Virus record (IMG/VR): IMGVR_UViG_3300031576_000065
Coordinates: 1 to 50,791 of that record
Origin: a virus
Lineage: Duplodnaviria > Caudoviricetes
Length of the DNA stretch: 50,791 nt
Strand: one strand, 5' to 3'
Part shown: positions 1 through 50,791 of the stretch, one piece after another
Layout of the letters: each line of letters starts with the position of its first letter
Position numbering within the stretch: position 1 is the stretch's first letter
Program-made: the position numbers and the translations under genes
Notes under the pieces: generated by a model
Database searches by the model: none
Seen by the model: the letters and a program-made list of their open reading frames with translations, nothing else
What the model was told of the DNA's origin: nothing

Positions 1-235
1 GAATTGCTGCATCTGCCAGCTTGACCTGAATTTCCTGGGCCTTAAGCTGCATATCCAGTGGAGTAAGCGGGTCATTCCCCGCCTCGTCCTGGTCGATCTT
101 ATCAATGCTATCGGACACCCAGGTTTCAAGCGGCGGCTCCTGCATATCCTCTGCTGTAACGTCGATACCTGCGCGATCCAGGATCTTCGCTGTAGCAGTA
201 GGCCCGGCCGTGCTCTTGATCTGCAAGGTCGGTGT
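1..235. repeat. Terminal overlap copy 1 (contig circularisation)
   Basis: Bases 1-235 match 50557-50791 except A128 vs G50684 (synonymous CTT/CTC Leu in the portal frame). Confidence 0.97.
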
Positions 236-2269
236 AACCGGCTTGAACTCGATGGGCTTCGGTAGCTGCGCCAATGCTTCCTGAGTGAGTTGATAATGGG
301 TAATGAAGGACTGCTTGGACTCCATTGGCAGCGACTCGAACTCAGGGGACTTCATAAACAAAGCGTGAACATCAAGGTGAGACTGTAGATTCTCGAACAA
401 ATTGGGTCGCAGAGACTCCTGTTGTATATACTGCTGCTGCGCCTCAGGATCCGTCACCGGCTCCCCTTCTGGGCTAACCGCCTGTCCTGACTCTATCTGC
501 GTCTGTGCGTTCATCATGGAAATCATGTTGACCGGCTGCCCTGCTAGGATTCTATCATGTTCGCGATATGCCTGGTCTTCATCTGCCTGGAAGATCATAG
601 ACAGACCCTCAAGATCTGCAATATCGAGATACTTATACGCCTGGTCGGGGCGAAGAACCCCGCGATCCACATAGTCCAGGATTCGCTGCTGTCTGCCCGC
701 ACGTGTGCGCGGTAGCGCTGATCCTGTTTCCACATTGATTGACACCCCACCCTTCAGGTCGGCCTGTGAGAAGCGTCGGGCTTTCGTGGAACCACCGGAA
801 CCATACACCTTCAGAAGTCGGGGCTCCTTGTAGTATTCCTGCGCAAGATTGAGCATAAGCTCACCTGAGCGGGCTAGCGACCGTTCGAGAAGTAGGATAC
901 GTGGGGCCAGCCTGTCGGTCGCCATTTCCTGAAGTAGGTCAATAGCAATACCGGCCTCAACATTCGGAGGAGGCGTACCTTCTGTGATATCCACGATTCC
1001 AAATGCCTGCCTAATATCGTCTCTAAGATTCTTAAGGTGCTCAAAGACATAGGGAGGCATTGAAGGCAATTGCTCAACTTCAGGCTTGTGATCTCCGATG
1101 ATATTATACTCGTATACAGCACCAGGCTCGGAGGTCAAGCGCACCCCTGTAAGGCTACCTGTAGGTGCCCACACGCGAGGCTTGAGCGTAAGATTCTTAT
1201 ATTCGACAATCTGGGAGATTGTCTTGTTGAGGTCCTTCTGGATCGGAATAGCGCCTTCAACGTCTCCCATGTCGTAAATCTGCCCCGGCACACGAATACC
1301 AGGAAATTTGACCAGCGGCAACTTATCAGTGGGGTACGGCCATGACTGGTCTTCCAACATATGCTCGTCCACCCAGGTCACCATACGTCCATTAGGAATA
1401 GTCGATTGCGGAAGGAAGTAGCCAACGTTAACGCCCTTCACGCTTGGTTCGGTTGCATTAAGTGCCGAACCCGGCATCGTGGAGCCAACATCATTACCCG
1501 TTGGTATAGCGTCGGCTTTGACTTCCACGCCCCACTTTTTCTTGATTTCCTCTGGCGTCATATTATGGACACAGATGACATATTTGGCCTCGTCAAAGAC
1601 CTTGGCGCTATCATCCACAAACACATCAAACGGGGAGAGAACCTCTACCTTGATGTCCCCCATATAGACAACTTTCTCTTGTGGCTGAATACCGATATTA
1701 GATAGTTCAGCCCGAAAAAGATCCTGCATAGAGGAATCGGTAATGGGATTGCCCTCGGGATCAAGGAGGAAGCGCATCTGCTTACCCGCGTCCTTGTCCC
1801 ATGTAACCTTCCAATAGCCTTGGCCGGTAATAACTGTCCATAAGAGTGCCTCAGCCAATTTATCGTCAAGGCTAAATTCACTCCACCAATGCTCCAACAG
1901 CTTATCGGCTAGCTGGGCGGCCTTAATGTCCGCATCAGAGCCAGATGTAGCCGTAGCATGGGTGACCGGCTTGGTCTTAGTCAGCTTCGCCAGAAGAGCA
2001 TGGGCACCCGGCGAGATTTGATTGTTAACGATCCTCACCCGGTAGCGAGGCTTTTCGCCATCCTCCACCGGTAGAGATTCCAACCGTCTAAGGGACTTAT
2101 TGTAGTAAGTATATTGCTTACCCTTATAGAAGGCTAGAGACAGTTTCCACTGTGCCTCTAGATACTGGCGACCACGCTTCAGGCTGTCAAGTTTTTCATT
2201 TAGATCGGAGGCAGACTTAAGTTTACTTACATCCTTAGTCTGTCCTGCGGCCTGGTCTGAATCAGCCAT
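1..2269 (-). CDS. Portal protein, N-terminal part (continues across the origin to 50378; ~815 aa total)
   Basis: ATG at 2269 after GGAG: MADSDQAAGQTKDV..WKLSLAFYKGKQY..RIVNNQISP..ALLAKLTKTKP..GQGYWKVTWD..EVLSPFDVFVD. Same frame as ORF 50378-50782 across the overlap. Lies between TerL and the scaffold/capsid genes. Confidence 0.85.
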   Translation of the reverse strand, partial: MADSDQAAGQTKDVSKLKSASDLNEKLDSLKRGRQYLEAQWKLSLAFYKGKQYTYYNKSLRRLESLPVEDGEKPRYRVRIVNNQISPGAHALLAKLTKTKPVTHATATSGSDADIKAAQLADKLLEHWWSEFSLDDKLAEALLWTVITGQGYWKVTWDKDAGKQMRFLLDPEGNPITDSSMQDLFRAELSNIGIQPQEKVVYMGDIKVEVLSPFDVFVDDSAKVFDEAKYVICVHNMTPEEIKKKWGVEVKADAIPTGNDVGSTMPGSALNATEPSVKGVNVGYFLPQSTIPNGRMVTWVDEHMLEDQSWPYPTDKLPLVKFPGIRVPGQIYDMGDVEGAIPIQKDLNKTISQIVEYKNLTLKPRVWAPTGSLTGVRLTSEPGAVYEYNIIGDHKPEVEQLPSMPPYVFEHLKNLRDDIRQAFGIVDITEGTPPPNVEAGIAIDLLQEMATDRLAPRILLLERSLARSGELMLNLAQEYYKEPRLLKVYGSGGSTKARRFSQADLKGGVSINVETGSALPRTRAGRQQRILDYVDRGVLRPDQAYKYLDIADLEGLSMIFQADEDQAYREHDRILAGQPVNMISMMNAQTQIESGQAVSPEGEPVTDPEAQQQYIQQESLRPNLFENLQSHLDVHALFMKSPEFESLPMESKQSFITHYQLTQEALAQLPKPIEFKPVTPTLQIKSTAGPTATAKILDRAGIDVTAEDMQEPPLETWVSDSIDKIDQDEAGNDPLTPLDMQLKAQEIQVKLADAAI

Positions 2270-2279
2270 TCAAACGCTC

Positions 2280-2597
2280 CTAAAATAGTGCTAGATCCTC
2301 GTCTGGGGCATCAACGAGGATGGTTTCGTTATCAAACTGAAGCTGGCGGAGCATATCCTCGGCTTCGGAAATACTAATCTGTTCCGTCTCCTTCATAAAG
2401 CGGATATCCTCCTCGGATTCGCTCATAAAGAGGGGGGTTCTACTGCGCGTAGGGACTGGTTGAGAGGCTAGCTCCTGAGAAAGTGCCTTCAACCTCTGCA
2501 CGTCCTCCTGATATGCTAGAATTCTCAGTTCCAGAAGTTCCGTCTTCGCCCTCTCGATCTCCAACAGAGCTTGCGACTGCTTCCCGAACAGGTTCAC
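2280..2597 (-). CDS. Hypothetical coiled-coil protein
   Basis: GTG at 2597 after GGAGG; in ORF-track frame 2280-2633. Confidence 0.6.
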   Translation of the reverse strand: MNLFGKQSQALLEIERAKTELLELRILAYQEDVQRLKALSQELASQPVPTRSRTPLFMSESEEDIRFMKETEQISISEAEDMLRQLQFDNETILVDAPDEDLALF

Positions 2598-2928
2598 TTG
2601 ATACCTCCGTGAGTGCCGTAGGATTCTCGACAAGATACCTCAAATCATTGAATAAGACATCAATGCGCTGCTTCATGCCGCGAATAACCTGGTTTGAGCG
2701 TGATAGTTCTGCCTGTGCTCTTTCAACTTCTACATGGGTTGCAAGGTCAAAATAGACCAACATTGAGTTGATGCACTTCTCACAGACGTAGCGCCGGCCC
2801 TGTAGATTGAAGGGGTGTCCGTCGAAATAACGCTCGGTGTCGATAACCTTGGTACCATGATCTGGTGTGGTTTCACATAGGAAGCAAACATTTGGTCTGT
2901 CCAGCTTCCCACCGTAAGTCAGTTTCAT
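2440..2928 (-). CDS. Hypothetical protein with two CxxC motifs
   Basis: CFLC..CEKC; upstream GGAGG; 3' end overlaps the next gene. Confidence 0.6.
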   Translation of the reverse strand: MKLTYGGKLDRPNVCFLCETTPDHGTKVIDTERYFDGHPFNLQGRRYVCEKCINSMLVYFDLATHVEVERAQAELSRSNQVIRGMKQRIDVLFNDLRYLVENPTALTEVSSEPVREAVASSVGDREGEDGTSGTENSSISGGRAEVEGTFSGASLSTSPYAQ

Positions 2929-3002
2929 TACTCAATTACCTCCATTGCTCTGTAATCCCGCATGTAATCTCGCTTCTTCTGAAGCTTTGCTTCGCGGGTC
3001 AA
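2928..3002 (-). CDS. Small basic peptide (24 aa, MTREAKLQKKRDYMRDYRAMEVIE)
   Basis: TTG after AGAAAGGA; TAATG overlap with the downstream start. Confidence 0.4.
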   Translation of the reverse strand: MTREAKLQKKRDYMRDYRAMEVIE

Positions 3003-3014
3003 GACAATTCCTTT

Positions 3015-4535
3015 CTACCATTCGTCGCCGAGATGCTCGTCGAACACCTCTTTGTTTTTCCTCGACATGGCCGCCTTGGCTGCAATACTTTCCCACATAT
3101 TCGCAGTAGTGGCCGCTCCATCGAGGAGAGGGGCTTCTTCCGGGCGCTGCTGGGAGGGTAGCACAACACCTGCTATACGCAATCCCATCTCTACACTATC
3201 CAAACAGTCGTCTTGGGGGTTCTTCTTGAGGGAGTCATAATCAACCCACTCGTTGATGAAATCAACCTGAACCCGGCTAATCTTTATTCGCCCTGTGCGG
3301 AAGAAGGGAGACATCGCTAGGATGCGCCCTGCCTTTTTACCGGGAGCCCAAAGGGGAATTACGGGCGGTAGGCCCTCTAGACGCTGCACCTGCTGGACTA
3401 GCGCCAACTGGTAAGCAGTTTTCTCAATCCCAATCCCGAAGGGACTATACTTTTGATACCACTGATTGATCTTGTCAACCTGCTCTGGAAACGGAATACG
3501 TCCTGCCCATTGGTCCACGAGGTAGGCTTGTCGTCTGTCTTTTGTGACGCCAATGGCGCTAATAGCGAATCTATCGGCAGAGTCAGCCAGTGAAACAGCA
3601 GGGTCAACAGCCACGTACATAGTGAGCCCGGTGAGTGCGCCATTAGGATCACGGTATGTGTCCAATTCCGCAGGCTCGTAATAATGGAGCCATTCACCCG
3701 ACAACTCCTTTCCGGCCATAGCATCAAATGAAGCTTGGAACTCTTGTTTGAACTTGAAGGGGTGGTACTCCTCTTTGAGGCGCATCCACTCCTCAGAGGC
3801 ATAATAGGGGCTGTCAATAGACCAGTATTCCACCCTACCATGCAGCGGAGAGCCCAGCGCCTTGTCAGACCAGAACTCATTGTAAAACCAGTTCTTACCA
3901 TCGGGTGTGGTTGTACTAAGAAACATTCCGAGGGTCTGAGTTAGGGACGGAGACGAGGTGAACCACGCCTCCTCGTTCACAATGAAGGCGGACTCGTCAA
4001 ACCACATGATATCCACGCCTGCACCACGGAGCTTCTGAGGGTTATCAGCCGTCTTGTAAAGTAAGAATGACCCGTTGTTGAACTCGATCCACTGGTGCCC
4101 TCGGTTCTCCTTGTAGTCCACGCCTTCAACCATACCACCTGCCTGCAATACCTCGCGAATAGCCAGCTTGGCCCAGAGACCTAGCGTGTAGTCCTGGGTT
4201 ACAACCCAGATAACTAAGGGCCTGCGGTTGTTTGTACCGTGGAGATCCTGATGGAATATTTCTGGATGTAGGGCATAGAAAATAGTTTCCCAGGCTGCAC
4301 TGATGGTTTTACCTCCCCGCCTACCTGCAACCAAATGACGAAACCGGGTAAGCCGGTTATTCTCTGGATTCGTGTTCGTGTGGAACAAGAATTGGTAATA
4401 ATGCGGGTGGTAGCCGTGTTGGGCAAACCACAAAAACTTCTGGGGATATCGGGCCAAAAGGTCCACAACATCCCCATCAGTGAGGGTGATACCCTGACTT
4501 CGGTGATAGTCTGGAACGTTACTCACCCCCTTCAA
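3015..4535 (-). CDS. terL: Terminase large subunit
   Basis: Walker A GRRGGKT, LRG and Walker B IMWFDES, motif TTP, nuclease AVDPA..D and DDCLDS. Exact start uncertain. Confidence 0.93.
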   Translation of the reverse strand: MKGVSNVPDYHRSQGITLTDGDVVDLLARYPQKFLWFAQHGYHPHYYQFLFHTNTNPENNRLTRFRHLVAGRRGGKTISAAWETIFYALHPEIFHQDLHGTNNRRPLVIWVVTQDYTLGLWAKLAIREVLQAGGMVEGVDYKENRGHQWIEFNNGSFLLYKTADNPQKLRGAGVDIMWFDESAFIVNEEAWFTSSPSLTQTLGMFLSTTTPDGKNWFYNEFWSDKALGSPLHGRVEYWSIDSPYYASEEWMRLKEEYHPFKFKQEFQASFDAMAGKELSGEWLHYYEPAELDTYRDPNGALTGLTMYVAVDPAVSLADSADRFAISAIGVTKDRRQAYLVDQWAGRIPFPEQVDKINQWYQKYSPFGIGIEKTAYQLALVQQVQRLEGLPPVIPLWAPGKKAGRILAMSPFFRTGRIKISRVQVDFINEWVDYDSLKKNPQDDCLDSVEMGLRIAGVVLPSQQRPEEAPLLDGAATTANMWESIAAKAAMSRKNKEVFDEHLGDEW

Positions 4536-4549
4536 GATATCTCAACTTG

Positions 4550-4894
4550 TTACTTACTTAGAACAAGCAGACGAACCGAATCGGCGGCAGCAGAGAAGTT
4601 GCTGTTGACAGCAGCCTCAATGAGACCGACATCGGTGCCCAGCGTCTGGTTGTAGACCACAAGCTTCTTGTTGACAGCATCCCACTCGACAAAGCGTTTG
4701 TTGGTGGCGTCAATTCCGCCCCCAAGAACAATTACGCCAAGGAGCGTACCGGTAGCACCGGGAACCTGAGCCACATTAAAGGCCTCACCGCCGGTCACAT
4801 AGTTTGCACCAGCAGTTGGTAGAACATCAACAATAGCATACCGAACATCGCCGAACACACCGGCCTTAACTCTTGTAACTGCGCCTAGAGCCAT
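4550..4894 (-). CDS. Putative virion structural/decoration protein
   Basis: G/A/V-rich 114 aa with YVTGG..WDAVNKKL pattern; strong RBS; in the late arm. Confidence 0.6.
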   Translation of the reverse strand: MALGAVTRVKAGVFGDVRYAIVDVLPTAGANYVTGGEAFNVAQVPGATGTLLGVIVLGGGIDATNKRFVEWDAVNKKLVVYNQTLGTDVGLIEAAVNSNFSAAADSVRLLVLSK

Positions 4895-4941
4895 TAGACT
4901 TGCCTTCCTTTAGATTTGAGGATACCCCAGGAGGGGGCGGC

Positions 4942-5211
4942 TTAGCTTTCCTCTTTGACATGATAACGCTTCAAGAACCTCTCCAAAGAGTGTTGGTTCT
5001 CATTAACTTCTTTTGCATTGCACTCGTGAGGAAATTTCGGATTGTAGTATCTCCCACACTCGTTGCACCACTTAATATCTTCTGGTTTCTGAAAATGTGT
5101 AGATGTAGGCATTCCAATCCTCGCTAGGACAAACTTCCTTCCTATACCTTTGCAAATGAATTCGCCCACAATCAACCCTGTAGGCCATTTAATGGTCCCA
5201 CACCCGTTCAT
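4942..5211 (-). CDS. Hypothetical protein (CxxC..HxC)
   Basis: ORF in operon orientation; start uncertain. Confidence 0.4.
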   Translation of the reverse strand: MNGCGTIKWPTGLIVGEFICKGIGRKFVLARIGMPTSTHFQKPEDIKWCNECGRYYNPKFPHECNAKEVNENQHSLERFLKRYHVKEES

Positions 5212-5215
5212 TCTA

Positions 5216-5476
5216 TTACCAGAGGGCCACTAGGTTGGTGGCCGTAGTTCCTGTGGCTTTAACATGAGTACCGCGAATATAGATTGCAGCACCCTGAACG
5301 GGGTTAGTAAATGTTACTGTTTGACCCCCTACTGTAATTACTGTAACAGTTTGTCCAGCAGTTACCGTCCCACAAAAAACAGCCGCAAAGGGATGTGCAA
5401 CACCCTCACGGCTAATGACGGGAGCAGTATCGCTCGGGGTCACAGCGACAGCATTTGTATAACCTGCTGGTAGCAT
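5216..5476 (-). CDS. Small virion protein (spike-base/decoration-like)
   Basis: AVTPSD..HVKATGTTATNLVALW pattern typical of small beta-rich virion proteins; AGGAG RBS. Confidence 0.65.
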   Translation of the reverse strand: MLPAGYTNAVAVTPSDTAPVISREGVAHPFAAVFCGTVTAGQTVTVITVGGQTVTFTNPVQGAAIYIRGTHVKATGTTATNLVALW

Positions 5477-5484
5477 ATGTCTCC

Positions 5485-6030
5485 TTAATGAGTATGATGT
5501 GGTACATGAGGATCTTGGTACAAACTTGCAGCCCCCCCCGCAAGTGACGGAACCTCAAATTCTGCAAATGATATATCTGCACGGGCATTTACGAAAGGTA
5601 CCTCAAACTCAGCCCAGGATACTTCCGCTCTAGCTCCTGTAAGAGGAACTTCAAATTCAGACCAAGAAACATCTGCTCTTGCATTAGTTGTGGGTATCTC
5701 AAACTCAGCCCAAGAAACATCTGCTCGTGCACTAAGAAATGGTATCTCAAACTCTGCCCAAGAAATATCTGCACGGGCATTAAGAGTCGGAACCTCAAAT
5801 TCTGCCCAGGAAATATCTGCCCGTGCATTTGCTGTAGGTACCTCAAACTCAGCCCAAGAAACATCTGCTCGTGCATTGAGAAAAGGTACTTCAAATTCTG
5901 CCCAGGATACATCAGCACGTGCGTTCAATGAGGGGACTTCAAACTCTGCCCAAGAAATATCTGCACGAACATCAACATTGGTTCCATGAAAGTATATTGG
6001 GTATATATACCCTCGCCCTAACCGGGCCAT
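5485..6030 (-). CDS. Tandem-repeat protein (9 x 16 aa RADxSWAEFEVPxxNA)
   Basis: Nine units read directly from the translation. Confidence 0.8.
   Translation of the reverse strand: MARLGRGYIYPIYFHGTNVDVRADISWAEFEVPSLNARADVSWAEFEVPFLNARADVSWAEFEVPTANARADISWAEFEVPTLNARADISWAEFEIPFLSARADVSWAEFEIPTTNARADVSWSEFEVPLTGARAEVSWAEFEVPFVNARADISFAEFEVPSLAGGAASLYQDPHVPHHTH
5536..5967 (-). repeat. Nine 48-bp imperfect coding tandem repeats
   Basis: Recurring ..tcaaa(c/t)tc(a/t)gcccaaga(a/t)a(c/t)atc(t/a)gc.. every 48 nt, with synonymous variation. Confidence 0.9.
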
Positions 6031-6033
6031 GAC

Positions 6034-6495
6034 TTACGCCCTAGTCCACTTAAGCCACGCCAAAACGTTAACGTTAGCTGTAACGTTGATTCTCAGACCA
6101 ATTGAATCAGCCGTTCCTGCGGGTGAGTTTTCCTCTGTGCCAAGTGGATTTGGGAGAATAAGTGTCCCCATGAATTGTGGAGCAAAACCACTCTTTACAA
6201 CAGAATAAGTTGTGCCCTCCGCTGTATGATTCTGAGTAACGGTAAGCCCATGAGCAATAGCTGCGCCTGCAACCTGGCTTGTAACAGCGGTGCCACCCCC
6301 AGTGCCGGCCGTGGTCTCATCCGAGGTGAAAAGATCCCACGTGGCCGGAACTGCTGTGGCTGTAACACCGTCTGTAAAGAGTGCTAATTCAAGAACCTTG
6401 ATGTTAAAACCTGTTGGGGTTACCAACTTGAGCACAGTTTTGGCACCTGCGGTTGCCGCAAAAACTGTATTGCGGGTGATATATACGGCGTCCAC
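6034..6495 (-). CDS. Putative virion structural protein
   Basis: T/A/G-rich beta-type 153 aa; GGAGG RBS. Confidence 0.65.
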   Translation of the reverse strand: MDAVYITRNTVFAATAGAKTVLKLVTPTGFNIKVLELALFTDGVTATAVPATWDLFTSDETTAGTGGGTAVTSQVAGAAIAHGLTVTQNHTAEGTTYSVVKSGFAPQFMGTLILPNPLGTEENSPAGTADSIGLRINVTANVNVLAWLKWTRA

Positions 6496-6504
6496 AAGTA
6501 CCTC

Positions 6505-7275
6505 CTAGTATCTGTTGGAGCGATTTACTGCAAATTGAATAATGACTGGTTTAGGCGGGAGAACAACACCAGCCGGGGCTGAATCCCTAATTCCCATCAT
6601 TAGATTGGCGTGGAAAGAAACTGTAGCACCTGTAGCTGTTGAAGTGCCGGTTGCACCCGCTGTAGCCAATGTACCTGTAAAACATCCAATCCACCCTCCG
6701 TTACCGGAAGCAGCCGCATCGTCAAACCGTTCCGTAATTGTAGCAAGATTGGCATTTGTGTGGGCGGACATTTCTGCTGTACCACCTGCAATATCGGGCT
6801 TAGCCTGGGCAATCAAATGGAAAATCAGCTGGTCAGCTGTATCCGTAGTGATGCCCGTCCATGAGAGGGTTGTATCCTCTACTGTTTCAGGTGAAGCGGC
6901 CCAACCCGTCCCACTGATGGAGGAACGAACATCAGATAGATTGGACCAGGTGCCAGCGGATCTTCTAAAAGTTAGAATACAACCAATATCGTGGTTACCT
7001 GAGTCATTTGTTATTGGTGAACCGGCTGCCCCATCCCAAATACGCTCAAAGAGGGTAAGGCGGGTTGCTATTGTTGCCGTACCTGAGGGACAAGAGACAG
7101 GAGAACCGGGATGTTGAGTAAACCCCGCAGCGGTAGAAAGGGTGCAAACCTGATCCTGGGTTTCCACAATCAAAAGTTCATAGTCACCAGAGACATGGGA
7201 GGCGCTTGGAACGATTGTGGCCCCGACTGTACCCTCAGCCAGAACTCCTGCAGCTACAAAGGTCGGGAAGGCCAT
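6505..7275 (-). CDS. Putative virion structural/receptor-binding protein
   Basis: T/A/G-rich 256 aa within the structural cluster. Confidence 0.65.
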   Translation of the reverse strand: MAFPTFVAAGVLAEGTVGATIVPSASHVSGDYELLIVETQDQVCTLSTAAGFTQHPGSPVSCPSGTATIATRLTLFERIWDGAAGSPITNDSGNHDIGCILTFRRSAGTWSNLSDVRSSISGTGWAASPETVEDTTLSWTGITTDTADQLIFHLIAQAKPDIAGGTAEMSAHTNANLATITERFDDAAASGNGGWIGCFTGTLATAGATGTSTATGATVSFHANLMMGIRDSAPAGVVLPPKPVIIQFAVNRSNRY

Positions 7276-7278
7276 ACT

Positions 7279-7701
7279 TTAAACCTGGGCTGCTACAAAC
7301 TCCATGCGGAGTGCGGTGTAGTCCGTGATTGCGTCTGCCTCTGCCGCTGAAAGGGTATAAGAGGTAGAGGTAAAAGTGGTTGGGAGGGTGTTATCCGCCT
7401 GTGAAGTGATTTGGGTAAGGGTTTGCATTAGCCGAATGGTGAGGTTAATATCAGCCGAACCCGCTGCTGGCTGCTTACGCCGTCTCCAACGCATGATATG
7501 GCCGGTAGAGGAGACAGGATCGGTTACATCTGTAAGACCCGCTTCGTATTCATTTGTGCCCGGTGGTGTGGGTGATTTGACATAATCGGTGTCATCAAAC
7601 GCTACTTCGTCAATCTCTTGAAACATATTGACCGATGTGTCGTCGTCTTCAACCCAACCTGTTACCGTCACATCGGCATCAGGGCGAGCAAACTGAGGCA
7701 A
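7279..7701 (-). CDS. Putative virion structural protein
   Basis: 140 aa, GGAGG RBS, TTG start, beta-rich composition. Confidence 0.65.
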   Translation of the reverse strand: MPQFARPDADVTVTGWVEDDDTSVNMFQEIDEVAFDDTDYVKSPTPPGTNEYEAGLTDVTDPVSSTGHIMRWRRRKQPAAGSADINLTIRLMQTLTQITSQADNTLPTTFTSTSYTLSAAEADAITDYTALRMEFVAAQV

Positions 7702-7702
7702 G

Positions 7703-7984
7703 TTACCTCCTCCTTCCTCTAAATTTTGACCAATATCCTAGTACAGGCAGATTGAACCCCGGATTGGGATACAACCTAACCCAAAACTTGAAGTCCCTAA
7801 ACTCTACAATATCGGGCTCATTTTCGTGAAAGGGGGAGTTTTTGAGCCCATTACGGGTATTTATGAACCTTCCCCACTGGAGGATGATAGCTTTATTCTG
7901 CTTCTTGATAATCTTTGTGCCCACCTGCCAAGAGATAAGGGGGACAGCTACCAAACTGAGGGTGATGAGGGCACTAAGTAGCAT
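7703..7984 (-). CDS. Hypothetical membrane-anchored protein
   Basis: N-terminal hydrophobic helix LLSALITLSLVAVPLISW. Confidence 0.55.
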   Translation of the reverse strand: MLLSALITLSLVAVPLISWQVGTKIIKKQNKAIILQWGRFINTRNGLKNSPFHENEPDIVEFRDFKFWVRLYPNPGFNLPVLGYWSKFRGRRR

Positions 7985-8138
7985 TTGTCTCCCTTTCTTT
8001 CTCCCATTTGTAGACGGGGGAACGAATCTCCCTTAAATCTTCTTCTATTTCGGCTCTAAGGTTGTCCTTGGGCCTCTTTCCTTGCAGATTCCGGGGGGAA
8101 GACCACTTTACTTCCCTTCTCCGAAAGGTTCTACTCAC
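7974..8138 (-). CDS. Small basic hypothetical protein (54 aa)
   Basis: GTG after AGGAG: MSRTFRRREVKWSSPRNLQGKRPKDNLRAEIEEDLRE..; translated by hand. Confidence 0.45.
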   Translation of the reverse strand: MSRTFRRREVKWSSPRNLQGKRPKDNLRAEIEEDLREIRSPVYKWEKERETNAT

Positions 8139-8153
8139 GTTTTCTCCTAAAAA

Positions 8154-8228
8154 TGGCTGGATCGCTAGGACTCGAACCTAGATCGCCGGGTTCAGAGCCC
8201 GGAATCCTTCCGATTAGACGACGTTCCA
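8154..8228 (-). tRNA. tRNA-Gln (anticodon CTG)
   Basis: TGGAACG/CGATCCA acceptor stem (one A-A mismatch), anticodon arm CCGGG-CTCTGAA-CCCGG, T arm CTAGG-TTCGAGT-CCTAG, encoded 3' CCA. Confidence 0.93.
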
Positions 8229-8354
8229 TCATAAAATTTTGTCCGAAGCCCGTCTTACAGTCCTTACGTCCGGTTCGCCGGACTTGAGGCGTATATATGC
8301 GTATGGACGGCGATGACAAAGGTCTTTACGGCCGTTTCTTATTACGCAAAACGC

Positions 8355-8582
8355 CTACCTCTGATAATAGATCCTTACCGGTTGAGGTTCTGCTTTGAAT
8401 CCTTCAGACCAATCGTACCCATTTCCCATACATCTGGGGCAATAGTGTCCCTCTGAATCTTCAGTTGTAAGGTTTTTGAGGCTAATTTGAAATCTACGCC
8501 CACATCCTGTACAAGGGACGGATTCTGGCCTGTTGTACTCAAATACTTCCAAAACTACTCCTTTGCTTATATTTACTTCCAT
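8355..8582 (-). CDS. Small Zn-ribbon protein (CTGC..CPRC), probably leaderless
   Basis: ATG lies 5 nt after the TATAAT element; two CxxC pairs. Confidence 0.65.
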   Translation of the reverse strand: MEVNISKGVVLEVFEYNRPESVPCTGCGRRFQISLKNLTTEDSEGHYCPRCMGNGYDWSEGFKAEPQPVRIYYQR

Positions 8583-8587
8583 ACTGT

Positions 8588-8616
8588 ATTATAGCATATG
8601 TAAGCCATATATGCAA
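8588..8616 (-). promoter_or_regulatory. Sigma70-type promoter heading the late/virion arm
   Basis: TTGCAT-17 nt-TATAAT with extended TG. Confidence 0.75.
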
Positions 8617-9193
8617 GTGTTAGCTTTATAAAAACACTTAAGAGTATGCAGTACTGCTACTTTAGCTAATATTAGCTTATTAAGGACTAAAATAAGCATA
8701 TATTAGTATATTCTTCACCCAAATATATTACCCTTGGGAACCCCTTCTGTAAAGCCTTTTTTTGAAAACCTATACTTTAGTCTAGGTAAGACTATACTTT
8801 TCTGTACGGACGAGCTTGGGAAATTAGGGGGTTCGATAGGCGTCTATTAATCCCTATTTGAACCCGGGGGGTCGAACCCTTTGGGATTTGCCTCTGTAGG
8901 GGATGAAATCCATTAAATAGCAGGTACTACCCACAACGGGGGCCTAGGGTCGCTTTACTAAATGAAGGGGCATCTGGGCATTAAGGGTGTGTTAACACAT
9001 GGTTTGTCACGAACAACCAGACCCATAGCATCAACCTATGATCAGACCTCAACACCCACTGTCACAACCCCTGTCACAATGTCATGGGCCGCAGAGACGG
9101 CCTTACAAACCCATCACAACTAACCTCTAGACATTGGCTCGTGTCAGTCAATCCGACGGCACACACAGCCCTACGGGGCAGGAAGGAGTCAAC

Positions 9194-9487
9194 ATGACTC
9201 CCGAGCAAATAGCGGAGCTAGTAGCCAATACGGTTGCAGCGATGCTGCCAGGCGCACCGGAGGCGCCTATTACGACACCAGCGCAAGCGCCTGCTAGGAA
9301 GGCAGGAAGGCCGAAGGGGAGCAAGAACAAGACGAAGGCTACCCTTGTCGCAGCGTCTTGCATTACCGCTGGTACCGCATGGACGCTCCTCGGAGCAGAC
9401 GAGGCATTTGAGCCGAAGGATCACGACCGGCCGGCTAGTAACTATCAGCTCTACCGCCTCAACGTCGCCGGGCTCCTGACTGTCTAG
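9194..9487 (+). CDS. Early protein with AT-hook motif (paralog of 10700-11185)
   Basis: AGGAG RBS; RKAGRPKGSKNK; C-terminal AW..F.P..PA..QLYRLN..G.L shared with the paralog. Confidence 0.75.
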   Translation: MTPEQIAELVANTVAAMLPGAPEAPITTPAQAPARKAGRPKGSKNKTKATLVAASCITAGTAWTLLGADEAFEPKDHDRPASNYQLYRLNVAGLLTV

Positions 9488-9506
9488 TTCCCGACGTCGT
9501 ACTATC

Positions 9507-9541
9507 GCCCCCCTGGGCTACAACAGCTAGGGGGGCTCTTC
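9507..9541 (+). terminator. Probable intrinsic terminator or processing hairpin
   Basis: GCCCCCCT..AGGGGGGC stem followed by TCTTCT, just after the stop codon. Confidence 0.5.
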
Positions 9542-9993
9542 TATGCCCTGATATCTGCCAGGGTCGCGCACCTCCTCGAGACTCCTAGCCTCAGTAGCGC
9601 CCTATATCCCTGTAAGCAGTAGTCAACCAGCATCGCCGTAATGCCCCCTGTAACGCATTCTCCCGGCTTCCTACCCCTAACCCCAGGTTCCACTACCCCG
9701 AGTACCCCTAGGGGCTTAGAACGCCTTACAGTCCGTACAGTCCGTTCTGCCTCCACTACTCCATATCCCGATATTCGCCCATACGCGCGATAGTCAAAGA
9801 GCTCATGGACGGCGGGAGTGAACCATGGCGGTTACAAATCTTCGTGAGGCTCTCGTCAGCTCTCGTGAGGCTCCCTCACGATATAACAATAGGGGAGAAC
9901 AGATGTTCGTCACAAACTTGAGGGCACTTGAGGGTTTGGAGGTAGGCAGATTTGGCTCAACCAAAGGCGCTGAGAGACTTAACAAAACTTTAC

Positions 9994-10022
9994 TTGACTC
10001 ACAAAGCCGGCGCCTGTAGTCT
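9994..10022 (+). promoter_or_regulatory. Sigma70-type promoter
   Basis: TTGACT-17 nt-TAGTCT (TANNNT). Confidence 0.7.
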
Positions 10023-10028
10023 CCGACG

Positions 10029-10685
10029 GCTGGATCGGTTTGACGACCAGGGAGAGAGCTATAGGCTCTAACATAGCGATTGAGTGGCCCTGTCTGCACC
10101 GCTCTCCAACTAGATTATCTAGTGTGTAACCGAGAGGCAGGGTGGCTGTCTAGGACGGCAGCCAGGTAACCACCATAACCCGTATTAGTCCAGGGTCGCA
10201 GCGAGCAGAGAAGCCCCACTTACTCTCTGTAGGATACAGATTACCTCTGTGTCAGCCCACCGGAAGGGTGAGCCTTTATTAGAATCGCATTTATCAACGT
10301 GAGAGGGCAAGGTGGCTGTGTATCATGTGTATGGGTATGCGGCTTGGTGCGAGAGCATCCGTCCACCCTTCCAACGTGTAAGTCCCAATAATGGGCAGAA
10401 TGGACGTGGGGTAGCCTTTGTAGCGGCTCACCGATTGCAGCATGGCTGAAAGACACCTTATTGGGGTATAGTAAGCCTAGCAGCAACGGTCGATGCGTCA
10501 TTGGAGTAATCAACGAAATATACACACACCGTATCGTAGTAGTGAAGTTTACGGTGGGGCTGTTGATAATCACCAAGTGACATGAACAGTGTGATTATGA
10601 TCACACATCACATATCCTGATTATTAGCAACCCTGCCGTAGCTTCACGCATAACGCGGAAGCTATACCCCCACAGGTTGTGGGAG
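10029..10685 (+). ncRNA. Candidate large structured non-coding RNA or very long leader
   Basis: No + strand ORF of 60 aa or more in the track; at least 11 helices including long-range pairs; promoter directly upstream. Confidence 0.5.
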
Positions 10686-10699
10686 AAAGGACGGGTTTT

Positions 10700-11185
10700 A
10701 TGAAGCTCGCCAAGCACATTCAGATCGCTCGCACAGAGGGGCCAGAGGCAGGATTGGAGTTCTACCTGGCCTCGCGCGTAAGTGCGCGACACCCGCAGTA
10801 CGCGGAGATCACCAAGCGGCGCACCGATGCGACCCGCCTGGCAGCGTATTGCAGCATCTACTCCGACCAGATCGGACAGGTGCAGACAGTCCAGCAGGCT
10901 GACGACCATGCAACCCTCGTGCAGACCATCGCGGAGGCGGTCATGGCGCAGTTGCAGGACGCTCGGGCAGAAGTCGAGACCCCGCCTGTGATAGTAGGCA
11001 AGACCCGTACCACACGAAAGGGTCGCCTGCCCAAGACGGCTATCAGCGTCCTCACGCGAGAGGATGCCTGGCTCGCAGGTGGTGCAGCCCCGAAGTTCAA
11101 GCCGCGCACGAATGGCGACAGCCCCGCGAACGGCGGGCAATTGTATCGCCTGAATATGCTCGGCAAGCTCGTCTTCACCGACTGA
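10700..11185 (+). CDS. Early protein (paralog of 9194-9487)
   Basis: GAAAGGA RBS; basic linker RKGRLPK; same C-terminal QLYRLN domain. Confidence 0.75.
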   Translation: MKLAKHIQIARTEGPEAGLEFYLASRVSARHPQYAEITKRRTDATRLAAYCSIYSDQIGQVQTVQQADDHATLVQTIAEAVMAQLQDARAEVETPPVIVGKTRTTRKGRLPKTAISVLTREDAWLAGGAAPKFKPRTNGDSPANGGQLYRLNMLGKLVFTD

Positions 11186-11187
11186 TC

Positions 11188-11268
11188 GTGTTCCTCATCG
11201 GCGCAATAATGGTTGTGGTACTGGTTGGATTCTCTTTCTGGCTAATGTCACTACCACCCCGTCGATAG
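11188..11268 (+). CDS. 26-aa single-transmembrane peptide
   Basis: MFLIGAIMVVVLVGFSFWLMSLPPRR, starting 2 nt after the previous stop. Confidence 0.45.
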   Translation: MFLIGAIMVVVLVGFSFWLMSLPPRR

Positions 11269-11580
11269 GCTGCAATCTACCCCTAGGTACGCCACAGGTG
11301 TCCTGGGTAAATACTTGGGGGTAGTATGGAGCCTCTAAGAGGCCGTCCAAATGCCCATAAGGGCATAAACCAAGCCCTGTGTATAGAGAGTATGTAAGTA
11401 CGTGTACGGCTCCTCATGCAGTTTGTACGCGGAAAACGTGCTATTCCGAAACGAGTGGGTAATTTCTTACTTTACTTACACGGGGTACTCACAACCAACG
11501 CTGTGCGGGAGGCAGGGCCTAAGTGAGGTGATCATACCCCACTCTGCCTCCTAATCAGCTATTTGGTAAAGGAGGTTGAA

Positions 11581-11805
11581 ATGAATAAGGGCACGGATTC
11601 GGTTGCAGAGGTGGCGGATCATTTGTCCATCCTCGCGGATCACATTTCCCACCTGAAGATCTTCGGCGGATACGTTGTTGGGGCTCAGTTCGACATGACA
11701 GCGGACTATCCCCTTTCAATCGAGTTCGTCGATGCAGGTGGAAACTGGCATGGTATTCAATACAACCGAGTAGGGCGAGCCTCAGTTAAAAAAGGAGGGT
11801 GTTAA
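11581..11805 (+). CDS. Hypothetical protein
   Basis: AAGGAGG RBS. Confidence 0.7.
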   Translation: MNKGTDSVAEVADHLSILADHISHLKIFGGYVVGAQFDMTADYPLSIEFVDAGGNWHGIQYNRVGRASVKKGGC

Positions 11806-11809
11806 GTTA

Positions 11810-12100
11810 ATGATAGAACCCAACCCCATCACAGCGGAGTTGAGTCAAGCGGGGTTGGAGTTGATCAGCCCCGAGAACGTGGAAGCCACTACGGAGCGTA
11901 TGGGAGGCCGGGAGGTAGTTGAGCAGCTATTGAGCAGACTCACCTACGGAACCATAAAGCTATGTCCCGAGATTGGGATTCTTGGTGATCGAGGGTTCCG
12001 GGCGGTAGAGGCCGCTATCGTGACCGGACTAGCTGCCGGAATGGCTGCGGAGCAGCGCGCCCGGAGGGGGGAAGACCTCATGGGGGGATTTACTCTGTGA
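11810..12100 (+). CDS. Hypothetical protein
   Basis: AAGGAGG RBS; operon spacing. Confidence 0.7.
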   Translation: MIEPNPITAELSQAGLELISPENVEATTERMGGREVVEQLLSRLTYGTIKLCPEIGILGDRGFRAVEAAIVTGLAAGMAAEQRARRGEDLMGGFTL

Positions 12101-12318
12101 GTATGTGGCACTCCCCACACAAGGGCCGAAAGGCGTATCCTGTACGCCCATTATCATATAAGACCTCTGTTTCAGGTAACAAGGGCGGTAGGTCTGGTGA
12201 CAAGTCTCGCCGGCATCCGATCCAGCTACCTGGCTACCCTTCGGGAGTATGTCTAGGGGCAGGTAAAGAAGACAATTGCCATTGTGGCACACACAACAGG
12301 AGGGTAAATGCTCAATAG
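12097..12318 (+). CDS. Hypothetical basic protein
   Basis: GTGA overlap with the previous gene. Confidence 0.5.
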   Translation: MSMWHSPHKGRKAYPVRPLSYKTSVSGNKGGRSGDKSRRHPIQLPGYPSGVCLGAGKEDNCHCGTHNRRVNAQ

Positions 12319-12469
12319 AGCAGGATATGAGTTTCCAGTTGAGGGAACTCCCAAGAACATCATTAGATCGCGTAAAACGCTCGTGAAGAGCATCCTGGAC
12401 TACAAAGGGCCAATTGGTAGCCTAGGGCGTGCTCTGCGGGTAGTAGCAAATCGTGAAAGAAGAAGGTAA
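12308..12469 (+). CDS. Small hypothetical protein (53 aa)
   Basis: GGAGG RBS; MLNRAGYEFPVEGTPKNII..; TAATG overlap with the next gene. Confidence 0.5.
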   Translation: MLNRAGYEFPVEGTPKNIIRSRKTLVKSILDYKGPIGSLGRALRVVANRERRR

Positions 12470-12924
12470 TGCCCCTAACCCATGACTGGCGAGCACACTG
12501 CCTAAAGGCGGTAACGCATCTGAAGCCGAGAATAGGTAAGGATTTCGATATGTTGGTCATAAGTGGTCTTTCAGGTCAATGTGTCGGTTTCTATACCGCC
12601 GTCGTGCTTAAGGTTCCGCTTCTCGTTGTTAGGAAAGAGCCCACAAAAACGGGAACATACGGAGTCAAGCGTACTCTTATGGCAACGCCTGAGATTTCAG
12701 ACTTCTGGAGGGCATACCACAAACCTCCCCGCATCTGTTTTCTTGACGACTGGATAGGGAGTGGAGGCACTAGGAAAGAAACTTGCGAGATCATCCACGC
12801 GAAGGGCGGTAATTGCACAGTGGAATATCTCTACGGTCGTGAACAGGACGGTTTTTTTGATATAGACCCCGAAATCTACAAACAGTTTGGGCCTGTCAAG
12901 AAGTTAAGGGAGTTGGTGCTATAA
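12469..12924 (+). CDS. Type I phosphoribosyltransferase-fold protein
   Basis: PRPP-binding loop ICFLDDWIGSGGT and VPLLVVRK. Confidence 0.8.
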   Translation: MPLTHDWRAHCLKAVTHLKPRIGKDFDMLVISGLSGQCVGFYTAVVLKVPLLVVRKEPTKTGTYGVKRTLMATPEISDFWRAYHKPPRICFLDDWIGSGGTRKETCEIIHAKGGNCTVEYLYGREQDGFFDIDPEIYKQFGPVKKLRELVL

Positions 12925-13307
12925 TGAGTATCAAATTGTGGTATGATGATGTTCGACCCGCACCTGAGGGCTGGGTGTGGGCTCGTACAAACGACGAGGC
13001 AATTGCACTCCTTTCTTGCAATGACGTAACCCACGCAAGTTTGGATCATGACATGGGAAACCACGATCTACCGGAGGGCACTTACGACGGCGGGCCTAAT
13101 AGCGGATCAGGTATGCCACAGAAGGGGGAGGAAAACGGATACCACTTAGTTCAGTGGATGATCAAAAACGACAAACTCCCAGGTTGGATTCGTGTTCATT
13201 CCTGGAGTCCTTCTGGCGGAGAGCATATGTATCGCGCACTCCTTGATGCAAAGGGGGACAACGTAATCCGTCAGCCCTACAGACCTATGGAGGTTCTAGT
13301 ACTATGA
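12924..13307 (+). CDS. Cyclic-phosphate-processing receiver-domain protein
   Basis: KLWYDDVRPAP..SLDHDMG..GY..VHSWSPSG signature. Confidence 0.8.
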   Translation: MSIKLWYDDVRPAPEGWVWARTNDEAIALLSCNDVTHASLDHDMGNHDLPEGTYDGGPNSGSGMPQKGEENGYHLVQWMIKNDKLPGWIRVHSWSPSGGEHMYRALLDAKGDNVIRQPYRPMEVLVL

Positions 13308-13678
13308 GAGTTCTCGTAACGGGTTCATGTGCGTGGAAAGATAAAGAAGCTGTATACGAGCGACTATCCAAGTTGTCTTCTAACACAACCATCATTCACG
13401 GCTGCTCGATGGGGGTTGATACTTTCGCAGGATCTGCAGCCAAACGCCTGGGCTTCAAGGTGGAGGAGTTTCCGCCGGACTATGAAATTTATGGTAAGCA
13501 AGCCAGCGCCAAGCGCAACATCGCCATGACCGAAGCCGAGCCCGACATCTGTATTGCGTTCTGGAATGGAAAATCACACGGGACGTTCCACACGATGTAC
13601 GAAGCCATTATCAGAAACATTCCTGTGGACGTTGTGATGGAAAAAACGCAGGTAAAGCAACTTGCGTTTCAGGTCTGA
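13304..13678 (+). CDS. SLOG-family protein (YspA/DUF2493-like)
   Basis: RVLVTGS..IIHGCSMGVD..RNIAM..AFWNGKSHGT. Confidence 0.8.
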   Translation: MRVLVTGSCAWKDKEAVYERLSKLSSNTTIIHGCSMGVDTFAGSAAKRLGFKVEEFPPDYEIYGKQASAKRNIAMTEAEPDICIAFWNGKSHGTFHTMYEAIIRNIPVDVVMEKTQVKQLAFQV

Positions 13679-13683
13679 GTCTT

Positions 13684-13959
13684 ATGCCTCGTAACTGGAA
13701 AGAGGTACGGGAGAAGCGCCGCATCAAGCGGCAACAGGTGGAGCAGTCCTATAAGGAGTATGTTCCGCCGCAGGTGCGGCAACACCGCCAGGGCAGATGG
13801 TTTGCCAGGGTAAACGAAGCGCCGCAGTTTGTGGCATATGAGGGGGCTATATTTGACTGCCCTGATTGTGACAAGCGTTTCGTGAATATGGCGTATCTGA
13901 AGACCCACGTTAAGAAGAAACACTACCCACATGCAATTTCTAATGGTCGAACTAATTAG
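13684..13959 (+). CDS. C2H2 zinc-finger protein
   Basis: FDCPDCDKRFVNMAYLKTHVKKKH. Confidence 0.65.
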   Translation: MPRNWKEVREKRRIKRQQVEQSYKEYVPPQVRQHRQGRWFARVNEAPQFVAYEGAIFDCPDCDKRFVNMAYLKTHVKKKHYPHAISNGRTN

Positions 13960-14374
13960 AGTTCCGGCTGTCAATAAGCAACAGATAGCCCACCTGGGTA
14001 GTGAACACGACAAATCCTCTCGTAAGAACGCGGAGTTAATTTTACGAGCAGGTCACATAGTTACTATGATCGGCGAGGGGCCGTCAATGGAGCCGCTCAT
14101 TTCGAGCGGTACACGTATGGTCATAGGACCGTGGGCTAAGGGTCGCAGACCTAAGAAGTACGAAATCCTGTTTTGTCGTGCTGGCAATGGTGGTCGGTTT
14201 CACACCCTCCACTTGTGTTGGTATGTTATGCGCCGAAAGTTCCTGATGATTGACACAAAAGGGCGTGTCCTCGGGTATATTCCTTTTAAGTATATCTTGG
14301 GGGAGTACCTGGGTGCATGGGACACAGAAAAGCGGGATATAATCCCGTATGTACCAAACGGGGTAACTAACTAA
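13931..14374 (+). CDS. S24/S26 peptidase-like protein
   Basis: GPSMEPLISSG motif; start uncertain. Confidence 0.5.
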   Translation: MQFLMVELIRVPAVNKQQIAHLGSEHDKSSRKNAELILRAGHIVTMIGEGPSMEPLISSGTRMVIGPWAKGRRPKKYEILFCRAGNGGRFHTLHLCWYVMRRKFLMIDTKGRVLGYIPFKYILGEYLGAWDTEKRDIIPYVPNGVTN

Positions 14375-14631
14375 GTTAAGTAGCGAGAGGGTACGTCCCC
14401 GTGCCCTCCACGGTGCTTAGCACCCTACATCATGTCGTACATTCCGGTTCTGATCCCAGGGCGCGCGACTTGGTGCTTACCGTTTTACGGTAAGATGTGG
14501 GTAACCGTCCGGTAAGTTTAGCAACTGAGCCGGGTAGTTGCTGTCCCCCTGAGCTATTTCAAATGCGGAGCCCGTCTATGGACTCTAGTTTAGATATAGG
14601 CGGGGGGACAGGAGCTAGAGAAAGGAGAATT

Positions 14632-14772
14632 ATGGTTTTAGCTTCGACGCATATAAATCCGTGGGGAGGCAAGTGTATCCACGGAAAAGATGGTGCGTAT
14701 TTGTACAAGGGTTCGCAAGTGAATCCAAAATGCGTAGAGTGCCAGAAGTTGGGTCGTGATGGGAACCATTAG
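14632..14772 (+). CDS. Small Cys/His protein (46 aa)
   Basis: AAAGGAG RBS; CIHG..CVEC. Confidence 0.5.
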   Translation: MVLASTHINPWGGKCIHGKDGAYLYKGSQVNPKCVECQKLGRDGNH

Positions 14773-15469
14773 TCCTTTCTACGACGCCAAAATACTGTGG
14801 GAGTGGGACGATGGATATAGACTTGTCGAAGTGCGTACTCATCGTGACCTAAAGGTGTTGAGCAAAAACGGGGGGGGCTGCGCGGAGCAACACGCCTTCC
14901 TAACCGAAATTGCTGACCCCCAATGCGAGTTCATATTCGTCACCATTCACGACGAGCAGGTTGGGACAATCCTGTTTTGTAAACGACAGGATTTACGGGG
15001 TAAGATGCACCCGCAAGAGGACGAGCGAAAGAAGTGGAGGGTCAAGCATTATGGGGAAGGGGGTATGTACTCTCACATACACTCGTCTTTCTATGACAGT
15101 TTTCCTGATGGGGTTCAAGACAACCTTCTGGATTTTGAGAGAGAGATTAAGACAGCTCGGACACAATTTGCTCGCTTGAGGGAACAGGCTGTGCAAATAG
15201 GGCCGCTTCGCAAAGGCCACCCAATGAAGCCAGAGCTAGATAAAGCAAACAAAAGGATCACGGCCTGCATGGGGGCATTTGAAAAGGAACGATCAAGGAT
15301 TCGAGTGTGCTCCGGTCAACAATTTCTGTATCGAGGAACGGAGTTGTTCATTCTCCAAGTTTCAGGACGGGGGACTCACTACAGCGGGTGTAATACCCGC
15401 TATACAGACAAGTTTGTTGAGTTTATGACAAGAGAATCCAAAAAAGGAGTAACAGTTGGCACTGCCTAA
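14756..15469 (+). CDS. Hypothetical protein
   Basis: 237-aa ORF overlapping both neighbours. Confidence 0.7.
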   Translation: MMGTISPFYDAKILWEWDDGYRLVEVRTHRDLKVLSKNGGGCAEQHAFLTEIADPQCEFIFVTIHDEQVGTILFCKRQDLRGKMHPQEDERKKWRVKHYGEGGMYSHIHSSFYDSFPDGVQDNLLDFEREIKTARTQFARLREQAVQIGPLRKGHPMKPELDKANKRITACMGAFEKERSRIRVCSGQQFLYRGTELFILQVSGRGTHYSGCNTRYTDKFVEFMTRESKKGVTVGTA

Positions 15470-16901
15470 ATTGATGCAGCCCCCACGGAAGTTTCATTTT
15501 GAGGAACCACTGGGTCGTCCATTTCGTATCTGTAGCGTGGAAACGGAATTGGATGGGGCTGGTCAGGCGCTCGCGTCCGATCTATTCCAACACGGGATAG
15601 TTGCGTCTCCTGACGTTCAGTTGTACTCATTTCAACCGAAGAATGCCCACCCGCATGTCGCATATCTCAAGTTTGACGGGAGTGTGACAGCAGGAGAGTT
15701 GGTCTTTGACAGACTGGATCTAACCAACCCGGCGCACGCAGCCGCACTTCTACGTGCGCTCGAGAGACTTCGTAGCTTGGAGAAAAACGGTGACGTTGGT
15801 TATAACCCCAATTGTGGCGGGCACATTCACCTGGATGCAAATGGGTTTGGTATCTGGGATCTTGTTCGTTTGATGACCTTGTTTGGGTTCTGCGAGGAAC
15901 CTATCTTCCGTCTTGCAGGTGCTGGTAAGACTTATGGTCATCGAACGCTTTACACTGGATACGACCGAGCAAACCACGGAGCAGGATATTCTGATCCCAT
16001 TAGCAAAGGGCCTTTTACCTCCGCAAAGTCGGCTTGGGAAACAATTCGTAACCAGAAACGTATGTCGAGCCTGAACACCACGATCTACACAGCATCGAAT
16101 GACGTTACTGGCGGCGCGCACGGCGGATATCGGTGTAGCGGCGGGTGCCCAGGTGCCCGAGAATTTATCCCCCAGAAAAGAAACGGACAGACGGTAAGCG
16201 AAGCTGTCTTTGACAAGAAAACCTGCACCTGTCCCCAGAGGAAAAACACGATTGAGTGGCGGGTTTGGAACGCCCAGGGAAACCCACGCATTCTGTATGC
16301 GTGGATCGCGCTAATGCAGGCTATGCACGCCTGGGCGTGGCGGCCGGCTGACGATAAGAAATACCCAAAACACGACCCGATGCCTGCGTTTACATGGACG
16401 TGGCGTCCATTTAGCAGACTAACGCAGGATGAGCGCCGTCTAGCGCAGGATAGAGTGCAGTTCATGTTTCACGAGCTTCCTCTAACGGCAGAGGAAAAAG
16501 ACACTTTGCGCTATGCCTTCATGCGAACCCCGTACAAACTGTTCGGGAAGGACTGGATGAAGGCGCAAGCAAACACTCCGTACAAGCCGCCTGAATTTCC
16601 TAATATCTACAAAAAGACATTTAAGCGTAAGTTGGGTACAAACCCGGCAACAAATAGAGATTGGGCGGATGACAAGGGTGTTGACTACTCAGAGGGTGGG
16701 ATAGAAGATAACTTTTTTGAGCAGCAGAACGTTCAAGACACGATTGATTATTCACCAAGGCAACCCCAGCGGGTTATGTTGGGAGGGGACATTCCCGAGG
16801 GTACTACTATGAGCACCGACGCGACGGGTGGGTTCGAGGGTTCTTCTTACATATATCATAACGGGGAGTGGATACCTGATCCCCCACTACCGAGGAGGTA
16901 G
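15456..16901 (+). CDS. Putative amidoligase (COOH-NH2 ligase family)
   Basis: VETE, DGSV, GELV, CGGHIH and TIEWR motifs; adjacent to GATase and ATP-grasp genes. Confidence 0.8.
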   Translation: MALPKLMQPPRKFHFEEPLGRPFRICSVETELDGAGQALASDLFQHGIVASPDVQLYSFQPKNAHPHVAYLKFDGSVTAGELVFDRLDLTNPAHAAALLRALERLRSLEKNGDVGYNPNCGGHIHLDANGFGIWDLVRLMTLFGFCEEPIFRLAGAGKTYGHRTLYTGYDRANHGAGYSDPISKGPFTSAKSAWETIRNQKRMSSLNTTIYTASNDVTGGAHGGYRCSGGCPGAREFIPQKRNGQTVSEAVFDKKTCTCPQRKNTIEWRVWNAQGNPRILYAWIALMQAMHAWAWRPADDKKYPKHDPMPAFTWTWRPFSRLTQDERRLAQDRVQFMFHELPLTAEEKDTLRYAFMRTPYKLFGKDWMKAQANTPYKPPEFPNIYKKTFKRKLGTNPATNRDWADDKGVDYSEGGIEDNFFEQQNVQDTIDYSPRQPQRVMLGGDIPEGTTMSTDATGGFEGSSYIYHNGEWIPDPPLPRR

Positions 16902-16902
16902 C

Positions 16903-18660
16903 ATGTGCGGAATTGCAGGAATTTATATAAAGGATCCTTCTGTAGTAAAACATCATCCTAATTTCGAGAGGTTTGCAAACCAGCTACTTCTCGGAATTGA
17001 GGGTAGAGGAAAACACGCAACGGGGTTTGTCGCGGTAACTTTTGATGGACAGGTGGTAATGGACAAGGCTGATGAGGCTGCTTCAGACTTCATCAATTCA
17101 CGCGAGAGTATCCCAGAGGGTGTCCAAATACTTCTGTTGCACACACGATACGCGACAAAGGGAGACGCGAAGAACTATCGGAATAACCATCCGGTTATTC
17201 ACGGCTCCTGTTTTACGACCCATAATGGGTCAATCGACAACGACGACGATCTGTTTGAAAAGTATAAGTTCCAAAGGACGGCGGAGGTTGATACAGAAAT
17301 CCTCCCGGCTCTTGTTGGTATTACAAACTTTGAGCCAAAACGTATTCGCGATATCTTTAAGGACGTAGAAGGTTCGTGTGCTATGGCAACAATTGATCCG
17401 GTGAACCATCCCGGCAAGGTTCTTTTGCTACGCACGAACCATCATTCTCCCCTTTATCTTATCGACACGCTTAAATACACGCTATGGGCAAGCACACAGA
17501 CCTCGTTGAAAGAAGCGTGGGGTAAAGTTCTCGGTACGCCCCCAAATGCTGCTAAGTTCAAACATGTTCCATCATGGCAATTCTTAATTCTTGACGGCGG
17601 GGACAATCCAGTGAAATACGATCTCATCATTCCGCAGAATACGCAAAATTGGGCGGGCCATTATTCGGATGGCCGGCCGTCGGTAAGAGATCCTAAAGCA
17701 GAACTGGATAAGGAAAAGGATAAGAAAATAGAAGTATCAGAGAAAGCGAACCCCCTATCTGTCATAACGGAGGAAGTGCGTACTCGTGTAAGCAAGATGC
17801 GTCGTGAGGGTGGGGGCAAGGCAACTGATTGGGAGCATAAAGGAACAACCCGTCCGGGTCGCAAATGGTTGATGTGCGGTATCTGTCGCCATATGGTGCT
17901 CGAAGACGACTTCCTGCAAACCCTCGGTCGTGGGCGTATGTGTTGTGATTGTGCGGAAACATTCAATCTAATCGACGCCGAAAAGGCAAGGAACGACAAG
18001 TCGTTTCAACCCGCTGACGTAGGACTCCTAGAAGCCCTAAAAGAAGCTATGCCTGGGAATCTACGCACACGGATTAACGAATGGGGAAAGAACGAGGAGC
18101 AGGTACACTCGGCACTCATGGAGTTCCTCTCGGAGGGTACCGGGATTGATATTTCGGTGTTGGAGTTCCTGATGTTTCGTTGTCCTCAGGTGGGGATAAA
18201 GGATATGAGTCAGAATCTAATGTTTCTAATTGAGAAACTTTGGGAAGAATATGATTCAGAATATGACTCTCTATGGGAGGAAATTGATCCCGTAGGAACG
18301 GATGCCTTTTCAAATGTGCTGAAGAAGGTTGACGGCCCAAAAGAAGTAAACCTTGGGCGATCAGGCCAGGAAAAGGAAGGGTGGGTCTTCTCCAACGCGA
18401 ACGCAATTAAGAGAATCAACAACTGCCTCTTCTGTCGTAAACGACCAAAGACGAGGCTCATAATGGCAGATCGAACACAGTACGACTTCAATTATTGTGG
18501 TAAACACCATGAAAAATGTGGAGTCAAGGACTGTAACGGAAATGCTAATCACACGAGAAAGGATGGAATACGAGTGTGTCACAGCCATGCTCGTAGCATG
18601 AAGGAATGCTACGCAGATACTTTGCTGGCACAAATGGGGTACTCATTGGAGGCGGTCTAG
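16903..18660 (+). CDS. Class II (Ntn) glutamine amidotransferase with Cys-rich C-terminal extension
   Basis: Start MCGIAG at 16903 after GGAGG; RGKHATG, HTRYAT, NNHP, HNGSI, VDTE. Confidence 0.88.
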   Translation: MCGIAGIYIKDPSVVKHHPNFERFANQLLLGIEGRGKHATGFVAVTFDGQVVMDKADEAASDFINSRESIPEGVQILLLHTRYATKGDAKNYRNNHPVIHGSCFTTHNGSIDNDDDLFEKYKFQRTAEVDTEILPALVGITNFEPKRIRDIFKDVEGSCAMATIDPVNHPGKVLLLRTNHHSPLYLIDTLKYTLWASTQTSLKEAWGKVLGTPPNAAKFKHVPSWQFLILDGGDNPVKYDLIIPQNTQNWAGHYSDGRPSVRDPKAELDKEKDKKIEVSEKANPLSVITEEVRTRVSKMRREGGGKATDWEHKGTTRPGRKWLMCGICRHMVLEDDFLQTLGRGRMCCDCAETFNLIDAEKARNDKSFQPADVGLLEALKEAMPGNLRTRINEWGKNEEQVHSALMEFLSEGTGIDISVLEFLMFRCPQVGIKDMSQNLMFLIEKLWEEYDSEYDSLWEEIDPVGTDAFSNVLKKVDGPKEVNLGRSGQEKEGWVFSNANAIKRINNCLFCRKRPKTRLIMADRTQYDFNYCGKHHEKCGVKDCNGNANHTRKDGIRVCHSHARSMKECYADTLLAQMGYSLEAV

Positions 18661-19464
18661 ATGCAAGCATACCTGGCATATGTAAAGTCTTCTCGGCCTA
18701 CAGGAAAGTTCCTGGCGCGCCAGTTGGGTATTAATTGTGGAATCGCTGCGCCCGACGAATCTCTTGATGTATTAGTGCGGTGGGGCTCGCGAAGGCAGAT
18801 GCCTTCAAGTACTATTGAGTTAAATAACCCCACAGCTGTGTATAACGCAAGCGACAAACTTATGGCGCACTCGATGCTCCAAAACGCAGGATTATCTACT
18901 GTGTGGATGACTACCGACTTCGACAATGCCGTCCAAAACAGTGACGGGATCGTGTTGGGCCGTAATCGAATGGGGTGTGGCGGAAGGGATATCGTGGTGT
19001 ATCACAGTGGTGAACACCCTATTCAGCAGCACGACTTCTACACCCCGTACTTACATACAAAACGTGAAGTACGTATTCATGTCGTTCGAGACAAGGTTGT
19101 TCGGGTACAGGGTAAGTACCTGGACTTCCCCGAAAGGGCAGGAGAGGGGTTAATCAAAAATTATGCTCATGGATATCGCTTCCGATCACCAAAACAGGAG
19201 CTACACCGTCGTCGGAGGGAAGAGGCAATTCGCGCTATCCAAGCTCTAGGTTTGGACTTTGGAGCAGTGGATATGTTGGTAAATTCGGATAGAGATCACT
19301 ATATCCTTGAAGTCAATACCGCACCAGCATGTAGCCCTCTGACAGCCAGGTGCTATGCGGGGGAGATTGCACTACAGATAGAACGACAGACGAGTGGCGA
19401 GATTCGGCTAGCTTCAGAGATCCTTACCGCAGAGTTGTCTTACAACGAAACAGAATGGGAGTAA
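18661..19464 (+). CDS. ATP-grasp ligase (RimK-like)
   Basis: VRWG, ASDK, EVRIHV, ALGLDFGAVDML..ILEVNTAP. Confidence 0.85.
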   Translation: MQAYLAYVKSSRPTGKFLARQLGINCGIAAPDESLDVLVRWGSRRQMPSSTIELNNPTAVYNASDKLMAHSMLQNAGLSTVWMTTDFDNAVQNSDGIVLGRNRMGCGGRDIVVYHSGEHPIQQHDFYTPYLHTKREVRIHVVRDKVVRVQGKYLDFPERAGEGLIKNYAHGYRFRSPKQELHRRRREEAIRAIQALGLDFGAVDMLVNSDRDHYILEVNTAPACSPLTARCYAGEIALQIERQTSGEIRLASEILTAELSYNETEWE

Positions 19465-19509
19465 TAATCGCAAATATATGCTACTGAGGCACGAAATTTC
19501 CGGTAGCTC

Positions 19510-19538
19510 TTGACAACTCGGGAAGTTTGTGCTACCCT
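19510..19538 (+). promoter_or_regulatory. Sigma70-type promoter for the replication module
   Basis: TTGACA-17 nt-TACCCT with extended TG. Confidence 0.7.
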
Positions 19539-19702
19539 CCCCAATGTAGCTAATCTTTAGGACTAAAGTAAGCTAAAGTTAGCTTTGCTAAATAAAACTA
19601 ACCTTTAGTCCTTTACAAGCTAACATTTGTAAATATAGCTTTACTTCACTCTTAAGAGCTTTTTAAAGCTGAATAAAGCTACATGAAGAAAGGGGTGAGT
19701 TA

Positions 19703-20194
19703 GTGAAGATCATCAGTGGGTTCTGTAGTGGGGCCGACATTGGAGGCAGTAAAGCTGCCAAGGATATGGGCTTCGAGGTGGGTGGATGGGTGGGGTCAGG
19801 GAGTCTAAACAGCCACCCGGGGTGGTCTGAGTTTGGAGTGGTCGAGGTTTCAACCAGGGAAAATCGGACGATGTATAATGCCCTCTTATCCGATGCCACT
19901 CTTCACTTTAAACAGGGGGACGAGAACGTGACACATTTGAGCCTCACCCAGCACGGTGAGGGGTTTCACTTCCAACGCCCATACTTTGAGGTTGATGTGC
20001 GGGACTATGACCACATGATTTCTGACAGCGTGGTTATGGCCTTTCAAAAGTGGCTAGACTATGAACAGCCTCAGGTTCTCAACATCGCAGGCAACGCAGA
20101 CAAACGCATGGAGTCAGTTGTTTACGACTTTATGACAAGGGCCTTGACAAACCGTTCACCATCTGTTACTCTTAAGGAAGCCGCTCCCCAATAG
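19703..20194 (+). CDS. SLOG-family protein (YpsA/MoCo-carrier-like)
   Basis: KIISG..GADIG..RTMYNA..SDATL..VLNIAGN. Confidence 0.75.
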   Translation: MKIISGFCSGADIGGSKAAKDMGFEVGGWVGSGSLNSHPGWSEFGVVEVSTRENRTMYNALLSDATLHFKQGDENVTHLSLTQHGEGFHFQRPYFEVDVRDYDHMISDSVVMAFQKWLDYEQPQVLNIAGNADKRMESVVYDFMTRALTNRSPSVTLKEAAPQ

Positions 20195-20304
20195 GGAGTG
20201 CCAGGGCGAGTAATCCCCGCTGGCTAAGGTGTCCCGACATCGGACGTAAGAGACGTGGGCGGGGTCTAAGAAAGCAAACAAAAGGAGAAAGGACATGAAA
20301 ACAC

Positions 20305-20895
20305 GTGAAACGTATAGGTGTGAAGGTTGCACTCCTGGCGGTCGTTGCAAGTATGGTAATTCTCGTACTTGTCCCCACAGGCGCGATCGCGAAGTTTCGT
20401 CCAACAAGTCTGTCGGAGGTAGCCTCTGCGTTTGCGAGCCGGCCTGTAAGTGTCGAGTGTCGCAGCGTTAAAGAGGATTCAATCTTTGATTGGGCCTGGG
20501 GATACGTCTGGGCTCCCACATCCCGTTCCACAGTAACCTATATCTTTGATGAGGCATGTGTGGGGGCTCTTGCTATCGGGAGTGACATTTCGGAAATCAC
20601 AGATTTTATGAAAGCTATAGGTGCGGAAGTGTTGGTGCATGAGGCATACCACTTAAAGCGGGTGCCTGGAAACCAAAACGAAGCACTCACGGAGTGTAGA
20701 GCTATGCGTCACTACGACGTGGTACTCCGCATGTTGGGAGCTAGTGATGCCACAATGGACAGGCTCATGCCCATTATGCTGATCAACCATCTATACATAC
20801 GATCTGTATTCCCAGAATACAATCTGGAATGGTGTAGAATACCCGTAAGATATGACCGTTGGAGGGGCAACCCGCCGCGAGCCGAGGATGGCTAA
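20305..20895 (+). CDS. Secreted or membrane-anchored zincin-like metalloprotein
   Basis: N-terminal signal/TM segment; LVHEAYH..NEALTEC. Confidence 0.6.
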   Translation: MKRIGVKVALLAVVASMVILVLVPTGAIAKFRPTSLSEVASAFASRPVSVECRSVKEDSIFDWAWGYVWAPTSRSTVTYIFDEACVGALAIGSDISEITDFMKAIGAEVLVHEAYHLKRVPGNQNEALTECRAMRHYDVVLRMLGASDATMDRLMPIMLINHLYIRSVFPEYNLEWCRIPVRYDRWRGNPPRAEDG

Positions 20896-21914
20896 AGAAC
20901 CAGAAATTAGAACGTGGTATGCCTATGGATGGGCTATGTTTACCCGCTGTACGGCCTGCCATAGAATGCGTTATTGTAGAGGGAGGTCAAGAGGATTTGT
21001 CAAGTGTAAAGAATGCTATCTTACCCGTAGACCTAGTAAACCTTTTCCTGGCGAAGATTGAGGAGGATCGTCGTGAGCCTGACGGCTTGCTTCACTGCTC
21101 CTCAGACCTATGTTCGCCTCTTAGGTTTGTTCAACTACGGGCGGCAGGTGCGCCTGAGATACCACGTCCGATTATTCAGAACGTGCGTATGTTTCATGGC
21201 ACCCTATGGCACGAATGGTTCCATGCCACGCTAGAAGCGGCTGGAATCAAATTCATATACGAAGTAAATCTCAACAAGTGGCTGCCCGAAGGGTGGGGCG
21301 GAACAGCAGATTGGTTGTTTTGGCACCCCACACTTGAGGCATACTGCCTGGGGGATCTTAAAACAGTTAAGGGTGAGGGCCTATATTGGATCGAGAAAGA
21401 AGGAGCCAAGAAAGACCACATCTGGCAACTAAGCGCCTATTGGCACGCTATAGCCAAATCAGGCGTTCCCCTGGTCAAAGGATTTGGGATCATGTATTGG
21501 CCTATGAACGACACGAACGACACCGTGGCAATTAACCCGGTTGTCGAAGATTGTCAGCCAATCCCCGAGGATGTTATATACGGCGTGATGAATGGGAGAC
21601 GCCTTGAGGTTGAGAACTACTGTAAGGTGTACGCCGAGACAGGTGAGTATCTCAACGCAGCCTTGGCACCCATGCCTGATCGCGAACAGAAGATATACTG
21701 GAACAAATTACAGAATGTCTTTGATGTCAAGCTAGTACCTGTGTGGTACGAGCGGTTCTGCGACTTCGACGATACCCTCTGTCCCCGTTCCAGCACAGAA
21801 AAGATTGGTCAGTGGACTCTTTGGCGGCAGTACGTCCCCAGGCAGGGCTACGACCACATTAAACCGGAGGTAAATCCGAGTGCCAGCGATTACAACAAGC
21901 GGAGTGGTAGGTAA
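20859..21914 (+). CDS. PD-(D/E)XK exonuclease (Cas4/RecB-like); true start probably downstream
   Basis: HCSSDL, GTLWH, E, GTAD..GDLKT, QLSAY; next to ERF. Confidence 0.8.
   Translation: MEGQPAASRGWLKNQKLERGMPMDGLCLPAVRPAIECVIVEGGQEDLSSVKNAILPVDLVNLFLAKIEEDRREPDGLLHCSSDLCSPLRFVQLRAAGAPEIPRPIIQNVRMFHGTLWHEWFHATLEAAGIKFIYEVNLNKWLPEGWGGTADWLFWHPTLEAYCLGDLKTVKGEGLYWIEKEGAKKDHIWQLSAYWHAIAKSGVPLVKGFGIMYWPMNDTNDTVAINPVVEDCQPIPEDVIYGVMNGRRLEVENYCKVYAETGEYLNAALAPMPDREQKIYWNKLQNVFDVKLVPVWYERFCDFDDTLCPRSSTEKIGQWTLWRQYVPRQGYDHIKPEVNPSASDYNKRSGR
20888..21061 (+). CDS. Small Zn-finger protein
   Basis: CTAC..C..CKEC; overlaps the 5' end of the exonuclease ORF. Confidence 0.4.
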   Translation: MAKEPEIRTWYAYGWAMFTRCTACHRMRYCRGRSRGFVKCKECYLTRRPSKPFPGED

Positions 21915-22335
21915 ACTCCATGCGATCCAAACGGAGGGCTTTGAGGGACTTACGAAGGATGCTAAGAACCCGCACTTTCGGAATACCTACATTAGCCTGG
22001 GTAAGTTACTCGACGTAGTTCTCCCTAAGTTGAACGCAAAAGGACTAGTTCTATTTCAGACTCCTAGTGTTCTTGGGTTTGATAACTCGAAGCCGTCCCT
22101 TAAAACCGCTTTTGTTGATGTTGAAACAGGAGAGACGGTCGAGGGAGAGGTTCCTCTCATGCTAGAGAAAGATAACCCGCAGGGATTGGGTAGCGCGATT
22201 ACCTATGCACGTCGTTACGCTCTTATGTCCATGCTTGGCCTAGTTGCCGACGAGGACGATGACGGTGAGAAAGCTAGCCCTGTAAGGGAGGTTGTCAACA
22301 AGCCTGCTATCGTGGGCGAGAAACCCCTGTTCTAG
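21880..22335 (+). CDS. erf: ERF-family single-strand annealing protein
   Basis: KNPHF..Y, QGLGSAITYARRYALMSMLGL..EDDDG. Confidence 0.9.
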   Translation: MPAITTSGVVGKLHAIQTEGFEGLTKDAKNPHFRNTYISLGKLLDVVLPKLNAKGLVLFQTPSVLGFDNSKPSLKTAFVDVETGETVEGEVPLMLEKDNPQGLGSAITYARRYALMSMLGLVADEDDDGEKASPVREVVNKPAIVGEKPLF

Positions 22336-22349
22336 GCGAGAACAGACGA

Positions 22350-23270
22350 ATGTATCTCGCGCTAGATACTGAAACTACGGGCCTAGGCTTTTGGGATACG
22401 GCGTTCTGTGTTTCCGAAGCGTTCAGGGACGAGGGAGAGCTAATCTCCAACGTGTATTACCTGCCCCACCCAGAAGCAATCTTCGTGTGCAAGGAATTAG
22501 TGTTTCACAATGCCAAGTTTGACGTGCAGAAGCTAGTCCTCGCGGGCGCAATCAAAGGCCCACTGGACTGGACGGAGATACACGATACAGAGTGCCTGTC
22601 TCATTTAGTAAATGAACAGCAACCTAAGGCCCTTAAACGCCTTGCAAAAGAACTATTGGGATTGGACACAGATGAACAGGAAGTTCTACGCACGGCTAGA
22701 CGTAAGCTCAAGCTCAAAAAAGCAGACGGGTATGATGCACTTCCACGAGAGGTCTTGGAACCCTATGCTCGAAAAGATGCAGAATTCACGCTTCTTCTGT
22801 TTGAGCATCTTTGGCCGTTGGTTGAAGGCGACCCAGATCTGCTGAGGCTCTATCGAGAGGAGCAGGAGTTGATGGGGGTGCTGTACGATATGGAGCAGCA
22901 GGGGTTGGGGGTTGATATAGAGTACGTCAACAACCACACAAAGGAGTTGGCCGGAAGTATTCTCGAATTGGATTTACGTTTGAGAGATATGTCCGGGGAC
23001 GAAAACTTCAACCCTAATAGCCCTATTCAGGTAAAGAAAGTTCTAGCTGAACGGGGACTGGACTTGGAGTCTACCAATAAGAACGTGCTTAAAGCGGTCG
23101 AGGACGAGTTGGTAGATATTCTTCTTCAGCTTAGGCACGACACCAAGCTATATAGTTCATATTTCAAACCACTACAGGCTGAGGTACGAGAGGGAATCCT
23201 TCACCCGAACCATAAGCAATGGGGGACGAAAGGCCGGCGTTTTAGCGCGGGAGCTACAGATGAGGCATAA
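22350..23270 (+). CDS. Family A DNA polymerase, N-terminal piece (3'-5' exonuclease and thumb)
   Basis: DTETTG, HNAKFD, YARKDA, FNPNSPIQ, LHPNHKQWGTKGRRFS, then stop. Confidence 0.88.
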   Translation: MYLALDTETTGLGFWDTAFCVSEAFRDEGELISNVYYLPHPEAIFVCKELVFHNAKFDVQKLVLAGAIKGPLDWTEIHDTECLSHLVNEQQPKALKRLAKELLGLDTDEQEVLRTARRKLKLKKADGYDALPREVLEPYARKDAEFTLLLFEHLWPLVEGDPDLLRLYREEQELMGVLYDMEQQGLGVDIEYVNNHTKELAGSILELDLRLRDMSGDENFNPNSPIQVKKVLAERGLDLESTNKNVLKAVEDELVDILLQLRHDTKLYSSYFKPLQAEVREGILHPNHKQWGTKGRRFSAGATDEA

Positions 23271-23485
23271 TGGATAAACGAACTAAGAAGTTTCGGAATC
23301 AGGCCCATTTTCTAATCATAAGACCAACAGCTAGGGGAACCTGGACTGTTTGGGGCTACTATTATACCGAATATCCCAAACAAAAATCAAGGGTACAGAT
23401 TAATGAAACAAATCTAACCTTTGAGAACGCTCTTGTTCTCTGGAAAGAAATTTGGGAGGCGTGGTATAGCAATGATGAATTATAG
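23270..23485 (+). CDS. Hypothetical protein
   Basis: TAATG coupling to the polymerase N-piece. Confidence 0.55.
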   Translation: MDKRTKKFRNQAHFLIIRPTARGTWTVWGYYYTEYPKQKSRVQINETNLTFENALVLWKEIWEAWYSNDEL

Positions 23486-23651
23486 TGGAACTCCGGCAGC
23501 TCTTAGGCCAATTGCTGAGCAGGTCTTGTTATGGGTTAAGGAAGCTGAACCCTATTGGGACGCAGAGGAACTTAGACGAATAGAACTATGTGCATTGGCC
23601 GTGCGAGAATGGTCAATGTTTTTGGAGCTATATGGCCTCAAAATGGATTAG
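23472..23651 (+). CDS. Hypothetical protein
   Basis: ATG ATG downstream of GGAGG, within ORF 23421-23651. Confidence 0.5.
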   Translation: MMNYSGTPAALRPIAEQVLLWVKEAEPYWDAEELRRIELCALAVREWSMFLELYGLKMD

Positions 23652-24093
23652 TATAACAGGAAGTAGGAATTACCCGTTTAAGAAAGAAACTTGGGGTACA
23701 CTATCGGCTAATGACCAGTTGGACGCTATTGCCAAGGGCACAGCCCTGGTGCGTTTGAACATGGATCAGATGCCTTCCGAATGGGGTATTGTATCCGGGG
23801 GTGCGAAAGGCCCTGACACATGGGCGATAACTTATGCAGAAGAACAGGGCCGTGAAACATGTGTGTACCCAGCTGAGTGGAGCAAGTACGGCAACGGAGC
23901 CGGGCATCGGCGTAACAAACTGATTGCCACACACGCAGACTCCTGCCTCGTCTTTTGGGACGGGGGCTCTAGTGGAACCACCGGTTTCATAAAGGCAGCC
24001 TACGCGCTGCGTCGAGAGATATTTATCGTAGGACCGACGGGATCACCGTGGGCAATCTATGACCAAACTTATTGGGACAGGCAGGGAAGTTGA
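23632..24093 (+). CDS. SLOG-family protein (YspA/DUF2493-like)
   Basis: ITGSRNY..VSGGAKGPD..AGHRRN..VFWDGGSSGT. Confidence 0.8.
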   Translation: MASKWISITGSRNYPFKKETWGTLSANDQLDAIAKGTALVRLNMDQMPSEWGIVSGGAKGPDTWAITYAEEQGRETCVYPAEWSKYGNGAGHRRNKLIATHADSCLVFWDGGSSGTTGFIKAAYALRREIFIVGPTGSPWAIYDQTYWDRQGS

Positions 24094-24151
24094 ACCTCGT
24101 CCGTCCGATGCCGAACGTAGGTTCTACATAGGAACCGCGAGAGGAGGACTC

Positions 24152-24340
24152 ATGAAGGAGAAGCCATCCAATGGGCAGGTGGGAAAGACTGTCGTTCTCG
24201 GCTCAAGCGGGAACGTGCTCATCCGGCCTGACGGTCTCGTCGCCGAAGCGTGGGGCATCGGACCCAAGGCGGCAAAGCGCGAGAAGCGCGAGTCAGCATC
24301 GTCGCTGCTGCGAAAGACCGTACGCCTGATCGAGATCTAG
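24152..24340 (+). CDS. Small hypothetical protein
   Basis: GAGGAGG RBS. Confidence 0.55.
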   Translation: MKEKPSNGQVGKTVVLGSSGNVLIRPDGLVAEAWGIGPKAAKREKRESASSLLRKTVRLIEI

Positions 24341-24343
24341 ATC

Positions 24344-24484
24344 ATGAACTACTGGATAATTAAGACGTGGATCATTTTATATACCCTTCTCTTTGATTGG
24401 TGGTACCGTACCTTAGGTCGTAAGTTGTGGTTTCTGATAGGCCTGAGCGTTCTTCTTGCGTTCTATTTGAACCACAAGTTCTAA
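24344..24484 (+). CDS. Small hydrophobic membrane protein (46 aa)
   Basis: MNYWIIKTWIILYTLLFDWW..LWFLIGLSVLLAFYL; TAATG overlap with the endonuclease start. Confidence 0.45.
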   Translation: MNYWIIKTWIILYTLLFDWWYRTLGRKLWFLIGLSVLLAFYLNHKF

Positions 24485-24849
24485 TGGGTAAAGGCATATA
24501 TAAAAGAAAAGCTAGAATCGAAGATGTATTGTTAGTCCAAACAGAGGTAGCGTGGGCTGCTGGATTCTTCGACGGCGAAGGATGGAGTTATCTGAGCAAC
24601 AAAGGATTTCTTTGCATGGGTGTTGGGCAAAAAGATGTCCGAGCCCTTCTTCGCTGGAAGCAAGCTCTTGGGCTTAAAGCTTCTATCTATAAATCAGGCG
24701 GGAGAGAAATGAATCAAATTCGCCTTCACGGTGCTACCGCAAAGCATGTTATGGAGAATATGCTTTGGCCTTTCTTGGGAGAAGCTAAGAAAGAGCAATA
24801 TCTTCTGGTATTGGAGGCTGTCCGTGAACATACAGACGTTGCCACGTAA
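24484..24849 (+). CDS. Free-standing single-motif LAGLIDADG homing endonuclease
   Basis: VAWAAGFFDGEG..VGQKD..LWPFL..KKEQ. Confidence 0.8.
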   Translation: MGKGIYKRKARIEDVLLVQTEVAWAAGFFDGEGWSYLSNKGFLCMGVGQKDVRALLRWKQALGLKASIYKSGGREMNQIRLHGATAKHVMENMLWPFLGEAKKEQYLLVLEAVREHTDVAT

Positions 24850-25592
24850 AGATAAAGTGGTAAAACGAGCATTTATTCCAAAATTGGATTATCTATTGTT
24901 TGCGGACTATTGACGATCAGATCGAAATGCGTGTTCTGGCGTACTACATGAGCCAGCTTGGGGACAACAGCATGAGGGATGTACTAGCAGATCCAGACAC
25001 GGATCTACACAATGAGTCCGCCCGTGGTATCTTCCAAATAGACAGAAGCCCTACCGATCCTGAGCGTCAGCTTGGGAAGAACTTGAACTTCTCGATGGTG
25101 TACGGAGGCGGCAAACCAGCCGTCTTGCGTTATCTAACGCAGTTCAACAACGAGGGCGGAAATGTACCTGTCACCTGGAAGTATGCCGCTGAAGTGCTTG
25201 ACCGATTCCATATGCGTTGGCCTGGGATCAAGAGGGTCGTTAGCGCACTAGAGGTTACATACCGTGATCGTGGTTACCTTAAGACGGTGGCCGGGGCCCA
25301 TCTACACCCTGCAACTACTCATAAGATACTGAGTGCAGTAAACCAAAGCAGCGCAGCGGAAGTCATGCGTGCCGGTCTGCGTACATGTCATAGAGAGTTG
25401 CGGGAGTGTGAGTCACACCTGGTCACCGTTATCCACGATGAGTTCGTGTTTGATGTAAAGCTGTCCGAAGTGGACTACCTAATCGAGCACGTACCCACGT
25501 GGATGGACTATCCTAAGATTGGTAAAATTATCCCGGTTACTGTGAGCCTAGAATGGGCTCATACTAATTGGGCTGAAAAGAAAGGGCTTTAA
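24824..25592 (+). CDS. Family A DNA polymerase, C-terminal catalytic piece; frame broken at 24909-24914
   Basis: GGAGG then GTG: NIQTLPR..RAFIP..FADY [TGA, frame change] DQIEMRVLA; motif B RQLGKNLNFSMVYG; motif C IHDE. Confidence 0.85.
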
Positions 25593-26116
25593 TGGGTTAT
25601 GACGAACAGTTTTCCGAGCCTGAGTTTGAGTTTGAGCAAGAACCGACCGACGAGGAGTTGGAGTCTCTTGAAAAGGCTCTGGCCGACCCGGGAACTATTG
25701 CGTTCCTAGACCAACAGGAGGCAGAGTTTGATTCCGGCCGCGCGAAATGGGCTGCACTCCATGGATTTGACCACGAGTGTCATTGTTCCCAGGATTACAC
25801 AGATGGAGCTATTGGCTCCGTAACCCGATGTTTCATGCAACTGACTTCGCAAGCGCTAGCTAGGTGCGTGGAGGCAACTCATGAGATTCGGGTTTTCAGT
25901 TCTATGGTGGATGAGCTTCTAACCATGCAGAATGATTTGGTGAAAATGATGGAAAACTTTGGACACGAGAAGGAATTGCAGGAGTATTTCGGTGAGACTC
26001 TAGAAATTGAAGATGATGTTCTCAGTCAGATGGAGTTGCAGTTCACCGACGAAGATGAGCTGGGGTTGGAAGATGAAGGCGAGGGTAAACTAGATGCCGG
26101 AGACGACAAATCTTAA
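25592..26116 (+). CDS. Highly acidic hypothetical protein
   Basis: E/D-rich; HECHC; TAATG coupling. Confidence 0.7.
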   Translation: MGYDEQFSEPEFEFEQEPTDEELESLEKALADPGTIAFLDQQEAEFDSGRAKWAALHGFDHECHCSQDYTDGAIGSVTRCFMQLTSQALARCVEATHEIRVFSSMVDELLTMQNDLVKMMENFGHEKELQEYFGETLEIEDDVLSQMELQFTDEDELGLEDEGEGKLDAGDDKS

Positions 26117-26603
26117 ATATCCCGTGGTTGTGCCTGGGGCAGGGCCTGTCCCGGCCCTGGGCATGATTATCGGAGAGGCACCAGGAAGAACAGAAATTGA
26201 AAAAGGTATCCCCTTCTGTGGTAGAAGCGGTGCATTGCTCGATGAGATTCTACAGCATGTGGGTTCGTCCCGATCTGAGGTCTACATCACGAACATATTC
26301 AAGGGTGACGTGGGATCTGGAAATCGGAACCCCACAGAAGATGAATTGGCAGATCATTGGGAGCTACTTGGGGTTGAAGTTTCCAAAGTCAATCCGAAAG
26401 CAATCCTTCTCCTTGGCCGCATTGCCGGAGCAGCTTTCTTTACTCCGTTCGGAAGGATGGGAGATAGAGTTGGACGCTGGGGATTGGTTGGCGACCGACC
26501 CACAATGGTCGGGTATCATCCAGCGTATGTGTTGCGAGGAGGATACCCAAGAAACTATTGGGAAAGGGATATAAGGAGGTTCGTTGAGTTCATTCGAGAT
26601 TAA
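26094..26603 (+). CDS. Uracil-DNA glycosylase, family 4-like
   Basis: IGEAPG..E..PFCGRSG..YITN..NRNP..YHPAY. Confidence 0.88.
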   Translation: MPETTNLKYPVVVPGAGPVPALGMIIGEAPGRTEIEKGIPFCGRSGALLDEILQHVGSSRSEVYITNIFKGDVGSGNRNPTEDELADHWELLGVEVSKVNPKAILLLGRIAGAAFFTPFGRMGDRVGRWGLVGDRPTMVGYHPAYVLRGGYPRNYWERDIRRFVEFIRD

Positions 26604-26916
26604 AGATTCAGGGATTCGTGAACTCTATGTTGGTGGTATGGTTAGAGATACCGCTAATGAGAAAGTGAACTATCTCCTTGTGTTCGATGGGCCAATGCTC
26701 GACCGCTGGGCTGCACATTTAACAGCGGGTGCAAAGAAGTATGACGCCCGTAACTGGATGCTAGCATCCGGCCCTGAGGAGTACGAGAGATTCAGAGAGT
26801 CAGCCACACGGCACTTCCGTATGTGGTTGGCCGGAGAAACAGACGAAGACCATGCTTCAGGTGTGTTCTTCAACATCAACGGCTCGGAGTATGTCAAATG
26901 CCTACTTTCGCAGTAG
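26584..26916 (+). CDS. dATP/dGTP diphosphohydrolase-like protein (DUF5664-like)
   Basis: GMVRD..K..GAKKY..RNW..SATRH..EDH..N. Confidence 0.75.
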   Translation: MSSFEIKDSGIRELYVGGMVRDTANEKVNYLLVFDGPMLDRWAAHLTAGAKKYDARNWMLASGPEEYERFRESATRHFRMWLAGETDEDHASGVFFNINGSEYVKCLLSQ

Positions 26917-27296
26917 ATTGGGACGGTACATGTGTTGAGAGTAAATACCCTGAGGAAGGCGATTGGCTTCCTGGTGCATTGGAAACCCTATATACGCTCG
27001 ATCGGTTGGGGGAGGTCATCATCCACTCCGTCAGAGTTGCACCGGTTGCGCCCTTCACAGAAGGAGCAATCCCCAAACCAGGAGAGGAAACGCCCATACC
27101 CGAGCAAGCTGAGCGAGAGTATAACTACATCCGTCGTATGCTAGATGTAGCGGGGTTGGCCCATGTGGAAATCTGGCAACGCCCGTACAAGCCGCCGGCT
27201 ATGGTGTATATTGACGACCGCGCTATACGATTTGAGGGCGACTGGAACGCTACTCTTGATGAAGTGTTGGAGAAAATCCAACCTGTGCTAATATAG
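26898..27296 (+). CDS. HAD-superfamily phosphatase
   Basis: AVDWDGT..KP..YIDDRA. Confidence 0.75.
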   Translation: MPTFAVDWDGTCVESKYPEEGDWLPGALETLYTLDRLGEVIIHSVRVAPVAPFTEGAIPKPGEETPIPEQAEREYNYIRRMLDVAGLAHVEIWQRPYKPPAMVYIDDRAIRFEGDWNATLDEVLEKIQPVLI

Positions 27297-27300
27297 GAGA

Positions 27301-28626
27301 GTGATGGCTATTGAAACTAACCGGGGTAAAGAAGTCTTGGCGTGGTTTTTGGGACGAGGTATTTCCCCACAAACCGTTGAAGATTTTGGAATCTACGTGG
27401 CTAACGATGGGGCCGTCGTCTTCCCTTATGGAGACATGGCTAAAAAACGCTATGGTATCCCAACCGGAGAGCGATCTTTTCGTTGGAGTACCGGTACTGA
27501 TCCGATTCTCTTTAATCGCAGAGACCTTGGAAAGCAACAGGTCTTTTTGGTTGAAGGAGAGACAGACACTATGCGACTCAGACAAGAGATTGGAGAAAAC
27601 CCCAATGTTGGGGTGGTTGGCCTTCCTGGAATCGAAACTTGGAATTCCAGCATGGCTGATGACCTTAACCCATCCGACACAGTTCTCGTTGTACTCGACA
27701 ACGACCTTGATTATCGAGTCAGCGGACGGGTGGACGAGTGTTACCGATCCATACGGTCGGCCTTGGGACGTAAGGCACGGCGGGTTCTTCTGCCCCGAGG
27801 GATTAACGATGTCTGTGAATTCTTCGAGAATCACACTTTGGACGCACTACGGCTTCTTACTTCCCGCTTACCCTCGGCCGGAACGAGCAGGTTCAAGACG
27901 CTCAGTTTGACTCAGGAACCAAAACCACCAGCCTGGGTCGTGCAAGACTTGATCTGCATGGGGGACATCCATATCTTGATTGGAGAGCCAAACATTGGAA
28001 AGTCGTTCATCACTATGGACATGGCGACGGCGATCTCGGGTGTACGGGATGTTGTCCTCGGTCACGTGGTATGCCAACATGGGCGTGTCCTCTACATCGA
28101 CGAGGAAAACCCGGAGGATCTGGTAGTTAGTAGGTTCCAAAGGCTTGGCCTCACAGAGGAATACGCAAAGAACATTCGTTATATCAACAATGCAAGTGTA
28201 CGCCTGGATAGAGACCCGGATGCATTGCTGGACGAGGCAATTGAATTTGAACCCGTCCTAATTGTTCTGGACAGCCTCACAAGGCTACATGGACAAGATG
28301 AGAACGCATCAGGCCCAATGTCTGCCCTATTTAACGACGGTATCTCGCCACTCGCAAGACAAACCGGAGCGGCTGTTCTTGTCATACACCATGTTAGTAA
28401 AACGGACAGTACATCATCCTTCAAGAGAGCGAGAGGTAGTAGTGACATCACCGCAGCAATTGACACTGGCTTTGATGTCTATAAGGCGGACGATGGTACG
28501 CTCAGGGTTAAGAACTTCAAGGCCCGTAGAGCAGCCCAAGCAAACACCATCTACGCATCCATCATGGACAGGTCGGATGGGTCTGTGGAAGTGGCTAACC
28601 TCTCGGGGTTCGGGGGTGCGTTCTAA
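27301..28626 (+). CDS. Primase-helicase (TOPRIM plus RecA-like RepA-type ATPase)
   Basis: LVEGETD, LDND, NDVCE; Walker A GEPNIGKS, YIDEE, LIVLDSL, IHHVSK, RGSS. Confidence 0.88.
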   Translation: MMAIETNRGKEVLAWFLGRGISPQTVEDFGIYVANDGAVVFPYGDMAKKRYGIPTGERSFRWSTGTDPILFNRRDLGKQQVFLVEGETDTMRLRQEIGENPNVGVVGLPGIETWNSSMADDLNPSDTVLVVLDNDLDYRVSGRVDECYRSIRSALGRKARRVLLPRGINDVCEFFENHTLDALRLLTSRLPSAGTSRFKTLSLTQEPKPPAWVVQDLICMGDIHILIGEPNIGKSFITMDMATAISGVRDVVLGHVVCQHGRVLYIDEENPEDLVVSRFQRLGLTEEYAKNIRYINNASVRLDRDPDALLDEAIEFEPVLIVLDSLTRLHGQDENASGPMSALFNDGISPLARQTGAAVLVIHHVSKTDSTSSFKRARGSSDITAAIDTGFDVYKADDGTLRVKNFKARRAAQANTIYASIMDRSDGSVEVANLSGFGGAF

Positions 28627-28922
28627 TGACCGAACATGTAGAGGGAAGGGCGATACCACATGAAGTGGACAACACCGCTACGATCTACGAGGATAAGAGA
28701 GACCTACTGTGGGTCACGCATCAAGAACTTCTCAACTGTGGTTACATTAACCTAGAGGACTTCAACGTCGTCTATTTGAACGGTAAATTCTATGAGTTAC
28801 AAGGTTATTCACACACAGCTAATTCTTGGTGGATAAGTGAGGTGAGCCTTGACGAAAATGAAGATCCAAGTACCTTATTCCCCCTATCTATCAAAGAATA
28901 TGATGATGGGACGGGGGCGTAA
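28626..28922 (+). CDS. Hypothetical protein
   Basis: TAATG coupling. Confidence 0.6.
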   Translation: MTEHVEGRAIPHEVDNTATIYEDKRDLLWVTHQELLNCGYINLEDFNVVYLNGKFYELQGYSHTANSWWISEVSLDENEDPSTLFPLSIKEYDDGTGA

Positions 28923-29337
28923 GGGGCACTTTATGTATGCAAAAACCAGGCAAGCTCGGGATCAGATTTCTGATCTAGTTAAGGATTCCGGACCTTGGTT
29001 TCATGCAAAGGTGTGGCTTAATATTCACGTTACATTGCCTCACCGTAAAATAGATCCTATTAATGTCATTGATGTTGTAGCAGACGGCGTTAAATTAGGA
29101 ATCAATATTGACGATAACTGGTTTGCGATTGAAAAACTAGATTGGTCAATGGGACAAGAGGGTCTTGTTGATATTGAAATATGGCAAGAGGCTGACCAAG
29201 ATTATCGTGTATGTACTGATTGTAAAGAGATTAGACCATTAACAGAGTTTACTGTCAATAAACGAGGTCCACTAGGAAGGGCATACCTCTGTAAATTCTG
29301 TCGTCGTGAAAGATACTCAAAAAGGAGTGGTAATTAA
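28858..29337 (+). CDS. RusA-like Holliday junction resolvase with C-terminal Zn finger
   Basis: RKIDPINVIDVVADG..IDD; CTDC..CKFC. Confidence 0.6.
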   Translation: MKIQVPYSPYLSKNMMMGRGRKGHFMYAKTRQARDQISDLVKDSGPWFHAKVWLNIHVTLPHRKIDPINVIDVVADGVKLGINIDDNWFAIEKLDWSMGQEGLVDIEIWQEADQDYRVCTDCKEIRPLTEFTVNKRGPLGRAYLCKFCRRERYSKRSGN

Positions 29338-29672
29338 TGGCTGACTATGCGTCAGCAGTAGGGTTTGTCCAGTTTGACCCCACAGTTCGTGAGGCCAACG
29401 GCCAGACCGTGGTTGACTATACCCTCAAGACGCCGGGTACAGATGGTCGTCTTATTCGCGTGACCGTGTGGCCCGAGCTACAGGGTGACGAGATTAAGAG
29501 GGGCGACTTCCTGGCAGTTGATGGTAAGATGACAATTAGTTCCTATGAGAAGGAAGGCGAGCGGCGTCAGTCTATCCAGATTAGCGCCAAGCAGCTAGCA
29601 TACCTTCCCGGTCGCTCACAGGCTGATCGTGAAGTGGTCAATAGTCAGGACACCAGCAAGGATCTGTTTTAA
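29337..29672 (+). CDS. ssb: Single-stranded DNA-binding protein
   Basis: OB-fold pattern IRVTVW..KRGDFLAVDGKM..YEKEGERR; C-terminal DLF. Confidence 0.8.
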   Translation: MADYASAVGFVQFDPTVREANGQTVVDYTLKTPGTDGRLIRVTVWPELQGDEIKRGDFLAVDGKMTISSYEKEGERRQSIQISAKQLAYLPGRSQADREVVNSQDTSKDLF

Positions 29673-29675
29673 GTC

Positions 29676-29933
29676 ATGGCTGCGGTCGCCTGGTCAGAGC
29701 ATGACGGCTCAGAGCGTATCGCGGCGTACTGGTCTTTGTTTGAACGGCGTTCGCGTCGTTTTGTCGGTGCTAGGGGGGCGGAGTTCGATGATCTTGTGCA
29801 GGAGGCAGCCATTTCGGGTTGGAAGGCACTCAGTGAAGGCTGGGTTCCAACGTCTCGGGTGATTGACCGAGCACTTATTCGATACTGCCGCTCCCTTAAC
29901 ACCGGAGGTTGGCGTCTTGTTGCGGAAGGGTAG
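29676..29933 (+). CDS. Sigma70 region 2-only protein
   Basis: AEFDDLVQEAAISGWKA..RALIRYCR. Confidence 0.7.
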   Translation: MAAVAWSEHDGSERIAAYWSLFERRSRRFVGARGAEFDDLVQEAAISGWKALSEGWVPTSRVIDRALIRYCRSLNTGGWRLVAEG

Positions 29934-30213
29934 CTACAGCGCAGAAGAAGTTGAGGCTGTTGCCGAAGGTTATGAGGAACTGGACAGGGTTGATAAAGCC
30001 TGGATTCAGGTTCGCATCATAGACCTTCGCCGAGCGTTTGATACACTCAAACCGGAGAGGCAGCAGGCCGTGCTTCTTGTTGGGTTGTTGGGCTACTCAA
30101 CTCGGCAAGCTGCGTCGTATCTACAAGTTAGCCACACAACCGTAGCTAACCGCTATAAAGCGGGGCTAGGCGCTATACAAGCCTACTTGAATGGAGTTCA
30201 TTATTCCAAGTAA
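29917..30213 (+). CDS. Sigma70 region 4-only (HTH) protein
   Basis: GGAGG-8 nt-TTG; DLRRAFDTLKPERQQAVLL..GYSTRQAASYLQVSHTTVANR. Confidence 0.75.
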   Translation: MLRKGSYSAEEVEAVAEGYEELDRVDKAWIQVRIIDLRRAFDTLKPERQQAVLLVGLLGYSTRQAASYLQVSHTTVANRYKAGLGAIQAYLNGVHYSK

Positions 30214-31105
30214 ATCGAACATCAATTGGCGCGAAGCCGCCAGACTAGCCGTGGAGCAGGGTTTGTCTAACCGTAAAATTGGGGACAAGCTGGGTGTGAA
30301 TGAAAGCACCATCCGCCGCGGACTAGCCACCATGAGGATTCAAAGGCATCTAGTACCTACAGATCCTACAGTGACAGATCGGTTGAAGTTGCAGATTGAT
30401 GATCCAATTCGTTTGCCGGTATCCAAGACTTATGCAATCACAGCGGACTGGCATATCCCACTCTATGATCCTGAATACGTTAATGTGTTCATCAAGGACG
30501 CTAGAGATCGGGATATTAGATCCCTAATCCTTGCAGGTGATTACTTTAACTTTGATGCACTCTCGCAGTATGCTCCTAAGCAAGAGGGAGCAGGGTTGGA
30601 GGGGGAGCTAGCTGAAGCGGAATCTGTGATGCGTGTTCTACTTGAATCCTTCGACGATATCTACTATCTCTGGGGAAATCACGATGCTCGTTTACATAAA
30701 GCGTTGGGGTTCACAATCCAGTTCCGGGAGGCCATGAAGCTTGTTTTCGGGGCACTCGGTACGGAGGCACTCAAGCGGATCACGTTCACAAACCTGGATC
30801 ATCTATGGATAGGAGAGGAGTGGTATGTCTGCCATCCGGCGAACTACACCCGAATCCCGCTATCTACGGCGAGAGCGCTCAGCACGAAATACGAGTGTAA
30901 CGTCATCACGGCACATTCGCATCATTGCGCAGTGGGATATGGCATTAATGGCGCAAATGTTGTTGCAGAGATTGGAGGATTGTTTGACAGACATAAAACA
31001 GGATACCTCCAAAGATCAACCACCTTCCCGACCTGGGCACAAGGATACGCCTTCCTCACAGAAGGAAGACTCACAGTCCAGTCTCCGGGATGGCAAACGG
31101 GATAA
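30191..31105 (+). CDS. HTH plus calcineurin-like metallophosphoesterase
   Basis: GLSNRKIGDKLGVNESTIRR; DWH, GDYFN, GNHD, CH, HSH. Confidence 0.85.
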   Translation: MEFIIPSKSNINWREAARLAVEQGLSNRKIGDKLGVNESTIRRGLATMRIQRHLVPTDPTVTDRLKLQIDDPIRLPVSKTYAITADWHIPLYDPEYVNVFIKDARDRDIRSLILAGDYFNFDALSQYAPKQEGAGLEGELAEAESVMRVLLESFDDIYYLWGNHDARLHKALGFTIQFREAMKLVFGALGTEALKRITFTNLDHLWIGEEWYVCHPANYTRIPLSTARALSTKYECNVITAHSHHCAVGYGINGANVVAEIGGLFDRHKTGYLQRSTTFPTWAQGYAFLTEGRLTVQSPGWQTG

Positions 31106-31164
31106 GTGGCCGGACGACTATCGCGGGTTTGGTAGTAACGTAAAGCCAAAGAAGCAGAAATAGA

Positions 31165-31213
31165 AAAATAGCCCCCGTGTAGGCTAAATGTAACCTACAC
31201 GGGGGCTCACTTT
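31165..31213. terminator. Intrinsic terminator at the convergence of the two arms
   Basis: 13-bp perfect stem GCCCCCGTGTAGG/CCTACACGGGGGC, with a T-tract on the - strand. Confidence 0.8.
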
Positions 31214-31223
31214 GCAAGGGACA

Positions 31224-31712
31224 TTAATAAGCGCGATTGCCTGGCCCTGCCCTTCCAAAGGAAGGGTCCATTGTCCCCTCCCACGGGGTAGAAATTCCCC
31301 TCTGGCTCATGAGTTCTTGGATAAGCTTTAGAATGCGGGGGTCTATTCCCCCTTCTGGGATTCCCATAGGAGAAGCCTGCTCAAAGTTACCAAAGGTACC
31401 CTGAAAAGGCTGAGAAGTCCGCGAAGGCATTGGCGGAATAGGCCCGTCGCTGGGCTCGTCATAGAAACCCGGCTGCTGAGTTTGCCACGGGGGGTTATTT
31501 CTAATGTCCCCCATGCCGGGAAACCCCGACGGACCGGAAGGAATTGGCATAACATCCTTACTTAGATCGAACCTGCCCCTCTTTGAGCGCAAAACCTGCT
31601 CAACTCTATGAGGATTGTAACCCACGTCACCTTTCACTCCCCGGTCACGTGGAACAGCCCTACCCAACCTCTTCTTTAGGTCTCCGGTTAGTCCCCTTTT
31701 CATATAAGCCAT
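31224..31712 (-). CDS. Hypothetical P/G-rich protein
   Basis: Coupled ORF; ends GPGNRAY, similar to GPGARAY of 45474-45866. Confidence 0.65.
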   Translation of the reverse strand: MAYMKRGLTGDLKKRLGRAVPRDRGVKGDVGYNPHRVEQVLRSKRGRFDLSKDVMPIPSGPSGFPGMGDIRNNPPWQTQQPGFYDEPSDGPIPPMPSRTSQPFQGTFGNFEQASPMGIPEGGIDPRILKLIQELMSQRGISTPWEGTMDPSFGRAGPGNRAY

Positions 31713-32821
31713 TAGGGTCTCTTTCTTTTTCGTTTGAGCTCCGCTTTCGCAAAAGCACGCAACTCATGTTCTGTCATAGGGCCTCCAAGGGCGTCAAGGA
31801 GCCTGTTTGCTCGACTACCCTGGCGTTCTGTAAGGTTTGTCATAGAAAAATTGCTTCCTCTGAGTTTTGATTTGAAAATATCTGCATCGTAGAGGTCATC
31901 AGTAAGATATTCAATGAGGCGTCTTAGACCCTGCGTGTTTTCTGGCTTAAAATACCTAGTCAAACTATTGGTAGCCAAATTGACATTAAAAATATCGCGA
32001 GGATCTCCCGGCATTGTAGCATTAGAAACCCATCCTTCCAACCAGGCATCCCTGGTTGGGGACATATCAGGGTTTATAGGTACGCGCCGAACATTGGAAT
32101 CTCCAATTCTACGGGCCAGTTTTTTCCCCAACATTCCATGGCTCTCTCCTAGATTTCCAATAGGGACACTCCCCTCAAAAGGGTGTACCAGCCAAGGTAT
32201 CCTCCCGCCGAGACCTGTGTCGCCATGGGGTATTGTTTCTGGAAGTTGCATAATTTTAGACCGCTTGAATGGATCGCCCTTTCCATAATGTTTTGGAAAT
32301 CTAGAGGCAGATATTTCCTCTAGGTTTAGTTTTCTTCCCCCTTGAGGGGAAATAACAAATTCACCTACGCCCAAAAGGTCGTTTATTTTGGAAGAAGAAA
32401 GTGCTCCTAAATTTCTGCCAACTTGGGTACCCATCCCGATAGGACGGTTAACTCCACCGGGGCCTTGATATTCAAGAAGTTTGAGCACATCGGGTTTAAA
32501 GAACTTATAGGTATCTTTTGCCATCCGACGGGGTTCATCAACGAAGGTAGCTTTAGCTTCCCGCTTAAGCGCCTGCCCGACCTTCTTATCGGCAATCTTA
32601 GCCCCCGTCCACCAAAGCTTGGCATCGCTCTTAGCCTTTCCAATAGGATCTTCAATCCAAGCCTTTGTGTCTTCTTTAACAAATTCGGCGGCGGACTTGA
32701 GAAACCCAATGACAGGATCTCCACCCCCAATCGTGCGCGGCTTAGAATGGCGACCTGTTACAACCATTTTCTTTTTGGGAAGGGGGTTTCCTATTCCTGA
32801 TCCAGTTCTGCGCCCCGGCAT
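31712..32821 (-). CDS. Hypothetical protein (369 aa)
   Basis: Long coupled ORF in the late operon. Confidence 0.7.
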   Translation of the reverse strand: MPGRRTGSGIGNPLPKKKMVVTGRHSKPRTIGGGDPVIGFLKSAAEFVKEDTKAWIEDPIGKAKSDAKLWWTGAKIADKKVGQALKREAKATFVDEPRRMAKDTYKFFKPDVLKLLEYQGPGGVNRPIGMGTQVGRNLGALSSSKINDLLGVGEFVISPQGGRKLNLEEISASRFPKHYGKGDPFKRSKIMQLPETIPHGDTGLGGRIPWLVHPFEGSVPIGNLGESHGMLGKKLARRIGDSNVRRVPINPDMSPTRDAWLEGWVSNATMPGDPRDIFNVNLATNSLTRYFKPENTQGLRRLIEYLTDDLYDADIFKSKLRGSNFSMTNLTERQGSRANRLLDALGGPMTEHELRAFAKAELKRKRKRP

Positions 32822-33468
32822 TAAACAAGACCAAGGATCGGATGAGCTAGCAAGGGTCTGAGCTTAAGAATCTGGTTGATGTCAACCCGCCCAACAGCGC
32901 CCTTAGGGTGAACCGGGGAATAACCCCCCGCCTCGGACGTGAACTGGTGCAGATGGACATTTTTCCACGGGAACGGTGCGACGGGAGTAAATGGGTTTCC
33001 GTCGTTAGACCAATGGGCGAGCCAGAGGGCCGCTCCAATGGGTGCATCTGCCCTCATTGCCTGAATCCAACCCTTAGAGGCGTAGAACATGGGTAGGGTA
33101 CCACTTAGTCGCTGAACTTCTTGGTTGAAAGTACGTGACCAGGCCACCAACTGCGACCATGATAGGCCCCCGGCGTTAGCTTCCAGATCAAGTGCAGGCC
33201 GAAAATCACGTCGCTCAATGGTTTCCAGGTACTTAACGAAGTGGGCTGCCTCAGCCTTGGCATCACCACCGTTTGGCTGTGCAAAATGATAACCCCCAAC
33301 TCGAAGTCCCTGTGCGCGGGCTCGCTTGGACCAATTTTTGAACACAGGATCAATAAAGGTAGCGCCTTCACTAACCTTCAACATCACACCTTTAACGCCA
33401 GCTTTTTCAAGCAGATCGAAATTAGGGTTTTCATTGTTGTTTGACAAATCAAGAACTAGATCAGCCAT
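32821..33468 (-). CDS. Endolysin, GH25 muramidase
   Basis: LDLSNNN, KVSEG, GGYHF, ALDLE, LWLAHW, HQFTS, VDIN. Confidence 0.9.
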   Translation of the reverse strand: MADLVLDLSNNNENPNFDLLEKAGVKGVMLKVSEGATFIDPVFKNWSKRARAQGLRVGGYHFAQPNGGDAKAEAAHFVKYLETIERRDFRPALDLEANAGGLSWSQLVAWSRTFNQEVQRLSGTLPMFYASKGWIQAMRADAPIGAALWLAHWSNDGNPFTPVAPFPWKNVHLHQFTSEAGGYSPVHPKGAVGRVDINQILKLRPLLAHPILGLV

Positions 33469-34388
33469 TAGTTATTCCTTCCTGCGAGCGCCTGGGCGGC
33501 AGGTGCATGCTGCGAAGCCCATTGTGCATATGACTTCCCGCGTCTTTGTAGTTCCTTAGCGAAGGCTTGCTGTGTTCCAAAGTTCTGACCAAACCACTGC
33601 AGACCCTTTTGCTCAATTCGGGTAGGTGCCTGAGAAAATCCGTGGCCTAGGAACATCAATGGTGAGCGGCCCTTTCCCTGCGGACTTTTAGTTGAAGAAG
33701 TCGTAGGAGCAGCCTGCCCACCAGTATCCTGTGAGGGGGCTGCCGGGCCAAAGGCTTTTGGGATATCACGTCCAATGAAATCGTCGAGGGTCCACACGGC
33801 CGCACCGCCGTATCCCACCCCCCGGTGAGCCGGAGACAAAATTGGAGATATAAGGCGGGGGTCAACTCCTCGATCAATAAGGGTCTGAACCATCTGTTGT
33901 GGATCAAAAGCATCGTTGGCAGAATCTGCTGCGTAGGCTTGAGGTAGCCACTCTGTGTTTGGTCCCCAGGCTTCATAGTTAAAGTCGCGCTGGTTTCCCA
34001 TAGGTGTTACCGCTGTACGCACGTTTGGTAGATACTGCTGCCAAAGTCGCGCTAGTTCAGCATTCTTTTGCCAGCCAGCAGAACCCTCGTATCCCTTATA
34101 CGCCTGTTCCAAATCGGGAACAAGCAGATCGGGGTTGTATTGTGCGTACAGCTGAGCCATCCGTGCAACAAAAGCCCGATCATCGTTCCCAACTGCGTTA
34201 GGATCTCCCCAAATTCCAAAGGGAATTCCTGCTGCGCGGGAGTCGTGAATTGCTTGTGCAAGGTAGGGATCATTATAGTCAAACAGAGCCCCACCGTAGC
34301 CGGCCGCCATTAGTTTTTGTAAGTCATCCACGTCGCGCCCAAGGGAGGCATACGACCGGACGAACCCATAGTCCCTCCGTTTAGCCAT
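33468..34388 (-). CDS. Glycoside-hydrolase-like (TIM-barrel) protein
   Basis: GIPFGIW..VPDLE..WLPQAY pattern; next to the lysin. Confidence 0.5.
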   Translation of the reverse strand: MAKRRDYGFVRSYASLGRDVDDLQKLMAAGYGGALFDYNDPYLAQAIHDSRAAGIPFGIWGDPNAVGNDDRAFVARMAQLYAQYNPDLLVPDLEQAYKGYEGSAGWQKNAELARLWQQYLPNVRTAVTPMGNQRDFNYEAWGPNTEWLPQAYAADSANDAFDPQQMVQTLIDRGVDPRLISPILSPAHRGVGYGGAAVWTLDDFIGRDIPKAFGPAAPSQDTGGQAAPTTSSTKSPQGKGRSPLMFLGHGFSQAPTRIEQKGLQWFGQNFGTQQAFAKELQRRGKSYAQWASQHAPAAQALAGRNN

Positions 34389-34612
34389 TAGAACCCCAAT
34401 GTTTGAACAATTTTACCCAGAACACCACCGGCCGCAATAGCCCCCGCTGAGACAATATAGATTTTCTTTTCTACGGTTCTAATACGGTTCTCGTGGTCGT
34501 CAACAATTTCTTTGCTCGCTGCGCTCTCTTTGATTGCCCTAACGTCCTCTCGGACTTCAAGCACAAGCTCCCGGAGGCTTAGCCCCACACCGCTCCCGTT
34601 GGGTTCAGTCAT
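34388..34612 (-). CDS. Holin-like or XhlA-like membrane protein
   Basis: Coiled coil DHENRIRTVEK plus C-terminal TM helix; in the lysis cluster. Confidence 0.55.
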   Translation of the reverse strand: MTEPNGSGVGLSLRELVLEVREDVRAIKESAASKEIVDDHENRIRTVEKKIYIVSAGAIAAGGVLGKIVQTLGF

Positions 34613-35604
34613 TATTGTACAATCCTTCTCGCTCCGACGAATGAATTCTTAAATCGGGAGACTGGCTGGTATTGAACAACCGTTCCCGTTCTGGGGGCTA
34701 CAATCACCTTACCTCCCCCGACATACATAACCACATGACCCCCTCCGTTGGAGAAAATCAGATCACCCGGCTGGAATTGGCCCCATTTAACAGGCTGACC
34801 CACGTTGATCTGGTCGCCTGTAACCCTGGGGATATTGATGCCAACCTGTTTATACGCCCACTGGATAAGGTCTGAACAGTCAAAAGATGACGTATCCGGG
34901 CCTGAACCAAAAACATAGGGCTTCCCCACCTGTTCGTGTGCTGCTGCCAATACGCCGTCTACAACACCACCGGCCAGTCGCGATCTAGGCCGAGCCTTTG
35001 TCTGCTTGAGAGCAGGAGGCTCAACGGTCCCTAGGCGGTCAACCGCCCCTACCACGCGAGCAATGGAGTTACTGTTTACCTCCCCTGTTTCAGAATAGTT
35101 TTGGGCTAGTTTAATCCAAGATAGAGCTGCTTCCCTAGTATTCTGAAGGGAGCCTGAATTCTGGATATTTGCTAAAGAACGAACGTTTGACACCCGGCTT
35201 TGTCTGGGCTCGGATGTACTTTTCCGCCCTAACACCTTGTTTGCGTAGCGTAGACCTTTTGTAGGACTTCCGCTCACCCATACTGACAGATCACTCCTTG
35301 AATCGACATTATAGGCGTTACCCGACCTTAGGCCCGCGACGATGTTCGGATAACGCCCATTCAGCATCGTCTCGGCTGTCATCTTAACTCCGGTACCATA
35401 GTCGGCGAAGGCTTTTACACCGACTGAGTTGATGCTCTTACCTGGGCCCTGTGTTGTGTTGAGGGGGTTGAAAGAGGCTGAGTTATTAGTCCAGCCCCCC
35501 TCATGCTTCTGCCAGTTCCTAAGAAATTGACGGTTAGCCGAAGTGTTCGGTGCCCCTGCCGCCTTCAGCACATCGCCGAAGAAACGGTCAAGGTTAGCCG
35601 CCAT
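34612..35604 (-). CDS. Virion-associated peptidoglycan hydrolase (lysozyme-like N-domain plus NlpC/P60)
   Basis: W..HEGG..NPLNT..GV; GKPYVFG..FDCSDL..QPGDLIF..HVVMY. Confidence 0.88.
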   Translation of the reverse strand: MAANLDRFFGDVLKAAGAPNTSANRQFLRNWQKHEGGWTNNSASFNPLNTTQGPGKSINSVGVKAFADYGTGVKMTAETMLNGRYPNIVAGLRSGNAYNVDSRSDLSVWVSGSPTKGLRYANKVLGRKSTSEPRQSRVSNVRSLANIQNSGSLQNTREAALSWIKLAQNYSETGEVNSNSIARVVGAVDRLGTVEPPALKQTKARPRSRLAGGVVDGVLAAAHEQVGKPYVFGSGPDTSSFDCSDLIQWAYKQVGINIPRVTGDQINVGQPVKWGQFQPGDLIFSNGGGHVVMYVGGGKVIVAPRTGTVVQYQPVSRFKNSFVGARRIVQ

Positions 35605-38600
35605 AATTGCCTCCTAGGATCTGCTCGATTAGTTTGTCAACCTTGCTCTTTTTTCGCTTGTTGGTTGGTATTCTGCCTGCGTCTCGCAATCCTTGCAACA
35701 TTTTGTCTATCTGTTCTTGAATTTCAAGACTCTGATAGTAAGCTTGCTGTTGTGGATCACTTGTAACGACGGACTGGCCGCCGAGCCAGGAAGTGAGCGA
35801 GGCGTTTCCACTTCGTTTCGCAGCAATACTCCCTGGTCCTGTAACACCGGCCAACCTGGTTCCCGGAATCTGTCCAAGCAGGTAAGCGTAATACGGGTTA
35901 GCGCCTGGTCCTTCTACTCCTTGTCTTGCCGTCTTGCCAACATTACCACCCGGTATAAGTGACAATAATCCAGCACCCAATGGTGTAACCGGTGCTCTAG
36001 GGTGCCTATCATCTGCAATAGGTTGTCCTGTGAAGAACGACTTGTTCAAGTAAAGTTCTGCCGGAACTTTGATTCCAGGGGACAGCATAGAGAAGGCTCT
36101 GTCTAGAGGCTCCCTCGGCCCTTGGAAAGGCATAAGATCGGAAACTCCAAACTGAGGAATATAGAACTTGTTCTTCCCAATAGGGAACCCCATGCCTGTT
36201 TCAACAAACTCAGGTACAGGTTGCTCAGGTTGGTTGGCAACATAAGTTGCCTCCTGGACCAGTTTTGGAAAGGCAGAGTATCGCCCCGGTTCCTGAAATA
36301 TCTTCTTAACCTGATAGGGGATGTTCTTCCTAGTCCACGTATAGAAGGGAAAGATTGTATCTCTGAGTTTCTGCTCAAAGGGTGTTAGATCCTCATAGTC
36401 GAAATGGGCCAACTTGACCCGCATGGCCGCCTCGCCCGCACTTTCGCCAAGCCCCTGCCTGCGCCACATATAATGGGTTAGACGACCCCAATTCTCTGCG
36501 GATTTGTTGAAGTCCTGCATAACCTTGGTGGTGAGAGCTATATAGTTATGATTTTTGCGGAGTGCACGAGCGGTTTTCCCGCCATACTTGAAATACTTTT
36601 CGACCCTGGCGATATCCCCAGCGAACAATCCTGCAAGGATACCATGGTCAGCTGCTTCCTGCACCCAACCAAAAGCAATGGGTTCGCCGGCACTGGCTGC
36701 CTTCATAGTTCTGGCAGCACGAGTCCCATAAAAACCAAGCGCCCTAGGACCAATACCCGACAACCACATGTTCCACATGTCGGTCATGGTGTTGCGGACA
36801 CGGTACCCTGGGTTCATAATGGTAACAAGAACCTTCCAGGCACCCTGCCACTTACCAAAGGACTCAACGAAATTGTCCACCGTGGAGTCATTGCCGCTAA
36901 CGATCCGCTCCAAGCGGAGGAAACTATCAGCCGCCTCTTGCGGGAACGCAAAGGTGTTACCGTATTTGTCTGTAGCTCGGCTGTCCACCATCATACTCGG
37001 CTTCACCGCGCGATTTGCTTTGCCCCTCTTTGACGCCTTAACAGCAGCATTGGCGAACTTGAGTTCGGCCTTGGCTTCCTTCAAGACTTCTTTTGCAGTT
37101 TTGTGGGCAATCAAAGACTCAGACACCGCCTGCTTGTGGACAGATGTGCGCGGGTTATCCATCGCCTTGAGGGCATCATTCATCTTCTTACGTAGAGAGA
37201 CCATCTTGGCCTGGTTCTTGACAATCTGAGGGGTTGTAATCCTAGCAGCCCTAACCCGGCGTAGTTCAGCCTGTAGTTCAGCAATACGCTCCGACTTCTT
37301 GGCCCGCTTGATCTTACCCTCAAGCTCCTCAATCTTTCCTGCCTTAGCGTTCTTACGCAGTTTGGCGGCGGCAGATATATGTGCCTTCTCTGCCACTCCT
37401 TGGACACGAAGAAGTTCGTCCTTTATCTTTTGGACGGCCTTATCATAGTCACCCTCTGCATGAGCAGCTGCTCGGATAGCAGCCTCATACTTACCAAGGC
37501 CAGCTTCCTGTCTCTTGACGGCACGGGCCACGCCCTTCTCGCTAACCAATCTGGTAGGTACGCCGATACTGGCCTTCAGGGTATTGATAAGAGCCATGTC
37601 CGCCTGGCGCTCAGCACCCGCACGAGAGCGATGTGCCAAGAGTCGAAACGGATTGGTTTCAATATCCTTTGGGAGAGCGCCTTCATCTACCAGCTTTTTG
37701 ATCTGTAGAATTGAGAGCGCGCCTTTCCTGTTCTTCTGGAAACCCGCTTCGGTGAGAAGCCCCCGCTGAGTAATTGTGGGGATAGCTGTCTCGCCATCCT
37801 TCTTCAAAATGTGGGGAACATAAAACTTACCGGTAGCACCAAAATGCTCCACAGTTACGCCCGCAGCACGGTCAAATTTGTACATAGATTCCGTGGCCGC
37901 GAAGTATCGCCGAATAGCATCCTCCTGGCTGGCGTCCATTAGCCCCCGCTTCTTCAGCAAGGCCATGTACTGCTCGTTGATCTTGTAACCGCCGGCCTTG
38001 ATGGGAACAACTGCCTTCCAGCGACCCCCCTTGGCAGTCTTTAGCGGCTGTTCCATGTGGTGCAGGGCTTGGAGAAAGTGATCCACGTCCATAGTTTCGT
38101 CAACACCATTGAAGATTCTGCCGATCGTTTGGCGCTGCATAACCGCATTATGTTCAGCGACATGCTGACGAGCAACCTGGCCTGCACGAACAAGAGGATT
38201 CTTCCAGTCGGGAATAAATCCCCGCCCTAGACGGTCAGACAATTGGCTGATAACGGGAATGCCCGCACGACTAATCCGCTGTCCTGGACGGGCTAGGGCA
38301 GGGGCTATAGGAATCTGAAGGTGGTGCTTTCTAGTTCCATAGCGAAGGTATACTCTGCGATAGTCGTTTTCTAGCGCCTCTTTGTGGGCAATAGAAGTTG
38401 CTAGGGCCTCCTCCGATTTGGCTGCAACAGCCTCCTCGTGGGTAAGGCCCATAATTGGCCGGGATTGGTTGGACTTGTTGAGTCCAAGAAGCGCTCTACG
38501 GGAGGCAAACTTTTCTCCACCCGCCTTGAGCAACTCCTCCGTAATTTCGTCAACCTCACCCTTGAGGGCCTTCTGTCCTGCCTCCTCAGCAGCCTGTTTA

Positions 38601-39289
38601 AGCAACTTGGGGGTAACAGCTTTACCTGCAGTTTTAGCGGCTATATAAGCAGCAGTTGAACCCCCGCCCGTGAAAGGAGCACCAGCAAGAGACAGAAGCA
38701 TAAGGGGGTCGGTAGCAACATCAAGACCAAAACCAGTGGCACCCCTGAGCCTACGATGTCCTTTAAGAACACCCTGTTCCTCTAGAACCTCCCCGAATCC
38801 CTTACGCGTTTCTCCCTTAACACCCCTGAGCGCCGCTTCTGCAACTTCCTTAGTTTTTCCAGGATGACTGATTACCTTACCGGCTATAACGGCGGGATGA
38901 AAGTCATACCACTTTTGGTCCCCTTTTAGTGCCTCACTTGCAGCAGATGAGATGGCCCAGGAGGGGCGCATGAGTTTGTCCAGGGTCCAGGTAGCTCCGC
39001 CTAGCGCTCCTTTGCCTACTCCCTTGAGTTTATCACCAAAAGACCGATGCCCCTCGAATTCAAAAGCAGCCAAAACTTGTGCCGTTTGTCTCGGCGTAAA
39101 CCCTGCTTCAGCAAGAGCAATGGCCTTCTGCTGACCAGAGGCATCAGACTGAAGAAGAGCAATAACAGCAGCCTTGTTGATCTTCTTTTTCTTCTTAGGC
39201 TTGGGCGGTTTGTAGGTAGGAGTAGGCAACCCGCCGAAGCCGGAGCTAGATGAACTATCGCCTAGCCCTCCAAACGGATTTGTTGCCAT
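35594..39289 (-). CDS. Large internal virion/ejection protein (1231 aa)
   Basis: Helical, A/K-rich; NPGYRVRN, HFDY, FPFYTW motifs seen in large podovirus internal proteins. Confidence 0.7.
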   Translation of the reverse strand: MATNPFGGLGDSSSSSGFGGLPTPTYKPPKPKKKKKINKAAVIALLQSDASGQQKAIALAEAGFTPRQTAQVLAAFEFEGHRSFGDKLKGVGKGALGGATWTLDKLMRPSWAISSAASEALKGDQKWYDFHPAVIAGKVISHPGKTKEVAEAALRGVKGETRKGFGEVLEEQGVLKGHRRLRGATGFGLDVATDPLMLLSLAGAPFTGGGSTAAYIAAKTAGKAVTPKLLKQAAEEAGQKALKGEVDEITEELLKAGGEKFASRRALLGLNKSNQSRPIMGLTHEEAVAAKSEEALATSIAHKEALENDYRRVYLRYGTRKHHLQIPIAPALARPGQRISRAGIPVISQLSDRLGRGFIPDWKNPLVRAGQVARQHVAEHNAVMQRQTIGRIFNGVDETMDVDHFLQALHHMEQPLKTAKGGRWKAVVPIKAGGYKINEQYMALLKKRGLMDASQEDAIRRYFAATESMYKFDRAAGVTVEHFGATGKFYVPHILKKDGETAIPTITQRGLLTEAGFQKNRKGALSILQIKKLVDEGALPKDIETNPFRLLAHRSRAGAERQADMALINTLKASIGVPTRLVSEKGVARAVKRQEAGLGKYEAAIRAAAHAEGDYDKAVQKIKDELLRVQGVAEKAHISAAAKLRKNAKAGKIEELEGKIKRAKKSERIAELQAELRRVRAARITTPQIVKNQAKMVSLRKKMNDALKAMDNPRTSVHKQAVSESLIAHKTAKEVLKEAKAELKFANAAVKASKRGKANRAVKPSMMVDSRATDKYGNTFAFPQEAADSFLRLERIVSGNDSTVDNFVESFGKWQGAWKVLVTIMNPGYRVRNTMTDMWNMWLSGIGPRALGFYGTRAARTMKAASAGEPIAFGWVQEAADHGILAGLFAGDIARVEKYFKYGGKTARALRKNHNYIALTTKVMQDFNKSAENWGRLTHYMWRRQGLGESAGEAAMRVKLAHFDYEDLTPFEQKLRDTIFPFYTWTRKNIPYQVKKIFQEPGRYSAFPKLVQEATYVANQPEQPVPEFVETGMGFPIGKNKFYIPQFGVSDLMPFQGPREPLDRAFSMLSPGIKVPAELYLNKSFFTGQPIADDRHPRAPVTPLGAGLLSLIPGGNVGKTARQGVEGPGANPYYAYLLGQIPGTRLAGVTGPGSIAAKRSGNASLTSWLGGQSVVTSDPQQQAYYQSLEIQEQIDKMLQGLRDAGRIPTNKRKKSKVDKLIEQILGGNYGG

Positions 39290-39297
39290 TATTCCTC

Positions 39298-40443
39298 CTA
39301 CTTTTTATTGCCGCCTTTTAAAATGGCGGGAGATTTACCCGCAGGAGCAAAGATAAGTTGTCCTTGCTTGTTAATCTTCCACTTTGTCCACTGTTTGTGT
39401 CCGTGACTTAGGCGAAGGATTTGTGCGAAGGCATTGCGCACCGCTGCCACAGCACGAGGATCGCTGGCAAGTCCCATCTGAGCAAGAGCAGTCATTGCAT
39501 TAGCAAGAGCAATCTTGGGACTTACCGCAAAGGTGTTCCTCGGACTCATTGCCCCACTGAAAGCTGCATTGCCAATATTGCTTCTAGTAGCTGGGTCATT
39601 CCAATCAACCCCACCCGGAGCCTCAATCAGTTTCCTTAGCTCAATTTGCGATTTCTTCAGAGCAAGTTTCTGGGCCTTGATATCTAGATTCCCCTGCTGA
39701 ATCTCCTGTCCACCCCTAACAAGGCCCTGCTGTGCCTGTGCTAACTCAAACTTTTGTAGTGCGGCAGCCTGTTTAAGAGCCTGCTGCCCTGTCTGATACT
39801 GAAGCATATCCTGCTTGCGACCCCAAGCCATATCCATCATGTCCATCAGGTTCTTCTGGTAGGCGGCACCCTTTTCCCGCTGAAGGTCGCCTAAGCCCCC
39901 CTGAAGCTCCTTTTGCTGGCTGTTGAAGCCCCCACTGGCCCTACGTCTATAGTCTAGCGACTGTGCCCCCAGAATAGGGGCCATACGGGCGTCAAACGCC
40001 TTGTCAGAGGCAGCAAGGCCGGAGAGCATGTCTATCCCTGCCTGACCGTAGGCGGCTCCCTCAGCGCCTCCTGCGCCTCCAAACAGCTGATTGATGCTCC
40101 CCTGCCCCTGTTGAGCCTGTTGGATGCCCTGATCCCAAGCAGCGGCAGCCTGTGATGCACCTGTGGCACGTTGGTCTTCAATCTGGGTAGCCCATCCTTG
40201 GAGGTCCTTAAGGGCTTCTTCCTCCTGTGCCTGACTTTGGGCAATCTGCCTCTGAAGTTCGGCGATGCCTGCGCCATAACCCAAATCTGTCATTGTTTGG
40301 GCCATTTTTTGTGGATTGAAACCAACTCCTTGCTTCTTTGGCTTCTTAGGGAGCAGCTTCTTATTCTTAGGATTTTTAAGAACAACTTTGCGGTGCAGAG
40401 GATTGCCAGAGGAGAGATACTTTCTGCCTGGAATTTTAATCAT
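39298..40443 (-). CDS. Putative internal virion protein
   Basis: Q/A/G-rich helical 381 aa; AGGAGG RBS. Confidence 0.65.
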   Translation of the reverse strand: MIKIPGRKYLSSGNPLHRKVVLKNPKNKKLLPKKPKKQGVGFNPQKMAQTMTDLGYGAGIAELQRQIAQSQAQEEEALKDLQGWATQIEDQRATGASQAAAAWDQGIQQAQQGQGSINQLFGGAGGAEGAAYGQAGIDMLSGLAASDKAFDARMAPILGAQSLDYRRRASGGFNSQQKELQGGLGDLQREKGAAYQKNLMDMMDMAWGRKQDMLQYQTGQQALKQAAALQKFELAQAQQGLVRGGQEIQQGNLDIKAQKLALKKSQIELRKLIEAPGGVDWNDPATRSNIGNAAFSGAMSPRNTFAVSPKIALANAMTALAQMGLASDPRAVAAVRNAFAQILRLSHGHKQWTKWKINKQGQLIFAPAGKSPAILKGGNKK

Positions 40444-40454
40444 TATATCCCTCC

Positions 40455-41102
40455 TTAGAGTATTCGGGTACCTGCGCCAGGCCCGGTTTTGGAAGTTTTA
40501 CGCTTTTTCTTTGGTGGGAAATAACCACCCTTTGGTCTCTGTCCTAGCTTTGGCATATTTGGCAAGCCAGGCATTGTAAAATTAGGAGCAAACAAAATTG
40601 GATCAGGCAGATAGTCCGAATCCGATCCAGGAGGAGTCCAATCTCCCTGCCCATTGTCGGCAGCATTTTGTAGAGAAGCAAGCATTTCGGCATTCTTCTG
40701 CCGCTCAATATCGCCCATCTGAGACTGATAGCCAGATTCATAGTCCGCCAGAGCGTTCTTGAAACCAAGAGCACCGACCGCATGTCCATAACGTAGGGCC
40801 GATTCTCCCTGATTTCCCAGCCCAGACCCAAAGAACCCTCTCTGCTGTGCCTGCTCATTAGCAGAGCTTAGCTCTGAACCCTGTATTTGAAGCATCTGCT
40901 GGTATCCCCCATACTGTGCATTGGGGTCTACGGCATAATCTTTGTTCAGGCCGGCCTTGATCTGTGTTTGTTGACGCTGCGCCTGTAGCTGGGCCTTAGC
41001 ACGCTGATAAGCTGACTGTGCTTTTGCTTGGTTTTCTAGATATGTACCAGAACCGGGGATTAGGCGAACCTGACCTCCGCTGGTGTCATAATAGCTACTC
41101 AT
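40455..41102 (-). CDS. Putative internal virion protein
   Basis: Q/A/G-rich with RGFFGSG motif; ATG at 41102. Confidence 0.65.
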   Translation of the reverse strand: MSSYYDTSGGQVRLIPGSGTYLENQAKAQSAYQRAKAQLQAQRQQTQIKAGLNKDYAVDPNAQYGGYQQMLQIQGSELSSANEQAQQRGFFGSGLGNQGESALRYGHAVGALGFKNALADYESGYQSQMGDIERQKNAEMLASLQNAADNGQGDWTPPGSDSDYLPDPILFAPNFTMPGLPNMPKLGQRPKGGYFPPKKKRKTSKTGPGAGTRIL

Positions 41103-41104
41103 TA

Positions 41105-41893
41105 TTAACCAAGTTTCACCGGGTAAACGGACATCCACCGTTTTGCAAAAGTAGCTGTGGTAGCAGTGGAGTTCCTATATTTGGCCGTCAAAGTCACCGC
41201 TGAAAGACCTGTTTTCACACGCTGGAACGTACCGTTCACCAGCGGTGGGTCTCCCGCCGTGCCCCAGGAAGCTTCGTAAGCATCGACGTCTACCGCACCT
41301 GTGCCGCCTATATCATAGGACATTCGGGCTGTGGTGGACGTAGTAGAAGGCTGCGACTTGGCCCCGATAGCGACCAGGTAATCGCCTGCGACTGGAAGTA
41401 CAATACTTGGCCCCGCAGTTGCAAGGGCCGTATAGGTTGCCGAAGATGTCGTTTCCGAAGTTGCCACTTCTGCAAAAGCAGGCCGTCCCCCAATAAACTC
41501 CCATTTGGCAAGTGTCGAATTATAACGCAACAGCCAAGAATAGGTCGGTGCCGTTGTTGAATCAACAAGAATCGTTTCCTGCCCATCAGTAGGGGCGCCT
41601 GGAAGTGTCGTCTGATAAGTTGGAGCACTAGATGAAGATGCAATAGTAACATCCACCTCGTTGTTACCGGCGTCATCTGATACTGTAAGTGTGATGTTGG
41701 AACCCTCAACCAAATTAAGACGCTGGCGCTCAAAGTCTGACCCACCGGAGTTTTTACGAACCTTAATATAATTAAGCAACCCATCAATCACATCCATGGC
41801 AGCGTTAAACCCTTTACCAGAGGGAGCATCCACGGCGGTATTAAACTTTGGAATGCCCTTTGGGGTAGGGGTGCCTGTTGCGTCCTGTGCCAT
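41105..41893 (-). CDS. Putative tail fibre/appendage protein
   Basis: T/S/G-rich; LNLVEGSNITL..; follows the tail genes. Confidence 0.6.
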   Translation of the reverse strand: MAQDATGTPTPKGIPKFNTAVDAPSGKGFNAAMDVIDGLLNYIKVRKNSGGSDFERQRLNLVEGSNITLTVSDDAGNNEVDVTIASSSSAPTYQTTLPGAPTDGQETILVDSTTAPTYSWLLRYNSTLAKWEFIGGRPAFAEVATSETTSSATYTALATAGPSIVLPVAGDYLVAIGAKSQPSTTSTTARMSYDIGGTGAVDVDAYEASWGTAGDPPLVNGTFQRVKTGLSAVTLTAKYRNSTATTATFAKRWMSVYPVKLG

Positions 41894-42178
41894 TTATGCC
41901 GCCTTGTAGTAGGGTATCACGAAGGGCTGACCCGTGTAGTCCAGGACACGAATGTACCCTGTAGGGGTAGCCGGAAGTGCAGAGGCTGACCCTGCGGCCC
42001 CTACCGTCGTCTGAAACTGACCAAACTGAATTTGATCTGTAACCGCCAATTTTGCATTGACGGTCAACTCATCACAAACGAGGGCAGGAATTCGCGAGGG
42101 CGGGCTTTCTTCTAGTGCGTTCTGCAGAAAGCGAACCAAACGCTCAACAGTCCACTCACCAATGGTTTCTTCTGGCAT
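41894..42178 (-). CDS. Small tail-associated protein
   Basis: GAAGSASALPATPTGY..IPYY. Confidence 0.6.
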   Translation of the reverse strand: MPEETIGEWTVERLVRFLQNALEESPPSRIPALVCDELTVNAKLAVTDQIQFGQFQTTVGAAGSASALPATPTGYIRVLDYTGQPFVIPYYKAA

Positions 42179-44824
42179 TTATATGCGCCCCAATCTTTGC
42201 CACTTGAAAGCAATTTGGAAAGGTCCTAGATGTGCCTTGGTTACCGCAGGACTGTTTTGCCACAAACGGAAACTGAGCATCTGGGAACGCTTAAGGAACT
42301 TGATCCTTTTAGGCTTAAAATTAGCCAACACAAGCGTTTCCCAGGTTGGGAATAGGAGAGCTAGGTTGTCCCATGTACCGGCAAGCACAACCAACTGATC
42401 CCATGTGTACACCGTGGTAGGATACGCAGCCGTAGCCGTGCGTCCAATGGCCTGCAAACCGGGAACTGTATCAATTTTGAGAGAGTCACCCTGAGAGATA
42501 TATGTTAGAGAAAGCTGCTTAAACAGTTTCTTGTGCATAGAGTCGCCCTCGGTGAACTTCTTACTCTCCACGTAGAAATCAGGCCCGCAAGACAGAACTT
42601 GGGCAAACGCAACTAGAGGTCCGGTGTCGTTAGAAGGAGCGCCGAAGGGGTTTGCGAGTCCGTTTGCATAGGCGTCTGTGTTGAATTGGATAGCGTTAGC
42701 AGTAGTTCGCTTATAGAAGTTAATCCTAGCACTGGTCTCGACCTGCGACCCGATCCAATAAGAACCAGGGGCAAGCTCAACCGGAGTGGCGAACCCATAG
42801 CTTCTGAAAGCGGGGCCGTCTGCTTGGTTAAGGGCAACCACAGCGGTGGTACCCAAAAGTGCAGTAGGAACCCCTGCAACATCGGAATATATACCCGCTC
42901 TGACGTTGCACCCAGCTGAACCTCCACCCTGTCCCACGCTATAAACTGAGACCGACTGAATAGCAGCCCTCGTTGGGATAGTAATCTTGGAGAAGTATTT
43001 GGTATCGGCCTCACCGGCAAAAGTGGTTGCTGTTCCAAGTGAAGTCTCCCCATATCTATATGTGCCTGCGCTAGCGCCCAGATCACAGAGAATTGAATCA
43101 TTATCGTCAACATCGAATAAATCAAAACCTTGACCGATAATTGCCTTGGTGTTGTCATTCACAATGTAGAGATTCTGTTTTCCGGTATCCGCCGGAGTTT
43201 CTATGTATCCTCTGAAGGATAGGTTGGTGAATACAGAAAAAGCACGGGTCTCAAGGTTAATGACATATGTTAGCGCCGTAGGCGTATAGGAAATTGATCC
43301 CTTTTGCACGCCCACACTTGGGGCTAGATTCTCAATATGGAGCATATAGTGGCCTCGGACGACCATACCCCACATACGAAAAGTATTTGGGTCCATGTTA
43401 CGAACCGCGTTCTTATAGTAATCCCCTAATTTTTCCGCAGAAAGGTTGGAAACACTAATACCATCATAAAAGTAGATTCCATCGACTCCAGCCCAGATGA
43501 CACCGCCACCATATGGTTGTGCGGACATACCAGACAAGGTACCATCATCCTGGATCTTTTTGATCGAGAACGTCGTGGAAGTTGATCCGGTGATTGCATA
43601 GGTTTCATTCTCCTTAATGATGAGCAGCCCATTATAGGCCGGTACAAGAGCCTTAATAGGAGTATCCGTCCCCACGGACGAAGATACGTCAAAGAAATCC
43701 CCGTCGAAGGAACTGAGGTCGATACCCTCGGGATCACTAATATCGGAAAACCATACACGCGATGTACGCGTGAGGGCGCGACCATTATTAGCATACCATT
43801 GCCGACCGGCATAGAAAGCAGTTAGAAACCCGACCTTGTTGTCGGAACCCATGGTGCTAAGAACCCAATCCCCGTCACCCCTCAGAGCTACAAATTTTTC
43901 GTTGTTAAGGGCGATCGCGGCATTGGCGACAAGGGTTACGCTGATTTCATTGTTAATAGTAATTACCTTCCCAACCCAGGCCATATCCGCGGCACGATAG
44001 ATATTCCATGTACCCGTGTTCATCGCCTGCGAGATAAACTTGGTATTCGCACCAGTTACAGTAGTGGAGGTGGTGGTAGAAGTAATGCGTCCTTTCACAA
44101 TCCTATACTGAAATCCGCGCACACTGGTAGCTGTGTAGGTTTGACCTGTACTTGTGTAATTTGCCACGTCCAAAAGGGTCAGTGAAGTGTTTGAATCAAC
44201 CGACTTGACGACCCCTATCAATGTATTGGTAAAGTTACCGCGTGAAGCATCTACAGTGTTAGCAAAGATATACATACCAGATGCAATATTGGTAGTCCAG
44301 GTGGTTCCGGATCCGGTGACAGTTCTAGACCCTAGGGTGAAAGAAATAGTCCCTGTTGTATAATCCACCATATTTCCACCACGCCAGAATGCCAGGGTCT
44401 GAGTTGGAGCAGCCGAGTTGTACTGAGAAGAGGTGCCAATTATTGCCCCTCCGAGCAGGGCGGGTTTGGTATCAACTGCAAAGTAAGGGACCTGCGGAAG
44501 GAATCCATTCCATGTAAATGCTGTAGCTGTTGAAAAGTCGTTGCTAAGCATTTGAAACTGACCTGTAGCACTATCACCCACAAGAACACCAATTCTGTAG
44601 TTTCCTGCGGGCGTAATAGTGCCTACAATTCCACAACCCTTCTTAGCGAAGGTGGGAAAACCTGCGGCTGCGCGAACTGGCCCTCTACGCCGCACGAGAC
44701 CGGGATAGTCAAGCAGGGCGTCCTGTAGATACCGAGCCTCGGTATCCTCAAGCGTATGGGCCGGCTGCGCTAGGTTCATTCCACTTGGGAGACCATCAAA
44801 CGTCTGCGCTTGCAGAATAGCCAT
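42179..44824 (-). CDS. Tail nozzle/stabilisation protein (P22 gp10 / T7 gp12-like)
   Basis: GMNL..RRRG start, beta-propeller-like RVWFSD..IKALV..LLIIKE repeats; follows the adaptor gene. Confidence 0.7.
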   Translation of the reverse strand: MAILQAQTFDGLPSGMNLAQPAHTLEDTEARYLQDALLDYPGLVRRRGPVRAAAGFPTFAKKGCGIVGTITPAGNYRIGVLVGDSATGQFQMLSNDFSTATAFTWNGFLPQVPYFAVDTKPALLGGAIIGTSSQYNSAAPTQTLAFWRGGNMVDYTTGTISFTLGSRTVTGSGTTWTTNIASGMYIFANTVDASRGNFTNTLIGVVKSVDSNTSLTLLDVANYTSTGQTYTATSVRGFQYRIVKGRITSTTTSTTVTGANTKFISQAMNTGTWNIYRAADMAWVGKVITINNEISVTLVANAAIALNNEKFVALRGDGDWVLSTMGSDNKVGFLTAFYAGRQWYANNGRALTRTSRVWFSDISDPEGIDLSSFDGDFFDVSSSVGTDTPIKALVPAYNGLLIIKENETYAITGSTSTTFSIKKIQDDGTLSGMSAQPYGGGVIWAGVDGIYFYDGISVSNLSAEKLGDYYKNAVRNMDPNTFRMWGMVVRGHYMLHIENLAPSVGVQKGSISYTPTALTYVINLETRAFSVFTNLSFRGYIETPADTGKQNLYIVNDNTKAIIGQGFDLFDVDDNDSILCDLGASAGTYRYGETSLGTATTFAGEADTKYFSKITIPTRAAIQSVSVYSVGQGGGSAGCNVRAGIYSDVAGVPTALLGTTAVVALNQADGPAFRSYGFATPVELAPGSYWIGSQVETSARINFYKRTTANAIQFNTDAYANGLANPFGAPSNDTGPLVAFAQVLSCGPDFYVESKKFTEGDSMHKKLFKQLSLTYISQGDSLKIDTVPGLQAIGRTATAAYPTTVYTWDQLVVLAGTWDNLALLFPTWETLVLANFKPKRIKFLKRSQMLSFRLWQNSPAVTKAHLGPFQIAFKWQRLGRI

Positions 44825-44832
44825 TAAGCCTC

Positions 44833-45474
44833 CTAATAGTCGTAAAGATCGTCCTCATCAACAACGAAGATTTGGTCAGACCGCTGATACTGCCTACGGA
44901 ATAGGTCTTCGTGCATTTGCTGAATCTTGTTCTCATAATCAGTTTGGAACATGTTCCCATTTTCAGGGTCATCCTCCATCTTGTACAGTCGCCATAGAGC
45001 ACCAAGAACAATTACCTGATGGTGTCTTGTGGGAAGAAGAATACTTGCCTGAAGTGAGTTTTCTGTAAGCTCAGGTTGTGTTGCAATATAATCCAACTGG
45101 AACCGACCTGCCGAGGACGGAGGCACCGGATAGAGCCTGATCTGGCCTGCTATAAAATAATAACTAGCGGGGTCAGAAACCTGGGTAATTTGGTTTCCAT
45201 AACGGTCCCGAATTGTAGACAACCGCTCAGGCCAGATGGTCACCCCATTGGTGTTATCATAGATCCAAAGAGTGGTCTTGAAGTCAGTTGGCATATTTGT
45301 CGGAGTCGGAGAAGCCCCGTCAAAGTTGAGGGCGAGCGTCTTCTCTAGAAAAGGCCATGGTTCACGAGATTCAATATCCCAAACGGCATCGTTAATCTTT
45401 GCCATTTTACGTTCGGTACTGGTATCTTCAAACCCGTGGTCCACCAATTCCGATAGAATCTCTGAAACGTCCAT
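44833..45474 (-). CDS. Head-tail adaptor protein
   Basis: INDA..WPFL..PTDF..P..Y..IRLYPVP..LP..H..IVLGAL. Confidence 0.75.
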   Translation of the reverse strand: MDVSEILSELVDHGFEDTSTERKMAKINDAVWDIESREPWPFLEKTLALNFDGASPTPTNMPTDFKTTLWIYDNTNGVTIWPERLSTIRDRYGNQITQVSDPASYYFIAGQIRLYPVPPSSAGRFQLDYIATQPELTENSLQASILLPTRHHQVIVLGALWRLYKMEDDPENGNMFQTDYENKIQQMHEDLFRRQYQRSDQIFVVDEDDLYDY

Positions 45475-45866
45475 TAGTAAGCTCTTGCACCCGGTCCTTG
45501 CAGTCCGTAATTTCCAAGAAGCTGCCTAAGGATTAGGGGGTTAATCATAGGCTGTGCCCCAGGAGCACCGGGAGAGGATACAGGCCCATAACCAAAACTT
45601 CCCCCATCACGGAGCAGATCAAACTGAGGAGCTTCAATTGCCCCCGCACCATACTCCTGGTTGCCTCCATACTGTCCCAACATTTGCGGAAGAGCGGATG
45701 TCCGCTGACCCTGCCCGCCTGCGCTGCCAAAAGCAAGTCCGCGACCAAATCCGGAACCACTAGGACGGCCTACCCTAAACCCGCCTCCACTACGCCCACC
45801 ACGTCCAGACAACTTGGCAATAAGTTGCCGCTTGCGCTGCTCGAACGGATCACCTGGTATAAGCAT
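45474..45866 (-). CDS. Hypothetical G-rich protein
   Basis: Coupled ORF. Confidence 0.6.
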   Translation of the reverse strand: MLIPGDPFEQRKRQLIAKLSGRGGRSGGGFRVGRPSGSGFGRGLAFGSAGGQGQRTSALPQMLGQYGGNQEYGAGAIEAPQFDLLRDGGSFGYGPVSSPGAPGAQPMINPLILRQLLGNYGLQGPGARAY

Positions 45867-45869
45867 TAT

Positions 45870-46322
45870 TTATCTCCCATCACCTGGCATATAGACTTTA
45901 ACGGGGGCCTTGTCCGACCCCATTTTTCTAAAACCCCACTCCATAGACTCAGCCAGCTGGCCGTCAACATCTGAGTGGTCCTTGTTCATCAGCAAATCGT
46001 TCTGCCGATTCCATTCATCAATGATTTCGTGTCCACGTCTCACAGCATCCGACTGGTATAGCCGTTTCTTGATTTCCTCCGGTGCGGGGATTCTATTTGG
46101 GGGTACAAATCCTAGGATAGGCAGGTCGCCAAACTTACTGGCGTCGTTGCTCCCGACCTTGAGATAGACACAATACTGCTGGGTCTTCTCATTGAAGCCA
46201 AAATCTAGGTTTGGATCGTACTCCCCTGCCGCCTTGCGGGCGGCAATAAGTTCCCTCGCCTGATATCCGAAAGGTGTCCAAATCTGTGCTAATTCGCGTT
46301 CCATATGTCTCCAATTGGACAT
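45870..46322 (-). CDS. Hypothetical protein downstream of the capsid gene
   Basis: 150-aa ORF; no clear SD sequence. Confidence 0.65.
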   Translation of the reverse strand: MSNWRHMERELAQIWTPFGYQARELIAARKAAGEYDPNLDFGFNEKTQQYCVYLKVGSNDASKFGDLPILGFVPPNRIPAPEEIKKRLYQSDAVRRGHEIIDEWNRQNDLLMNKDHSDVDGQLAESMEWGFRKMGSDKAPVKVYMPGDGR

Positions 46323-46428
46323 TGGAGAAGGAGGGGGTACGTCTCCCTTGCCCCCACTTCACTAAAGGTGCGTGCATCTAAGAACAATTATACACTATCC
46401 TTCTCCAAATTATCCTAAGGATTATATA

Positions 46429-46526
46429 CTAAATCCCAGAAGGATCATCCGTCAGTCCATACAGGACCAGCTGCGTGTTCCTCCGCTGAGCGCCGAGGTT
46501 GCAATACTTCGCAAGCACGGCCTCCC
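46429..46526 (-). CDS. Major capsid protein, exon 3
   Basis: T|GG GAG.. gives (GFDA)WEAVLAKYCNLGAQRRNTQLVLYGLTDDPSGI*. Confidence 0.85.
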
Positions 46527-47174
46527 CTAATGTTTTTCAACATGGACTATATCTTTCTCAAGGGCGCTTGTGGCCTCATCGCTTTCGCTGAGCCTAGTCT
46601 CTAGAGCTTCAAAACGCTGTTGCATAAGTTCAACATCTTTTTCAACATCGCTTCGCTTGCTACGGTATTCCCGCGTTGGTATTTCCAACCACGTATCCAC
46701 CGTTTTCACCCTTTTATTATTTCCTTTGGTGTTACACTGAGCCAATTTCTCTGCTAAATTCTGGTATCTAGATACATATTTATCAGAATTTTTAGAGTTT
46801 TTAGGCTGCCCGGTCTTGGCCTTCATAATCATATTACGCCCATAATGGGCCTGTATTGAAAGCGCAATTTTTACTTGGTCATGCTTTAGGACAATGTAAG
46901 GTTTCATTTCTTCCAAAAAACGCTGAGCGTTTGTCCCCAATAACTCAAATTGCCATTGGGGAGCCCAATGTTCTTTCTGGCTTTTTCTATAGTATAATTT
47001 CCCTTCTGGAAATTCCGCAAGAAATAAACCAATTGGGAGAGGATCAGTTGAAGCAACCGCCACATGCAAACACGGATTGCTTTGTCCAGATTTTGAAACC
47101 TTAATCCAACCTTCTCCATCAAAGAATCCGGCTAGATACGCTCTCATAGAGCGTCTTTTATTATTCATCGCCAT
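46527..47174 (-). CDS. Intron-encoded LAGLIDADG endonuclease 2
   Basis: AYLAGFFDGEG..FLEEMKPY..K..Q; the G of its TAG stop is the intron omega-G. Confidence 0.88.
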   Translation of the reverse strand: MAMNNKRRSMRAYLAGFFDGEGWIKVSKSGQSNPCLHVAVASTDPLPIGLFLAEFPEGKLYYRKSQKEHWAPQWQFELLGTNAQRFLEEMKPYIVLKHDQVKIALSIQAHYGRNMIMKAKTGQPKNSKNSDKYVSRYQNLAEKLAQCNTKGNNKRVKTVDTWLEIPTREYRSKRSDVEKDVELMQQRFEALETRLSESDEATSALEKDIVHVEKH

Positions 47175-47213
47175 CTATCGTGGCCTCTCTAGAAATATGT
47201 GCTCAGGAAACCT
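46527..47213 (-). mobile_element. Group I intron 2 in the major capsid gene (687 nt)
   Basis: 5' exon ends in U within P1 GCUU|AGG-UUU-CCUGAGC; P3 AGGGUG/CGCCCU; P4 ACGGU/ACCGU; P6 AGC/GCU; P7 GACUA/UAGUC with AAGAUAUAGUCC; P9 AUGUU-GAAA-AACAU; ends in G. Confidence 0.92.
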
Positions 47214-47962
47214 AAGCGTCAAACCCAACAACCCACTTGAGAATGTTACCATCCTCGTCAAGCCAGTTCCAGTCGCCGGTATCGAACATCTTCAGATGCT
47301 TCTCGTCGAGGAAGAAGACCTTCCCAAACGGAGCCTGACGATCCGCGATAAACGGCTGACCGAAGTAGTCGAGTGCCTTAAACCCTCCCTTGAGGGTCAT
47401 CGGCTCAACATACCTGACCTGGGGCTGCAGGAGGTTGAATAGCGCACGCTGAATGCCCGGACTGGAAATCATACCAGAGGTATCTCCGCCGGCAACCGTC
47501 ACCGTGTTGACACTCTGGGTCATAAGATCCAGTGTAAGAGCACCCGCAGCGTTAATGCGGTTCACGTCCCACCAACCATTACCCACCGCCGACGCGTCAA
47601 TACCACCAAAGGTATTGGCGGCCGTAGGTATCACCTGTGACAAACCAGCGATCTCATAAGAGACCGAGGAAGCCGCAGCGTTACCCTGGCGAAAGATAAA
47701 GTCAGTACCGGAAGTCATCGTCACAACAGCACCATCAATGGTGATCTGCGCTAGTGAGACGCTGACATCGGTAACCCCACGGTCTGCAAACCGTGTGGTC
47801 GGAGCAGCAAGGGTACCGCCGTCAATCTGCATTCCAATATACACCTCACCCTTACGAAGCGGCTCGGCTGTATTGGTAGAACCGCCCGAGATGGGGCGGA
47901 TATCGATGACGTTGGCAGCGGCAGCGGAACCGGAAGAAATCCGGGCCGTACCGTCCCCGTAT
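47214..47962 (-). CDS. Major capsid protein, exon 2
   Basis: YGDGTARISSG..EIAGL..GGID..LTLDLM..LKGGF..PFIAD..; open frame from 47961. Confidence 0.88.
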
Positions 47963-48608
47963 CAAGTATATTATACTTGGACTATATCTTTCTCAGGGGC
48001 GCTAGTGGCTTCAACGCTTTCGCTGTGCCTAGTCTCTACACCTTCAAGATGCTCTCGAATCTTTTTTACATCTGATTCTGCTTCATCTTGCTTGGCTCGG
48101 TATTGTCTGGATTTAGAAGGCCAGAGTTCCACCGAGTTCACCCCTAGTGTTCCTTTTTGCTCTTTCATCTTATCGGCAATTTGTTGTGCGCGTCGATGAA
48201 AATGAGCCGGATAAGGAGCATTCATTGGCAACTTTTTACGCCGCCTATCTGCACGATACCGACTTGAGTAGTTTAAAAATGACAGAGCAAGTTTTATCTG
48301 TTCATGCTTATAAACTACATAGGGCTTCATTTCTTCAAGAAACCGTCGAGCGGTTTCTCCATATAGATTGAGCCGATAGGCCCCATCAATTTTTTTAAAA
48401 GTAGCTTCTGGATACTCTTGAAAAAGAAGCCCGATAGGGAGGGGGACAATCATATGAATTCCTACAGAAAGTCTCCACACCCCACCAGTAAAGTAAACCC
48501 CAACAGTTCCCTCGCCGTCGAATAAACCGGCAAAATATGCTTGGAGTTTCTCTCTCTTACGAGTCATACGCCCTCACTTGGGTTTGAAAGGATACAGCCA
48601 TACATTAT
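47963..48608 (-). mobile_element. Group I intron 1 in the major capsid gene (646 nt)
   Basis: P1 CAGCU|AUA-AUG-UAUGGCUG with U.G pair; P3 GGGGUG/CGCCCC; P4 CUCGGU/ACCGAG; P5 UCUGG/CCAGA; P6a CAAGAUG/CAUCUUG; P7 GACUA/UAGUC; P9 AAGUAU/AUACUU; ends in G. Confidence 0.92.
47971..48567 (-). CDS. Intron-encoded LAGLIDADG endonuclease 1
   Basis: AYFAGLFDGEG..FLEEMKPY..KHEQ; stop lies inside P9. Confidence 0.88.
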   Translation of the reverse strand: MTRKREKLQAYFAGLFDGEGTVGVYFTGGVWRLSVGIHMIVPLPIGLLFQEYPEATFKKIDGAYRLNLYGETARRFLEEMKPYVVYKHEQIKLALSFLNYSSRYRADRRRKKLPMNAPYPAHFHRRAQQIADKMKEQKGTLGVNSVELWPSKSRQYRAKQDEAESDVKKIREHLEGVETRHSESVEATSAPEKDIVQV

Positions 48609-49006
48609 AGCTGGCGAGCTAGATCCATCTTAAGGTCGTTTCTCATACCATTGATTTCGCCCTCAAGCACCTTAAGAAAGGCACCTGCCTGGGTCGCAGT
48701 CTTCACGCGGCCAAGTCCAGTGATACGAACGCGTCCGTAGAGCGCCTTGATATCGTAGACCGGCTTTGCATAAAGCTGTGCGCCAGGGTTGGCGAACTGA
48801 ACATTCTCGCCGCGTGCGAACACGCCAGCAGAACGCTGCTTATGGACAGAGAGGACGACCTGGTTGCCCGAGAAATCCTGGGACTCACGGCCGATGCGCT
48901 GAGGAATCAGCACTTCGTTGTTTAGCTGCTCCACAACGGAGCCTAGATAAACATCCTTGAGAACACCAGAAAGAGTCGAGGCAACAGATGCGCCTAGAAA
49001 AGCCAT
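48609..49006 (-). CDS. Major capsid protein, exon 1 (spliced product 414 aa)
   Basis: AGGAG RBS; MAFLGASVASTLSGVLKDVY..DLARQL; exon lengths 398+749+98=1245 nt give one open frame. Confidence 0.88.
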
Positions 49007-49054
49007 TTGTCACTCCTCTTACCGAACTTACAAACAAGTCCTAGAGTGAAGTGG

Positions 49055-49858
49055 TTAACTAAGTTGTGCTCTGACGATCTCCATAGCGGCAGCACGAAGC
49101 TGCTCCTCAGTCTGGGGTGGAACACTCTGCTGCTGTGCGCTACCCGAAGGTAGCGGAGCAGGGGTGTTAACCGAAGACTTACTACTTAGATACCTGGCGA
49201 GTACCTGATCCTGCACCGCCTGATACTGCCCCGCAGCGGCCATAAGGTCGCCATTGGTAGCAAAACCAAGGTCGATGACGGCCTGCATATCCTGTTCGGT
49301 CCAGTCTGGGTGCTGACTCTGAATCACAGAAATCTGCCGATCCAGCTGGGCTGAGAGGTTAGCTGTCTGCCACTCGTCCTGCATCTGATCCCGCCATTGC
49401 TCAAGCTCAGCAATTTTCTCCTCGTAGGGATCAGGCCCAACAGGTTGCCCGTACTCGTCATACGTTTCCTCCGCCTCTTGGAGGTAGCCTAGCTGCGCTA
49501 GCTGGCCTTGGAGGGTCTGGTACGCTTGTAGGGCGAACTGTGGGTCCGAATTGAGCGCCTGGACAAACTGAATAGCCTGCTCAGCTTCCTGACGCTGCTG
49601 TGCCGCCTCCTGAGTCTTGCGCGTATAATCAGACTGCATCTCGCGTTCACGAGCGCGAATGAAAATTTGCGCTTCTTCTGGTAGGTGGCTAATGTCGATA
49701 CTCTTTGAGGTCGGTTCTACCGACTGACTCGGTGTTGGTTCGACAGGTGCCGTCTCTGGCGCTCCCGTTGTCGGGGCTTCAGGCTGGTTCCCTTCCTGAG
49801 CCGACGAATCGGACTCTAGATCGTGGAATGCCCCCAAAGCTGCATCGTAATTACTCAA
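49055..49858 (-). CDS. Capsid scaffolding protein
   Basis: TTG after GGAGGAGG; acidic/Pro-rich N-terminus, DYTRKTQE motif, coiled coil; directly upstream of the capsid gene. Confidence 0.78.
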   Translation of the reverse strand: MSNYDAALGAFHDLESDSSAQEGNQPEAPTTGAPETAPVEPTPSQSVEPTSKSIDISHLPEEAQIFIRAREREMQSDYTRKTQEAAQQRQEAEQAIQFVQALNSDPQFALQAYQTLQGQLAQLGYLQEAEETYDEYGQPVGPDPYEEKIAELEQWRDQMQDEWQTANLSAQLDRQISVIQSQHPDWTEQDMQAVIDLGFATNGDLMAAAGQYQAVQDQVLARYLSSKSSVNTPAPLPSGSAQQQSVPPQTEEQLRAAAMEIVRAQLS

Positions 49859-50378
49859 CGTATTCCTCCTCCGCCCTCGTGAGTGCCCTATACGTCGTAT
49901 GGACTGGTTCCTCGAAAGCTTCGATTTCTGCTGCCCGTGAGCGGGCTGCGTCCAGCATACCGACAACTAGACCTGAAAACAACTCCCGCAATTCTTCAAC
50001 CGGGGGAAGGGCAAGCGTGTGCTCCACCCTAGTTGTCTCAGTGATAGCTTCGTATGCACGGATCTTGTCCGAAAGGACGCCAATTCCAGTAACTAGCTGA
50101 GGGATAGTCGCCCTTTCACCGGTGTCTAGCACCGCCTCTAGTTTCTGAAGTAGCTTACCTCGGATTCGGACAGCATTGGAAATAAAGTCGTTGGCTACAA
50201 GTTCTACCTCAGCGGTAACCGCCTCTGGCACACCTTTAGCCGCCCACTCCATTTTCCAACGTCGAACAGCCGACACGTCAATTCCCGTGTTTCTAGCTGT
50301 ACGCTTTACATTACCTTCATTCACAGTGAGTTCTGCATACACCACGGCCTTATCGTGGTCTGTGTATGTACGCCTCAT
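49851..50378 (-). CDS. HTH protein, putative terminase small subunit
   Basis: RRTYT..K..GNVKRTARNTGIDVSAVRRWK followed by two helices ending GVLSDK. Confidence 0.55.
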   Translation of the reverse strand: MRRTYTDHDKAVVYAELTVNEGNVKRTARNTGIDVSAVRRWKMEWAAKGVPEAVTAEVELVANDFISNAVRIRGKLLQKLEAVLDTGERATIPQLVTGIGVLSDKIRAYEAITETTRVEHTLALPPVEELRELFSGLVVGMLDAARSRAAEIEAFEEPVHTTYRALTRAEEEYVE

Positions 50379-50791
50379 TACTTACCGCCTTTTGTGGGCT
50401 TCGGTTTGAAGGAACTCTCTTTGAGCTTCTTCTCGGCCAAGTCCGCTTTCGCGGAAGCCTCGCGCTCTTTGTGCTCTTGAAGGCCAGCGTCAGAGCCCGT
50501 CTTCTGATCGTGCTGCTGCTGACGCTGTTCATTCTGTTGTGCGATGGTGCCAGACCGAATTGCTGCATCTGCCAGCTTGACCTGAATTTCCTGGGCCTTA
50601 AGCTGCATATCCAGTGGAGTAAGCGGGTCATTCCCCGCCTCGTCCTGGTCGATCTTATCAATGCTATCGGACACCCAGGTTTCGAGCGGCGGCTCCTGCA
50701 TATCCTCTGCTGTAACGTCGATACCTGCGCGATCCAGGATCTTCGCTGTAGCAGTAGGCCCGGCCGTGCTCTTGATCTGCAAGGTCGGTGT
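50378..50791 (-). CDS. Portal protein, C-terminal part
   Basis: In-frame continuation of the 2269 ORF through the terminal overlap; ends ..KPKPTKGGK, with the stop overlapping the next ATG. Confidence 0.8.
   Translation of the reverse strand, partial: TPTLQIKSTAGPTATAKILDRAGIDVTAEDMQEPPLETWVSDSIDKIDQDEAGNDPLTPLDMQLKAQEIQVKLADAAIRSGTIAQQNEQRQQQHDQKTGSDAGLQEHKEREASAKADLAEKKLKESSFKPKPTKGGK
50557..50791. repeat. Terminal overlap copy 2 (contig circularisation)
   Basis: Same 235-nt sequence as the window start; implies a ~50,556-bp circular or permuted genome. Confidence 0.97.

Follow-up and report, generated by a model that had tools for sequence, protein, structure and literature searches.

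Homing-endonuclease reading frames are known to extend into the cores of group I ribozymes, a phenomenon termed core creep (Edgell, Chalamcharla and Belfort, 2011; PMC3073962). The overlaps listed in that paper range from 0 to 81 nt, including 20 nt for T4 td/I-TevI and 81 nt for the Synechococcus lividus LSU LAGLIDADG case; the paper also discusses the dual selective pressure on such overlaps, and predicts extensions that are variable in length and possibly non-essential. Such overlap was proposed to arise by accident. Here we describe two introns from a Caudoviricetes genome (IMG/VR record IMGVR_UViG_3300031576_000065; “the window” denotes the whole 50,791-nt stretch analysed) in which, likewise, ribozyme core sequence forms the 3′ end of the ORF. 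In contrast to the listed 0–81 nt, the overlap here comprises about 170–185 nt of coding sequence from P3 to P9, and instead of the predicted variability, the frame passes P7 in 43 of 45 family clusters and reaches P7′ in 37. Overlap of ORF and core is already described; relative to the cases listed in that paper, the novelty lies in how far it extends (through the entire core), in how well it is conserved, and in P8 having been lost.

Three other groups of known elements are close to this locus. The endonucleases I-CreI, I-CvuI and I-MsoI resemble the encoded proteins over the N-terminal ~140 residues by profile (E 6.6e-9 to 1e-4) and in fold (Foldseek E 5e-8, TM up to 0.74, target-normalised), and share the single LAGLIDADG motif, but they end after the core fold, without the 57-residue tail found here. 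ORF-less phage introns (e.g., L181, L179, L175), found by model R1 or by a shared motif, have the same P3-J3/4-P4, P4′-P6 and J6/7-P7 sequences and the same hairpin between P7 and P3′. They differ in having a short P8, Rfam scores of 61–76 bits and stops in the tail frame, whereas the family described here lacks P8 and scores 18–36 bits or nothing, with none of four family loci reaching an Rfam E of 0.001. Finally, LAGLIDADG maturases such as I-AniI and the Thermotoga neapolitana 23S intron protein (PMC3984707) are also intron-encoded and could aid folding of their own intron; I-AniI, bI3 maturase and I-TnaI chains were among our weaker profile and Foldseek matches.

Two group I introns in a major capsid gene

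An SU10-type major capsid gene on the minus strand, as are all features below, is interrupted by two paralogous group I introns. Exon 1 (48609..49006; phrog_14242, major head protein) ends in ...CAG CU and is 95% identical to residues 1–133 of the intron-less homolog P0038. Exon 2 (47214..47962; Pfam SU10_MCP) is 90% identical to P0038 residues 134–381, and exon 3 (46429..46526) consists of GG, 31 codons and UAG, with 30 of its 31 residues equal to the P0038 C-terminus. Joined, the three exons give 414 codons; intron-less homologs are 413–414 aa long, with identity up to 90%.

These homologs set the splice sites. Intron 1 (47963..48608, 646 nt) has borders at 48609|48608 and 47963|47962, with the 5′ splice site after U48609 and the junction ...ARQL|YGDG...; intron 2 (46527..47213, 687 nt) has borders at 47214|47213 and 46527|46526, with the 5′ splice site after U47214 and the junction ...GFDA-W-EAVL.... 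Guide pairings were read from the sequence. For intron 1, P1 pairs exon CAGCU with the IGS GGCUG (48595–48599) and P10 pairs exon 2 AUAC with GUAU (48600–48603); for intron 2, exon GCUU pairs with GAGC (47201–47204) and exon 3 GGGAGG with UUUCCU (47205–47210). In each intron, P1 sets the U before the 5′ splice site opposite a G, the guide has a second partner in the 3′ exon, and, on the homolog junctions, the intron ends in an omega-G (G47963 in intron 1, G46527 in intron 2). The fit of P1, P10 and omega-G to the homolog-derived junctions supports both the introns and their borders.

The original prediction read both stretches as ribozyme cores, and they are group I cores on the minus strand. 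Matches to Rfam RF00028 were 36.4 bits for intron 1 (E 4.9e-7, 47958–48214) and 17.9 bits for intron 2 (E 0.16, 46528–46767), neither reaching the gathering score of 50 bits, at which nothing is reported there. Model R1 gave 177 and 179 bits, respectively. Standard Rfam thresholds miss both introns, and annotation at those thresholds would break the capsid gene into three fragments. Since this gene is essential and is restored to 414 codons on intron removal, both introns are predicted to be self-splicing with guanosine; the family offers P8-less group I introns within an essential gene.

Endonuclease ORFs and the RNA core they traverse

Each intron carries one LAGLIDADG ORF that reads through P3, P4-P6, P7, P7.1, P3′ and P7′ and terminates in P9. 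ORF 1 (47971..48567, 198 aa) stops at a UAA (47971–47973) within the P9 hairpin, with omega-G 8 nt further on; in ORF 2 (46527..47174, 215 aa), the G of the UAG stop is the last intron base. Profile matches of ORF 1 in the PDB are to I-CreI/I-MsoI (E 6.6e-9) over residues 8–140 only, and its Foldseek matches are I-CvuI/I-CreI (E 5e-8); ORF 2 matches phrog_5046 (E 1.4e-20) over residues 11–149 only. The Pfam LAGLIDADG_3 scores were 21.4 and 16.8 bits, under the gathering cut-off of 22.5. A model with the elements H3-19, E20-27, E30-39, H42-51, E56-60, E63-69 and H70-80 (pLDDT >90) has the LAGLIDADG alpha-beta-beta-alpha-beta-beta-alpha fold, and Y..AG.FDGEG, the LAGLIDADG motif with its acidic residue, is invariant or nearly so among homologs. 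With one motif and I-CreI-family profile and fold matches, the single-motif LAGLIDADG identity first assigned to these proteins holds, and the two peptides align as claimed, tails included (40% identity over 211 residues).

The dual-use stretch of intron 1 (47974..48145), its structure counted on alignment A3, encodes tail residues ~142–198. Its helices are P3 (5′ strand 48139–48145, P3′ 47995–48001), P4 (48130–48136 with 48096–48102), P6 (48094–48095 with 48041–48042), P6a (48084–48090 with 48045–48051) and P7 (48030–48034 with 47980–47984), together with the P7.1 hairpin (48007–48029) and the P9 hairpin (47963–47979). The equivalent stretch of intron 2 (46530..46713; tail residues ~157–215, also on alignment A3) contains P3 (5′ strand 46707–46713, P3′ 46560–46566), P4 (46698–46704 with 46661–46667), P6 (46659–46660 with 46606–46607), P6a (46649–46655 with 46610–46616), P7 (46595–46599 with 46545–46549), P7.1 (46572–46594) and P9 with a GAAA loop (46530–46543).

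Covariation was counted on six DNA sequences, the two introns of the window and four more family members. Paired cells amounted to 95.5%, a value matched by 0 of 500 shuffles, while slid controls were 34–49% paired. Both sides had changed in 11 of 33 pairs (4 of 7 in P3, 3 of 6 in P6a, and one each in P4, P6 and P7.1); P7 was invariant and hence carries no covariation information. The compensatory differences reported between the two cores are indeed present, with GC vs. AU at P3 pair 8/189, UA vs. AU at P4 pair 17/58, and CG vs. GC at P6 pair 60/138. The P3–P7 pseudoknot with P4-P6, as expected of a group I intron, is backed by this covariation. Both cores also contain the extra P7.1 hairpin between P7 and P3′, which the first description did not include. 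A P2 duplex closing the ORF-bearing loop beat shuffles in L135, L001 and L099 (0.03, 0.085 and 0.0 of shuffles at or below the real value) and was no better than shuffles in the two introns of the window and L146 (0.70, 0.705 and 0.655); because of the latter, placement of the ORF in the P2 loop is tentative.

P8 is normally counted within the conserved core of group I introns. It is missing from both cores (deleted in the Rfam alignment), P3′ joining J8/7 directly in all six DNA members, and it is present in the relatives L181, L171, L191 and L158. In the limited literature collection searched, we found no relevant account of a group I intron without P8. One way to view this loss is that the ribozyme was remodelled as a gene (P8 deleted, P7.1 re-phased so that UGA and UAA fall out of frame, P6a altered by whole codons) and that the endonuclease, through its tail, acts as a maturase offsetting the missing helix; RNA and protein from the same bases would then be mutually dependent. 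We see only a slim chance that this view is correct. The tail is net acidic, and any RNA binding by it hypothetical.

The tail frame is kept open across the family

All proteins compared are predicted ORFs. A first search found 37 of them; all but two (35) remain in frame beyond P7, and 34 extend to P7′. In the second search, which gave the 45 family clusters (50% identity), two clusters end before P7 and six shortly after it, so that the last 13–25 residues are dispensable in some lineages. The frame holds although the P6 segment occurs in 8 length states, the P7.1 segment in 6 and P5 in 3. All 165 gap-free columns of a nucleotide-only core alignment fall in one codon phase, bearing out the observation that length differences between the cores are whole codons. 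As a control, we took 29 distinct cores outside the family that share the J6/7-P7 motif: 26 carry one or more stops in the tail frame, as opposed to none of the six family members. The original prediction named stop and frameshift avoidance among homologs as one of its checks, and in these sequence comparisons homologs retain the tail frame far more often than expected by chance or from RNA conservation by itself.

Several searches bear on how widely the tail occurs. A DNA search of the phage collection, a scan of viral contigs with a single protein, and a search of viral contigs for the exact P7-P7.1 pattern each gave no match. Scans with alignment A2 gave mostly tail-less LAGLIDADG relatives, because the scan pattern is the LAGLIDADG motif itself. 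With tblastn against 154 loci, the tail was covered only in L001, L099, L135 and L146. Similar cores are also read through in frame by unrelated HNH ORFs (L171 and L191) and by another LAGLIDADG lineage (L158).

These last cases would fit the idea that translation itself is selected, with ribosomes travelling to the 3′ splice site to time or block core folding, or to guard the RNA against early termination or degradation, and the tail sequence left free. The positions of the two stops, 8 nt before and exactly at the 3′ splice site, agree with this, as do the homolog P0010, which reads on into the downstream exon, and a published link, for ORFs that enter the core, between their translation and the control of splicing (PMC3984707). 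We consider the idea very unlikely, as six clusters stop shortly after P7, and as it leaves unexplained the conservative replacements, low position-2 variability and hydrophobic stripe described below.

Alternatively, the tail may be a passive by-product: the ORF runs to the first available stop, and peptide similarity mirrors RNA similarity with no benefit to the protein. The conserved peptide motifs do overlie RNA helices and joints (GVNSV on P3-J3/4-P4, REYRAK on P4′-P6, LEGVETR on P6′-J6/7-P7, and SAPEKDIV on P3′-J8/7-P7′), and ORF-less relatives encode the same motifs. Residues 142 and 191, which occupy stem positions, co-vary as G-P, R-L, K-F, Q-C and W-Q, radical changes that arise because RNA pairing sets them. 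Low model confidence in the tail and the core-creep prediction of possibly non-essential extensions (PMC3073962) fit as well. A passive tail nevertheless seems unlikely to us, since the frame survives at least 14 length changes in nearly all clusters whereas most related cores have stops in it, and since codon-level differences and the hydrophobic stripe point to the protein.

The codon-level signal, from six DNA sequences, is real but modest. Differences per codon position in the tail are 0.342/0.254/0.385, position 2 being lowest (sign test p 0.013–0.017), and differing codons in the nucleotide-only alignment score +0.58 by BLOSUM62 in the true frame vs. −0.04 and −0.25 in the other frames. 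This true-frame advantage is borderline, being absent in 4.5% of bootstraps. Individual positions show the same tendency: residue 163 is valine in five of six sequences with free third bases (GTT, GTT, GTA, GTG, GTA; GCA in the sixth), residue 167 is valine in four of six (GTA, GTT, GTG, GTT), and the second base of codon 170 is T in all six. RNA pairing is the stronger constraint and dominates. The original prediction of protein-level selection on the tail therefore stands in part, with frame retention and a weak coding signature in its favour and the pairing-driven changes at 142 and 191 against it.

Shape and possible role of the tail peptide

The tail is predicted to form one amphipathic helix of heptad-like pattern, set between disordered segments. 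A hydrophobic stripe runs through 35 homologs at positions 163, 167, 170, 174, 177 and 181, about 2.7 heptads with 3.5 as the strongest period, which upholds the heptad-like spacing noted earlier; it persists in the L099/P0180 subfamily despite diverged sequence. Each of the two AF2 models contains one helix (160–183 and 174–198), with tail pLDDT of 39–78 across the two. The helix is encoded by the P6a arm, and in six of 45 clusters the P6 segment is only 9 residues, most of the helix being gone. A PDB profile search gave no solved structure resembling the 57-residue tail.

The account we think probable, if by no means assured, is as follows. Two paralogous mobile group I introns split the capsid gene, each with an I-CreI-type LAGLIDADG gene in its 5′ part. 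As that gene has no stop of its own before the core, translation would continue through P3, P4-P6, P7, P7.1, P3′, J8/7 and P7′ and end in P9 at the 3′ splice site, so that ~57 codons would serve as both catalytic core and protein tail, amounting to core creep over the whole core. Selection would keep the frame open and in phase, which suggests that the tail is produced and is of value to the element. Its most likely role, we infer, is as a functional C-terminal appendage to the endonuclease, with the helix packed between subunits or against the dimer on its DNA.

The more specific proposal made originally, that of a coiled-coil dimerisation element in a homodimeric enzyme, would draw on the 3-4 hydrophobic repeat at 163–181, the one helix in both models, and the homodimeric I-CreI type of the N-domain. 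I-CreI-type enzymes already dimerise through their LAGLIDADG helices, though, the stripe spans fewer than three heptads, and the P6 segment is much shortened in six clusters. Pfam DUF7310 (coiled-coil) scored 16.7 bits on the tail vs. a cut-off of 40, with YwqH-like also far below its cut-off. The low model confidence in the tail and its lack of any match among solved structures likewise give dimerisation no support. A tail-only homodimer prediction (residues 137–198, two copies; score 0.02) gave no answer and carries no weight here. We hold dimerisation through the tail to be quite unlikely, and retain the broader appendage reading.

Whatever its role, the tail may plausibly derive from ribozyme sequence that was already there, as originally suggested, because ORF-less relatives have the same core. 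The whole core amounts to ~57 codons, and dozens of diverged lineages have held on to the frame, which makes the family a natural system in which to ask whether a functional RNA can give rise to a protein segment and go on encoding it. Related introns were also observed to occupy related capsid genes: P0010 runs into an exon-3-like peptide, and the exon after L146 is VEQLNNEVL-like.

Two introns in the major capsid gene

The ORF list and family scans place the pieces of the capsid gene on the minus strand, kept apart by two LAGLIDADG-motif ORFs: ORF 1 (198 aa; 47971-48567, minus strand) and ORF 2 (215 aa; 46527-47174, minus strand). In the family scan, Pfam SU10_MCP matched at 47212-47844 (minus strand) and the phrog_14242 major head protein matched two of the pieces. 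A search with the exon-2 translation returned 119 capsid homologs, mostly 400–416 aa and uninterrupted. Alignment of the best of them, the intron-less P0038 (413 aa, 90% identity), to the window gives junctions between ARQL and YGDGT and at GFDA-W-EAVLAKY, and therefore places intron 1 at 48608..47963 and intron 2 at 47213..46527; joined, the exons make up 414 codons in three pieces.

A U precedes both 5′ splice sites, and G is the final base of both introns. As read from the sequence, both introns contain a guide that pairs with the end of the 5′ exon, preceded directly by bases that pair with the start of the 3′ exon; these pairings are CAGCU/GGCUG and AUAC/GUAU for intron 1, and GCUU/GAGC and GGGAGG/UUUCCU for intron 2. 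ORF 1 stops in the P9 hairpin loop region, 8 nt ahead of the last base of intron 1, while the last G of the ORF 2 UAG is the last base of intron 2. Assignment of P2 is tentative in introns of this family, by which we mean those whose ORF has a tail reading through the core. The family intron in locus L146 is followed, downstream of 5129 (minus strand), by VEQLNNEVL-coding sequence, which is like window capsid residues ~24-32; family introns in related capsid genes therefore seem to have three or more distinct insertion sites.

At the Rfam gathering threshold, a tRNA gene (8157-8228, minus strand; 53.4 bits) was the sole match in the whole window. Neither intron was reported at that threshold in the capsid region (46429-49006, minus strand), so routine annotation would split the gene into three fragments, with two hypothetical ORFs besides. 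A permissive-threshold search of 46200-48750 gave Intron_gpI matches to the core of intron 1 (47958-48214, minus strand; 36.4 bits, E 4.9e-7) and of intron 2 (46528-46767, minus strand; 17.9 bits, E 0.16), each overlapping the 3′ end of one LAGLIDADG ORF.

RNA covariation and loss of P8

Using tblastn among 154 loci, we found four more DNA family members spanning the tail (L001, L099, L135, and L146). On the resulting six-sequence core alignment, a structure comprising P3, P4, P6, P6a, P7, and both stems (outer and inner) of the hairpin between P7 and P3′ pairs 95.5% of cells, and both sides have changed in 11 of 33 pairs. None of 500 shuffles was as high on four of five measures (3/500 on the fifth), and slid controls were 34–49% paired. 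The pairing of P6a is only 83% because the L001 row is misaligned on its 3′ side; by-eye inspection of the six sequences found no pairing conserved by position in distal P6a. Searched with the covariance model built from this alignment (R1), the window contains exactly two copies. All three compensatory helix changes named in the original prediction, in P3, P4, and P6, appear in the per-pair table.

Rfam aligns both cores with P8 deleted and with extra sequence inserted between P7 and P3′. P3′ runs directly into J8/7 and P7′ in all six DNA family members, and the S-A-P-E-K-D-I-V stretch is unbroken in protein alignments of the family. Both ORF-less relatives with the same J6/7-P7 motif and introns carrying other endonuclease genes share the P7-P3′ hairpin and also have a short P8. 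Within one Rfam search, P8-bearing relatives scored 61–76 bits, and none of four family loci reached E 0.001. We presume the family core to be like the Azoarcus-type IC3 core.

An open reading frame through the core

The first protein search yielded 37 proteins, including the window's two; the tail stays in frame through P7 in 35 and reaches P7′ in 34, and two (P0036 and P0037) are tail-less. A profile search of 1.84 billion representatives listed 150 proteins, 47 of which were aligned together with P0001 (n = 48); the other 103 were nearly all two-motif proteins matching in the N-domain only, along with two short fragments. Setting aside three tail-less single-domain relatives among the 48 leaves 45 family clusters. 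With classes assigned by eye and short members possibly cut by contig ends, 37 of the 45 reach P7′, six stop shortly after passing P7 (P0026, P0164, P0174, P0178, P0179, and P0186), and two end ahead of it (P0173 and P0177). Homologs thus almost always keep the frame, with 43 of 45 clusters passing P7 in frame. Segment lengths take eight states in P4′-P7, six in P7-P7′, and three reliable ones in P5, and therefore require at least 14 length changes, every one frame-compatible; this count leaves out larger parsimony figures, which rest on a quick tree.

The J6/7-P7 motif occurs 64 times in the loci and window (six in the family), and 29 of the 58 non-family occurrences are delimitable and distinct. 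At least one stop interrupts the family tail frame between P4 and P7′ in 26 of these 29, the exceptions being L191 (where an HNH ORF runs through the core), L195, and one L205 core. That frame is stop-free in all six family sequences, and the other two frames hold 3–12 stops.

Overlap of ORF and core has been described as "core creep," with tabulated overlaps of 0–81 nt and extensions predicted to be variable and possibly non-essential (PMC3073962). Passages in other papers report tight control of ORF expression where ORFs enter the core (PMC3984707) and similar overlap in Bastillevirinae introns (PMC11878797). The kind of phenomenon is therefore already known; the family differs from core creep as described in those passages in that the whole core is overlapped, the frame is conserved, and P8 is lost.

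Three further loci show read-through, L171 and L191 with HNH ORFs and L158 with another LAGLIDADG lineage, so the phenomenon recurs in phage capsid-gene introns. L191 is an independent case with a different nuclease family: at 2-1213 (plus strand), an SU10-type capsid exon (Pfam E 1.1e-19) runs in frame into the HNH ORF, which reads through a P8-bearing group I core to the core's end.

Neighboring Rfam group I matches were found in L171 (1096-1612, minus strand; 67.1 and 43.1 bits, the latter overlapping the HNH ORF) and L175 (57-1226, plus strand; 60.8 and 66.8 bits). In L205 (2-2017, plus strand), three group I cores with EGVETR/EGAETR motifs lie in ~1 kb upstream of capsid-like sequence, all within a single 672-codon open frame of a 4.1 kb contig. 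In L145 (2328-9978, plus strand), at least 11 R1 matches (18.9–54 bits) crowd into ~7.6 kb of a 73.8 kb viral contig, apparently a densely packed array of cores resembling group I.

The tail peptide

ORF 1 and ORF 2 are 40% identical across 211 residues. A profile of the 37 homologs matches I-CreI, I-MsoI, and I-CvuI chains over residues 8-140 only, and Foldseek agrees. Both proteins also match phrog_5046 (E 1.4e-20 at 46527-47174 and 9.2e-12 at 47971-48567, both minus strand), whose label "HNH endonuclease" does not fit the LAGLIDADG fold found. AlphaFold models the N-domain of both ORFs at pLDDT > 90 and the tail, at 39–69 (ORF 1) and 45–78 (ORF 2), as a single helix (residues 160-183 and 174-198, respectively).

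The proposal of protein-level selection on the tail held up in part, favored by a frame-specific codon signal and a hydrophobic stripe. Across six DNA sequences, differences at codon positions 1/2/3 were 0.342/0.254/0.385 in the tail vs. 0.522/0.413/0.696 in the N-domain; tail position 2 lies below positions 3 and 1 (sign test, p 0.0135 and 0.0167), and position 3 is not above position 1 (p 0.53). In a nucleotide-only alignment, the true frame exceeded the other two in BLOSUM62 score of differing tail codons (+0.58 vs. -0.04 and -0.25) and synonymous fraction (0.19 vs. 0.11 and 0.12), and held no stop codons (vs. 37 and 31); 4.5% of bootstraps lacked this advantage. On this six-sequence basis a coding signal is present but modest.

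Residues 142 and 191 argue against strong protein constraint. They covary one-to-one (G-P 19, R-L 5, A-A 3, E-S 2, R-R 2, and W-Q, Q-C, and K-F once each), which is the P3 helix as translated into protein by the genetic code, and these sites evidently tolerate radical replacements. In favor of constraint is the predicted heptad-like spacing, which was recovered: positions 163, 167, 170, 174, 177, and 181 are hydrophobic in 49–100% of 35 sequences, and the strongest period is 3.5. Codons of this stripe vary at third positions, and the L099/P0180 subfamily has a similar stripe of different sequence.

Follow-up and report, generated by a model that had tools for sequence, protein, structure and literature searches.

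The closest described counterparts of the locus reported here are group I introns in which a nuclease ORF runs into the ribozyme. According to the available sections of two reviews (PMC3073962, PMC3984707), the td intron of phage T4 lies in a protein gene and harbors a free-standing ORF for the GIY-YIG nuclease I-TevI, the 3' end of which falls in core helices; ribosomes coming from the exon meet an in-frame stop near the 5' splice site, and the nuclease has to be translated without disturbing folding. The expression of ORFs that extend into the core is tightly controlled, sparing folding and splicing, as exemplified by I-TevI/td in the section available on the subject (PMC3984707). The overlap in td amounts to 20 nt (P6a/P6.0/P7), with the ORF in the P6 loop (PMC3073962, PMC3984707). 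The largest overlap among the bacterial and phage examples in Table 1 of Edgell et al. 2011 (PMC3073962), 81 nt, belongs to a bacterial group I intron in the LSU rDNA of Synechococcus lividus. Its LAGLIDADG ORF is placed in P8 and overlaps P6/P7/P3/P8/P9.0/P9; no description of the overlap was found in the text of the source paper on this intron. An intron ORF can extend over its ribozyme when a stop is lost or a start is gained; this core creep usually proceeds toward the 5' exon, with expression through exon translation and proteolysis, in the accounts available (PMC3073962, PMC8393795). Group I-type capsid introns that are spliced in late expression have been described in mycobacteriophage LittleE and, as cited there, in Tuc2009; the LittleE intron carries a LAGLIDADG-related ORF that lies on the opposite strand and is therefore not co-readable with the ribozyme, according to the part of that report at hand (PMC3706429). 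A literature search for wider overlaps between ORF and core, with most subscription-journal papers and supplements outside its reach, returned only the reviews cited here.

The locus analyzed here belongs to an uncultivated phage (Duplodnaviria; Caudoviricetes) and lies in a stretch of 50,791 nucleotides, hereafter the window. It shares with td the phage protein gene, the early in-frame stop and the free-standing nuclease ORF, but the overlap reaches ~186-198 nt, the ORF starts from the P2 loop and every core element after P2 is involved. The nuclease is of the LAGLIDADG type, which is not the usual family of phage introns in the source available (PMC3984707). Set against the rRNA intron of S. 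lividus, the locus has an overlap of over twice that length, running from P2' to P9 of introns in a translated phage gene, and this overlap is a conserved family trait. In contrast to core creep elsewhere, the ORFs retain their own start and ribosome-binding site and extend in the 3' direction over the whole core. In fungal mitochondria, too, there are ORFs that take up the greater part of a core. The capsid introns of LittleE and Tuc2009 have no sequence relation to the window. Very probably, the locus consists of two mobile group I introns, paralogous to each other, in the major capsid gene of this phage, a late and essential gene; in each, a P8-less ribozyme is joined to a LAGLIDADG gene that occupies the P2 loop and stays open across the core. 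We regard it as an extreme and conserved case of overlap between protein code and RNA structure, a phenomenon already known: both core creep and the conflict between translation and splicing have been described.

Two insertions in the major capsid gene

On the minus strand, a major capsid gene of the SU10 type is interrupted by two insertions (Table 1). Residues 1-133, 134-381 and 383-413 of uninterrupted homologs (P0001, P0002 and P0005) map by tblastn to 49006-48608, 47961-47215 and 46524-46432, respectively, and splicing in silico yields a coding sequence of 1245 nt that translates into 414 residues with a single terminal stop, colinear with uninterrupted homologs of 413-414 residues; the support for exon ligation comes from this colinearity. 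Identity of the exons to intact homologs is 87-97%, and their reading frame is undamaged. The junction peptides after in-silico splicing are LARQL/YGDG and FDA-W-EAV (slashes mark junctions), and the exon joints predicted for the ligated capsid mRNA are CAGCUAUACGGG and GCUUGGGAG; the spliced sequence reproduces the joints anticipated in the earlier note, CAG CTA TAC GGG and GCT TGG GAG. The motifs at these junctions are recurrent among 114 long capsid homologs, ARQ[LVIM][YW]G[DS]G being found in 45 and D[AGS]W[EQT] in 95 of them. An intein reading was rejected because an in-frame stop opens each insertion. Run X1 covers the contig at depth 52. Intronless or joint forms were not seen among the contigs of runs X1 and X2, of which X1 may be where this DNA comes from. 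Among the runs listed for the stretch, none is an RNA run.

Table 1. Features of the interrupted capsid gene, in positions of the window
Feature	Coordinates	Strand	Details
Major capsid protein exon 1	48609..49006	(-)	Codons 1-132 + 2 nt; 3' terminal U is the G·U partner in P1; tblastn, ORF list, spliced CDS
Intron 1, group I type, 646 nt	47963..48608	(-)	Omega-G 47963; RF00028 36.4 bits, E 4.8e-07; model R1 214.5 bits
Intron-1 ORF, 198 aa	47971..48567	(-)	LAGLIDADG domain ~residues 1-140 + ~58-residue core-encoded tail; Pfam LAGLIDADG_3 16.8 bits
Intron-1 core inside ORF	47963..48156	(-)	P2' 48156-48151; P3 48146-48139/48001-47994; P4 48136-48131/48101-48096; P5 48125-48121/48110-48106; P6a 48090-48084/48051-48045; P7 48034-48030/47984-47980; hairpin 48029-48007; J8/7 47993-47985; P9 47979-47963; no P8
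Major capsid protein exon 2	47214..47962	(-)	tblastn residues 134-381, 90% identity to P0001; Pfam SU10_MCP 24.4 bits
Intron 2, group I type, 687 nt	46527..47213	(-)	Omega-G 46527; RF00028 17.9 bits, E 0.16; model R1 208.2 bits
Intron-2 ORF, 215 aa	46527..47174	(-)	LAGLIDADG domain + core-encoded tail; Pfam LAGLIDADG_3 21.4 bits; 40% identity to intron-1 ORF
Intron-2 core inside ORF	46527..46724	(-)	P2' 46724-46718; P3 46713-46707/46566-46560; P4 46703-46699/46666-46662; P5 46693-46685/46679-46672; P6a 46653-46643/46622-46612; P7 46599-46595/46549-46545; hairpin 46594-46572; J8/7 46559-46550; P9 46543-46530; no P8
Major capsid protein exon 3	46429..46526	(-)	Final 32 codons + stop; tblastn residues 383-413; spliced CDS

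Both insertions display the features of group I splice sites, namely a 5' site after a U, a G·U pair in P1, a guide sequence and P10, and in both the final base is the omega-G. The guide sequence of intron 1 (48603-48595) forms P1 through pairing of GGCUG (48599-48595) with CAGCU in the 5' exon, and P10 through pairing of GUAU (48603-48600) with AUAC in the 3' exon, while P1 of intron 2 pairs CCUGAGC (47207-47201) with GCUU/AGG. Together with the colinearity of the exons, these features bear out the claim of two group I-type introns within the capsid gene.

Structure of the ribozyme cores

In the covariance-model check proposed in the earlier note, RF00028 matches both cores (47958-48214 in intron 1 and 46528-46767 in intron 2) with scores under the gathering score, and a search at the gathering threshold of 50 bits reports neither intron; the relative L014 scores 84.1 bits. 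The RF00028 alignments contain the conserved P3-P4-P5-P6 core, P7, the P3/P7 pseudoknot and J8/7 in both introns. P3 measures 7-8 bp and P4 5-6 bp, and folding of three cores without constraints recovers P3, P4, P5, P6a, the hairpin and P9. Across 12 distinct related cores, 93.7% of the pair cells are paired, versus 35-42% in slid controls, in an alignment that had been fitted to the structure of the model. Changes on both sides are seen in 24 of the 40 pairs (five of seven in P3 alone), with covariation in P3, P4, P5, P6 and P6a; P7 is paired in 95% of cells and presents no compensatory changes, so that covariation neither supports nor contradicts this helix.

A P2 helix closing around the ORF had also been claimed. 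The ORF is indeed placed in the P2 loop, but the 6-7 bp P2 helices of the window are no better than chance, the fraction of shuffles at least as stable being 0.68 for intron 1 and 0.06 for intron 2. The same comparison is strong for the helix at this position in the relatives L085 (0.003) and L083 (0.013) and borderline in L082 (0.07).

The part of the earlier description that fails is P8, which it had listed within the ORF-covered core. The hairpin taken for P8 comes after the 5' strand of P7 but before the 3' strand of P3 (P3'), in each intron of the window and in 12/12 distinct cores. P3' is followed by a J8/7 of 9-10 nt and then by P7', which leaves no P8 in the two introns of the window or in any of nine close cores, and in the Rfam alignment the P8 block of RF00028, 59 positions long, is deleted completely (0 nt) in L001 as well as in the two introns. 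The distant relatives L014 and L078 have a P8 of only 3 bp with a GAAA loop. The hairpin occupies the position of P7.1/P7.2 in subgroup IA introns; P8 loss, seen in all nine close cores here, is not an IA feature. To our knowledge, P8 is regarded as a universal core element of group I introns. P7.1 and P7.2 are treated as class-defining peripheral elements in the available part of a review (PMC3984707). A literature search for P8-less group I introns retrieved only unrelated 'p85' papers. The combination of sub-threshold Rfam scores and a missing P8 means that self-splicing without a protein helper is not assured.

Nuclease reading frames

The ORFs had been said to begin about 40 nt past the 5' splice site, and their ATGs are located at intron nt 42 and 40, respectively. 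Their LAGLIDADG motifs, YFAGLFDGEG and YLAGFFDGEG, lie near the N-terminus and include the acidic residue; in 37 family members, the columns of this motif show conservation of at least 90%. The Pfam scores stay below the curated cut-offs (PF14528 21.4 and 16.8 vs 22.5; PF00961 17.0 vs 23.1), while the family profile matches I-MsoI (8.2e-12) and I-CreI (~1e-06) in the PDB over profile positions 5-143. The AF2 model has a pLDDT of 90-98 for residues 1-140 and of 48-74 for the tail, and its best Foldseek matches are I-CvuI, I-CreI and I-MsoI (TM(target) ~0.7, E 2e-07 to 1e-05), with an rmsd of 2.4-2.9 A over 143-145 columns for I-CreI-derived chains. We conclude that the ORFs encode single-motif nucleases of the homodimer-type, I-CreI/I-MsoI-like LAGLIDADG class, with an alpha-beta-beta-alpha-beta-beta-alpha fold in the structural model and a predicted nuclease activity. 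The likeness to I-CreI, I-MsoI and I-CvuI comprises the one LAGLIDADG motif with its acidic residue (..DGEG..), the fold over ~140 residues and the group I intron location; however, these proteins are tail-less, with 152-172 residues in their PDB entries, whereas those of the window add 58-65 residues that translate the ribozyme.

The sub-threshold Rfam scores, the lack of P8 and the negative outcome for RNA runs might also be expected of decayed or non-splicing insertions, of inteins, or of a capsid pseudogene in a defective phage. We consider this extremely improbable. Compensatory changes keep every helix across 12 distinct cores, the guide pairings, omega-G and P7 pairs are intact in both introns, and both nuclease ORFs are intact and have confident folds. 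The undamaged, highly similar exons and the depth of the contig in run X1 also speak against it, and inteins are excluded because both insertions open with an in-frame stop.

Overlap of reading frame and core in the intron family

Both ORFs stay open through P2', P3-P7, P3', J8/7 and P7' into P9. Hence, the read-through of the core without a stop, as originally described, holds for P3-P7 and P9, whose helix coordinates all lie inside the ORFs, P8 being the exception. The stops are also where they had been placed: the TAA of the intron-1 ORF (47973-47971) falls in the P9 hairpin, and the last base of the TAG of the intron-2 ORF (46529-46527) is the omega-G. When ORF ends are set against helix coordinates, the nuclease ORFs supply nucleotides to splicing helices through a displaced stop, as in core creep.

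Searched by blastn against 50,697 phage records, region 46300-49100 gave no match, and the intron-1 ORF gave by tblastn against the same records one weak match, restricted to the nuclease domain. Neither the two core motifs as exact patterns (0 matches) nor a single-protein locus search found a relative among viral contigs; a word-based protein search found one outside relative only, and no relative was found in prokaryote genomes with one representative per species (185,579 species). Loci related to the introns were found through their tail peptides, for which reason the following regularities are partly ascertained: the ORF continues past P7' in 9/9 close cores and in two of three distant ones; stop codons summed over the nine cores number 0 in the ORF frame, as opposed to 59 in frame +1 and 52 in frame +2; and in all nine distinct cores the variable segments differ in length by multiples of 3 only (31/37/40, 70/73/82 and 31/37). 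A general rule that only one frame can be open was rejected, since L014 and L078 use a different frame over parts of the core.

Among 46 protein-cluster representatives reading into P3-P4', 38 reach the J8/7-P7' peptide; the other eight stop earlier, at P4', in P6 or just past P7, and some of them may be cut by contig ends. The full tail is thus not indispensable, and the position of the stop differs among relatives, with the nuclease fold ending at about residue 140. Read-through is a family trait, present in at least 38 protein clusters. The claim of an extreme architecture consequently stands as regards size, the overlap exceeding twice the 81-nt maximum of the table in the source available (PMC3073962, Table 1), but the layout is not unique to this phage.

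Origin of the tail sequence

The conserved blocks of the tail are translated ribozyme: GVNSV corresponds to P3/J3-4/P4, REYRAK to J5-4/P4'/P6, LEGVETR to P6'/J6-7/P7 and SAPEKDIV to P3'/J8-7/P7'. Two tail positions, the one ahead of the first V in xVNSV and x in SAxE, have codons compatible with P3 pairing in 38/38 proteins, in spite of combinations as different as G/P (27 proteins), A/A (five), R/L (two) and W/Q, K/F, R/R and Q/C (one each). Shuffling these residues leaves a mean of 22.5 compatible proteins, and 38 were reached in 0/2000 shuffles. The tail sequence is determined mainly by the ribozyme.

A different view would make the tail a functional protein module, a maturase-like RNA-binding or a DNA-binding one, that aids folding of the P8-less core or binding of the target site and whose frame is kept by selection on the protein. 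The frame is maintained through three length-variable segments in 9/9 cores, and in 38 of the 46 clusters; residues such as V215, V219 and I222 are constant despite three to four synonymous codons; and AF2 predicts a helix at residues 160-179. LAGLIDADG maturases exist, and a Thermotoga intron protein with maturase-like activity is mentioned in the source available (PMC3984707). Third codon positions are the most variable in the tail, with mean entropies of 0.61, 0.54 and 0.78 at the first, second and third positions of 55 codon columns (one-sided Wilcoxon p 0.014), but this periodicity is weak once the columns are split into unpaired (p 0.07) and paired positions (p 0.10), and it comes from a protein-guided alignment of loci picked up by their tails. 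Moreover, the tail is modeled with far lower pLDDT than the nuclease domain, its P3-paired residue switches radically (P, A, L, Q, F, R, C) to match the base-pairing demand, its conserved blocks fall on conserved ribozyme elements, and part of it is absent from 8/46 proteins. Hence, a protein role for the tail seems possible but unlikely to us.

It might also be argued that the tail is rarely or never made, because a folded core or fast splicing would halt the ribosomes and leave a nuclease domain with a ragged or rescued end. The nuclease fold is already complete by about residue 140, stable helices (P3 and P4) come directly after the domain, and an excised intron 2 RNA would finish exactly at the stop codon. 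However, ribosomes normally unwind helices of the size of P3 (7-8 bp) and P4 (5-6 bp), and the absence of stops and the multiple-of-3 loop lengths in 9/9 cores would be needless in a tail that is not read, a point to which the ascertainment of the loci applies. We find this proposal very doubtful, and a translated tail shaped mainly by the ribozyme is the reading adopted here.

Proposed mechanism and implications

Each intron combines a ribozyme with the usual P1-P7 and P9, an additional hairpin between P7 and P3' and no P8, with a homodimer-type, I-CreI-like LAGLIDADG gene within the P2 loop. Since the nuclease domain ends without a stop, the ORF is longer by ~58-65 codons, which cover P2' and the whole core and end in P9 or at the omega-G. 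Ribosomes on the exon would halt at the in-frame stop inside the first 4 nt of each intron, and the intron RNA would fold, splice and restore the capsid mRNA. Using its own ribosome-binding site, the nuclease would be made from unspliced RNA or from the excised intron, and it would be expected to cut intronless capsid alleles at the conserved ARQL/YGDG and DAW/E sites, which would lead to copying of the introns into them. The insertion sites, the core structure with its covariation, the nuclease fold and the conserved read-through are shown by the present data, while we infer splicing, cleavage and whether splicing or translation comes first.

That order matters for the antagonism put forward in the earlier note, according to which ribosomes translating the nuclease would melt the ribozyme and couple nuclease synthesis and capsid splicing antagonistically. 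Translation of the nuclease on unspliced RNA must unfold the core and hence would compete with splicing; if the intron is excised before it is read as nuclease mRNA, there is no conflict. Both schemes are equally simple. The overlap might even constitute a working switch, in which the P8-less ribozyme depends on or is gated by its own translation, either through a maturase (the nuclease or its tail) that substitutes for the lost P8/L2 contact or through ribosome passage from P2' to P9 on unspliced late mRNA, choosing between capsid mRNA and nuclease. We deem such a switch quite unlikely; if it were true, one stretch of ~190 nt with two readings would provide a self-contained RNA/protein toggle.

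How protein and RNA co-evolve, and how folding is guarded from translation, in intron ORFs that enter the core is set out as an open problem in the available part of a review (PMC3073962). The apparent loss of P8 bears on the definition of the minimal group I core. In practical terms, introns under the Rfam threshold cause capsid genes to be called as fragments, e.g. P0007, the window's own 206-aa capsid fragment, and profile searches report conserved 'protein' motifs that are actually RNA. The family described here is a natural extreme case of double constraint, in which some 60 codons double as an entire catalytic core. With its dozens of diverged members, protein motifs readable as RNA elements and an amino-acid covariation caused by an RNA helix (38/38), the family lets this trade-off be measured in alignments as well as at the bench.

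Capsid gene and intron boundaries

The window is one contig of 50,791 bases, the full length of the genome record. The major capsid gene lies on its minus strand in three pieces, the middle one of which matches the Pfam family SU10_MCP with 24.4 bits. A protein search with this middle piece yielded 140 relatives at E <= 0.001; of the 120 listed, the majority are unbroken proteins 398-418 residues long, with identities of up to 90%. Comparison of three uninterrupted homologs with the window by tblastn placed residues 1-133 at 49006-48608, residues 134-381 at 47961-47215 and residues 383-413 at 46524-46432. Joining 49006-48609, 47962-47214 and 46526-46429 produces a 1245-nt coding sequence of 414 codons and one terminal stop, with the junction peptides LARQL/YGDG and FDA-W-EAV, exactly the ligated exons that the earlier note had predicted. 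The insertion-site pattern of intron 1 is matched by 45 of 114 long homologs and that of intron 2 by 95 of 114. In the public protein collection, the capsid gene of the window is present only as a 206-aa fragment (P0007, 47215-47844) that corresponds to exon 2 with an internal start; hence, gene callers missed the introns.

Coordinates of the introns, their nuclease reading frames and the capsid insertion sites of the intron family
Feature	Locus	Coordinates	Strand	Remarks
Intron 1	window	48608-47963	-	646 nt
Intron 2	window	47213-46527	-	687 nt
Intron-1 ORF	window	47971-48567	-	198 aa, start at intron nt 42
Intron-2 ORF	window	46527-47174	-	215 aa, start at intron nt 40
Capsid site ~residue 18	L001	2477-3083
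Capsid site ~residue 30	L081, first intron	~1-318
Capsid site ~residue 45	L081, second intron	370-1054
Capsid site ~residue 45	L082	438-1132
Capsid site ~residue 45	L083, L084
Capsid sites 133/134 and 382	window, both introns

Evidence for group I ribozymes

At the Rfam gathering threshold, the window returns only a tRNA and no group I match. A tRNA-Gln (anticodon CUG) is carried by this phage contig at 8154-8228 on the minus strand (Rfam 53.4 bits, also ARAGORN). At a relaxed threshold, the Rfam group I model RF00028 aligns over its full length to intron 1 (47958-48214, 36.4 bits, E 4.8e-07) and to intron 2 (46528-46767, 17.9 bits, E 0.16), both scores falling below the 50-bit cut-off. The terminal features that define group I introns are present. 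In intron 1, CAGCU of exon 1, with U as its last base, forms P1 with GGCUG (intron nt 10-14), and the GUAU adjoining this guide pairs with bases 1-4 of exon 2; in intron 2, P1 consists of GCUU/AGG paired with CCUGAGC. The last base of each intron is G, and in both, a stop codon closes the exon frame by intron nt 4. Unconstrained folding of three related cores recovered P3, P4, P5, P6a, the hairpin after P7 and P9 alike.

A covariance model (R1) built from the two introns and one relative identified nine distinct close cores, namely the window's two, two in L081 and one each in the related loci L001, L082, L083, L084 and L085 (the last identical to L087), together with three distant ones (L014, L070 and L078). 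In the core alignment, which was itself fitted to the covariance model, 93.7% of pair cells hold standard pairs, as against 35-42% with slid partners, 24 of 40 pairs have changed on both sides and none of 500 shuffles reaches any observed measure. We regard the ribozyme fold as well supported and infer that both introns are spliced; a search for RNA runs covering this region returned none.

Extent of the overlap and architecture of the core

The earlier note had claimed that the LAGLIDADG reading frames of both introns run through the entire catalytic core. The helix coordinates place every helix from the 3' strand of P2 onward within the ORFs, and this central observation is therefore correct; the interpretation attached to it is right in substance. 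The overlap spans 186 nt in intron 1 (intron nt 453-638), where the TAA lies within the P9 hairpin, 8 nt upstream of the omega-G, and 198 nt in intron 2 (intron nt 490-687), where the omega-G is the last base of the TAG, so that the excised intron would terminate exactly at the nuclease stop codon.

Two details of the original description do not hold. The putative P8 (48029-48007 and 46594-46572, with a GAAA loop) is instead a 23-nt hairpin between the 5' strand of P7 and P3', at the position that P7.1/P7.2 take in subgroup IA. In all nine close cores (those of the window, L001 and L081-L085), P3' leads through a J8/7 of 9-10 nt to P7' without any P8 (window 47985-48001 and 46550-46566). For the window's two introns and L001, Infernal deletes the 59-position P8 block of RF00028 to 0 nt. 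The distant L014 and L078 keep a P8 of just 3 bp with a GAAA loop, and L014 scores 84.1 bits with RF00028. The absence of P8 probably explains the sub-threshold Rfam scores; a literature search of limited coverage found no description of group I introns without P8. As for the P2 proposed to close around the ORF, the 6-7 bp helices in the window are no better than those of shuffled sequence, but relatives carry longer helices at the same positions (8 bp in L085, 9 bp in L082, and also L083), which makes P2 plausible in the window's introns.

The nuclease and its tail

A purine-rich ribosome-binding motif precedes both nuclease ORFs, and their Pfam LAGLIDADG matches are sub-threshold only. A profile of 37 family members matches I-MsoI (8.2e-12) and I-CreI (~1e-06) over profile positions 5-143, the AlphaFold model has pLDDT 90-98 over residues 1-140, and Foldseek ranks I-CvuI, I-CreI and I-MsoI at the top. 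On these three stronger lines of evidence, the nuclease is read as a single-motif, predicted homodimer-type LAGLIDADG enzyme, complete by residue ~140, the rest being extra.

In this tail, encoded by the ribozyme core, conservation is second only to that of the LAGLIDADG motif. Its blocks GVNSV, REYRAK, LEGVETR and SAPEKDIV are, respectively, the translated P3/J3-4/P4, J5-4/P4'/P6, P6'/J6-7/P7 and P3'/J8-7/P7'. One strand of P3 encodes the residue immediately ahead of the first V in xVNSV, the other the x in SAxE. The codons possible for these two residues allow base pairing in 38 of 38 proteins (G/P in 27, A/A in 5, R/L in 2, and W/Q, K/F, R/R and Q/C once each), while shuffles average 22.5 and none of 2000 reaches 38. 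This covariation is imposed by the RNA helix and shows that radical replacements are tolerated there. AlphaFold confidence is low over the tail (48-74), where a single helix is predicted (residues 160-179). The tail carries a weak coding signature. Its mean column entropies are 0.61, 0.54 and 0.78 for the first, second and third codon positions (1.08, 0.91 and 1.52 in the nuclease domain); the third-position excess gives a one-sided Wilcoxon p of 0.014 over 55 codon columns and is not significant when these are split into paired and unpaired. In our reading, the ribozyme sets most of the tail's sequence and selection at least keeps the frame open; a specific protein function is possible.

Read-through in the intron family

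Searching 1.84 billion cluster representatives with a profile yielded 10,679 LAGLIDADG relatives. Among the best 150 of these, 46 proteins of fewer than 300 residues extend into the P3-P4' peptide, 38 of which go on to the J8/7-P7' peptide; the other eight stop in P4', in P6 or just past P7, a few of them perhaps because the contig ends there. In the DNA itself, the reading frame extends past P7' in nine of nine close cores and two of three distant ones (L070 ends in J6/7), the three variable core segments (31/37/40, 70/73/82 and 31/37 nt) differ in length only by multiples of three, and core stop codons number 0 in the ORF frame and 59 and 52 in the other two, all three measures being subject to some ascertainment bias, as tail peptides were used to find the loci. 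In L014 (2444-3118) and L078 (2438-3094), the nuclease ORF likewise runs through the core, but it reads P3-P4 and P7 in another frame before rejoining that of the close cores at J8/7 (D-I-V). Read-through may have had several origins, or else the frame has shifted. The L014 ORF ends 33 nt past the end of the R1 core match (3085) and 28 nt past the RF00028 terminal G (3090), apparently in a P9.1 hairpin.

Across homologous capsid genes of the SU10 type, family introns are inserted at five or more different sites, and L081, like the window, has two in one gene. Other phage contigs from IMG/VR (L029, L031, L044-L049, L057, L062 and L066) encode a related LAGLIDADG domain, but there the group I-like core precedes the ORF or overlaps its start (for instance, core 2375-2522 and ORF match from 2501). 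Intron and ORF are thus arranged in another way, although the nucleases belong to one superfamily. In two sequencing runs of one sample, a second contig of X1 (5,055 nt, depth 19) and one of X2 match only 48033-48066 of the window, the 34-nt P6'/J6-7/P7, with three differences; another family intron in another genome of that sample is therefore likely. A low-depth X2 contig shows three single-base differences in the intron-1 nuclease ORF (48175, 48205 and 48241), which may be strain variation or error.

Relation to known systems and implications

The older mitochondrial literature may describe overlaps of comparable size. ORF-core overlap is known as 'core creep', and the bacterial and phage cases tabulated in one survey span 0-81 nt, the largest belonging to the LAGLIDADG ORF of an rRNA intron from a cyanobacterium (PMC3073962). 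Also related are organellar intron ORFs that are fused with the exon ahead of them (PMC8393795). Capsid-gene introns are known too, and in one of them a LAGLIDADG-related ORF lies on the other strand (PMC3706429), and phage introns are described as mostly carrying GIY-YIG, HNH, PD-(D/E)xK or EDxHD enzymes (PMC3984707). What appears to be new is the extent of the overlap, which takes in everything in the core beyond P2, the conservation of this overlap in a sizeable family of uncultivated phages, the RNA-driven residue covariation and the missing P8.

By analogy with phage group I introns (PMC3073962, PMC3984707), exon ribosomes would halt at the first codons of the intron, the intron RNA would then fold and splice, and the nuclease would promote homing by cleaving intronless alleles at the conserved insertion sites. 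Since ribosomes translating the nuclease have to unfold P2'-P9, the antagonism between splicing and translation that the earlier note proposed would follow from the layout for unspliced RNA, a concept already published for I-TevI/td (PMC3984707). With fast splicing, and the excised intron as nuclease mRNA, there would be no conflict. The read-through takes a known phenomenon to a conserved extreme and is not a new kind of system.
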